64,000 bases of DNA from Saccostrea cucullata. Its lineage: Eukaryota. Position numbers and translations under genes: made by a program. Under the pieces are notes generated by a model. The model ran no database searches. It saw only the letters and a list, made by a program, of their open reading frames with translations, and was not told where the DNA came from. The stretch spans positions 62,001 to 126,000 of the forward strand of contig NW_026928915.1 in the NCBI RefSeq assembly GCF_032062105.1, written 5' to 3'. Below, piece after piece: positions 1-64,000 of the stretch (within the stretch, counting starts at the first letter, position 1; every line of letters starts with the position of its first letter).

Positions 1-164
1 TTTAAATTGCCCACTCATAGTCTCTTTCTGGATTTGTATTAATCTGTGTAGTACTATAATAAGGTGCTGTGTGACCCCCCCTTACAAAAAATGAAACAAA
101 TTACTGATAAAATGCTGACACATATTCGAATAGGCCTATTAAAAAAAAAGCTAATAAGCTAAAT

Positions 165-390
165 TTCGGTAGTGGATATTCTGCAGACGGATCATCATTA
201 TTTACAAAATGTGCGGAACAAATTTTTAGTTATAAAGTTTTTACGAATTAATCTAGCCTGCTTCAGCCATATTTTCTTTGTATCTCTAGGAATTTTTTGG
301 TGACTGATGACATGTCCATCTCTGAAATTGCTGCATATACAGCAGTAGTTCGTCTTCCGCGACCGATACCAAGGCACTGCGTTTTTGCTC
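165..390 (-). pseudogene. Decayed THAP zinc-finger domain, probably a DNA-transposon relic
   Basis: Minus strand reads YCCICSNFRDGHVISHQKIPRDTKKIWLKQARLIRKNF, then after a 1-nt slip in an A-run KICSAHFV...YPLP. This matches the THAP C2CH pattern (C..C, P, W, CS.HF). Confidence 0.6.
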
Positions 391-1991
391 GATTGTATGT
401 CATAACATAGAACTTTTACTTACAAGAACACATTTGGTGACAATTAAAGTCCTATTTCATTTGAATTAACAGTGTTTCTAGAATTTTTTATTTGTAAAAT
501 AATTGATTCACTATATAGTATTAAAACTTTGAATGGAATTCTAAATGAATAATTTAATCTCATGTCCTTATCTAACGAAGAAAGACTAATTAAAATAGCA
601 TTGACATGAATTCGTGTTACATATGTCGTATAAAGTCTGAGCTGCATTTAATCAAAGTTTTAGTGAAGGATCTAAGCATATGTACATGTATATTCCCGAG
701 TAAAATGCACATTTTGTTTTAGATCAGAGAATTGAGAGCAGAAACACGAAATTGATACAATAATTTCCTAGCGTATTTCTCGTTAATTAACGGAAAACAT
801 TCTTTTCTCAAGTGTTATTTATCTTTTTTAAATCCTTTCAGTGTAAGTAAATCTGTTTATTTTCATAAGTTATTCTTTTTTGCAAAGTGTGTAAAAAACA
901 ATATCAGAGAGAGAGAGACTCATGCAACCCCGTGTAACTGACATACATGTACATCTGTGAAAAAAATATATGTACCGTAATTTTATTGAAACTGGTACTG
1001 AAATAAGTAGCTTTTTCAACATTGGGCAAAGTTTTTCTTTGCTTGTCAACTTTTCCAGGTAAGAAAAAAATATTTCTTTGGCTACCCCCCCCCCCCACTT
1101 TTAAAGACGATGCTACGTGTCTGGCTAATTCGTATAGCTTTCTAGAAAGGGGGGGGGGCTAACAGACCCTTTATAAAATAATTTATTATCTTAAAAAAAT
1201 GCAAACCGTTTCCTTCTTTTAAAATTTTTAAATACAGCGTGTAAGTTGATCACTATTTTATTGGATTATCGTATTGCGTAGTCCGCGGAAGTTAGGCTAG
1301 TGTAGAAGAGTTCCGATTTTGAGGGGAGATAACTCACTTTTGAAAATGGGGAATAGGTAGATAAAATCAGCAGCTATGCTTTATTAGTTTTCTACTTTCG
1401 TTTTCAAAAAACGATCTCTTTGGATTCCGTTTTTATTGTTTGATTTGCATTTTATTGTCTTTAATTTATATTTTTAATAAAATGACAAACAACTATCTTG
1501 TTAATCTATGTGTTTCACCTTGCATACCCTTTAAAACTAACAAGATAATCCCCTAATTGCCCCAAGCTATAAGCTTCTTGCTCCAGTGGACAACTTCGTG
1601 CGTTCAAGCGTGAAGTGATTTCCTGTATCTAGGCCTAATTAACATCTGGTTAAATAAACAATGAAACTTATCTGTGTGCATTGAATAAACAAGTCTGACA
1701 TTGTTATCCCGATTGTCAAAATTCAGCGGTAGGGAATTACTTTTAAAATCGGAAATTTTGGTGATTTTTTTTTCAAATCGGGAAATAAGGGCAATTTTGC
1801 TTTCCCGATCGGGAAGGCGGGATGAAAGGGTAAAATCGGGAGGATCCCGCCTAAATCGGGAAAGTTGGCATGTATGGTATAACAAATTGAACTTGGTTGA
1901 ATAATGAAGGGATCTGGATATGTTGTTCCCTACAATATGGCGGCTAAGGGGAATAACTCCTAGATATGTCATAGGAAAAGGGTCTATATTA

Positions 1992-2102
1992 TGAAATCAT
2001 CTTCAGGTAGTGTAGATTCAAGTTTGTTCAAATCATGACCCCGGGGGGTAGGGCGGGGCCACAATCACTGATCAAATTTTTACATAGGAGTATATAGGGA
2101 AA
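1992..2102 (+). repeat. Fragment of an oyster-type satellite/HINE core repeat
   Basis: caagtttgttcaaatcatgacccc...ggggtagggcggggccacaat...tttacataggagtatatagggaaa resembles the ~166-bp Cg170-like repeat unit (recognised from memory). Confidence 0.5.
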
Positions 2103-2875
2103 AAGGGAAGAAACTGCATGCATACACGGTTTTTTTCTTCTAAATTTCATGAACAATACCTGATAAAATCTTTCAAATGCAAAAGAAATCACAAAAGATT
2201 TGATCAAATAGCACCATATATAGATAAAATGGTATTACTGAAAAATAGTTCAAAATGCGTTTTGTTTGGCAAAGGTGAGGTGGAATCATAACTTCAGCTA
2301 AACATTAAAATAAACCATCTTGTAATCATCACTTGATCGTGCATCTTGTATCGATAATGACTTTAAATGGCAAGGTTGCTTACTGCATAAATATTTAACC
2401 GAATGAAGGCGTACTTTGCTGTAAACACAAACCTTTTATATCAAGAAATCACGCTTCCATCATGGCAGCCATTCTTCATATGACGTCAATTGTGCGATGA
2501 ATTTTTTTTTTTTTTTGAAAATTAATTTAGGACTAATAAGTTTCACTGATCATTAAATTAGCAAATTCTCACAAATGCAATATTAATAAATTAATCTAAA
2601 AAGTATTTTAAAAGTTTCAACGTACTTCGGTAGAAGTCGTGTTTTTCCGGAATCACCTGCTGCATGGATATTGTATGGAAGCACATTTCAGTCTTTATGC
2701 TAATTTAGCTTTTTTATCTCAGATTGATGTAAGCTTTAAAAACATTAAAAATTTTTGTTTTTAATTTGAAACACATAAAATTTGCAACAAAGCCGTACAT
2801 CTACAACAAATGAACTTTTACATTTATTATTTCTCAACCTTGTTAATTTCATGCATGTTGTAGGATTCCATAGAA

Positions 2876-3418
2876 ATGTTATTTCGGAGGTTAATTCAAA
2901 AGACCAGAGTACATCTGTGTAAAACCATGACTTCTGCTTCTCAACCATCAGCTGCTAAACACATAAAAATGAGTGAAAAGAACAATATTGTTTGGGTTGA
3001 TCTCGAGGTAAAATCAATGTTGTGTCATTTGGGTTGCTTTCACTTTCACTTTACCTATTAGTCTGATTAGTTGACTAACTACATTGTATTATGATAACCC
3101 CCAAGGAATGACATATTGTCGCAATATATCCTTTACTGAAACAAAGCTTTTATTCAAAACAAATAAATTTAACATTATATTACACTGTCACTGTATATCT
3201 GCAATATTTCCAAATTGTGGTAAGATGTACATGCAAGCAAATTTTACCCAAGTGTTACTTAGATTTTATGTCAAATATTTTTTTTATTTGGTAAGTTATG
3301 GTGGTATCATAAAGGCAAAAGCATGAATGAGTGAATAAATCAACCAATGCTTATGATTTATTATTATAATCAAAACAAAAAGAGCACTATATACATACTA
3401 CAAAGCCCTTGATCGCCA

Positions 3419-3451
<33 letters not shown>

Positions 3452-5725
3452 TGCAAAGGGACTTGCATTATCTGTCAACTGTTACAGTGGAAATTAAATG
3501 ACTGTCAGTTTTTTTTAGGAGGTAATATCAGTAATGTTGAATATGTATCTCTACAAGAGAATATATAGAGAGTATTCTTTACTGAATATAATAATTAATA
3601 TCATTTACATAATAATTATATAATATAATATGGCTAATATTGTTTTACTATTTGTCTGTAGATGTCAGGTCTAGATGTCAATACAGAACATATTCTGGAA
3701 ATGGCGTGCATTGTGACAGATTCAGATCTTAACATCATTGCAGAGGTAGGTATTGATTAAAGTTGTGTCACATTCTACTTGCATTAATTTTTTAATCTTT
3801 TGAGTTAATTGGTAGTGCATGATCTTAAGCATATTTCTAAATCCCAACATATAAAAGAAACATGAATCGGCATTGAATATGAAATCTTGAATTTCTTTAT
3901 TTTTCTGGTGTAGTATTAAATAAAAAAAGAGAGTACATTTAATACAAGTAAATTATTATGTGTCCAGTGGCATCTACCAGTAATTTGCTCAAAAGTTGTC
4001 ACCAGATAAATCAAGTTTCATCTTTTTTTATGTTAAACTGTTTTAGTCCATCTGTCTGTCCCTCTGTAAACTTTAACAAATTTTGACTTCTACTCAAGAA
4101 CCACAGAGCCATTTTCAAACAAACTTCCTACAAAGCATCTTTTATTTACAAAAAAATAATAAAAGCAGTAATAAAAAAAAATTGCATATGGAGACTTTAA
4201 ACAGATAATGATTCAGGCTAGCATTGTGGTCCATAGAACTCTTGTTAAATCATGTATCTTGCTACTAATACATGCACTAATCATTGAAGTAAATTTTTTT
4301 AGAGTCCAGATATCATTATTCACCAGCCAGACACAGTACTGAATAACATGGGAGAATGGTGTACCAAACAGCATGGAGAAGTGAGTGATGTTCATATATC
4401 TTAAATGATACTTTAATCATTCACAAATCATTTAGCTGTCTACTGCCATAATAAATACTTATTTTATGAACTTCTTAATAATTATATTAAGTGCAGCACA
4501 CATCTATGAATTTAATACACATATCAGTATCACAAGATGCATTTCATTGTCAAGTTGCAGTTTCTTCATTTATTAAAAGTTGGAGTTGGTTTGAATATTT
4601 AAAAATGTTTTAATAGAAAAATAATGAGTGTTTTTAAATTATTATATTATGTTGCAAATACTTCTTTCTTGTTAGAAAATGTTGGCAAAGTTCTTGAATA
4701 TTAACCCCAGTTTTGTGTTTGTCAGTCAGGTCTGACAGAATCTGTGAGAAACAGTAAGATAGATCTGAAGTCAGCAGAAAACGTGATGGTAGAGTTCATC
4801 AAACCCCACATTGTCCCCTCGTCCTGTCCACTAGCTGGTAACAGTGTCCACTGTGATAAAGATTTTCTACAGAAGTACATGCCAGTCTTCATGAAACAGC
4901 TCCATTACAGAATCATAGACGTCAGCACTATCAAAGAACTCTGCAGGTATATTTGATTTGAACATATTTTTTGTACATGTATAAATTATATACAGATGGT
5001 TTGAACTCCCAGCAACATAGGAGGTTCTCAGCATTGATAGCTTCAACAGTAGGTATATTTAGTATTTCGGGCTTTATTGTATAAGCAATTTATATACCAT
5101 AATCTACATGTATGGTGCTAAAAGAACTGAGGAAATACATATTTAGTATTTTATAGTTTCTATTTTCTTCAAATGATATCTTCACAAAAGGACAGCATTC
5201 AATACCAAGGTCTGATACATATGTGTGTTATTTTTATCTCTTTCAGGAGATGGTACCCAGGAGAATTAGAGGGTGCTCCAAAGAAGAAATTAACACACAG
5301 GTACAGAATTTTATGTATGTTCTACATTGAATGGAAAATAATGAAGGGGAGGGGATAATAACCATTGCCCTCAGCTTGTCCATGTGCGTGTTAGCTGAAC
5401 TTACAAGTCCTAGGGAATGCTAGTTTTTTTTTTTTTTTGTTGGGGAAGGGGGATAAACCAATGATTATTTAATGAGAATTGTGAACTGAAGTAAGAATTT
5501 TTATCATGAAGGATATTTTGAGTTTTGCAGATACATCTCATGTTTAAAGCACAAAGGTTGAAACTTTTTGAGCATAATATAAATATTGTAAATGAAATCT
5601 CTGTAAGTATTTCATTAATCACTTAAGTAAATATGTAATTTTGATTTTTGTTTTTCAGAGCCTTAGATGATATCAGGGAAAGCATAGAGGAACTTAAATA
5701 TTACAGAAAAAGTGTATTCAAATAA
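2876..5725 (+). CDS. REXO2: Oligoribonuclease (DEDDh 3'-5' exoribonuclease), 6 exons, 211 aa
   Basis: Exons 2876-3007, 3662-3745, 4303-4380, 4726-4946, 5247-5300, 5659-5725; all GT-AG with consistent phases. Motifs [48 protein letters not shown] and [18 protein letters not shown]. Confidence 0.96.
4040..4246 (+). mobile_element. Degenerate HINE (non-autonomous Helentron-type) in a REXO2 intron
   Basis: ttttagtccatctgtctgtcc microsatellite start, core ttgacttctactcaagaaccac, and 3' end caggc...tgtggtccatagaactcttgtt. Confidence 0.5.
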
Positions 5726-5892
5726 ATCATTCACAATTTTATTTCCATTCATTTTATTCTTGGAAAAACCAGACTGTCATTTCAGATCTAACATTTTAAT
5801 CAACTTTAACAGTCACTCGGAGAGCAATTAATATTAAAAAAAAGATTAACTCATCTTTGAAACAAAACTAAAAAGATTAACTTTTAGGATTT

Positions 5893-8800
5893 TTACAGTT
5901 TACTTGTACACATACCACCCCTTGACTTTAACTTTACATGAAATAAGTCCTGAGGGAGGTCAATATCCCATTTGCCATTCGCCAGTAACTCCACCGCAAG
6001 TCTTCCTATCTCATCACTGGACTTGGCTGCATATCCATTCCCTGCAATGGCTACCCCTAGCTGGCTGTGGATTAGGTCTATGTAGGGTCTGTTGCTAGGG
6101 GCAACATCCACCACACAACTGTCACCATGGAAAGAAAGTACTTTAACTCCTGTAATAAATCAAAGTGTTTAAATATTCAGTTATTTTTTGAGTGAAATAT
6201 AGATTTTGTCTCTCAGTTGATTTGATATACAGAAAAGCATGATTTACAAACCAACAATTTCTAAAAGGAGGCGAGCAGATGAAACAAGAATATCAACTAA
6301 AAGTCCTCATTGTTCATGTTCTGATGAGTGAAAATTCTTGAAAGTGACAGTAAACAAACAAGTCAAAAAGTCATTTTGTTTTTGGAATATATTTTAAAAA
6401 TAATAACAGGCCCAAGGGCCTTAACAGTCACCTGAGTACAATGTAACACTAAAAGATTCATAGATTGAATTTATTAAAAAAAATAAAATAAACTGAGAAA
6501 TGAAGCTATGTTGCCCAAAAGCAAGAGAAAAGGGATGAGCAGGGATCAACAGTCTAATTAATTTAGTGCTCAGTAGCAAATCTTAGAGTTTATCTATTTA
6601 CTTGTCTGTACTTGCCCACATATGTTGCTATCCCCATGTGGAATAAACAAAACAAAAGTTCTTGGGCACTGTTGGTAAATCTCTCTCAATATCTGCTAGA
6701 TAAGTATATAACCTTGTATCAAGTCCTCAGTGTTGAATTTAGTTATAAACAGGTCAAGTATTAGGTCATTCTCTTTTGTGACTTAAAGATTTGAGGAAGT
6801 TTATTACCTTGACCTTGTTGATGAGATCTTGGGTCAGGGTCATGAGATGAACTGGTGTAAGCACATAAAGAAACTATTTAAAACATACTGTTTTTCACCA
6901 AATAGATATGTCCAATACCAATAGTCACACCATTTGAAAATTGCTAATCAGTGAAAGACAATAATGCCTGATAAAAAAGACGTAAAACTCACTACTAGTG
7001 TGCATTGTTGAAAAAAAAAAACAATCAAGTTTACCGACAAATGGCAGAAAGACTTTAAATTTTAAAGGTAAAAGATTAAATGTACTTAAATCTACATAAT
7101 CAAATCCACGGTTCTAGTTTATTACAGTATAAAAATATATTTTGTTCTATTTTTGTCGTTAAAGGTGTTCCAATTGTCAGACAAAATGTCAATATAGAAG
7201 AAATAAACATAATTTACAGACAAGGACGACTTCCCTGAATGGAAGTTGATAACGATTTAAATTAACGTTTAGGTTTTTTTTATGACCAAAAGAAACGATA
7301 TGCAACAAAGAGCTCTACTTTCTTTCCATACGCACTTGGCGTATCGATGATAACCCTATGCTAATACTAAATACATGTATTGTATATCACTTTTTATTCG
7401 CGATAACTTTATTTTTGTGCATTTACGCGAGACAATGAGCTCGCGAAAATCATTCTCGCGTATAAAATTATTCCTTATACGTTTATATAGGAATAACAAC
7501 AATCCGTGAAAATTAAATCTCGCTAATAAAGAGTCAACGACTATTGCGAAAATAAGGTGTCGCGAAAATTTAGTGATCTACAGTATTAGCATTGATTTAC
7601 AGTAGATGGACAATCTAGAAAACTCAGCAAAACGGAACTTGTAATCAGATATCGGTTTATAACTTTATGTGTACGATAGGCTAAGAATTTATGTATTTTT
7701 GATACTTTTAAGTCATCGACTCCAATGATATGAATTTTCATACGGTGTTGGGTTGGGGAGGGTTACACCATCGATATATATCAGGTGCCTGCGACTCTTA
7801 TCTCAAAAATTTCATATTTTATCTTTAAGTTGCGATTGTTCAATATTGGTAAATATTATATAACAATTACGCTTTAATATTCCTTTATTTGCTTTTAAAG
7901 TTTAATTACTGAGCGAAAATTGTCAGGGTTAAATTTGTATGTTCTGTATACATGTACATGTATCTATACATTTGCCCGATGTCTTTACACTCAAAAGGAA
8001 GACCGCCTTTGTTTAGTGTGTGTGTGATCTTCTGTCTCTATTTACTTAGAACGATTGGTTTATATTTAATTTCATTCCTTCACTCAAAATAGACCTAGCT
8101 TTGCAAGAAGTTATTAAAACCAGCTAAAATATCTGTTATTCATGTCATATTTGATTAAATTATGGACACTGCTTATGGTTTCAAAATTAACGCGTTTCCT
8201 TGTCAGTGTGGTGAGAATAAATGCAATGGAAACCGCCTCTCAAAATTTACGTTAAAAGTCAAAAGGTTCGTAATTTTGCATATTGTTGACAATATGATTT
8301 GTGTTAAATCATGCTTTATGTGCAATAAAATGACATTACTAATGATTGATCAAAAGTTTTAATGTGTGCAAAGCTTGCCATGCAACAGATGATGCATATC
8401 ATTAAACAAAGATTTCATGAATATTTTATTGTTACGGGATCTTGAATGACCACACTTCATTTCATAAAATTTTTCAATTGAAATACACACAAGATTAAGA
8501 AATATCTTCTTTTTTTTTAAAAAAAAAATCTTTTCAACCTTGAAATGTAATATTATCAATGTAGACCATGTCGGTAATACTTGGGTTCATTATTACTTCA
8601 AGACACAATCAAGTCAATGGTAGTTTGACTAGTATATTTATTGACGGTAATAATATAAGAAAAACCTGAAATAAAGTCATTTTAATTAATAAACATTTAC
8701 AAATCCTTACTGACTTTACTTTTAAATTACAAATATAATAAGATATAGATAAGTTATAAATATATTTACCAGGCACACTATATAAATCAGCTACTAATAT

Positions 8801-11800
8801 TAAAGGTGACTATTCCCTTCAAGGGTGTAGCGCCGAGTGTGCGTGAATATTGTTATCCGCGGGAAAGTTAGTAAAAAGTTATTAATAGAAAGAAACTAGT
8901 CAAACCGGAAATGGTCAAATACGTCACACCTAACAAACATAAACACTCACACGTGGACATTCACACATGACAACACAAACGTAAACACATAGAAATAATT
9001 AAAACATTGAAACTGAAACATTTAATTACTTACACTGGTTACATATTCCCCCCTTTTATTAAATGGCTCCTGACATTCTCTGAAATTAAATATCAGGCAA
9101 ATGTTTTAATTCAAAGTGCTGAATCAACTCAATATCTATGTACAACAAATTCAACAATCCAGCAAATAAGCATAAAATAAAATCAAACCAAATTAAATAA
9201 TCAAACACCATGTGAATCCAAAAATGCATCACCAAAACACAACTCACTGACACTGAACACCAAACCTGCCAAAAACCTTTGACACATAAGACCTCGACAT
9301 TACTGTCCAAGAATCATATCTACTGAACCAACCGATATCAAATGAATATGTTCAAATCATCTCAGATTAAACATTAAATTTCATCCATTTATATCAAATG
9401 ATGATGGGGGCTCAATAATGTTACACTGTAAAATTACAGTATCAATTGTTTATCTTTAAATAAACAACATGTATCAGTTAAATTCATTCATAGATTCATT
9501 TATTTAGAAAAATATTCACATAAGTCATAAAAAACAAAAATAAAACACTATCTTCACTTAAGAAGTCCTTGAATTCACTGAATTCACTAATCACTTAACT
9601 CCGACTGTCTATTATTTTTTTTTTTTTCTAACTTGTCCATTCACCATATCTGTCTGGCTGCTTCTTAATTCTCGTTGACCGTCGTACGGGCATAGCTTCC
9701 TGTGACACATCAGGTACACTCTCGGAAGTTGGACTTGGCTCATTTCCACTATGGCTTGAATCGTTAACCCCTGGGGACTGAAATGATAAAGAATAATTAC
9801 CATTATTGAAATCATTGTCACTTAGATTAATACCCGAATAACTATGACCTTCATCAACTACTGATGAAACATCTTGAATAGATGAGGGCTGTACAGGTTT
9901 TTCTCCCATAGATCTGGTCCTCACGACTCTTCTCACAGTCCAATCTTCTGTGTCACTCTCTGTTTCTGATGAATCTGATGAATCTTTTGTCGCTGCTGGC
10001 ACCTGTCTATCTCCACTTTCTTTCTTTGTCTGTTTCCTTCTACTGTTCTGTTGTTTATACTGTATTTCCTCCCCCTCTTGTAAACCAGAATAAGGAAGAA
10101 GCATATTCCTATGCAGAGTCCTGGTTCTGCCTGTTTTACCCTCAGCTTTCACTCTAAACACAGGAACATCGGGATTTGGCATTTCCTTAACAGTATAAAT
10201 AGTTTCCTCCCACTTGTCAGCCAACTTGTTCTTACCCTTTAGACCAACATTCCTGACCAAAACTTTATCCCCAGGCTCTAACTTTGTCTCTCTTACTTTC
10301 ATATCATACCTCTGTTTGTTCTTTAAACCTGACTTTCTTGCCTCTTGAGATGCTATTGCATAAGCTGATTTCATTCTCTGCTGCAGCTTTTCCACATATC
10401 CCCTTGGATTAACATCGCCTTCATTTCCTGGGTCTAGTCCGAGGAAAGAATCAATTGGAAGTCTTGGACTCCATCCAAACATCAAGTAATGTGGGGAAAA
10501 ACCTGTTGCATCACTCTTTGTAGCGTTATATGCCTGAACCAAGGGAGCAACATGTTGTTTCCAGTCAGTCTTCTGTTTGGGATCCAGGGTTCCGAGCATC
10601 TTCAAAAGTGTCTGGTTAAACCTTTCTGCCGATCCATTGCCCATAGGATGGTATGGTGTCGTGCGGGTTTTCTGAATTCCTAGCAGCTTACAGAGCTCCT
10701 TTATAACTTTAGACTCAAAATTCCTGCCCTGATCACTATGTAGCTTTTCCGGAAATCCATAATGTAAAAAGTAATTCTCATATAAGGCCTATGCTACACT
10801 CGACGGTATAACCTGTGTGTCTATGTGTGTATTGAATTCATATGGACCTATTCTAAATCAGCTGTGAGTGTTGTGTTGTGTTTTGAACTGGTCGACCGTT
10901 GAAAAGGTGTGTTCGTATCATTGTGATTATTCACAGGCGGATCCCGAGAGGTGAATCCGAGAACTTCCGGAACCGTGACGTCACAGATGCGCGCAGCGAA
11001 CCAATGACCGACCAAAATGGAGTCTATGAACAACGTGTTGTGAATTAGTCTGCGGAGCAAAGGTACTGTAAACAATTGTGCAAACCAATGGTCATTTTCT
11101 TGTGTTATTCTATGTGCATGTATGTCATATTTGTTTGTGCAAGTGATTGTCTTCGTCTTATGTATTGTCTGTACTGAATACTGAGGACTAGTGTAAAAAG
11201 GGAATTCCCAAGGTCTATTTTTGTTTCTATTTATAGTAAACAAATCTGTTTGTAAACTTTTGGCTGTAGTAGTGTATTTTTTTTCTTTTTCAGGTTTATA
11301 ATTGTTTGTTTTTGCAAATTATTTTTGTATTTATTTATATTTTTTTCATTGTAAGTTCAATATCTATACTTTATTTATTTATTTATTTCTAGGTTAAGCT
11401 GAAATTTTATTTAGGTGTTGGTAAATTTAGGTAGCAGAAAGCCCAGTTCACTTTCTAACCAGCATGCAACCATTGCACTAATCAATCTAATTTCTTTCAG
11501 TCCAGTTGATCAGTAGACAGACCTACGGAGCAGAGAGTTATTGTGTGTGTGTCTGTATGTATTGTGAGTGTGTTAGTGATTTTGAATTTTAGGAATTTCA
11601 TCAGATGTCTGAGATGATTATGTACAGAATTATTTAAACTGGGTATCATAAGTTGAATTAATCCATCTTTAAAGTATTCAACAGAAAACATATTACCAGG
11701 TAACTTACTAAAGAGTTGAATAAGAGATATTACATCAGTTGCTGTGGTTGTATGTTGAAGGTGTATTGATCTGTTGTTGTGTTGAGGTGCTCAGTTAAAC

Positions 11801-14800
11801 AGTTGTATACTCAGTTGTTGAGTTGTAGTTGTGAATATTTATTTTATATCAGTTCAGTGTACAGTAGTGTTCAGTTGGTGTAAGTATTTGTTGTGAAGTG
11901 ACAGAAGTTGTTAGTAGAAATGTCTGATCAAGATAAACAAAAGGGTAGTGAGGATGTGTCCTCAGCAGAGGAAAAGAAACTTGATTTTGCTGGTGTTGCA
12001 ACCAGTACCCCCAAAACCACAAAAGATGGTAAAGATGGTAAAACCACAAAAGATGGTAACCCTTCAAAAACCACAAAAGATGGTAAAACCACAAAAGATG
12101 GTGACCCTATTAAAACATCAAAAGTCAGTGACCCTATAAAATCAGAGGTATCTGTACCTTCAGAACAGAGTGCAAAACCAAAGGTATCTGTACCTGATTA
12201 CAATGCACCGGCTTTGCATCAGGGACAGAAACACAATCCCTTTGCAAAGTTGGCATGTAATTTTGGTGACACTAGTAATAGCAGTAGCAAACTTCAAAAT
12301 ACCTTTTATGACAAGGATGGTAATAGCATTAATCAGGTGTATGAATTTAATACAAACATCCCAAGAATCCCACAATTCTCAGGGGATGACCCTCCTCAAA
12401 AGGGGGATGTTTCGTACAAAGAATGGAGATTCGAGGTACAGTGCCTGATGCGTGACCCTGATGTTAAATCAAATATTCTGATACAAAGTATTAGACGGTC
12501 ATTAAGGGGTACAGCAAAAACAATGTTGATTCCGTTAGGTGAGAAAGCAGGCGTTAAGCAAATTTTAGATAAACTTGACATTTTGTTTGGTGAAATTTCC
12601 AACAATGGCATGATTATGCAAGAATTTTTCAATGCTTTTCAACTACCGGGTGAGTGTGTTACATCATTTGGTTGTAGATTGGAGACTATGCTACAAAATG
12701 CTATTGATAGTGGTTATCTTGATCGTGCATCTAAGAATGACTTGTTAAGACATAAGTTTTGGACTTCATTAAGTTCAGAGAAGCTTAAGGCTCAAACGAG
12801 ACATAAATATGATGACATCAAGAATTATGACAGGTTGTTGTTAGAGATTAGAAGGGTAGAAAAAGAAATCTTGATAAGTTCTAGCACTTCAGAGAAAAAG
12901 CCTGTTCATCAGCATGGAATGTCAGTATCTGAAGACTTAGAGGAGAAGTTAATGGAGAAGATGAGGAACATGGAGACAAAATTAGAAGGTAAGATAAATG
13001 ACAAGTTCAACCAGATACTAGAGAAATTGGATGGTAGAACCAGTAATGTATCAGGTGGAGCTAATGAAAACAGAGGTAGAGGTGGTTACTACAGAGGACG
13101 TGGAGTTTGGAGAGGCAACTCTAATCAGTATAGAGGTAATTCCAATGACAGAAGGTTGAATGCTGGTCGAGGTCAAGGTCAGAGACGAGGTCAAGGAGGA
13201 AGTACAGGTAATTATAACCCAAACGCCTAGAGGTCTCTGATGAAGGCCGACCGGGGACCAGGATTTCATGTGAAGGCCAGCAATTAAAATGCAAAATGAT
13301 TGGTGAGTCAAATGAGACTATTGTTTTTATGAATGATAATTCTTTTACAGGTCTTGTTGACAGTGGATCAATGGTAACAACATTGTCATTTTCAGGTTAC
13401 AATTCCATGAAAAATCAACCAGAGTTAAAGGATTTATCTAACTTAGGGTTAGAGGTGTCTGTCGCAGATGGTTCTCTATTGAAATACAAGGGATATATAG
13501 AGTGTACTGTAAAAATTCCATTTATGGATGTAGAGTTATTTGTCCCTGTTTTAATTGTACCAGACACTGATTTCAATAGAACATGTTCTGTGATCATTGG
13601 AACTAATGTGTTGAGAATTTGTAGAGATTTGTTGGGTGAAGATTCCAATGAAATGAAAATAGCTCCAAAGGAATGGAGAGTAGCATTAAAGAGTATGAAG
13701 GGTAAGTGTTACCATGTCAAATCAGTGTGTAAGAAACCTATTACGGTACAACCTAATGAATCTACTGTAGTTAAGGGTCGAGTTAAAGGTTTACCGGGTA
13801 ACAACATGACAATGGTTTCTGAAAACTGTGATAATATTGACAGGTTTACAGTTTGTCCAAGGGTAGTTAAGTTTTCTACACCTACTACAAAGTCTACAGT
13901 GCAAATCAAGATTTGTAATATATCTGCTAAACCCATTTCAATTAGGCATGGCACTGTACTTTGCAATCTCCAAGAGGTAAAGGTTGTAGATAATTTTCCT
14001 GCATTAAAACCCAAATCTGAGGTGTGTGACCCTATTGAACTTGGAGTTAAGGTTGACTCAAGTGTACTTACTGAAGATCAGTTCAATACTGTGAGAAATA
14101 TTCTAAAACAGTACAGTCACATATTTTCCACAGGTCCATTAGATCTTGGTAGAACTGATTTAGTCAAACATTCAATTGAATTAGAGGACACAAAACCGTT
14201 TAAACAACCGTATCGCAGAATTCCTCCGGGTATGTATGAGGAAGTCCGTCAACACGTGCGTGAGATGTTAGACGCCGGAGTCATTCGCGAATCTAATAGC
14301 AATTATTCCTCAAACGTGGTACTGTGTCGGAAAACGGACGGATCATTGCGGTTTTGTCTTGACATGAGAATGCTAAACTCAAAAACGCGCAAGGATTGCT
14401 ATATGCTTCCTCGGTTTGATGACGTCATAGATACCCTGTATGGAGCCAAGTTTTTCAGCAAACTCGACCTACGATCAGGCTATTGGCAGGTAGAAATTGA
14501 GGAGAAAGATCGGCACAAAACAGCATTTTCGGTAGGTAATCTAGGTTTCTATGAGTGCAACAGAATGAGCTTTGGATTAACAAATGCTCCTGCAACTTTC
14601 CAAAGATTGATGGAGAAGTGCATGGGAGATATGCATTTGAAAGAATGTTTAATCTTTTTGGATGATGTGCTCATATTTTCAAAAACATTCGAAGAACATT
14701 GTGTTAGACTTAAAAATGTGTTTACAAAATTAGCTCAACATGGATTAAAATTAAAGCCATCAAAATGTGAATTATTCAAAACTTCTGTTACTTATTTGGG

Positions 14801-17800
14801 ACATGTAATTTCAGAAAGTGGTATCCAAACAGACCCAGAGAAATTATCCGCTGTTCGTGATTGGCCGACACCTTCCAACATTAAACAACTCCGCCAATTC
14901 CTAGGATTTGTGGGATACTATAGGCGCTTCATATTTGTAGACCATTTGTAGACCATGTCGGTACTTGGGTTCATTTATTACCTCAAGACACAATCAAGTC
15001 AATGGTAGTTTGACCAATATATTTATTGATGGTAATAATATAAGAAAAACCAGGCACACTATATATGTTGTATCTAGGCCTCTATAATTCACTGGATATG
15101 GAACTGAATGAAAAGGTCGGCGACTTTTCTATATGTACCCGCCTTCTCGCCAATCCGCTCCCCGGGGATTTTCCAATGGATCCTCAGTCTTGTATACCTG
15201 GTTTTTCAATTAACGTGGGCGCCATTTGTAGACCATGTCGGTAATACTTGGGTTCATTATTACTTCAAGACACAATCAAGTCAATGGTAGTTTGACTAGT
15301 ATATTTATTGACGGTAATAATATAAGAAAAACCTGAAATAAAGTCATTTTAATTAATAAACATTTACAAATCCTTACTGACTTTACTTTTAAATTACAAA
15401 TATAATAAGATATAGATAAGTAATAAATATATTTACCAGGCACACTATATAAATCAGCTACTAATATTAAAGGTGACTATTCCCTTCAAGGGTGTAGCGC
15501 CGAGTGTGCGTGAATATTGTTATCCGCGGGAAAGTTAGTAAAAAGTTATTAATAGAAAGAAACTAGTCAAACCGGAAATGGTCAAATACGTCACACCTAA
15601 CAAACATAAACACTCACACGTGGACATTCACACATGACAACACAAACGTAAACACATAGAAATAATTAAAACATTGAAACTGAAACATTTAATTACTTAC
15701 ACTGGTTACATCAATATAGATTATACCAAATATTTTGGCTTAAATGGCCCTTCTAAGATCAAAAATTTACAAAATTATCTGATATTTTGATCCATACTTT
15801 AAATGACAGGTGAAAACAACTTGTCGATCAATGTGTTTCGATAATGACAAAGCACGATGTATATACATACGATGAAATCACCCTCTCACTTTTTAGCGTG
15901 TATTTCATTGGTTTAAAGTGCCAATAAGAAAGATTTCTGCAAGAACTATTCAATTGGAATTATCATTTATACTACTATTATAATACATTGTATCACCTTT
16001 AATTTTGGGAATGAATAGGTGTTATCTTATTCAGCTCGAACAGATGATATCACTTATTCAAATAGGTTATTTTAGTCATCATTTCACCAATTCAAATCAA
16101 ATAGATGATAACACTTATTCGAATAGGTGATACATGTATCATCAATTCAAATACAGGCACGTAGTATCCGGGGGGCCAGGGGGGCCTGCCCCCCCCCCCC
16201 ACTTTTTTCCCTAACATTACCTTTACTATAGAAAATGTCTATTGAAAAGATGGTTGGCCCCCCCACTTTTTACCACAGTATATACAAAGCAAGAAATATA
16301 GGAAAAAATTGGAAGTGAAAGGAAGTTCGACTTGAAAAAAGTTGGCCCCCCCCCCCCCCCCCCCCCCCCCCCACGAAATAGGATTTTCGAGTTTGGGTAA
16401 GTTTCAATTTTCCTTTTTTTTTTTTTTTTACTTGTCAACTTTTTTTAGGTAAAGAAAAAATTTTTTCTCAGGTTGGCCCCCCCACTTTCAAAAACGATGC
16501 TACGTGCCTGAAATAGATGTATCAACAATGCAAACGCTCAAAAGATGAAATCACCAATTTGAATATTTGATGCCAACAATGAAAAGGTGACATCTTCAAT
16601 CCGAATAGGTGATAACACTTAGCGCCAGTAAATAGCAAAACAGCCCCACATAGATATTAACTTTTACAGCAAGGAAGACAACACGATTTTAAAAAAACGT
16701 GGAATTTGATTTCATTTTTTTTTTTACGTTTTCACTCAAATGAGAGAAATCGGGCTTTGAAGGACCTTTACGAGGCACTCAAGGTTCAAATATTAGTAAC
16801 AATAAGGACTCTTCAAACCGTGCTGCCTTGATATGGGACCTTTGACAGAGTGCTTAGCGAAGGCACAGTTGCTCGCTATATTTAGCGAAAAACGAACGGT
16901 GTCAAAGGATTGTCTTTCTGGGATCGAATCGAAGATTGTTCGAACACGTAGCGAGTGCTGTATCAACTTTCTTGTAACCGTGCTGATTAATATCTACTGA
17001 CGAATAAAACAAGAAAATATACTTCATTGATTTATATTAAAACCAAATATCTACTCCCTCGTGCAATCCGAATATTCTAATCAAAAATTGAAATGAAACC
17101 CAAGTACCTTTCACCACACTTAAGATCATGTCTGCCATTTGCCGAGTAAGTCGAGCGTCTGGTCCCTGGTCGAACCACTTCTTCATCTGCGTCCCGGAAC
17201 GCAGTAGCTTTGGTACCGAGTCATGAGAGTGTCCAAGTTTTATGTAGTACTTTCCTGAAAGGAAATTTAAGTCCAAATGCTACATATACGAGTATTTTTT
17301 GTAAATAGACAACAAATTTGTGTTCTTTTTAAAATATTCAAGGTTTTACTAATACCATCAGGATAAAGAATTGGAGGAAGCATGTAGAAGACGACAGGTG
17401 CCCGGGGATCAACAGGATAATCCCGACTCCAGTCATCTCCACCTCGACCGAAATAGAGGACTGAAGGCATGGTGCTATAAAACATTAGACGGTATAAACA
17501 CGTGTAAAACGAAAAGAGCCCGGACAAAAAGTCGGAAGCACTCTCCATGCAATGTCATACCTTATTTTGTTAGCATCCTCTTTGCTGATTTCCAGTTTCG
17601 TGACCGCCAATGGATAAAGCTTTGTATCGGGAGAAACTTCATTTCCTAACAGATCTCTGAAGGCTGTAAACGCACCAGTGGCTACAAGGACTTTCTTAGC
17701 TAGAATTTTTGTCCCAGAGTCGGTCGTCACCTCCATCAGCATACCGGGATTTTCACTATCGGGGACTACACGAGTTATGCTTCGAACCTCCTCTTGTATG

Positions 17801-18913
17801 TGCAGACAACCGTTAGTCTTTGCAATCGTTATTTGGGCTTTTACGAGTCTTCTGGGACTGATGTATCCTGCCGAATGCTTCTCAAACACCACCTCGTCAT
17901 CTTTTGGAATTGACAGAAAAGGAAAGAGAGATCGAGCCTCTGTTCCGCTCAAGACACTTGCGCCTAAATTATCTTTCTCAACAACATATTTTACCGAGGT
18001 AATGTAATTTCCTCCTCGACTTCCAACTGAAAGACAACCAACTTCCTTGGCAATATCGATTCCTGTATAAGATAAAAAAAAAAAACTCCATAAGAACCTA
18101 CTTTTATGTCAAAGTAGACAATCGCAAAGCATAATAATTTGGCCGATAACATGGCCAAACTTTTGCATAGACATATTTTCAGGATTTTTTAAACAAGTTG
18201 ATAAATGACTAGTCAAAAAAGAGACTTGAAATTGGACATTTCTTTCTTACAAGTCGATATATATAATCTGTTGACAAGTAATGACAGATCTTATGCAACC
18301 ATATTATTTAACCTATGAGAAATGCATGTCTGCACTTTTTTTTTTATTAAAAGCTCTTCATGGGGCAATATAATCAGCATTTTTATTGTATTTATGTTCC
18401 ACTGACTCAAAATGTAAATGACTTTATCTGACATTAAGTTTACCGGATTCTCTCTCAATTTCGGCGTATCTAGGTATTGACTTTTGAGCTAGTCTGGCCC
18501 AGACAGGATCAGATGTTGACTGCATGTAAATTCTCCCCTCATCGTAATGTCCACCATATATGTCCCTTGGCGAATCTTCGGAGCGTTTCTGAGAAAGGAA
18601 ATGTGTTTTGTTTTCTTTTTATATTCTGAATTTTGTTTGTGTTCTTCTTGCTTCTTATAGTACATTTGTATTGTGCATTTTTAAAAATTGAATCAGCTGC
18701 GTGATGTTCCAGGCCAAAAGAATTTGAACTTGAATTTCATCTTCTTTATTTAATATAATAATATATGCTAAAAAGGTTCCATAATTGATACCTGCTTGTA
18801 CTCACCCTGTCAGGCTCATCCGGGCCAATCAAGCAGACATTGAGAAACTTAGACGCATGCTTGGCTGCGGCGGATCCAATCAAACCTGCGCCCACAACGC
18901 AAAGATCAAACAT
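5893..18913 (-). CDS. FAD-dependent oxidoreductase, sarcosine oxidase/DAO-like, 6 exons, 425 aa
   Basis: Exons 18913-18806, 18588-18444, 18062-17561, 17474-17356, 17254-17108, 6149-5893 with consistent phases. Rossmann motif DLCVVGAGLIGSAAA, plus GGHYDEGRI, AGYISPRRLV, VLVATGAF, LPPILYPDGKYYIKLGH and AGNGYAAKSSDEIG. Confidence 0.9.
7378..7585. mobile_element. MITE, TACTGTA...TACAGTA family (TA-flanked)
   Basis: Imperfect terminal inverted repeats; related copy in the opposite orientation at 46965-47176. Confidence 0.7.
8560..9043 (-). repeat. 3' LTR (484 bp)
   Basis: Direct repeat of 15227-15710; I spotted only one substitution by eye. Adjacent to the PPT. Confidence 0.95.
9044..9060 (-). 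promoter_or_regulatory. Polypurine tract of the Gypsy element
   Basis: Minus strand AATAAAAGGGGGGAATA lies immediately before the TGTAACC start of the 3' LTR. Confidence 0.85.
9628..10790 (-). CDS. Gypsy integrase, N-terminally truncated (rve core second half, GPY/F-type region, C-terminal tail)
   Basis: YGFPEKLHSDQGRNFES...RTTPYHPMGNGSAERFN, TGFSPHYLMFG, KLADKW and RRSTRIKKQPDRY. Homology stops at ~10790 with no HHCC motif or first catalytic Asp. Confidence 0.9.
11920..13230 (+). CDS. gag: Gypsy Gag (PNMA/MOAP-like capsid) with RGG-rich C-terminus
   Basis: PRIPQFSGDD...SYKEWRFEV, LRGTAK and LRHKFWTSL capsid motifs. N-terminal KTTKDG repeats. ATG at 11920. Confidence 0.88.
   Translation: MSDQDKQKGSEDVSSAEEKKLDFAGVATSTPKTTKDGKDGKTTKDGNPSKTTKDGKTTKDGDPIKTSKVSDPIKSEVSVPSEQSAKPKVSVPDYNAPALHQGQKHNPFAKLACNFGDTSNSSSKLQNTFYDKDGNSINQVYEFNTNIPRIPQFSGDDPPQKGDVSYKEWRFEVQCLMRDPDVKSNILIQSIRRSLRGTAKTMLIPLGEKAGVKQILDKLDILFGEISNNGMIMQEFFNAFQLPGECVTSFGCRLETMLQNAIDSGYLDRASKNDLLRHKFWTSLSSEKLKAQTRHKYDDIKNYDRLLLEIRRVEKEILISSSTSEKKPVHQHGMSVSEDLEEKLMEKMRNMETKLEGKINDKFNQILEKLDGRTSNVSGGANENRGRGGYYRGRGVWRGNSNQYRGNSNDRRLNAGRGQGQRRGQGGSTGNYNPNA
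13218..14933 (+). CDS. pol: Gypsy Pol fragment: aspartic protease and reverse transcriptase, truncated before RNase H
   Basis: LVDSGS protease; RT motifs DGSLRFCLDMR, KLDLRSGYWQ, MSFGLTNAPATFQ, IFLDDVLIFS and FLGFVGYYRRFI. The frame is open from 13218 and is -1 relative to gag. Confidence 0.93.
15212..15224 (-). promoter_or_regulatory. Primer binding site (tRNA-Lys-like)
   Basis: Minus strand TGGCGCCCACGTT begins 2 nt after the 5' LTR end and is close to the Lys PBS TGGCGCCCAACGT. Confidence 0.8.
15227..15710 (-). repeat. 5' LTR (484 bp)
   Basis: Near-identical to 8560-9043; followed on the minus strand by the PBS. Confidence 0.95.
16154..16510. mobile_element. G/C-run-rich MITE with 5-bp TSD
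   Basis: TIRs CAGGCACGTAG...CTACGTGCCTG, flanked on both sides by AAATA. A partial related end occurs near 1040-1123. Confidence 0.8.
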
Positions 18914-19924
18914 TCTCAAAGTGTCTTATCGTCTAACTTGGCAATAAAAGTAGAAACAAAGGTCAAAAACTGAGTAATGATCGCGGTCTTAAGATATGAA
19001 CCATTTCCATTGAGACCTACTTCCTGTCCGATGAGCAAGTATACCCACAGCAATTTGGATTAAAACAAGGTCGTGCTTTATCTCTGGGGAAATAAACACA
19101 TATGTATATTGAAACAATTAGAGAGTAAAGTATACATTGTATATTGTTTTATATCGTCATCGGGGATGGGAATTCATTCATGACTACTCCCACAATTAAA
19201 TGGATGAAGGTGATAAACGCAGAGCTTGTTTTGATAATTGTATTTATTTTAATGAACTTATTAATTTTTGGTTATCATCCACAAAATATAATTTTTGTTA
19301 TTGTTCCTCAGAATAATATGTCTTCTTTAGTCTTCATTAAAAGGGTCTTTGTAACCATTTGCAAGTAGACACAGAAAACGTGCTTTATGTTCCAAAATGT
19401 ACATTAGCAAAATGCCACTGAAATCTGTTGCATTAGACGGAGTATACATCTTAAAAAAATAAAATATCAGTAAAACATTCTTAATATGCAAATCTCCTCC
19501 AAACAAACATAAATTGGAAAGAGTGCATAACTATCTGTCAAAACTGTCTTAAAAATCCAGATAAAAAGATATCTGTAATGATTTTTAGTTAAATTTTTTT
19601 CTGCGCGCATTAAAGATCATTTCTGAAGTATTTTGCGCATGTAATCAATGTTTGATTAAAATAAATGATACATGTATACCCGTGTATCTTAAATTCTGAA
19701 TTATTGCGTGCATGTATTCAAATGGTTGATTCAAATAAATTATTAAAAGGAGCATTAATTGAATTATTGCTTTCTTCATTTGAATTGAGGGTAATTCAAT
19801 TAATGTACGTAATGCGATATAATTGAATTATCTATTGTTCTGTTTAAAATAATACCGGTAATAATAAAACATATGCGTGAATTATTTTTCACTGATAAAA
19901 TCGTTTTAAAATATACACATTTAT

Positions 19925-20300
19925 ATGGAGATAACGAACAGCATTCGAGCTCAAAAGCCCATTAAACAACATAAAACAGGAGTGGAGCAATCATGGACCT
20001 CCAAAAGATCAGAGGTAGGATCAGATGCATAGAGGAATGAACATCCCCGCCGACTGGCCACACCCACCGTGTGCTGCTTGTCATGATCGAGAAATAACGA
20101 AACAAATACGTAGACAACTCAGTGTGTAAATAATGGCCTTACAATTAGTATGAAAAAATCAGTCAGCATTTGACTTAATGATAAATTCTATTTGTTGACA
20201 AGGTCATTATATTGAACATAGAACTTACAAAAAGATGACCTAAAACGAGACTGCTGATATTCTTTGCTTCATCAACTTCTTTGTCAATAACTCAAACAAT
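19925..20300 (-). mobile_element. Penelope-like retroelement 3' fragment
   Basis: Reverse-complement relative of 62400-62620 and 21125-21195 (cacggcgggtgtg...gatgcttactcctcctaggcacctgatc...). Confidence 0.5.
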
Positions 20301-21768
20301 GCCTCATTAAATCAGTTGTTGCTCTCCATATTTGATATGATGCTTGCAACAAATTCATTCTTGCTCTCATAAATTAAAATTGATTAGAGCAATGTTAATT
20401 TGGTATATACATCAATAAATAAATTAAGTTAATTTGTCACTCCATTACTTAATTACACCTTTCCATACACATGCAGAAAAACTTTGTTCTGCTGCGGTCG
20501 GAGTTGCATGTCTTAAACGTAAAATAATTCAGTTGAAAACAATATCAATATCGCGATGATTGAAAAATCTCGTAAACAATACGATATACATGTATATGGT
20601 GACGCTTTGCCAGTTTCATTGATTTTCGCAAAACAAAAACTCTCGTTAAATGTACATAAAAATATCAAGGTAAAATTAGAAAGGAACAGATCTCGTGACC
20701 CAGCTTTTGTGACCCATGTAAAATAATTAAAATAAAGGTTCCTCAATTAAGCCCCATGCACCTCATACAGGTGAGAATTATTATTCGCCATTTGCGATAA
20801 TTAATTGTTCTGGTCTCGTTAAACCGTCTTTTTTATCGTTCCCTGATGACAAAATGGTCCGTTATACGGCTAGAGTGATTAGCATTGTCAAAATCAGATA
20901 AGTTGTCATCTGCCTCGGACATTACCTCTTGTTAAGTCGAAAAAGGTCGCGGTTACGAGATTTATGTTTATTAGAGAGGAAAATCCGTAACATTCAGAAT
21001 ATTTCCGTGTATAATGTTAATTGACATCTTTTATCAAGATGTTTCGATGAAACACCTAATTACAATAATTAATATAACGGTGAAGTGAATGTTCCTCTGC
21101 TTGATCAGTAAGTACTAGGGCTCACCGATCAACAGGGGATGCTTACTCCTCCTAGGCACCTGACCCAAACTCTGGTTTTTCTAGGATCCCGTATTTTATG
21201 GCCTCTTCACAAATTTGTATCGATTATAGATTTTTCATCGGTCTCTGTTTTTTATATTCACCTTTTTCATCTTTATGAAACAATTTACATATACGTTCTG
21301 TTACTATGTATTATTATTTACATTTTGAAAACAATATACTTCGAAATCATTCGTTCCTCTTTATACCCAGGATGATTTGAAATATGGAATACGATTGGCA
21401 TCTAGATTATTACCCTTTTATAAAATTCCAAAGGTTTGCATAAAACTCCTTAAGATTAGTTATTGCCGACTAACTTTATGTTAATATAAGTTAAAGAAAA
21501 TCATATGGTTTATTTTAAGCTTCATACCTATTTAATGTAGGTTCTTCCTTTTCATTATTAGAACTTTTAAATTAATTAGAAATCAACACAGGTACGATGG
21601 TTTAAATAAAGAGAAGTCTATGTATGGGACAATAAACAATCACTGACAGGCGAAGGAAAAACCTCATCAAAGAAATAGCGTCATTACATTTTGACAGACG
21701 GATACGTTTTTTCCATTTTCAAAAACGGATCTCACATTTATTCTTTCTTTGCCACCTAAGCAGACGAC

Positions 21769-23445
21769 ATGTTTTTCAAGCTTTTTATACTGTGTTTATT
21801 AGTAACAGTTGCCCACTTCCACTCACATTATAAGGAACTCATTTTGAACGGGGACCGAATCCCACACCCGTGCTGCCCCGGGCGCACCTGGAGCCGGGTA
21901 GGACACACCGCACCGTCATCTACTGCTCTCAACAACTTTGGAAGAGTGAGTACTATTTTTAATCTGGTCGACCCAATAAGATTTTTATCTTAGAAAGTTT
22001 TCTTTTTTATCCTTTGAAAATATTTTAAATATAGTAACTTAAAAATATCATTGGGTTAATGAATTATATTAACTTTTTATTAAAAAAAACAACAACAACA
22101 ACATAGTAGTATGTGTAAGTATTTTTATCCTCAACAGAAAGACTTTCATTGAATATATTATAAATACTGTATCCTCCGTCTTTGGCTAAAAAATGAAAAA
22201 TAAATTAAATAAAATAAATGTTTCAAAAATAAGTTCTTTAATTTCAAGAAATGAGAAATTGTCATGTACCTTAATTACAGCATTTTCAAAGAAGTCGTCA
22301 CTTGTTTACAAAGGAGTTATGCTTAGCTGATTCTGACGGCGATGGTGTTAGTAACGGAATAGAACTGGGACTGAACACCACGCTATACGACCTGCCAACA
22401 CTCTGTCATTTCATTGACTCTTCTCACATGGCAAGGAAATTCAAGGAAGTGGTCCATTTTCTGAAGATGAGCAAATTGCTGACAAACCCAACTGGACATC
22501 CAGGTAAAAAAAATTGATTCAGAAAATATTATCTAAATGAAAAACTTGAAAGATAAAGATCATATCACACACCGGGAGCTTTATACTAGTTATATTGACA
22601 TTTCGTAGTCAAGTTTTAACTTAAAAAGAAACAAAGGCCTAACACAATTAGTATGAAACAAGTCAGCCAAATTAAGGTCATATTTTTTTGCAAACTTTTT
22701 GTCAAAAATTTTGAAAATAACAACTTAGGTCATGTTATTCTAGAAATTTGTTATTTGCATCATGCAATGAAATTAGGTAAAAAAAATATATACCAATATC
22801 CAGGCATCCATTTTTTGTTTGTATCATCTGTCCTTAAGAAGCAATAAAGGGTTACATTTGCTAATTTATATAAGGCTGACATTGTTGATTTTAAACACCT
22901 GTTACATCAACTTGTTTGTCAATGGCCTGCCTCAGTTCAAAAATTGGCAGTACTTGGGGCATGCCCTTGATTATCGAATAAAAGCCATATACAGGTGATA
23001 GCAAGATATTACTACATGAAAAAGGGAAGTTGAGAGTCTTCTCATTTATCATACAATTTAGTTGTCAGTTGGCCTTTTTGCCTAAGTAAAATGAGTTTTA
23101 AGGTTTCTGAACTCGCATTTTTATATTTATATATTCTCAATTCATGGAAAACAATATACAACCACAAATTAAACTCCCTCGAAAAAGCTCGAACATTCCT
23201 ACATTTGAATGGTCACTGATATTTAGGAAAGTCTTCCCTGCTAACTAAGTGGGAGGGAAATTGTGTTTTGACATCGGACTGTTTAATAAAAAATGAATAT
23301 AAAGCGTATAGAAAGCATTATTGATAGCATCTTGAATTAATATTTTCAGACTGATTTTTGGTTACAATATATGTTTTAATATTTTTCAGGTTTTTGCGAC
23401 CAAAACACTGGTATGTGTCGACCCAACTTTCCATGTGACTGTTAG
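21769..23445 (+). CDS. Secreted temptin-like protein, 3 exons, 151 aa
   Basis: Exons 21769-21945, 22281-22503, 23390-23445. Signal peptide followed by the temptin signature ILNGDRIPHPC, VGH, LNNFG, LCLADSDGDGVSNGIELG, HPG. AATAAA lies just downstream. Confidence 0.85.
22885..23075 (-). mobile_element. Decayed Penelope-like RT fragment in temptin intron 2
   Basis: Minus strand reads GQLTTKLYDK...NFPF..SNI..SPVYG with stops and frameshifts. Confidence 0.6.
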
Positions 23446-24949
23446 TTTGTGGGAAATAAAAACTGCAACATGGACATTACAAATGTATACTGTTCTTATT
23501 TTTAATTTATCATTATTTATGTTGTATATGTGAATAAATTATGATGAAGTGGAATGAATTGGGTTTAACAAATAAATGATGCAAAATTACTTATGATTGA
23601 TGTTGTCTTTTTATAGAATATGCAATTATAACGCAGATTTCTACTGATTGATTGATATATTGTCAGTATTGTCATGATTAATGCCTTTTTAAAATTCTAT
23701 GTTACACCATTAAAACTTTACTCACATAAATGGAAAATTTTAAACAAGAGGAACACGTTCCGTAACAAGCACCTGAATATAAAACACAGGCCCATAGGAG
23801 GGGGGGGGGGCAGCCATACAAAGTATAAAAAAGGTTACCAGACGTTTTTATCAAGGGGGCACGAACATATTATAGTAGCTATGTTTTTTATAGAACATAA
23901 TATGTTGGCAAAATAAGGGGGGGGCGCCGTTCCCCTGGTTCCTAAGACCATGATACATCCTGTAAAGGGATCCATATTTTGGTAAATAATTATACAAGTA
24001 CACAAATGAACTGAAAGAAAAAAAAGATTAAAACAAAGAATCACCAAAACCCAGGATGGACTCAGAAAATTATCTAGATTTAGACAGTCTTATTCGCTTC
24101 GTAACTATGCACTTAGTTTAGGTTTTTAAAACAAAGAATTATCGCGTGCTTTTCACTACATGATCTTTAGAGCCCAACTTTAGAATCCTTGACCAAAATG
24201 CCATGAATTTTACTATTATTGAGAAGTCTAGCACTTAGCTTGTATTATAGAAAATCGATCCAGATTTTATAAATAAGAATTGATACATTTTGATATATGT
24301 CTCAACTGAACGCACCTTACCACGTGCCAGAATCTCTGATCAGAGAACCATGAATATAAAAATTCAGGAAAAGGTACTCTTTCTTACCATTCGTATAATT
24401 AACTTGTGTGTTAAATTTATTAGGGATGGGGGGGGGATTGTTTGAAGAATTTAATAATTTTCACTGTATGATCTATATAGAGAGTCTTTTAGAGACCCAA
24501 CCTGGATTTTGCAATTGTTGGTTTAACAATGTTTTCTTGTATTCAGTGTTTTAATACAAAGTCGTAAGTCGTAGACACATTTTAAAAATAAGTGTTTTTC
24601 AAAGGATACGTAATGGAATGGGTTATCTAATGACCGATCTTTGCGTTTTCCCGAATTTACTTTGCTCTGGTTTCCCTTTGGTTTAATTTAATATTTTTTA
24701 AGTTTAAAAAGGATTATGCATTTTAAGGTATTCGAGATATGGTTAAGTTAACCTTAAGTTTAGATGCTCTTCGATTTTCATATTTTACTCAATTATTTAC
24801 ATCGAAAAAGGCCTGTTCAAACAAAACTTGGGTATCGACATTGTAACATAATGGAATATTGTTCTTATTTTGACCTTCTTCTTTTGTTCATTTCAATACA
24901 TGTTTTAGGGAAAAAACAACAAAAAATTAAGATCGCGGAACATTAACTG

Positions 24950-25775
24950 GCAAGATTGGAAATATGCAGCAGCTTATGTCATTTCTATCCTGTCAAAACA
25001 TTTGATGATAGACAATGAAATGGGCGGGTACAATGCGACGCGGACAGCCGAGAAAACATTGGATTGAAATTCTAGTTTGAAATTTATTTTCAATTAACCT
25101 GAGCTGTGTTCAAAAGCAATATTTGAATGTATGTGCTTCAAAAGACAAATATTTCAATTCCCAAATACATGTTGGTTGAAATTTATGTTGATATCCGTTT
25201 ATAACCTACAAAATACTGGTAAAAATCATAGAAGACGTATATATTTTTTTCAGGTGACTGCCATTTGATTCTAGAAAGCGGGGGGGGGGGGGCAAAAATT
25301 GTTGAGTAATATCATGCCATATATTTATTTTTAGGATGACAGGAGAGTTTTTTTAGCTTTGTCTTCACTGAAAAATGGTAAAAGTTTCTTATTTATTTCC
25401 AAGATCGTTAAGCCCCCCCCCCCCTTCCTCCCCAAATGAACACATACATATACCAAACAGAAATCAAATATTTGTCCTTTTATATATTTCTTTAAAACAC
25501 TGGACAGAAAATTATGATTTTATTATATATTATATTTAAATTATACCAAAATTGAAATTATTTGTCTTCTGGGTCAATCAGTAATAAAGTGCTCTTGACC
25601 TAGCGTAGCTGAGGTGGATTGAAAATGAATTTCAAACTAGAATTTCAATCCAATGTTTTCTCGGCCGTCCGCGTCGAATTGTACCCGCCAATTTCGTTCT
25701 CTATCATTAATTTTTAATTGTAACAGATAGAAATGACGTAAGCAGTTAGCTGCATATAATTATTTCCAATCTTGC
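24950..25775. repeat. Long inverted repeat / foldback element (~155-170 bp arms)
   Basis: 24950-25105 is the imperfect reverse complement of 25605-25775; for example gccgagaaaacattggattgaaattctagtttgaaatt pairs with aatttcaaactagaatttcaatccaatgttttctcggc. Confidence 0.85.
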
Positions 25776-26302
25776 GGTCTTTTAGTCATTTGTAATTGTT
25801 TTACGATCCGAATCATTTTGCGGAAATATTATTTCCGATCAAACGAAACTTAGTACTTATCGACGAAACATTCATTTCCTGTCTGTATTCTGCCAACCAT
25901 TCCATTATTTTTCTTTCCCTTTTGGACTCTGTGCACAGTTCCTCGTCTTTATCAGGGTAAATTTTTAATTAATAAATAAAAAATAGATTTGGAGAAAAAC
26001 CTTCAAGAATGATCCCTTAATTGCTATCTTCCTTGCTGCTTCAAATATTACATTAGTAACCCTTTACTCTCTAAAATCGTAGAAGGAAGTTGCATTAGAA
26101 TATGAAATATATATGTTTTAAAGGGGCGTTGGTACTGGTTTGGAGTGAATATTAGTTTATATAAGTGTAAATTTCCTTCATGAAAAATATAAAGATTATA
26201 ATCCAAAAAAATCAGAGTAAAAATTGTGAGAAAGGAAAATTGACTCACAGCATTTTCAGTTCATTCTAAGTGATTTGTGAAGAGTAAACAAACTGAACAG
26301 TA

Positions 26303-29300
26303 AAGGGTGCAAAACACAGTTTTATGTATGACGTTATCAGGACGTTACTTGGTGAGGGACAAGCAAAACTGACCCCTATAAAAAAATAAAATGGAGGCTT
26401 GTTACATAGACTTCTGCATATCAATGGAAAGATAAAATTGTGAATTTTGTAAATATCCAACTATAATACATTCATCAATTACTACTAGGGGGTATTTGAC
26501 ACCTGAAATATGGGGGATATTGGGTTGTTTATGCATCCATTTTCAGTGCACCTATGCATTTTTAACCCCCCTGCTCAACAAAAACAGAAAAAAACAGACA
26601 AAAAAAGTTGTATGCATTTCACAGAACAAGTTAAGGTTTTCTTTTAGTGTGCTTTCAGGGTACATTTTCCACCTCATGAAAGAGCTACATTACCTGCTAA
26701 TTGACTCATGCAATTCTGCACATGTGAAAACCGGAGGCTCCCCTTATTAAAAAGTCTCATAATTTTTTTTTTCTAAAAATGAATGCACATTTTTTTCTTT
26801 AAATATTAAGATAAGATTCTACTTTATGTGAATGAAAACAAAAATGATGCAGTTTTCATCTAGACTCCTATAAATAGCAGGAAAATCCCTACCCAGCATG
26901 CTTCTCTCTGGGAAAAACCCCCTGGATTTTATACGAAACTGTGTTTAGCTACCTTAAAGGAAATAATTTTTTCTTGCAATTCACTTTTTTGTATTGGTGC
27001 AAAGAGGACAGAATTCCAAACATTTTGGTGCATAAATTGTTGAATTTGGTCCAGAAATGGGCAAGTAATTGTAAATTTAGTATTACATGTCTACGACATT
27101 GCATAAAACAGGACTTCGAAGAGAAATTCAAACCTAACCGAATCAGCTCACACAATAATTTTATTTTTCTTCAATTTAAAAAACACAAAGTATGAAATAT
27201 ACAGTATTTGAATATCAATAAAATGTTACATTATAAATTTTTTGAAAAGCTGCCAAACAATTTTTTACAGATATTGCTAGTTTCTGTATAAACAAGGGGA
27301 GGGGGGGGTCTAATTGGAAATAGTCACTGTCTTAAATCAGAAGATTGCCTCAAAAATCTGGACAGTGTCACCCTAACTACATACTCAATAGTTCTATGTC
27401 ACATGTATATCTATACAGAAGATACATATTCTCATTTGCGATCAATTAAATTGAAGGTCATGACCTTGCGAAGCTTCCATTTTTGACATGACGTCACACT
27501 TTGATGTCACAATGCAGTTGCGTCATAATGTGAAATAACAACTTTTGAATCCTTATCATATGTATAAATTCTATGGAACATGTATCTAATAGGCATTATG
27601 CCTTACACAGTGTCAACTTGAGATTATATTGTATGGTTAACTACATAAATTAAAACAAATAAAGCAATTTTCTATGAACTTACATGCAAATAAATGTGGG
27701 AAATGTCATCAAATGCTACTCCAAGGGTGCAAAACACAGTTTTATGTATGTTATCACGTTACTTGGTGAGGGACAATCAAAACTGACCCCTATAAAAAAA
27801 TAAAATGGAGGCTTGTTACATAGACTTCTGCATATCAATGGAAAGATAAAATTGTGAATTTTGTAAATATCCAACTATAATACATTCATCAATTACTACT
27901 AGGGGGTATTTGACACCTGAAATATGGGGGATATTGGGTTGTTTATGCATCCATTTTCAGTGCACCTATGCATTTTTAACCCCCCTGCTCAACAAAAACA
28001 GAAAAAATCAGACAAAATAAGTTGTATGCATTTCACAGAACAATTAAGGTTTTCTTTTAGTGTGCTTTAGGGTACATTTTCCACCTCATGAAAGAGCTAC
28101 ATTACCTGCTAATTGCTCATGCAATTCTGCACATGTGAAAACCGGATTGAGTTATCTCCCCTTATTAAAAAGTCTCATAATTTTTTTTTCTAAAAATGAA
28201 TGCACATTTTTTTCTTTAAATATTAAGATAAGATTCTACTTTATGTGAATGAAAACAAAAATATATATCTAGTTATTAATGCTTCTCTAGGGAAAATCCC
28301 TACCCAGCATGCTTCTCTCTTGGATTTTATACGAAACTGTGTTTAGCTTTAAAGGAAATAATTTTTTCTTGCAATTCACTTTTTTGTATTTAGGTATTCC
28401 AAACATTTTGGTGCATAAATTGTTGAATTTTTGGGCAAGTAATTGTAAATTTAGTATTACATGTCTACGACATTACAGGATGAAATTCAAACCTAACCGA
28501 ATCAGCTCACACAATAATTTTATTTTTCTTCTAAAAAACACAAAGTATGAAATATACAGTATTTGAATACATAAAATGTTACATTAAAATTTTTTGAAAA
28601 GCTGCCAAACAATTTTTTACAGATATTGCTAGTTTCTGTATAAACAAGGGGAGGGGGGGGTCTAATGGAAATAGTCACTGTCTTAAATCAGAAATTGCCT
28701 CAAAAATCTGGACATACCCTAATACATACTTAGTTCTATGTCACACACAAAGATACATATTCTCATTTGCGATCAATTTTGAAGGTCATGACCTTAAGCT
28801 TCCATTTTTGAATGACGTCAACTTTGATGTCACAATGCAGTTTCATAATGTGAAATAAAAATATCCTTAAATGTATAAATTCAGAACATGTATCTAATAG
28901 GCATTATGCCTTACACAGTGTCAACTTGAGATTATATTGTATGGTTAACTACATAAATTAAAACAAATAAAGCAATTTTCTATGAACTTACATGCAAATA
29001 AATGTGGGAAATGTCATCAAATGCTACTCCAAGGGTGCAAAACACAGTTTTATGTATGACGTTATCAGGACGTTACTTGGTGAGGGACAAGCAAAACTGA
29101 CCCCTATAAAAAAATAAAATGGAGGCTTGTTACATAGACTTCTGCATATCAATGGAGATAAAATTGTGAATTTTGTAAATATCCAACTATAAAATGTCAA
29201 TTACTACTAGGGGGTATTTGACACCTGAAATATGGGGGAAAGCATCCATTTTCAGTGCACCTATGTTTAGAAAAAACAGACAAAATAAGTTGTATGCATT

Positions 29301-29430
29301 TCACAGAACAATTAAGGTTTTCTTTTAGTGTGTGATGTAATAAAGAATGCAATTTGCTGTCATGTTTTGAGTTATCTCCCCTTATTAAAAATCAATTTTT
29401 TTTTTCTAAAAATTCATTTTTTTCTTTAAA
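26303..29430. repeat. Tandem ~1.4-kb duplication, about 2.3 copies
   Basis: Units start aagggtgcaaaacacagtttt at 26303, 27723 and 29031. Later copies carry many small deletions. Confidence 0.9.
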
Positions 29431-29725
29431 CTAAGAAGTTCTTTTTTAATAAACATAAAAAATTAAAATCTAAACAATGCATCTACCAAAATGTCATGAA
29501 CAATAACAAAGCTTCTGCTTTAAATGTGATGTAATAAAGAATATTGCTCTCAGGTCAAGCATTAAACTGAAGACATAAAAAATTAAAATTTTATTGCTTT
29601 AAATGACTGCAAAAATTACCAAAAATCCATTCTTATGGAAATTATACCATAGTCTTCAAACTTGTTTACATTGTAATAGTTTCTTTTTGTCACTTTAAAG
29701 ACAGGTGTGCTAGATCAGAACAACT

Positions 29726-32700
29726 ATGGAGGCTGAGGAGGAAGACTTTCCAAGAACAATAATATTGGGCAACCCAGAAAAGAACAGCAAAATCAAAGTA
29801 CAGTGGGCAGATGATTCCTTCAGGGTTGGATCAGGCTTTGGGGTACAATCCAACACCAAACTTGTTTCACTTCTGGATAAACAAAGATCATCAATTGAGG
29901 AACCCCCTGTTAAACAGTTCTCTCTTGTTGACAAACAGAATACAGAGGACAAAAACTCAATTGAAAATTCTACAAAGACACATGAATTAGCTACAAATAA
30001 ATACTATGATGACATGTTAAATGTGATACCAAATCAAACTTCAAAATCAGAAAATTTAGAAATGGAACATCCAGCTCAAAATGAGGATGTGAAACCAGTA
30101 ATCCAAAGCATTGAGTGTAGAAATTTAAATGAAAATGACAAACATCTGGAAAGTAAAGCAGAAGGTGATGTATGTAATAGCCTGCAAATTCACAGAACAT
30201 CAAATCAATCTGCAGAGAGAGATGATAGCACAGAAACTTATTCTTCTGATAAAAGTGAAAGCAAACTTACTGAAGGCAAAACCCAATGTTGGGTTTCGAT
30301 TCTTCAGAAACCCAGTAGTACTGTTTTGCCAGGAAACTTATCAACATCTACATCAAATGCAACTTCCAATCCAGAAGCCACTTTAAATGAAAAAGGTGCT
30401 TCATTTATTATGAATAGTGATACCAAAGTTCTGGAAAAGTTAGGCAAAACCAAAGCATGGACATCAATTCTCAAGAAACCCACCAATTCATCTTTGGTAG
30501 CAAACTCACTGACATCTACATCAAATGATACATGTAATCCAGCTGCCACTGTAAATAAAAAAGACCAAACATTACCGGCATTAAGCATTGATGAGAACCT
30601 TGCTTCACTAGTGAGTTTGACGGATGAATGTCACAATAAACTTTTTCCTTTGCAGAAGAAACAAATAGAAGCATGCATTCCAAATACGCCAAAAGTTGAT
30701 TCCTCAGTGAAGTGCATTGTTTCAATGGCCTCTGCAACAGAGAAAAAACTGGCAGAAGAGAAGAAGGTGTATTCTGTTTCTCTGTTGAATCAGACTTCTT
30801 CATTCAACAAAAGCCACTCTGCTTTCCAGGAAAATTTTAAACAAGCGAATGATTCTGCAGAAAAACAAAGTATTTCAAAGCACGGGGCATCCCATAAGAC
30901 ATTAGTTTCTTTATTAAATGGGAAGACATTTCCTATGTCTGTTCCATTGAAGAATGTACAAGAAGGATATAGCATAACTTCTGAAATGCATGTAAAATCT
31001 CCAACAAATGATTTTTATAGCCTTACAAAAAGAAAGTCTGAGCAGATTGACACCTCTTTGGATGAAGCATTTGGGAAAGAATGCAGTCCATCTGAAGCTA
31101 TTAAAAGAAGGAAAACTGACAAACAACATGCCTCAAAATCTGATGACGGAGAGTCTTTCGATGTTTTCATTGATCCAAACTTTGACACTGCGCACGAAAA
31201 TGAAGAAACAAGTTATAATAATGAGGTCAAAAAAGAATTTCATGATTCAGATTTCCATACATTTGATTCTGACACTAGTAGACTAGATACTGAGAATAAT
31301 AGTGGGAGTGAGGCAACAACAAGCTTGTTTATCAAGCAGGAAACCCTTGATCCTGAATATGGTGATGAACCATTGGTTTCTACTGAAAATGTCAACAATC
31401 CAGTATCTACCATTTCAACAATGAATATTCGAATAAAAGAGGAGGCTTCTAGTGAGGATGGACACTTGTTCAATAAAAATGGTTGTGATGCTGAAGATTC
31501 AGAAGACAGAAATATTTCCTTTGTTAAACAGGAAGTGTTTGACCCAGAATATGAAGACATGCCCCCTGATCTGTCAATGAATGCTCCCTCAATGTCACAA
31601 GAATCAACTGACTTTGAAAACGAAGACATACCTCCTGTTTTATCACCTAAAAAGGAAGCAGACGATTCGGAATTTGAAGAGTGGAATGAAGATTGTGAGG
31701 ATTCTCCACCAGTTTTACAGAAAGAAGACAATCTTTCCAAAGAAGATACTACACTGAAAATTCCAAAAAGAATCACCAAAAATAAATTACGCAAGCAAGT
31801 AAGGAGTCGTGATAAAAATTTGATAAATGACAAATTTATGTGTCCCATATGTAAGGCTGTATTTGAGAAGATAGAGGACTTTGATGTTCATAAAGCTTTA
31901 CATTCTGGGCAGCAGATATTGTCTGACAAACAGTGTCCGGAAAAATTTGTCATAAAGCCTTTGACTATCAGGCAGGATGGAAATAGAAAATTCAAATGTG
32001 AATATTGTGGAAAGGCTTTTAATCGCCCATCGAATCTGAAAGAGCACACTCGAATCCACACTGGCATGTACCCTCACAGATGTCAGTTATGTGACAAGGG
32101 GTTCCATACTAGGTCTAGATTTCTGGCTCACATGGCGCGTCATGATGAGATAAAAGAAACAAAAGAGGCACAGGACATAGTTCTTAAATATACAAAGGAT
32201 GACCCAACCAATGAAGAAATGGAGATTCAGGAATTTTCAGATATGAAGTTAAGGAAATATGTGTGCAACATTTGTAATGAAATCTTTGATAAAGTAACAC
32301 TGTACAGAATCCATCGCCTAAAACACAGAGGAGAAATTCCACATACTTGTAATTCTTGTGGTAAAGCTTTCCCATGCAAGTCTGACCTTGTACGACATGA
32401 AGCCACACATTCTGATGAGAGACCCTACAAGTGTCATATCTGCTTCAAGTCCTTCAAAAGACGCAATGCATTGGTAGATCACTTAACAATCCACAAAAGA
32501 GAAGAGAGCAATGAATCTGGAGAAAAAGACTCTGTTGACAGCATCATGAAAACTTTGGAACCCTCCATAGAAAGCATCGTTCAGAGCTTGGAGCCAAATT
32601 CAAGCTCACCAGGGAAAAGTGTCACAGAAACTGAAAAAGAATTTGAAAATTTCAAGGAAATGGAAAGACCCATTTACACAGATGATGGACAAAAAATAAT

Positions 32701-33148
32701 CAACAGTAAATTCTACTGCAAGGAGTGCAAGATTTCATTCAGTGCCAGACGAGAATATTCCATGCACAGGTTTCAGCATAATGGTGGACATCCTCATGTA
32801 TGTGAGGTCTGCAACAAAGTTTATCCATATAAATCCGATTACGATCGCCATGTGGCAACTCATTTGGGGAGGAAACCTTACGTTTGTCACTTGTGCAGCT
32901 GTGAATTCTCCAGGAAACACTACCTCCAAAAACATCTTCTGAAGCACAAAAACACTCGCATCAGTCTGGGTGGGATGTCCAAGCCTGGCAATGACTTTCA
33001 GATAGAAATTGATAATCCAGAAAAATCTGCTAGTGAAGTAAGTGATTGTGAGGATAATGGTGATGTTGATCTAAGAACCACTGCAGGAAAACTGGAGACA
33101 AGTTATGATGAAGATGGTGCTATGTTCTTGTTTGTAACTGATGATTAA
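29726..33148 (+). CDS. C2H2 zinc-finger transcription factor (9 fingers), 1140-aa single coding exon
   Basis: Nine CxxC-x12-HxxxH fingers in the C-terminal ~440 aa with TGEKP-like linkers; long acidic disordered N-terminus. Candidate acceptor at 29699-29700 suggests an upstream non-coding exon. Confidence 0.93.
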   Translation: MEAEEEDFPRTIILGNPEKNSKIKVQWADDSFRVGSGFGVQSNTKLVSLLDKQRSSIEEPPVKQFSLVDKQNTEDKNSIENSTKTHELATNKYYDDMLNVIPNQTSKSENLEMEHPAQNEDVKPVIQSIECRNLNENDKHLESKAEGDVCNSLQIHRTSNQSAERDDSTETYSSDKSESKLTEGKTQCWVSILQKPSSTVLPGNLSTSTSNATSNPEATLNEKGASFIMNSDTKVLEKLGKTKAWTSILKKPTNSSLVANSLTSTSNDTCNPAATVNKKDQTLPALSIDENLASLVSLTDECHNKLFPLQKKQIEACIPNTPKVDSSVKCIVSMASATEKKLAEEKKVYSVSLLNQTSSFNKSHSAFQENFKQANDSAEKQSISKHGASHKTLVSLLNGKTFPMSVPLKNVQEGYSITSEMHVKSPTNDFYSLTKRKSEQIDTSLDEAFGKECSPSEAIKRRKTDKQHASKSDDGESFDVFIDPNFDTAHENEETSYNNEVKKEFHDSDFHTFDSDTSRLDTENNSGSEATTSLFIKQETLDPEYGDEPLVSTENVNNPVSTISTMNIRIKEEASSEDGHLFNKNGCDAEDSEDRNISFVKQEVFDPEYEDMPPDLSMNAPSMSQESTDFENEDIPPVLSPKKEADDSEFEEWNEDCEDSPPVLQKEDNLSKEDTTLKIPKRITKNKLRKQVRSRDKNLINDKFMCPICKAVFEKIEDFDVHKALHSGQQILSDKQCPEKFVIKPLTIRQDGNRKFKCEYCGKAFNRPSNLKEHTRIHTGMYPHRCQLCDKGFHTRSRFLAHMARHDEIKETKEAQDIVLKYTKDDPTNEEMEIQEFSDMKLRKYVCNICNEIFDKVTLYRIHRLKHRGEIPHTCNSCGKAFPCKSDLVRHEATHSDERPYKCHICFKSFKRRNALVDHLTIHKREESNESGEKDSVDSIMKTLEPSIESIVQSLEPNSSSPGKSVTETEKEFENFKEMERPIYTDDGQKIINSKFYCKECKISFSARREYSMHRFQHNGGHPHVCEVCNKVYPYKSDYDRHVATHLGRKPYVCHLCSCEFSRKHYLQKHLLKHKNTRISLGGMSKPGNDFQIEIDNPEKSASEVSDCEDNGDVDLRTTAGKLETSYDEDGAMFLFVTDD

Positions 33149-33847
33149 TTCCATTTACTGGTTACTGATAAATTATTCAATTATTTATCTGGATATTTTT
33201 TTATTGTGCCTCTTTGAAATGTCTTTTCATAATATTTGAGGCATAAACTTTTTTTTGAAAAATAATTTTATTATTCGGACAAGGTGTATGATTGTTGATT
33301 TTAATAAGAATTTTGATTATTTCTCATCATAGGGATATCTTTATTCAGCACCCTTGATCCTTGCTTTTAGAACTGAGTCCTAGTTTGATGAAATATTGTA
33401 TTATGTACATGTTAGCCAAACATTTGAGGGTGATCATTTTCTACCATTTAATGAAGCTAACACTTTAGTTACTTGTATGCAGCATACAAATTATGTATAA
33501 CAATAATTTGTTGTTTTAAAATATTTATAAGATCATTGGATCTAAGATTTTCTGAAGAGAAAGAAATAATGAAAAGCTCAGAAAGAAATAATGAAAAGCT
33601 CAAAGTAAAAGATTGCATTTAAAATTTTATCTGTCATTGATTAAAATGAATGTAGATTGATATATAATTTATTTGTAATATATAAACATTCAAACTATGT
33701 CTGAAAATTATCCAGGTATATTTGAATTTTAAATACTTGTGTCAATCTAATGTCTTAATTTTATTTAATTAAAAGGAGGAAAACAAAATGTGTTACTAAT
33801 TTATCTGCTTGCCCTCTTAACATTGATAGTTTGGGCTGTGGATATCA

Positions 33848-33910
33848 GCCTGGGTAGCTCATAGGTAGAGCATCTGACTAGTGATTTAGGGGTCCTGGGT
33901 TCGATTCTCG
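33848..33910 (+). pseudogene. tRNA-derived SINE head or tRNA pseudogene
   Basis: A box TAGCTCATAGGTAGAGC and B box GGTTCGATTC are present; the 3' acceptor strand is missing. Confidence 0.6.
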
Positions 33911-47487: not shown

Positions 47488-48394
47488 ATTTAAGTCTGAC
47501 AAGCTAGAACTGTTACTCCAGACAGTGTATATGTGTACAATGTGTTCTATACATTATCATGTGTGATATCACATGTAAATATAACATTGTAAATTGTCCA
47601 TTTTGACATTTCAATAAATTAATGTGAACATAAGGAGCTGTTATTTTAATTACTGAGGTTTAAATTATGATGTTTATAAACCTCTTTTAAATATAAATGT
47701 TACAACAAGGTTGCTGAGGAATGTACCATAGTGATTGGTAAAAGCTGAAGATTTTGATGAGAGGAGAAGTTGAGAGCACAAGATTATAACTGAAAAAGAT
47801 AAATACAGTAATAAATATGGAATGATGCAAAAATTGCCTCCATAAATTATTCCTATCAAATTTGAAAAGGACTATAGTCAGCTGGTCATATGTCAGCTGA
47901 TGTCCTCAATCTTGAAATTCACCATCTTAGTTATCTACTATTCAATTTAAATATCATCAATTAAACATCTTTAAGAGTTGAATCTCGCATATTTAATTGC
48001 AAATGTCAAAGAGATGTTTCATCATGTTTTACATGTAAAATTCATAAATTCAATCACAATTCATCCTTGCATTTGATATTGTAATACATGTACATGTATA
48101 TTACCTTATTATATACTATAATATACATGTATACAATACACTACATAGATATTGGTAATATCAAGTACAGTTTATCTTCAGTCCATGAAAAAACATTATT
48201 AAATGATTTAGATGACACACGAGAAATCTGACCTTAAAGCCCACATGAAGCTTGCATTCATCACGTTCAAACTGCTCACTTTTATAACACAATGTTAGAG
48301 ATGTCCAATTTATTTCCTAGGATTGGTCAAATTTAGGAAATGGCAAAATAATTTTAGTAAAAATTTGTAATGAATACTAATAACTCTCAGATTA

Positions 48395-49827
48395 TCATGA
48401 CCGTCCATTTGAGTTGACAACAGTTTGTTCTTTGATCTTCCTTCTCTTACAACTTAACTGTTCATCCACTTCGTTAATCATTTTTTGAGCGTATTCCTGT
48501 AAGCAAGGAGGTAGTGAGTAAGACTGGCCAATCAGGAAATCAAACGACAGCCACACATTGGACGGTCCACTGAAGCGCTTGCGTTTGTCAATTTGAATAA
48601 GGTCCTCCACATTGATTGACAGCTCACCAGGTAGGTAATCGATTTGTACTGGCCAAGTCTCTAGTTTCCGTGCTCCCTCAAAATCCAGAGGGTCATATCC
48701 CAACTCTTTCCTCAATCTGGCATCCTAATCAAACAGAGTGAATATAGGTTATGTTTCAAAAAAATGTACCAAAAAGTCTACCAAAACTTCCTCGATGCTA
48801 TCGATAATTGTATTAAGGCAGTTGTATTGTTTATTTGTCATATATTCCAAAAATCAATGATACATATGAATGTTCCTAATTTTTCTAGACATACTGCATA
48901 ATATCAAAGACGATTTTATGCAAAGCTTTAAGCATGTCTACTTTTAAATGTGTTTTGAAAGTTCTTGAGGTGGATAGCTTACCTGTAAAGCATAACAGAA
49001 CTGTTTTAGAATCTTCTCTACATTGGTCCAGTATTCTGAGTGAAAATATACTTTCTTTAACATGATTTCTTTTGTATTTTTACAGACAGCCAAGAAATTG
49101 CACCATGGAAGTCCTGTGATGGCCAGCTGTCCCTGTATCTGCGCCATATAATGCCGAGGTATACCTAAAATAATTTTTTAAATGAAAATTTAGAAATAAT
49201 GGACTGGTTTGGTTCCTTTAAAGTTATTTTTCCTGTTTTTCTTTACACAGTCCTCAATATTGATAGGATCAGGAGATCTCTTTTAAATCTACCGGTGGTA
49301 ATGTTCAGTACATACTCTATAGGCAGAGATTGCTTTACCTACACTGTGTGTACAAAAATGTACAAAGAAATTTTAGACTTAATAAAGTAGGAAATGTAAT
49401 ACATTGCAAAATTACCTTGCACTGTATTCTCTGTCTTATACATTCTGTAGATAGGAGCCTTAAATTCACACAACCCAATGTCTTCCCCTTGATCATCCAC
49501 AACAACTGCATCTGGGGATGTCCCTATCAGATCTTGTAGTATCCTGTCCCTAGGCACCCAAAAACCTGACTCCCTTGTCTTGTGCCCTGTCAGAAGATGG
49601 TAACATTCCAGGATGATTTCCTCCATGGTAATACCATGCTGTGTATATGATGATTCCGTTACTTCTTCCTCGTCTTCATCATTATCATCTGACATCAAGG
49701 AGAGGAAGAAGTCGTAAGGTTTACCCATCCCAACTCCAAGAGCATCTCCAAACTTTGATGATGTCAGGTAAACTGATTGACGTATGTCAAACCATTCCTT
49801 TGATCTTTGTTTTACTTTGGACTCCAT
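48395..49827 (-). CDS. YqaJ-like viral recombinase / lambda-exonuclease family PD-(D/E)xK nuclease, 3 coding exons, 307 aa
   Basis: Exons 49827-49416, 49164-48983, 48724-48395 in phase. Motifs QRSKEWFDIR...LTSS, HGITME, SGFWV, IGTSPDAVV, CEFKAP, YMAQIQGQLAITG and YW. Confidence 0.88.
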
Positions 49828-50997
49828 AAGTCACTGTTAAAATTCATTTGATTATTATTATTTTTTTAACTTTAATATCAGGTCTAAATCATAATTGGAA
49901 TTAATTTGTAAAAGGATTATTTTATTTACTATTGAAACAAATTTGTCATGCAAAGGACCATCAATGTGATTTATAATCATAATAATTATTAATACGATAC
50001 TGTCGCAATCCCTACGAAACATCAAGAAATAAACAGGTCCAGTACAATCTCTTGATCTAGCTACATGTATATAGCTTGAAAAAAGCGGTCTCGGGAGACG
50101 AGTGAATACAGTTTGTTCAATATCCAAATATCATTTAAAACTTTAATTTAAAAAATCAAACCTTTCGTCTTTCAATTGTATAATTTAGCCATTCTCTAAT
50201 CATGTTTCAAGAAAATTGTTTCGCATGCCAAACTCATCCATGAAAATGGCACAAAATTGACATCGGATATATCTAAGATAAACTAAAAAAGAAATCGCAT
50301 GACGGATTTCATTATCAGATCCGGAAAACCGCTCTTGTTCTGAATCAATATCCTGGTCTTCTTCTTTGCTAGTTTAAGATAGTCTGATCCTTATGTTCAT
50401 TATACAGTATGAACAGTTTTATAAAAGTAATTGATAATCCTTACAAAATTATGTTTGAATTCACAAAATGATATGTATTAAATACCCATTCTTCAAAAAT
50501 ATCAGATCTCAAACATTTATTCAGGAAAATCAATTAGATTCATTAACTATGCATTTTTTGATTAAAAATTGATAAATATATATATATATATATATTTGGT
50601 TAAAAAGCTACGGGTATCCGCGAATTCAGAGAAATTTGCATGTTTTTAATTATACTTATTTGGTATTTGATGTCTGACGTTCTATTTCCTTCTATAATTA
50701 TATAATAAAAAATGTAAAAACCTTGTGCTTTCATTGCAAGATATCACAGATCACTTCTAATTTCATATTCTGCTAATAAGCATTGGTATCTAAGGCTAGA
50801 TTCAAGAAAACCATTTCTCTAAAACTGTAATTAAAAAAAAACTTTTACAGGGCAGAAATGTCCCTTTCTAAGACTTAAAAAAAAAAACCCGAGTCATGGA
50901 AATCGTTGCATGGGAATTTTTCAATTTCAAACTTTATAATGAGACTTCTAAAATCAAAATTTAATTTTAAGAGTTCAGTATCCTTCTTTGCTGAGGA

Positions 50998-51180
50998 TTT
51001 GTTTAACGTCTCTCTCGCGAATTTTTCACTCATACGGAGACGCCACCACTTGGTAGTGGAGAGCTGCAAATACTCGCGGCACTCCGGGCCATTAAGGCTG
51101 ATGGAGCAGTGAGGGATTTTTTTTTCGTGTCAGCATACCTGCGACACGGGATTTCGGGGTTTATACTGTCTCCTCCGTAG
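50998..51180 (-). mobile_element. SINE body and tail, relative of 45050-45341
   Basis: Reverse complement of the gagtgaaaaattc...gagacgttaaac tail and the cccgtgtcgcaggtatgctgacacg body. Confidence 0.75.
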
Positions 51181-51512
51181 AACCACCTGGCTCGGGATCA
51201 GATATTCTTAAATTAGTTAAAAATTTCGAAAGAGATAGGCACAGTCACACCGACTTATTTCATTAAAAGAATGGAAAGCACAATATCATATTCGAAAATT
51301 TATTTCAAAAGAGTCATCGATTAGTTTACATACAATCATGAATATGATTAACATCAACATCAAATACACGTATAAGTTGTAAAAATGTATAAAATGTAAA
51401 ACATTCTGTATAAATAAGAAACGGTTTATAAATATTTATAAATGTAAATTCAAATATTGAATTAAAAAAATGGAATGTAATATCACAGTCACATATGTTA
51501 ATATGAACACAT

Positions 51513-54500
51513 TTACGCGACATCACAGAAACAAAGTTGCTTTGAACACGGGAAAGTGAATTTAAAGAGCTGTTCATAACTAGGAACATAAAAATACTTT
51601 CTCGTTTCTGTTTCCTCCAAAACATATTTTTCCTCCTCGCCGAGAATGATAGTGATGACGTTCATGTTTTCAAGAGAATGAAGTTTGCTAACGATGTCCA
51701 TCACGTTCTGTTCTTGTTCGTCCACGAACACCACCACCGTTCGCCGCGCGCCACGCCTGCTACCATTCTTGTCGAAGAAGGCGTCGAGTTTCTCAATGAG
51801 GCTGCTGAGTCCGGGGAACGTAATTTTTGATACGCCACTCCATGACGTCACAGGGACCAGACCAGTTTGGGCGGCTTCTGGACAATCGGCTGTAAGACGA
51901 CCAATTCGTATGTCTCCCATTCCAATGGCGATTCTTTTCACGATTGAGGAGATGAATTTGTTGATAATAAGGGTTTTCTGGGCCCCGATTCCAAACATAT
52001 CAAATACAAATACGATGTCCATCATTCCATACTTCGGCAATTAATTGAACAACTGAAAAGAAATGGGAAAAATATTAGTTTGTGGCAACATGACATTTAA
52101 AATATTCCTTTAATGTAAATTAGTGAAAGAAAAGAAATAGAAGAATCGGTAAAAATTAAAAAAAAACTTACCATTTAAAGAAGCATCGTCCTTGGGTAAC
52201 ATTCCACATGTCCTGGTGGCTAGTAGTGTTCTTATGGAATTCAGAGCATCGAAATTTTGGACATGGAAAAGGAAATCTTTGTCTGGGTCGCTGGCAATGG
52301 CACTAAGCTCCACTGTGTCAACTCCTTTTCCGATTCCAACAGCAAAAACATAGATACCAGCATCATGAGCCAGGGCAGCCTCTTTTTGTGTTTTTGCAGT
52401 ATCCATGGACAGGCCGTCCGTCAGAACTATCATGATGTGGGCGACTCCGGGTCTAGCAACGCCCGAGGCGAATCCCACTTTCCTGACGAACTGGATGGCG
52501 TCACCTGTGTTTGTCCCCCTTGCATGATATGGAAGATTTCTGGCCGCTTTTTGAAGTTCAGGGACGGTCAAAATGGAACCGAGAGGGATGTCAACCTTGA
52601 TCTCGTGGCTATATGTGACAACGCCGATTCTAGTGTTGGAGCTAGATATGTCAAAAGCACTGATAAGTTTACTGATGAAAGTCTTCTGTTTTTGGTAATT
52701 ACTGTATCCAATACTCCTAGATGAGTCCATGACAAAGTAAATGTCGGCTGGCTTTCCATTACACTCTGCAAGTACAACGTTAAGCTTGAATTTTGAATGG
52801 TCTTATATTTCCAGAAATCGAACTTCAAAAACTCTGACTATCAAATACCAATACTATTGTAAATACCAAATTTAATACATGCACATGTACTCACCTTTTA
52901 CAAAAGACTGGTCACTCTGATGTCCACCTCTGAATGATAAAGTGGTGGTGGTGGTAGGTTGTGTGGTGGTTGTGGTAGTAGTTGGTGTTGTGGTGGTTGG
53001 TTGTGTGGTGGTATTGGTGGGCTCTGTGGTGGTAGTAGTAGGTTCTGTGGTGGTAGTGGTGGTGGTAGTTTCGGTTGTTGTTGGTTGAGGCGTTGTCGTA
53101 ACTGAAATTTAAGAATAATATACCCGGTAAAACATATTGCAATAAACCAGAATTCATAATCTGTGTAAAAGCAGCCTTCTATATTTTAAAAATATTTTTA
53201 AAAACAAAGATATTTACCTTGACAAGTTTTGACAGCAAACACATTCAGGATGTTCTTTAGAGCGCTGTAGTTGTCTACCGTGAAAACGAACTCTTCGGAT
53301 GGCTTACTGGCAATGCTCTCCAGTTCAGTTTTGTCAGAATTTTTCCCAACTCCTATGGAGAAAAGATTGATCCCCTTTTCACGCGCAGCACGTGCAGCCT
53401 CGACCGTTTTGGCAGAATCTGTAGATCGTCCATCGGTTATGACCACAGCTACTCTAGGAACATTATCTCTTGCACCATTGCTTTTAGTGAACATGACGCT
53501 GGACACGAATTCAATGGCATCTCCGGTGTTAGTTGATCTACCAGGATTGAATTGAATGGTGCTGATAGCTTTCTGTAATTTGGAGGCATCTTCCTGATAC
53601 TTATTCAGATGAAATCGGAGTTTGTAAGTTTCGCCAAATGTGACGACGCCTACTTGTGTGTTATTGGGACCAATTTTAAATTTTTTGACAATATCTTCCA
53701 CAAAAACGAGCTGTCTCTGAAAGTCTGGTGGCCAGATGCTCGCAGAAGAGTCCAACACGAACACAACATCTGCTATACTGTCCTGGCATTCTGATAAACC
53801 TGACAAAGACAAAATATGAAATAAATTTTTACTCCTCAGCAAGTAATGTTCTTAAAAATAAAAGAAAATGAAGCACAAAACCCTTTTACAAATATTTTAC
53901 CAGACGTAAAAGAAAGAAAAGAGAGAAAAATGAATCGTTTAAAAGGAGTACATTTAATCGTTTGAACATTGAGTCCTGTTTTCACACTTTCATTCTTAAG
54001 TTAAGATTAAAATAATCATAATGAAAAGTTGTAAATTTACTTTTACAATTGATTTATGCTTATTTAATGTCTGAAACGTCTTATCTGAAGACCGAATATG
54101 CCTTTTTAAAGAAAATTAAAAGCGTTGACTCTTTTTCCGAAAGTGAACAACCGTTATGTGTGGCTGTCGCGATAAACATACCAATTTCGGGATTTAAAAA
54201 TCTGTTAAAGTCAAGATGTAGGCTTATCTTTAAATCGCTCGATTGATTTTTAAGGATTTTGAACTCTCTGCATGCGAAAGTAATGATTTTGGATTATATT
54301 AGGGGATAACAAAACGAGACAAGTAATCTTGAGTCTTTACACTTACCAACGAGAGGGTTGGATGTCGTCAAAGCTAACCCAAAGGAGGCCTGTAAATTCA
54401 ATAAAAGTTTTGAAAAAAAATTATTACAACATTTAAAAGAAGCAATTTAAAAGAATGATGACAAAATTAAATTGAGAAACAATTGATTAAAATACAGTAC

Positions 54501-54542
54501 GAATGAAAAACCTACAATAACCAAAGCTGCATAGAATCTCAT
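51513..54542 (-). CDS. Secreted multi-VWA matrix protein (matrilin/collagen VI-like): signal peptide, VWA1, Thr/Pro mucin linker, VWA2, degenerate VWA3; apparent +1 frameshift at the start of the last exon
   Basis: Exons 54542-54516, 54389-54347, 53799-53218, 53101-52895, 52765-52172, 52052-51513. MIDAS motifs DSSAS and DSSRS, plus TNTGDA and TDG; VWA3 has DMFGI instead. Confidence 0.88.
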
Positions 54543-56644
54543 GATTATCCTCTACGGTTTCCTTTAAATGAAATTCTCTTAATTTCTTCTTGTTGTATCT
54601 TCTTGTATTCTTAAAAGTTTATGATTTCTAAATTACATCTTCTGTTTTATATAGTGTTGATTGAGTCATCTTTTGTCACCCGTAAGCACCGGAGAATTTC
54701 CTGCTTCTCCAACTGTATGCATGATGGGAGGAAATCACCTATTTAGCATCTTACCAAAAAGGGAGCACGCCACGCCAACATAAAAACACATCACAGAATA
54801 GATAAGTATGATTAAGTATAGGCTGTTAGAATTACGTAATAAACTAGAGCATATTTTCCTGGCGTAGTAAACATTTTTTGTGAATGGAGTAACATTTTTT
54901 CGGAAGCTGGCAATGTCAAGTTTAAAACAGTTGGAATTCTTGGGGTAAAAAGATATATGTCTCGTAAACAAGTACTATATTATGATGAATCAGACATCTA
55001 CGCCGATTTTGAAATGATAAGAATGTAGTGTATGATCATTGAGTGTCGACAAGTAACGTCTGGCACTGATCGTACGCACCCCTGTAGCTCGCTATGTTAT
55101 ATTTTTGTATACTTTCAGGCAAATGCATGAACATAAAATTCCTAAATTAATATATGGGTAAATCCTTATGCAGCGGGGGAGTGTGTGATAACATTCTTGT
55201 ACTGTGATGTATGGTTTATAATCGTCAGATTTTAGCAATTATTGTTGTATTTATAGGAAATGAACTAAATTAAAAGTGTAAACTTTATCAAAACATGGAG
55301 AAGCATAAAAATATTTACGCAGATATACATCTATTTATAAATTTTATCATATCAAAAGGGATAATTTTACACACAAGATCTTTTTTCTAAAGATTCAAAA
55401 TCTTTAAAATTATATATTGATAAGAAATATACTTCAAAGTGTCAGATGATTTCATACTGATACTAATTCAGGAAAGTAAAATAAATTATTCAAAAACGTA
55501 GAAGTTGTTTTGATGCATGTATTACTGGTATTTTCTTTTGAAATATATTTTTTTTAATTCAAAAAGAAAAAAAAAACGTTGATAAAATATAGATTAAAAA
55601 TTCATTCCTCATAAACTATGGTCTTTTTTCCCTTTCTTTTTTAATTATACAATTTATGTATTTTTAAAAATATGTGTTTCATCTATTATTTTTCATATAA
55701 GTGTAAATAACAACAGCCTTTTAGTGAAAATGATAATTTTCTTCCATTTTTTGAGACGATTTACAAGGGTTTGGTGTTAATATACAGTTACTATATTGTT
55801 AAAATCGTCTTATCCTTTATGGCAATTACTGCATTAAAAATATTCAAAATAGAATAATTACACTGTAATCGCCTGTCTTATAGATTTTCTACTAATATAT
55901 ACAAATCATATTTAAAAGAAAATGATGTAGTATGTTATACTACATAAGATATAAATAAAATTTAAAATATCCCTTAATAAACAAGTTACACAAATAAAAT
56001 ACATGTATCAGTTTTAAATAAAGAATTGAAATAGGGACTGTTATGAAGAAAAAAAATATATGTATTATTAGCAATTACATGTTACTGATACCAGTCATAA
56101 ATACATTTTATTTTATATTGTTGGCGAAATGCATATTATAGATTGTCAAATTTAGTCTCTTAAGAATCATTTTTTATAAATCCAAGTGCATTTTAGCCAC
56201 GGTTATATTTTTTATCTCCAAAACTTCTTTATCAATTATTTTGACGCAAACCAGAGTTATTTTTGAATTAATGGCATATTCGTGGTTCGAAAACAAAAAT
56301 GTTTTGTCATACCAGTTCTCTAAGTATCTTAAATCAATATGGCAGAGATCTGCAACAATGAACGACATCAGATTTTTCAAAGAGGTTCAATTAGTAAAAA
56401 GAGGCAAGGTTTGACATGTCTGTAAAGCTTTAGTTTGTTAGAAAAAGAGATTAGAAAACAAATGAATTTTGTCAATATCTGAATAATGCAAGTGCGCCGG
56501 TAAGAATATGTTGTGTTCTTATATCTGGGATCAATGTTTACGCTTTTGGAATTCTTCGACGTATTTTTTTTATGGTTAGAATATTTTTTTTATACAGATC
56601 CTAAATATCGATTGTTATTTGTTAATGCTTAACAAATTACCACT

Positions 56645-57714
56645 GGGTTATCAAAAAGTTCGTGGACTAGCGCCATAAAATTAAAACCGCTTTAGGTACA
56701 TCAATGAATTTTAAAATATCTAGTTAACATCATCTTTTCTATTTAAATAATAAACCATAATTAATTTAATTTTTTTTTTTTTTTTTATAAATTAGTAATG
56801 TTTTTGTAAGCAATGGTATGTCCAGGCGGCGCAACCTTGAACACAACGTTTTTGCGACCTAAATGTAACTGAGAAAAACTCTTTCGTTATGAACATTAGA
56901 TTTAAAAATCTCGTTAATTCAGGTGTGCGTTGGAACACAATTGTTCCACAAAATATGAAATTTTCACCTCATTCTGGAAATTCTATGAAATTTTATCGTA
57001 AATTTTACACGGAGTGTCCACTCAAATAACGCCTTGAATATGACGTCAAAAGGGGGAGGGGGGTTCCTTTTCCAACATTCTATAAAGTTTTGACCCTGAA
57101 AAAAATGGTACAGACCTAAGAAATGTTTAAACTGGCTACAGAAAAATAGTATGCATCCAAAGTACTTTTCTTTTAATGCCAAAATAGATTCAGAGAGAAA
57201 ATGGATGCACAGCTTATTCCATTTGTAGTCAAGGTGTGAAAAATCAATCACGTCAAAAAATGACCTTGATCATGTGTCTTAGATATTGAACTCCCAAAAG
57301 TAAAATATGCTGGCACAATCAAGTGAGGATCTCTCCCAATGTATAAATCCATTTTGAATATTATATTCATTGAAAACCGCTGTTCATGACATTGTAAAGA
57401 CATATAAACAAGGCAGGTGCAAGTTCTTACTCAGGTTCTGGGAATCTCATCAAAAAAGTGTATGATGTAGAAGGAGCGGACATTGAAAAACAAAGACGTT
57501 GTCGGATGTCGTGAAACTACACGGCGACGGCGCCAGGTGATCATATAATGTCGCTTTTATTTTATAATAATTTTGCAAATAATGAACGTATCAAGCTAAA
57601 TTTTTCAACATTTCTTCATTTTTTGTTGTTTTATTTTCCATATAAATTTTGAAAGCACAGACTTCGTAGTACGTATCTTATAGCCTCAGTCCACGAACTT
57701 TTTGATAACCCCTC
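56645..57714. mobile_element. Non-autonomous Tc1/mariner-like element (~1.07 kb)
   Basis: TIRs GGGTTATCAAAAAGTTCGTGGACT and AGTCCACGAACTTTTTGATAACCCTCG followed by TA. No transposase ORF. Confidence 0.75.
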
Positions 57715-58197
57715 GTATATTGTCAAAATAAGACCGATACAATACGCTGTCCAAGTACAGACAGAAGGACTGACGAGGAGAAACCTACAGTCCTCACAGG
57801 CTTCAATGGTAGAAGACCAATAATGCATTTGTTTTAATCAATTTATAATGGAGAGCCTCAATGACCTCGAACTTTTCTATGCGACAAGATCTAAAAAGGA
57901 AAAATTCATTTTATAACAGTTTGAGTTCATCCAATCAAGGAATTTAGAGTTTAGCACGGAACCAAATTCGTATCTTATGTGTAGTGCCATTAACCTTTAA
58001 AAAATGATCTTGAGTAGGATGTCATATCTTTGTTTTAAGCACAAAACACACTAATATAGAATTCATTCCTATCAAGGATTCAAGATGTAGTTATATTACA
58101 GACAAGAAGTGTCAAATTTTGCAGAAACTAATGCTTATTTCATTGGGTGAGATCTTATGACATCACCAAGGCAAAAGATCCCAATACATTTTTTTTT

Positions 58198-58308
58198 ATC
58201 AATCTGATTAAAATCCGATCCTTTGATCCGCTCACATAGATCGCTACACAAGCCTTGTGTAGCGATCTATGTGAGCAGATCAAAGAATCGGATTTTAATC
58301 AGATTGAT
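58198..58308. repeat. ~110-bp near-perfect palindrome
   Basis: About 55-bp arms centred on caagccttg, with two mismatches. Confidence 0.92.
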
Positions 58309-58692
58309 TTTTTATGGAATGGCGATAGAAGCAGATATATCCTCTTTTAATATTTTCGAAAATTTCCGAATGACTCAAGTTTTTAGAATGTCAAATATTC
58401 TTAAAAAGCTAATACGAGATTTCCTGAATAAATGTCCCAATTTCACGAAATATGAATACAGCAACGAAAGATCAGAAAATACTTCCTTGAAAAGAAGAAG
58501 TTAAATTTGTTAAAATGTTTATCTTTTTAAAAATTCAATTCATGATTCAGGCATTTTAAAGGAATTTTTATTTTTTTCGTCTTGTCTCGTTTTGGTTTTA
58601 ATTTTCAAAATCTCTACATTTTGAAGGCATGGTTTCTATTATTGAAATTTAAACGTCTTTTAATAAGTATATACTGATCAGTCAATTTTACC

Positions 58693-58925
58693 TTTTTATG
58701 CCCCCCTTCGAAGAAGGGAGGGCATATTGCTTTGCTGCTGTCCGTCGGTCTGTCGGTCTGTCGGTCCACTTAGTTTCCGTTCATTTTCTTCACAACCGTT
58801 GCACATACTGAAATGAAATTTGGTATACAGATGTATCAGATGAATACCTAGGCCAAGTTCTGTTTTGGGTACGATCGTGCCATTTTTTATAGAGTTATGC
58901 CCGTTGGACTTAAAAAAATCCAATT
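58693..58925 (+). mobile_element. HINE/pearl-like non-autonomous Helentron, truncated
   Basis: ttttatgcccccc...gggcata subterminal hairpin, (GTCG/GTCT) microsatellite and one core repeat. A second head fragment lies at 59135-59200. Confidence 0.75.
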
Positions 58926-59700
58926 ATAATCTAAGCATTTGTCCTTAAGGAGATATGAGTGGACATGTATCCAGTTAAAGATAATTAATGAGCTTAGTGT
59001 GGGAAGTTGGGCATCTCTGATCATGTGTTATCTTAATCTCCTGAGAATTCGATAACAGAAGGAAAGATCTCTCTTCTCTAATTCTCTTAATTGTAATTTA
59101 TTGCTTGTCAAAACATATACATGTATTTACCAGCCTTTTTATGCCCCCCTTCAAAGAAGGGAGGGCATATATTGCTTTGCTGCTGTCTGTTGGTCCATTT
59201 AAGTAAATTAAAAAAAAAAACTAAGTCTTTTTAATTTTAAATTTCATAATCCTTAAAAAATGTAAAAATATAGTTGTATCCTTATTCAAAAAATGTTAAA
59301 TTTAGTAAAAACTTATTTTTTCATATTCATATACTTTACAGCAATCTGTAACAAATGTTAATGTTTTGAGAGGAATTCAGTTTGTCCCATGGGCATAATT
59401 ATCAAGCACTGGTCATTCAAGAAGAATTTTGATAGCAGAAATTTGCAGGTCAAATCAGAGAGAAATTAATGAGTTTATTGCCAGGAGCTAATTGGTAGTC
59501 TAAAGCAAGAGCATCATCTTAATTTATCTCTTGGGAGTTGGGTAAAAAGAAATGGCCTCATAGTTGCTTGTGTTAATTAAGAGTTCTTGATGGCTATAGT
59601 TCAGATAAAGATCTTTCAATTGGTGTAGTGTAATTAAAACAAATTGATGTTTTAGTGTATGATTAAAACTAAATTATTATTGTATAATATAATGAAAATT

Positions 59701-60297
59701 AATTATGCCCTCCTTTGAAGGAGGGAGGGCATATTGCTTTGCTGCTGTCTGTTGGTATGTTGGTCTGTCGGTCCACTTAGTTTCCAGTCATTTTCTTTGC
59801 AACCGTTGCACATACTGAAATGAAATTTGATATACAGATATATCACATGAAAATCTAGATCAACTTCTGTTTTGGGTATGATCGCACCATTTTTTACAGA
59901 GTTATGTTCCTTAGACTTAGAAAAATTCCTGTTATTTGCAGTTTCTGTTCATTTTCTTTGCAACCATTGCACATACTGAAATGAAATTAAGCATACAGAT
60001 TTATCATAGATATCTAGGTCAAGTTCTGTTTTGGGTACGATTGCACCATTTTTGACAGAGTTATGCCCCTTGGACTTTGAAGAAATTTCAAATTATTTGC
60101 AGTTCCTTTCATTTTCTTTGCAGAGGTTGCACATACTGAAATGAAATTTGGTATACAAATGTATCAGATAAATATTTTGGTCAAGTTCTGTTTTGTGTAT
60201 GATTGTACCATTTTTGACAGAGTTATGCTTTTTGGACTTGTAAAAATTCCAGTTTGGGGAGAGGGGGGCATAAGTGTTTTACAAACATCTCTTGTTT
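59701..60297 (+). mobile_element. HINE/pearl-like non-autonomous Helentron, complete
   Basis: 5' tatgccc...gggcata hairpin, microsatellite, three ~160-bp tandem core repeats (gcacatactgaaatgaaatt...), and 3' ggggcataagtgttttacaaacatctcttgttt. Confidence 0.8.
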
Positions 60298-62329
60298 ATT
60301 TTATAATGTAATAAAAAATATTTTGGGAAAAACCTTATTATTTGTAGTTTTAATTTTGATGAAGTTATAAAATCCAAAGACCATCGTTATCAGTTTTCCA
60401 TACTTTCATGCAATGAATAACCATGGAGGATTCCACCGCATTTCTTGATGGAGCTGGCTTAAAGTTAATGAACTAGAATAAATCATTAAAGCTTTTTAGC
60501 AACAGCTAATGACAAAACCCTGCTTTAGAAATGAGAGGAATGGCATTGAGCGTTGCAATGCAACGCGCTTAATGAAATAAATTTAATTTATTTTAAAGTT
60601 GACATTCCCGCTAATGCTTAATCGTCGCTTAATGAAGAATGATATCATTAAGATGTTGAAAATGGCAACTATTTATGCAATTATTTATTGCAATAAGCTT
60701 TGCATTGCAAATCTTAATGATGTTTCTTTTTATCTTTCTTCCTTTTTATATTTCTTTTTATCATTAGCATTCGCTACAAAGCTTCAATGTCATCTTTGAC
60801 TAGAAACTGAAAAAATTGCCACGAAAGCCAGATAGGCTCATTTTAACAAGATTAAAAAAATCATTTTACTCATTAAAATAATTTACAACGAGTTTGTTAT
60901 CTAGTTTTAATGAATTAATATCTCGTTATAACCTGCTTTCTCGTTATAACGAGTTATTATTTTGTTTTTACCTTTGTCAAAAATGAGCTTATAAATCTGA
61001 CTTTCGTAGACTGTATAGGATATCTATCTGTAATTATAAAAACTATAATTTAATCTGTAATCAAGCTTGTCTTTTGATAATAAGCTTTAATACTAAAGTT
61101 TTCTTTCTTTTTAAAAAATAATTGTAATTGAACAATCAGTTATACTACATCGAAGACATTTTTGCATTCAGTTAATCGAACCATATAGTTATAGAAAGTC
61201 CTTCCAGTTATTTCGATGTTCTTACATCTGTTGTACCTTTTACGAACATAAAACTAAAACTAATGAGTTGGACTGACACTCTGTTTGAATCGAAGTAAAT
61301 AATCAAACCTCGTTTCTTTCTATTTGACAATATTTGCTTTACGTGCTAGAAGACACCTTAGAGTTACCCTTAAAGCTACATTGACAAATCGTCTCCGGAG
61401 TTCAAGTCAAAAATCAATGTAAATTCCAACGCAGATAAAACAAAATAACGAAGATTACGTGAAATTGGGCTAGAACACTCAGTAAGAAAGGGTTAGAGAT
61501 ACATTAATTACTTAAATTCCACTAAGTCTGGCTGTCAACTTAGCTTGTTTACGTAGATTTGGCAGGGATAGAGGAATGAATTCCACTACAATTGTTTACA
61601 AACATAACAGAATTGTTTTGCTAATTCTAATGTCAATTTAATTAACTTTGTCTAAATTAGTAGGCAAGGATATAAATTTTTCCTACCAGAGATTAGGCAG
61701 ACTTGATAAAAACCGTTTTCTCGTTTAATGCATGGAAACTGCTTTTAAATGGACTAGAGGACTTGTAACTAAAAGTGTTACAGAGTCTTTATTCGTTTCT
61801 TTCATCAAACTAAATTGCATGTATCAGTCTACATATGAATTCCATTAATTTGTGATTTTCACTAAAACTTACAATTCTTACCTAATTTAACAACTTAGTT
61901 AATTTTTTACTTCTGCACGTAATAAATGCGGTATTGCTTTACATTAAAGGCTCTAAAGCTTCCAATCAATATTCAATTTACCATTACTTTAAATTAGAGG
62001 TAAAGAAGATTGGTTTATCTAAGATGCGTGCAATTTTCTGAAGTGAGTGCAATTTTTTTCACATAAAAATAAGATTTTAGTCCATGCAAAGAAAAACCAC
62101 CCAAGGATAGCTGGACTGTAAAAAATCGTATTTATAAAAACAATGGGACTTGTTCAGACCCCTTGTTGATAGGCTGCTGATTTTTTTTTTTGTTGGAATT
62201 TTTTATTTGTTTAAATATTTAAATGTATTTTAAATTGAAAAGTTGCATGATTTAGATAAAACAATTTTGGCAAGTATAAACCCTCCACAATCTAACCTTA
62301 TCTTAGTTTTACGTATGCACACTTTCTAA

Positions 62330-62625
62330 AACAAGGTAAATTATTGACAAACAAGTTGATGAAACAAGTATATTAGCAGTCTCGATTAAAGTAATAATTT
62401 CATAAGTTTTCTGGTCGATATATAATGGCCTTGTCAGCAAATTCAATTTATCATTGAGTCAAATGATGACTGACGTTTTTTCATACTTATTGTTAGTCCT
62501 TATTTACACATTGAATTGACGACGGATTTCCCGTTATTTCCCGATCATGACAAGGAGCACACGGCGGGTGTGATCTGATCCTACCTCTGATGTTTCGAAA
62601 GGTCCGTGTTTTCTTTGCTCATATT
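62330..62625 (+). mobile_element. Penelope-like retroelement 3' fragment
   Basis: Decayed KF.GRY..LV-type RT C-terminus followed by cacggcgggtgtg...ctgatcctacctctg; related to 19925-20300. Confidence 0.55.
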
Positions 62626-62689
62626 TTGTATAATTATATGAACTTTTGAGCTTGAATACTATATCCATATATTTCATTTTACTTTATGA

Positions 62690-63524
62690 TACTGTAAACC
62701 AAGTATTATACGCGTGCGATAAATATCAGCGAGTTCCGCGAGTAACCTCTGCTCGCGGATATTTATCGTCGCGAACCAGTTGTTCATTATATTCCCATAT
62801 CATGATTTATTTAGAGTTATTTACCCTTTTTCAATACCGATCCCGACGGTTCAACAAGTAATCACGGAAGAACTTTACTGTTAGTGTACAAGAAGCAGTT
62901 GAAATTTAATTACAAACATCCAGAAAAAATAAAAACGAATGGCAAATCTAAAACTATTTGTCTAAAATGAATAAGATGTCAATAATAATTTCAGCTTGTG
63001 TTATTATTGTTCATTTATTGTTCCAGACGAGTCAGATATAGCGTGGTTAATTACGGCTAATTATGGCCCAGTCCTGCTCTGTCCAAACCATTTATAATAA
63101 TTGCCCCTTGGCTATGTAGATCTTAGAAAGCGTCGATTACCCATTTAGTATGAGGCACTTTTACAATTGAGAGTTTTAAATCAATTTTAATCTCCTAGAT
63201 TTTTTTTCTCCGATTTTCGTTTAAGCGTTGTGAAAATGCGTATGAAGTATACTCATGGTAAACATTTTACCCATGCACTTTAGGGGCGGATATAAGATTT
63301 TAAATGGACGCAATGCACAGAATGTCTTGAATAATGCGTAAGCAGACCTCACGCTACCATTTTACTTAGTTTATGGGCGGATATAAAATATTAATTTGAT
63401 TCAAAAATACCCGTGGAAATAAAAAAACGTGACCACTCGTTCGCGGAAATAAATCGTCGCGGATTAGTTCTCTAGCAGTCAGTCGCGAATAAAAAATGAC
63501 GCGTATAATAATTGGTTTACAGTA
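62690..63524. mobile_element. MITE / non-autonomous DNA transposon, TACTGTA family (835 bp)
   Basis: tactgtaaaccaagtattatacgcgt...acgcgtataataattggtttacagta TIRs. Confidence 0.8.
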
Positions 63525-64000
63525 TGCGTTGAAACGCTTATCTACATCATTTCTTATTTTAAAATGTGACCTTCTGAGAAAATAAAGCAAAAACTTGATT
63601 CAGTTTCCAAAAAAAGTACACTTAAAGGATAAAAATATATTCATCTTTGGGGGAAGCCACACTTACAATAAAGTGCCTTGACCTAATTATGAGGACTCTA
63701 GAGCATATCGGTACTGTTTGCTGCCCACATCCTTCATAACACAGACAGCCAAGTAGACATACCGTGGTTTTCTGCCACAAAAAGAAAGTCTCTGACTTCA
63801 AGGGTATACATGTAACCACAACATATGCATCAGAAAGAAGTTTTTGTGAATATATCTTGTGTTATTTAAAATACATTCTTTTATCCTAACTTTATACATA
63901 TTATACAATGAATAAACCGGAATCTAAAGCAAGAGTGTTTCAAACCGCCTCATGCTGCAATGTTGAGATTTTAAAAAAATTGATGATGTGAAGTTTTAGT

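What the first reader, a model, noticed from the sequence alone, without database searches (positions are those of the whole stretch)
8560..15710. Young Gypsy element with gag-pro-RT flipped antisense between intact LTRs: a candidate mobile antisense or defective-interfering element
Seen: the LTRs (near-identical), PBS, PPT, TSD and integrase are all on the minus strand, but ~10791-14933 (long leader, gag, protease, RT) is on the plus strand. RNase H and the integrase N-terminus are absent. Flipping the block restores normal Gypsy order. Inference: any transcript from the 5' LTR, or from the host gene (also minus strand), would be about 4 kb antisense to the family's gag-pol while keeping the LTRs, PBS and PPT needed for reverse transcription and integration (a leader packaging signal may be inverted). 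It could therefore be a piRNA/siRNA source and possibly be mobilised in trans. Alternatives are a one-off post-insertion rearrangement, a truncated nested insertion of a second element, or a misassembly.
Basis: partly seen in the sequence, partly recalled or inferred. Interest (0 to 1): 0.8.

Follow-up and report, generated by a model that had tools for sequence, protein, structure and literature searches.

The report
Scrambled dead Gypsy retrotransposon copy
This is one young, broken copy of a Gypsy-type jumping gene whose middle section is flipped, and I found no sign that it has spread, so it is best read as an ordinary one-off copying accident and not a new kind of mobile antisense element.

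Summary
Window 8560-15710 is a Ty3/Gypsy LTR element in minus sense. Its 484-bp LTRs differ at one base, and it has a 4-bp TSD (TCAA), a PPT and a PBS.

Compared with normal-order copies of the same low-copy family in this genome, 10785-14932 (most of the leader, gag, protease region, RT) is inverted. A stretch of 1,264 bp is missing; it held RNase H, the integrase zinc finger and the first half of the integrase core.

Junction 1 is a 4-bp microhomology. Junction 2 (14933-15065) is a patchwork: an 11-bp slippage duplication, the first PBS bases with the last 105 bp of an LTR from another family lineage, and a 16-mer of LTR U3.

No other place in the 1.17-Gb assembly shares either junction. Four public runs showed only the normal junctions.

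The two leader pieces overlap in reference coordinates and are of different subtypes. With the foreign LTR filler, this excludes a simple cut-and-flip of one molecule. It favours multi-template switching before integration, although a later rearrangement or a misassembly is not excluded.

Internal inversions are a known class of provirus defect. The mobile antisense or defective-interfering reading has no support here.

The parts
8556..8559 (.). Target-site duplication TCAA, left copy
   Evidence: Same 4 bp at 15711-15714. Empty site in paralogous locus C22717.
8560..9043 (-). 3' LTR (484 bp, TG..CA)
   Evidence: One mismatch to 15227-15710.
9044..9057 (-). Polypurine tract AAAAGGGGGGAATA abutting the 3' LTR
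   Evidence: Read directly from the sequence.
9058..9627 (-). 3' non-coding region. Holds a splice acceptor (AG at 9080-9081, exon from 9079 downward) that family RNAs use.
   Evidence: Four RNA reads of run X22 join 11062 to this acceptor. Sequence.
9628..10788 (-). Integrase remnant: second half of the catalytic core (HSDQG and ER motifs kept) and the C-terminal tail, open from the junction to its stop
   Evidence: Translation. Weak rve_3 hit. Aligns to integrase residues from about 467 onward of the normal copy C17813.
10785..10788 (.). Junction 1: AGGC microhomology between the integrase side and the leader side
   Evidence: Integrase homology ends at 10788, where a contig of X1 runs on into normal integrase. 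Leader homology to C23805, C13935 and C13580 starts at 10785.
10785..14932 (+). Inverted block: leader part 2 (10785-11920), gag (ATG 11921 to 13230), pol frame with RT (13296-14932, ending just after GYYRRFI)
   Evidence: Reverse-complement alignment to normal copies. Pfam PNMA and RVT_1.
14933..15065 (-). Junction 2 filler. 14933-14943 is one copy of an 11-bp tandem duplication ATTTGTAGACC. 14942-15051 is the first 5 nt after the LTR (AA spacer + TGG) plus the last 105 bp of an LTR of another lineage. 15050-15065 is an exact 16-mer of LTR U3 (= 8769-8784), overlapping the start of leader part 1.
   Evidence: Filler has 2 mismatches to the C5593 LTR against 6 differences (4 substitutions, 2 indels) to the element's own LTRs. 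No other copy bridges 14932/14933 or 15051/15052.
15055..15209 (-). Leader part 1, still in element sense. Its tail is of the C9538 subtype.
15210..15226 (-). PBS (TGGCGCCCACGTTAA read on the minus strand, 15224 to 15210) and 2-nt AA spacer (15225-15226)
   Evidence: Read directly from the sequence. The tRNA assignment was not tested.
15227..15710 (-). 5' LTR
15711..15714 (.). Target-site duplication TCAA, right copy

Best explanation
This is a single, very recently integrated, replication-defective copy of a low-copy Ty3/Gypsy family. It probably lies in an intron of a DAO-family gene, in the same sense as that gene.

Its internal region was scrambled in one complex event. About 4.1 kb (leader to RT) is inverted. 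RNase H and the integrase N-terminal half (1,264 bp) are lost. A patchwork of LTR pieces was inserted at one breakpoint.

The event most likely happened before integration, during the round of reverse transcription that produced this insertion. I infer several short-homology template switches, including strand switches, between two co-packaged family genomes and their DNA intermediates. The finished cDNA still had normal LTR ends, so proteins made from intact family members could integrate it.

The anatomy, the uniqueness of the junctions and the mixed ancestry of the pieces are shown. The timing and the copying mechanism are inferred. The copy encodes no new product in element sense and is not shown to be transcribed, packaged or re-mobilised.
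For: Normal ends:
- The LTRs differ at 1 of 484 positions. The TSD is intact and a paralogous locus has the empty site.
- gag, RT and integrase-remnant frames are all open, so the whole copy is young.

Inversion and deletion:
- Both are defined against four or more normal-order copies.

Junction signatures typical of copy-choice:
- 4-bp microhomology at junction 1.
- At junction 2, an 11-bp slippage duplication, a GG-mediated 102-bp internal LTR deletion, and an ATATA/GTGTG homology between leader and LTR U3.

More than one template:
- The filler LTR is of the C5593 lineage (2 mismatches) and not the element's own LTR 170 bp away (6 differences).
- Leader part 1 ends in the C9538 subtype and leader part 2 begins in the C23805/C13580 subtype. 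Both cover the same variable segment. One molecule cannot simply have been cut and flipped.
- The RT end is 148/148 identical to C17813, while the integrase-LTR part is 97.7%.

Uniqueness:
- No other place in the assembly shares any junction.

Precedents:
- Inversions are a recognised class of defects arising at reverse transcription, 6% of 531 HIV-1 proviruses (PMC6235535).
- Complex LTR-retrotransposon insertions with a TSD, near-identical outer LTRs and a different inner LTR have been attributed to template switching before integration (PMC1950507).
Against: - No read-level confirmation of either junction was obtained. The four runs laid were contig sets or shallow RNA, and they showed only the normal continuations.
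- Switching strand polarity over 4.1 kb during reverse transcription is rare and needs a DNA or second-RNA template of the opposite sense.
- The two leader breakpoints fall within about 35-47 nt of each other in reference coordinates. A chromosomal inversion would explain that naturally; the template-switch model needs an extra assumption, such as a pause site or a template end there.
- Three or four lineages seem to contribute, whereas a particle holds two genomes. The parents would then themselves have to be mosaics.
- The U3-R-U5-PBS contiguity of the filler exists only in DNA intermediates or read-through RNA.
Confidence: 0.55

Rival explanations
1. Post-integration rearrangement. A normal or already deleted copy inserted here, and its interior was later inverted and deleted by chromosomal double-strand-break repair or replication-based template switching. 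Filler would have been copied or captured from another family member, or left by further nested insertions and deletions.
For: - The two leader breakpoints nearly coincide in reference coordinates, as expected for an inversion.
- Microhomology and templated insertions at junctions are also typical of repair and replication-based rearrangements.
Against: - The LTRs differ at only 1 of 484 positions and all frames are open, leaving very little time for a second rare event.
- The filler LTR is not a copy of the element's own LTR 170 bp away. It belongs to a lineage found on another contig, and no such LTR lies nearby in the contig.
- The overlapping leader segments are of different subtypes, so a cut-and-flip with fill-in is excluded.
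- A nested-insertion route needs at least three elements and three clean deletions, and the internal LTR piece has the wrong orientation to belong to the flipped block.
Confidence: 0.25
2. Assembly artefact. Sequence from several family copies was joined wrongly, or a piece was oriented wrongly, inside a real insertion.
For: - The family has about ten copies of 88-98% identity, which could confuse an assembler.
- The pieces look like different lineages.
- No public read or contig bridging a junction was seen, whereas normal junctions were.
Against: - The 64-kb window has no N, so this is not a mis-oriented scaffold piece with gaps.
- Assemblers join on long shared words, not on a 4-bp microhomology or through an 11-bp tandem duplication and an internally deleted LTR fragment that exists nowhere else in the assembly.
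- Both flanks, LTRs and TSD are coherent with an empty site elsewhere.
- The runs laid are not known to be the assembled individual, and contigs drop rare variants.
Confidence: 0.1
3. This is a member of a propagating non-autonomous lineage that carries gag-pol in antisense. It would be mobilised in trans by intact family members and would act as a source of antisense, piRNA or siRNA, or as an interfering genome.
For: - LTRs, PBS, PPT and 172 nt of leader are intact and in sense.
- If the rearrangement predates integration, this copy could in principle descend from a rearranged parent.
- Normal family members are represented in RNA libraries, so helper proteins and sense targets may exist.
Against: - No second copy of any junction occurs in 1.17 Gb, and all candidates were scored. 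None occurs in four runs or in metagenome contigs.
- Most of the leader, the usual site of packaging signals, is inverted.
- The filler places an extra R-U5 with AATAAA about 170 nt past the PBS. This would be expected to end many LTR-driven transcripts before the flipped block (inference from the sequence).
- The element holds no internal inverted repeat, so it makes no hairpin on its own.
- Any antisense-oriented intronic TE copy gives the same kind of antisense RNA.
Confidence: 0.05

Closest known systems
Defective retroviral proviruses with internal inversions (the 'inversion' class in near-full-length HIV-1 proviral sequencing, PMC6235535)
   Same: An integrated copy has normal LTR ends but an internal stretch that aligns to the reference only when reverse-complemented. 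It is accompanied by a deletion, is attributed to errors of reverse transcription, and is replication-dead.
   Different: This one is a germline copy of an animal Ty3/Gypsy retrotransposon, not a somatic provirus of an exogenous virus. Its junction carries LTR-derived filler from a second lineage.
Complex LTR-retrotransposon insertions made by abnormal template switching before integration (Sabot and Schulman 2007, PMC1950507)
   Same: There is one TSD, highly similar outer LTRs and an internal LTR (here a fragment) that differs from them. The daughter is a fusion of two parent sequences inserted as one unit.
   Different: The Triticeae complexes are head-to-tail (three LTRs, two internal regions in the same sense) and much larger. 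Here the internal LTR is a 121-bp remnant and the coding block is inverted.
5'-inverted LINE-1 insertions (twin priming; from my own knowledge, see also PMC2912911 for the 5'-inverted class)
   Same: A retroelement copy bears an internal inversion plus a small deletion or duplication at the breakpoint, made during the insertion event itself.
   Different: LINE-1 uses target-primed reverse transcription at the chromosomal nick. An LTR element makes its cDNA in a particle and integrates through its LTR ends, so the mechanism cannot be the same.
Antisense TE fragments in piRNA clusters such as Drosophila flamenco (from my own knowledge)
   Same: A host-driven transcript would contain gag-pol of an active family in antisense.
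   Different: Those are dense arrays of many fragments in dedicated, specially licensed loci with mapped piRNAs. Here there is one copy in an intron of an ordinary enzyme gene, and no small-RNA evidence.

Membership tests
Ty3/Gypsy (Metaviridae) LTR retrotransposon | Direct LTRs with TG..CA ends flanked by a 4-6 bp target-site duplication | tested here: met
   484-bp LTRs with 1 mismatch, TCAA duplication, and an empty site in a paralogous locus.
Ty3/Gypsy (Metaviridae) LTR retrotransposon | PBS next to the 5' LTR and PPT next to the 3' LTR on the same strand | tested here: met
   Both lie on the minus strand. The matching tRNA was not identified.
Ty3/Gypsy (Metaviridae) LTR retrotransposon | pol domain order RT - RNase H - integrase | tested here: met
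   Met in the normal family copy C17813: RT end, RT_RNaseH_2, Integrase_H2C2 and rve in one 855-aa frame. In the window copy itself RNase H and the integrase N-terminal half are deleted and RT is on the other strand.
Ty3/Gypsy (Metaviridae) LTR retrotransposon | Aspartic protease between gag and RT | tested here: inconclusive
   No Pfam hit in residues 1-355 of the pol frame at E <= 0.01. The frame is open and long enough.
Defective provirus or retrotransposon copy with internal inversion | An internal stretch aligns to normal copies only as reverse complement, while both ends align directly | tested here: met
   4,052 bp are inverted at 94% against C9538, with direct alignments on both sides. 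The same holds for C13580, C23805, C13935 and C5593.
Defective provirus or retrotransposon copy with internal inversion | The rearrangement arose during reverse transcription, before integration | not testable with these tools
   Only indirect support: mixed ancestry of the pieces, microhomology junctions and the young age of the copy.
Trans-mobilised non-autonomous LTR element or defective-interfering genome | Several copies with the same internal structure at different loci with different TSDs | tested here: not met
   Junction queries found only the window itself, and all 12, 26 and 26 candidates were scored.
Trans-mobilised non-autonomous LTR element or defective-interfering genome | The RNA is transcribed and packaged by family proteins | not testable with these tools
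   The few RNA reads at 97% or better cannot be assigned to this copy, and none spans a junction.
piRNA/siRNA source locus | Small RNAs or antisense transcripts mapping uniquely to the locus | not tested

The most novel reading that the evidence does not exclude
The rearranged genome was not made in this insertion round. It would descend from a rearranged parent that is unassembled or lost, so it has been mobilised in trans at least once. It would then be a retrotransposition-competent Gypsy derivative carrying 4.1 kb of its own family's gag-pol in antisense, able to feed antisense or small RNAs against the family wherever it lands.
Probability: 0.05. Interest if true: 0.65.

Novelty: new member of a known kind. 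Interest (0 to 1): 0.2.

Why it matters
If the preferred reading is right, this copy is a germline record of a multi-step strand-switching error by a Ty3/Gypsy reverse transcriptase in an animal. Its junction details (slippage duplication, a foreign LTR piece ending in the first PBS bases, microhomologies) are of some use to people who study reverse-transcription fidelity and recombination between co-packaged elements.

It does not open a new question. Inverted defective proviruses are known, and antisense TE RNA from an intron is commonplace. For annotation, this copy should be recorded as one rearranged element and not as two nested ones.

Tried and rejected
- Simple cut-and-flip of one molecule: rejected. 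Leader part 1 and leader part 2 both contain the same variable leader segment but in different subtypes.
- Filler templated from the adjacent 5' LTR: rejected. It shows 6 differences to the element's own LTR against 2 mismatches to the C5593 LTR.
- Filler as an exact minus-strand strong-stop DNA (R-U5 from the transcription start). I considered this because the long LTR piece stops just after a TCAGG preceded by an AT-rich box. I dropped it when the adjoining 16-mer proved to be LTR U3, 102 bp further upstream.
- Autointegration: rejected. The LTRs are direct and terminal with a host TSD. The internal LTR end is followed by PBS bases and is not joined at its CA.
- Truncated nested insertion of a second element: unlikely. 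The internal LTR piece is antisense to the flipped block, and both blocks align to the same family copies at similar identity.
- C17813 as an alternative assembly of this locus: rejected. It has different flanks and 97.7% identity.
- An exact-protein look-up of the RT frame that runs into junction 2 found nothing.
- Exact junction patterns found nothing in JGI metagenome contigs.
- The reads call gave no record bridging a junction. This is uninformative for this locus.
- Notes of the scan gave no related lead.
- Pfam did not confirm my reading of 5896-6159(-) as the last DAO exon.
Full report
**What is there**

A self-comparison of window 7500-17000 finds two direct repeats, 8560-9044 and 15227-15711, at 99.8% identity. 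It also finds a third, partial copy at 14942-15051 at about 93%.

Read on the minus strand, the repeats are 484-bp LTRs with TG..CA ends and a single mismatch at sense position 289. TCAA flanks them on both sides. A polypurine tract abuts the LTR at 9044-9057. A TGGCGCCCACG primer-binding site follows the other LTR after an AA spacer.

A diverged paralogous locus on contig C22717 is collinear with both flanks. It joins window 8555 directly to 15713, so it is an empty site. The outer structure is therefore one ordinary, very young LTR-element insertion in minus sense.

**The flip is real in the assembly**

- Pfam places a PNMA-type gag in 11908-13230 and RVT_1 in 13296-14951, both on the plus strand. 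It gives only a weak integrase-core match in 9628-10644 on the minus strand.
- The genome (1.17 Gb, 23,869 contigs) holds about ten copies of this family at 88% identity or better.
- In C9538 the order is normal. Window 8891-10795 and 15055-15725 align directly, while 10902-14932 aligns only as reverse complement (4,052 bp, 94%).
- C13580, C23805, C13935 and C5593 show an uninterrupted LTR-PBS-leader-gag order. Window 15226 down to 15075 and window 10785 upward are neighbours on one strand in those copies.
- The 1,264 bp missing between RT and the integrase remnant encode RNase H, the H2C2 zinc finger and the first half of the rve core in the normal copy C17813.
- The remnant starts 11 residues before the HSDQG motif and runs open to its stop.
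- gag-RT and integrase belong to the same family, because both align to the same copies at similar identity.

**The junctions**

Junction 1 is a 4-bp microhomology (AGGC, 10785-10788) between integrase and the leader.

Junction 2 is a patchwork, read here on the plus strand:
- RT homology ends at 14932, just after the GYYRRFI codons.
- An 11-bp unit ATTTGTAGACC then occurs twice.
- The second unit continues into the last 105 bp of an LTR in the same orientation as the outer LTRs. It is preceded by the complement of the AA spacer and TGG of the PBS.
- That LTR piece stops at the equivalent of 8666. It is joined through CC (GG in element sense) to an exact 16-mer of LTR U3 (15050-15065 = 8769-8784).
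- The 16-mer merges with leader part 1 through an ATATA/GTGTG similarity.

The LTR piece has 6 differences from the element's own LTR, which lies 170 bp away. It has only 2 mismatches to the LTR of the copy on C5593.

**Not a simple inversion of one molecule**

The family has two subtypes of a short variable leader segment. Leader part 1 of the window carries the complete C9538-type segment. Leader part 2 begins with the complete C23805/C13580-type segment. Both pieces therefore cover the same reference interval with different sequence. A cut-and-flip, even with staggered ends, cannot produce that.

Two further observations point to at least two parental templates:
- the filler LTR is foreign to this element;
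- the RT end is 148/148 identical to C17813, against 97.7% for integrase-LTR.

**Is it a lineage?**

No. Queries across junction 1, across 14932/14933 and across 15051/15052 returned only the window itself. All other hits stop at the breakpoints, and all candidates were scored.

Exact junction patterns are absent from JGI metagenome contigs.

Of 24 public runs listed I laid four on 10400-15400. No record bridges a junction. Contigs of X1 at 10788, and of X5 and X7 at 14932, run on into the normal integrase and RNase H continuations. These runs are contig sets or shallow RNA, and they are not known to come from the assembled individual. They show that normal family members are present and represented in RNA libraries, but they say nothing firm about this locus.

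**Host context**

DAO-family (FAD-dependent oxidoreductase) exons lie on the minus strand at 18749-18925 (profile positions 1-41) and 17488-18108 (positions 79-231). The last third of the domain is not found before the element. An open stretch at 5896-6159(-) looks to me like it, but Pfam did not confirm that.

The element is therefore probably intronic and in the sense of the gene. Host pre-mRNA would then contain gag-pol in antisense. The same is true of any antisense intronic TE copy.

**How it most likely arose**

The copy is very young and its ends are normal. Its pieces have mixed ancestry, and its junctions show microhomology and slippage. These features fit a burst of template switches during reverse transcription in a particle with two different family genomes, followed by normal integration.

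The logic is the one used for complex LTR insertions in Triticeae (PMC1950507). Inversions are a listed class of reverse-transcription defects in HIV-1 proviruses, 6% of 531 (PMC6235535).

The weak points are these:
- a polarity switch over 4.1 kb is rare;
- the two leader breakpoints nearly coincide;
- more than two lineages seem to contribute;
- no reads confirm the junctions.

| Reading | Probability |
|---|---|
| Pre-integration rearrangement | 0.55 |
| Post-integration rearrangement | 0.25 |
| Misassembly | 0.10 |
| Propagating antisense element | 0.05 |

- The element has no internal inverted repeat and no new frame with a family match in element sense.
- Most of the leader is inverted.
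- The filler puts a second R-U5 with AATAAA about 170 nt beyond the PBS. I would expect this to end many LTR-driven transcripts before the flipped block (inference).

**Verdict**

This is a correctly observed, well-defined, single defective copy. It is a new member of a known kind, and interest is low.

Noticed in passing
window 11062/11063 (+) and 9079-9081 (-): Four RNA reads of run X22 join the leader at 11062 (AAG|GTACTG donor) to an acceptor (TTTAATTTCAG|AGAATG) about 20 nt upstream of the PPT. The reads carry one mismatch to the window, so they come from a normal-order family copy. Family RNA is therefore spliced across all of gag-pol. No DNA copy of the joint exists in the assembly.
   Followed up: partly
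window 10920-11030 (+): The leader has a G+C-rich stretch with TGACGTCA and CCAAT motifs just upstream of the splice donor. It could be an internal promoter or regulatory module of the family.
   Followed up: no
window 17488-18108 (-), 18749-18925 (-), perhaps 5896-6159 (-): These are exons of a DAO-family FAD-dependent oxidoreductase gene on the minus strand. The Gypsy copy probably lies in one of its introns. The last exon was not confirmed.
   Followed up: partly
G000:C22717:3275-6874 (L035): This locus is collinear with both flanks of the insertion at 70-87% identity and lacks the element. It is a segmental duplicate or a very divergent haplotype.
   Followed up: partly
window 16154-16310: A short repeat with thousands of candidate copies in the genome (2,862 first-look candidates, 88-98% identity) lies next to a G-run near 16300-16400.
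   Followed up: no
window 29726-33148 (+): An uninterrupted 1,140-aa frame carries C2H2 zinc fingers.
   Followed up: no
G000:C13580:26000-31950; C10622:26368-28436 and C3095:131110-133183: Other family copies are internal-deletion derivatives in normal order. C10622 and C3095 look like duplicates of one locus. The family is low-copy and mostly defective.
   Followed up: partly
G000:C9538:30929-33138 and 23411-23749: The near full-length normal-order copy carries about 2.2 kb in its leader and about 340 bp in one LTR that the window copy lacks. These may be insertions there or deletions here.
   Followed up: no

What the first reader, a model, noticed from the sequence alone, without database searches (positions are those of the whole stretch)
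48395..49827. Intron-containing, stand-alone phage/virus-type YqaJ exonuclease in an animal genome
Seen: all lambda-exonuclease/YqaJ motifs look intact (W...R...TSS phosphate pocket, G...E, SPD, ExK, Y..Q.Q). There are two in-phase spliceosomal introns, an acidic loop (DDNDEDEEE) and basic NLS-like patches (KRKR, KRRK) in a ~110-aa C-terminal extension. I saw no flanking TIRs or partner transposase. Established: this family is typical of phages, large DNA viruses and some DNA transposons, with stand-alone versions in plants. Inference: a domesticated or ancient nuclear 5'-3' exonuclease of unknown function in repair, recombination or defence.
Basis: partly seen in the sequence, partly recalled or inferred. 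Interest (0 to 1): 0.7.

Follow-up and report, generated by a model that had tools for sequence, protein, structure and literature searches.

The report
Ancient host lambda-type exonuclease gene
This oyster-type gene is a real, spliced, single-copy host gene under strong purifying selection, with counterparts in many marine invertebrates, a sponge and choanoflagellates; it encodes a phage-lambda-type nuclease predicted to chew DNA from its 5' ends, likely for genome upkeep, and it appears unstudied.

Summary
Confirmed. The minus strand (49827-48395) holds a three-exon, 307-aa gene. Both introns, plus a 5'UTR intron, are spliced in contigs of 4 of 4 runs laid. All catalytic and 5'-phosphate-pocket residues of LHK-Exo are present; the AlphaFold model matches LHK-Exo (Z 18.9) and lambda exonuclease (Z 16.8). 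The gene is single-copy, although the genome holds at least 150 other YqaJ matches; 24 of 30 checked sit beside DDE transposases (ISL2EU-type) and form a separate clade. dN/dS is about 0.08. Counterparts occur in molluscs, an annelid, echinoderms, hemichordates, a sponge and five choanoflagellates. They share a C-terminal module that none of the fetched viral, transposon or other YqaJ proteins matched; the intron-2 site is conserved across many animal counterparts. So it is an ancient host gene, not a recent domestication. Nuclear localisation is unsupported: the basic patches occur in few counterparts. Activity and cellular role are inferred, and synteny was not testable. I found no study of the family. 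This scan reported the same family before, in another oyster genome (e1-8655710).

The parts
50162..50257 (-). Non-coding first exon (5'UTR); upstream end approximate
   Evidence: Joint 49833/50162 in 4 of 4 runs, up to 96 nt on the short side; GT donor
49834..50161 (-). 5'UTR intron, 328 nt, GT..AG; holds a ~55-nt dispersed repeat near 50023-50083
49416..49833 (-). Coding exon 1 (ATG at 49827; residues 1-137): 5'-phosphate pocket W12/R16/T22/S24, G-x-G-x-G-K/R-P loop, acidic loop 47-58, E69, PD (D106), E121-x-K123
49165..49415 (-). Intron 1, 251 nt, phase 1; seen only in oyster-like sequences among the read-through products inspected
   Evidence: read-through products P0068-P0072 versus uninterrupted P0035-type products
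48983..49164 (-). Coding exon 2 (residues 138-198): Y143, Q146, W158-C159, long closing helix of the nuclease core
48725..48982 (-). Intron 2, 258 nt, phase 0; position shared with many other animal counterparts
48395..48724 (-). Coding exon 3 (residues 199-307, stop 48397-48395): family-specific C-terminal module (about 205-270) and terminal helix
48048..48394 (-). 3'UTR as far as RNA contigs reach; AATAAA at 48314, ATTAAA at 47997; converges on the cactin 3' end (about 47627)

Best explanation
This is a spliced, single-copy host gene of an old lambda-exonuclease-like family shared by animals and choanoflagellates, and its protein is predicted to be a Mg2+-dependent 5'-to-3' exonuclease that likely trims DNA ends for genome upkeep. 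Shown: gene structure, splicing, single copy, purifying selection, family range, separation from transposon copies, and an intact active site and fold. Inferred from LHK-Exo and lambda exonuclease: W12/R16/T22/S24 hold the 5'-phosphate of a free DNA end; D106, E121 and K123 (with E69) position two metal ions and cut off 5'-mononucleotides; Y143/Q146 guide the strand; the product is a 3' single-stranded tail that host annealing or recombination proteins would take over, since no phage-type annealase lies beside it. The family's extra C-terminal module (about 205-270) would be the adaptor for host partners or substrate choice (speculative). Odds by step: ancient host gene 0.93; active 5'-phosphate-directed 5'-3' nuclease 0.8; DNA rather than RNA as main substrate 0.8; upkeep or repair rather than defence about 0.6.
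For: Splicing. Single copy: exon-1 protein search 1 match of 18 candidates; starfish counterpart finds only this locus above 56 bits, the next best being 42.7 bits; DNA search finds no second coding copy. Selection: 24 synonymous and 8 nonsynonymous differences over 164/610 sites against one RNA contig of a related form, omega 0.08, Fisher p 4e-11. Range: named hits in bivalves, cephalopods, gastropods, an annelid, echinoderms, hemichordates, a sponge and 5 choanoflagellates, one locus per named species apart from isoforms. Tree: animals 99/98; animals + choanoflagellates + 2 unnamed rows 99/98; transposon set apart 100/99. Intron 2: 33 of 36 family products lacking the C module read V (GTN donor read-through) right after the site, against 0 of 38 full ones; L032 shows GT..AG there directly. 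Residues over 37 aligned members: D106, E121, Q146, T22 37/37; K123, E69 36/37; W12, Y143 34/37; R16 33/37. They align to LHK-Exo W8, R12, T17, E68, K114, Y134, Q137, whose roles are in PMC3239189 (passages). Fold: pLDDT 93.4; LHK-Exo Z 18.9, rmsd 2.7 A over 183 residues; lambda exonuclease Z 16.8, rmsd 3.3 A over 191. Slow change and single copy over this span suit upkeep better than an arms race (inference).
Against: No assay, localisation or phenotype. The NLS-like patches are not conserved. The same fold includes herpes alkaline nucleases, which also cut RNA (PMC3424549 table row), and mimivirus R354, titled as part of a virophage-resistance system (Z 15.3). No named hit came from vertebrates, arthropods, nematodes or cnidarians (many hits are unnamed), so it is probably dispensable, and the genome keeps its own EXO5. 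The gene tree departs from the species tree: the sponge sits among echinoderms (92/81), and Mercenaria pairs with an unnamed row at the base of animals. Choanoflagellates are not one clade. Trees used LG+G4 without a mixture model. The omega value rests on one pair of close sequences.
Confidence: 0.55

Rival explanations
1. Same enzyme, defensive job: it destroys foreign or selfish linear DNA (DNA-virus genomes, excised transposon ends, DNA from ingested microbes) in the cytosol or nucleus.
For: The closest kin are nucleases of phages, large DNA viruses and transposons. Mimivirus R354, a structural neighbour (Z 15.3), is titled as part of a virophage-resistance system. Named holders are aquatic, many of them filter feeders or phagotrophs (my knowledge). 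No conserved NLS. The genome carries many near-identical transposon copies.
Against: Single copy, omega about 0.08 and 40-50% identity between phyla show no expansion or fast change of the kind common in immune genes (inference). No expression data from challenged animals were available.
Confidence: 0.22
2. The main substrate is RNA: a 5'-phosphate-sensing ribonuclease, like the herpes shutoff nucleases or the distant DXO/Rai1 enzymes.
For: EBV alkaline nuclease is a structural neighbour (Z 11.1), and that family has RNase activity (PMC3424549 row 64). Rai1/Dxo1 appear at Z about 5.
Against: Sequence and fold are far closer to DNA-specific LHK-Exo and lambda exonuclease (E 1.5e-13; Z 18.9 and 16.8). 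The family lacks the Viral_alk_exo match that the transposon ORFs have (0 of 5 family proteins against 9 of 9).
Confidence: 0.1
3. A mitochondrial DNA-maintenance nuclease standing in for MGME1/EXO5.
For: Human MGME1 and EXO5 share the fold (Z 8.5-8.8).
Against: An in-frame stop precedes the ATG, and the conserved core starts at residue 2, so there is no N-terminal presequence. The genome has EXO5. MGME1 was not searched.
Confidence: 0.05
4. A recently domesticated or stranded accessory gene of an ISL2EU/KolobokE transposon, or a recent gift from a virus.
For: At least 150 YqaJ matches in this genome; 24 of 30 checked lie beside a DDE transposase. A deep sister relation is not rejected (AU p 0.30).
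Against: Only 23-32% identity to the transposon ORFs. AU tests reject oysters+transposons (p 0.003) and animals+transposons (p 0.012). The best of 62 viral loci is 36% or less, with no C module. The intron site is shared with distant counterparts, and choanoflagellates hold the gene.
Confidence: 0.03

Closest known systems
LHK-Exo of Laribacter hongkongensis (PDB 3syy/3sz4/3sz5) and phage lambda exonuclease (1avq, 3slp, 3sm4); Pfam YqaJ PF09588
   Same: Fold over residues about 2-209 (Z 18.9 and 16.8); counterparts of all LHK-Exo residues named in the passages read (W8, R12, T17, E68, K114, Y134, Q137); PD-(D/E)xK centre
   Different: 19-22% identity; spliced eukaryotic host gene; no neighbouring annealase; about 100 extra C-terminal residues with a family-specific module; often an acidic loop at 47-58; oligomer state and activity unknown
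YqaJ accessory ORF of ISL2EU (Harbinger-like/PHIS) transposons; lambda-exonuclease-like nuclease of KolobokE
   Same: Same Pfam domain, abundant in the same genome (PMC4482050, PMC9179366, PMC9587614 passages)
   Different: No transposase or terminal repeats; single copy; separate clade; lacks the long N-terminal part, the Viral_alk_exo match and the PHD finger seen in transposon ORFs. KolobokE nucleases were not identified separately in my sample.
Kinetoplastid YqaJ-domain proteins (Trypanosoma, Leishmania, Perkinsela)
   Same: Cellular eukaryotic YqaJ proteins; the nearest named cellular relatives in both trees (SH-aLRT 96 in the quick tree; 85/90 and unresolved in the careful tree; names)
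   Different: Mostly 500-880 aa with other C-terminal parts; the fetched ones do not match the C module; orthology not shown
NCLDV YqaJ family (NCVOG1192), incl. mimivirus R354
   Same: Fold (Z 15.3); profile hit E 2.8e-8
   Different: 17% identity; viral; PMC3493329 (passage) reads these as acquisitions from phages with uncertain role
Human EXO5 and MGME1
   Same: PD-(D/E)xK 5' nucleases with a related fold (Z 8.5-8.8)
   Different: About 10% identity; separate Pfam families; this genome has its own EXO5

Membership tests
YqaJ / lambda-exonuclease family (PF09588) | Pfam profile match above the curated cut-off | tested here: met
   70.9 bits against cut-off 22, positions 1-149 of 150 (P0001); exon 1 alone 45.5 bits
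YqaJ / lambda-exonuclease family (PF09588) | PD-(D/E)xK catalytic centre with helper Glu, Tyr and Gln | tested here: met
   D106, E121, K123, E69, Y143, Q146 aligned to LHK-Exo; 34-37 of 37 conserved
YqaJ / lambda-exonuclease family (PF09588) | 5'-phosphate pocket (Trp, Arg, Thr/Ser) | tested here: met
   W12 34/37, R16 33/37, T22 37/37, S24 35/37; LHK W8/R12/T17
YqaJ / lambda-exonuclease family (PF09588) | Lambda-exonuclease fold | tested here: met
   Z 18.9, rmsd 2.7 A, 183 aligned to 3syy; top of 48,161 chains; predicted model of P0001
YqaJ / lambda-exonuclease family (PF09588) | Ring-shaped trimer | not testable with these tools
   Needs sedimentation, SEC-MALS or a structure
YqaJ / lambda-exonuclease family (PF09588) | Processive Mg2+-dependent 5'-3' digestion of linear dsDNA | not testable with these tools
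   Needs a bench assay
Phage Exo-annealase (Red alpha/beta type) system | Adjacent single-strand annealing protein gene | tested here: not met
   Neighbours are cactin and VWA-domain exons; no unexplained long ORF near the gene
ISL2EU transposon accessory exonuclease | Paired DDE transposase ORF | tested here: not met
   0 hits in the window with six own-genome transposases; 24 of 30 other YqaJ loci have one
ISL2EU transposon accessory exonuclease | Terminal inverted repeats and dispersed near-identical copies | tested here: not met
   No bounding repeat pair among the 25 longest of 164; one copy
ISL2EU transposon accessory exonuclease | Nested in the transposon nuclease clade | tested here: not met
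   Separate clades; AU p 0.003 and 0.012; deep sisterhood not rejected, p 0.30
KolobokE nuclease | Nuclease downstream of a Kolobok transposase, TTAA target duplication | tested here: inconclusive
   No Kolobok transposase query was run; the protein has its own start and no fused domain
Orthologous host gene across animals | Conserved synteny (cactin neighbour) | not testable with these tools
   No other animal genomes can be searched; two short metagenome loci (L032, L033; 3.6 and 1.3 kb) show neither cactin nor transposase
Orthologous host gene across animals | Shared intron position and shared derived module | tested here: met
   Intron 2: 33 of 36 against 0 of 38, direct in L032. The C-module profile hits only family members among 348 proteins and 146 loci

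The most novel reading that the evidence does not exclude
Animals inherited from their single-celled ancestors a phage-Red-type resection exonuclease that defines an unrecognised DNA-end-processing or anti-DNA-virus pathway. It was kept in molluscs, annelids, echinoderms, hemichordates and sponges, and lost from the lineages of all standard model animals. Its private C-terminal module couples it to a host annealing or sensing partner in place of Red beta.
Probability: 0.3. Interest if true: 0.75.

Novelty: new variant of a known kind. Interest (0 to 1): 0.5.

Why it matters
In the three animal-genome papers I read in passages, YqaJ domains are counted as transposon or endogenous-virus cargo. 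This gene shows that one such domain is a conserved host gene older than animals, hidden among hundreds of mobile look-alikes and apparently missing from model species, which would explain why it went unstudied. It offers a small (307 aa), well-predicted nuclease for direct assay. If it resects DNA ends or clears viral DNA, it adds an enzyme to the DNA-repair or innate-defence kit of oysters and other marine invertebrates, and possibly a eukaryote-adapted lambda-exonuclease reagent. The enzyme class itself is well known and eukaryotic members are on record, so the surprise is moderate.

Tried and rejected
Three alternative splice models (296-300 aa) were rejected: RNA joints and P0001 fit only the 307-aa model. 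Homotrimer prediction gave no verdict (score 0.00, alignment not used), which says nothing either way. The first fold from 10 sequences had an unreliable N-terminus (pLDDT 78.9) and was replaced by the 37-sequence model. The C-terminal module was not folded alone, so its fold is untested; the wide search barely covered residues 228-267. The ESM Atlas did not hold P0001 or P0205; with P0003 it gave only generic viral YqaJ clusters. Viral scans: 62 loci at 36% identity or less for the family profile; 1 weak 46-residue hit for P0183; none for P0172, so these two unnamed outliers stay unplaced. The metagenome scan gave only 2 family loci of 47, too short for synteny. The careful 77-row tree did not finish (quick tree used); a 48-row careful tree did. 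Rows were a hand-picked subset of the 281 core sequences, plus three named kinetoplastid proteins; itself dropped sequences with cores under 150 or over 290 aa. A first regular-expression count of intron read-through failed and was redone on an alignment (82 proteins, 8 without the column left out). Expression level and tissue could not be read from contigs. The absence of named vertebrate, arthropod, nematode and cnidarian hits is weak evidence only. Literature: ten searches (one search listed 40 of 122 papers with 'YqaJ') showed no study of this family; subscription journals are mostly not covered and no supplements were read. PMC3141983 was not held. Earlier-findings look-ups by sequence and by place were empty.

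Full report
1. Observation. The minus strand from 49827 to 48395 holds three coding exons (49827-49416, 49164-48983, 48724-48395) that splice through GT..AG introns of 251 and 258 nt into a 307-aa frame. Contigs from 4 of 4 public runs laid (4 studies; one recorded as RNA, three guessed RNA; about 90-97% identical to the window in the gene, so a related form) skip exactly these introns. They also skip a 328-nt intron in the 5'UTR. An in-frame TGA two codons above the ATG shows that the N-terminus is complete. A stored protein, P0001, has the same length and differs at 4 residues; it stood in for the window's protein in alignments and folds. Pfam YqaJ matches over 149 of 150 positions. The gene lies tail to tail with cactin and beside VWA-domain exons.

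2. Copy number and transposons. Exon 1 finds one match in the 1.17-Gb genome. A starfish counterpart finds only this locus at high score, and a DNA search finds no second coding copy. The Pfam family, however, has at least 150 matches (150 of 502 candidates scored). The 30 best fall into groups of 95-99.9% identical dispersed copies. Of these 30, 24 carry a DDE transposase within 3.4 kb; the five partner ORFs scanned are all DDE_Tnp_4, four with HTH_Tnp_4 above the cut-off. This is the layout described for ISL2EU elements (PMC4482050 and PMC9179366, passages). These ORFs are 23-32% identical to the protein in question. None of six such transposases hits the window, and no terminal repeats bound the gene.

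3. Family. Searches return a sharply bounded set at about 35-80% identity. Named members are bivalves (Crassostrea, Pinctada, scallops, Mercenaria, Mytilus, Mactra, unionids), octopods, gastropods, the annelid Lamellibrachia, sea stars and a brittle star, two hemichordates, the sponge Corticium, and five choanoflagellates (Codosiga, two Salpingoeca, Hartaetosiga, Choanoeca). Phylum labels are from my own knowledge. Each named species gives one locus apart from isoforms. In a library of 1.84 billion representatives only 31 score below 1e-30. No named vertebrate, arthropod, nematode or cnidarian member appeared, but many hits are unnamed, so loss is likely rather than shown. Two characters tie the family together. 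First, a C-terminal module (about residues 205-270), whose profile hits only family members among 348 proteins and 146 loci, and no viral, transposon or kinetoplastid sequence held (31 members built the profile). Second, the intron-2 site: 33 of 36 products that lack the module read Val, the translation of a GT donor, immediately after the site, against 0 of 38 full-length products. Locus L032 shows the GT..AG intron there directly. Most of these read-through products are unnamed, but they fall across the animal part of the tree. Intron 1 looks oyster-specific.

4. Tree. In a 48-row IQ-TREE tree (LG+G4, 190 columns) animals form one group (99/98); animals, choanoflagellates and two unnamed rows form one group (99/98); the six transposon nucleases form another (100/99). 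AU tests reject oysters+transposons (p 0.003) and animals+transposons (p 0.012), but not a deep sister relation of the whole family to the transposon set (p 0.30). Kinetoplastid YqaJ proteins are the nearest named cellular kin, with weak support. Against a clean vertical story: the sponge sits among echinoderms, Mercenaria sits at the base of animals, and choanoflagellates are not one clade. With 190 columns this may be noise. Viral contigs hold nothing closer than 36%.

5. Selection. One RNA contig covering codons 1-258 differs at 34 sites, 32 of them listed. By codon context (classified by hand) 24 are synonymous and 8 nonsynonymous, over 164 and 610 sites. That gives omega 0.08, or 0.10 if both unlisted sites are nonsynonymous, with Fisher p below 1e-9 either way. 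This is one close pair only.

6. Protein. The profile alignment to LHK-Exo (E 1.5e-13) pairs W12, R16, T22, E69, K123, Y143 and Q146 with LHK W8, R12, T17, E68, K114, Y134 and Q137; D106 and E121 pair with its PD and ExK acids (numbering counted by me). PMC3239189 (abstract and passages) shows LHK-Exo to be a trimeric, processive, Mg2+-dependent 5'-3' dsDNA exonuclease in which R12 confers 5'-phosphate preference, and E68, K114, Y134 and Q137 mutants lose activity. PMC11611040 (passages) gives the matching lambda mechanism. These residues are kept in 33-37 of 37 aligned members. The model from 37 sequences (pLDDT 93.4) ranks LHK-Exo first (Z 18.9, rmsd 2.7 A, 183 residues) and lambda exonuclease second (Z 16.8) among 48,161 chains. 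The acidic loop is net acidic (4 or more) in 20 of 37 members and variable; NLS-like patches occur in 3 and 7 of 37. There is no presequence, and the genome has its own EXO5.

7. How it likely works. It is predicted to bind a free 5'-phosphorylated DNA end, remove 5'-mononucleotides by two-metal catalysis and leave a 3' single-stranded tail. With no annealase beside it, host proteins would take the tail, perhaps through the family's C-terminal module (speculative). I favour a genome-upkeep role (overall 0.55) over defence against foreign linear DNA (0.22), RNA decay (0.10), mitochondrial work (0.05) or recent mobile origin (0.03). The preference rests only on slow, single-copy evolution. Activity, oligomer state, location and role are all untested, as is synteny.

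8. Known and new. The domain family is known from phages, large DNA viruses (PMC3493329, passages), ISL2EU and KolobokE transposons and is listed for eukaryotes (PMC3424549, table row). Databases label the animal members 'uncharacterized' or 'YqaJ domain-containing'. Two bivalve genome papers treat YqaJ genes as transposon or viral cargo (PMC10225492, PMC7826175, one passage each). Ten literature searches showed no study of this host family; supplements were not read and might list it. An unreviewed note of this scan reached the same reading for another oyster genome (e1-8655710). I saw it after recording the same reading and after most of the tests above, and it is not independent support. 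Verdict: a real, ancient, apparently unstudied host variant of a well-known enzyme class; interest 0.5.

Noticed in passing
window 46965-47176: MITE-like element in a cactin intron: 37-nt inverted ends, and very many contigs with loose ends in all four runs.
   Followed up: no
window 45257-45325 and 50999-51071: Two inverted copies (88%) of a dispersed repeat that is high-copy in the runs laid; they bracket this gene and the last cactin exons, probably by chance.
   Followed up: partly
window 9631-14948: LTR-retrotransposon-like pieces: PNMA/gag-like ORF 11902-13227(+) with 27-nt repeats, reverse transcriptase 13218-14948(+), and an integrase ORF 9631-10788 on the opposite strand.
   Followed up: no
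window 29714-33145 (+): Single 1144-aa open frame with C2H2 zinc fingers.
   Followed up: no
window 51516-53851 (-): Three VWA-domain exons with a Thr-rich linker.
   Followed up: no
window 17488-18108 (-): Exon with a DAO (FAD oxidoreductase) match.
   Followed up: no
L002-L031: Several ISL2EU-type transposon families with 95-99.9% identical copies and open ORFs, so likely recently active; the L002 and L006 nucleases carry a C-terminal PHD finger.
   Followed up: partly
P0205, P0322-P0346: A conserved YqaJ-domain protein across kinetoplastids (Trypanosoma, Leishmania, Perkinsela and others); my one search showed no paper on it.
   Followed up: partly
P0172, P0173, P0183 cluster: Unnamed, divergent proteins that group with the animal-choanoflagellate family (99/98) but do not match its C module; host unknown, no clear viral source.
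   Followed up: partly
G000 C3170, C15144, C5489: EXO5 matches on three contigs, two with identical scores, suggesting haplotype duplicates or paralogues in this assembly.
   Followed up: no
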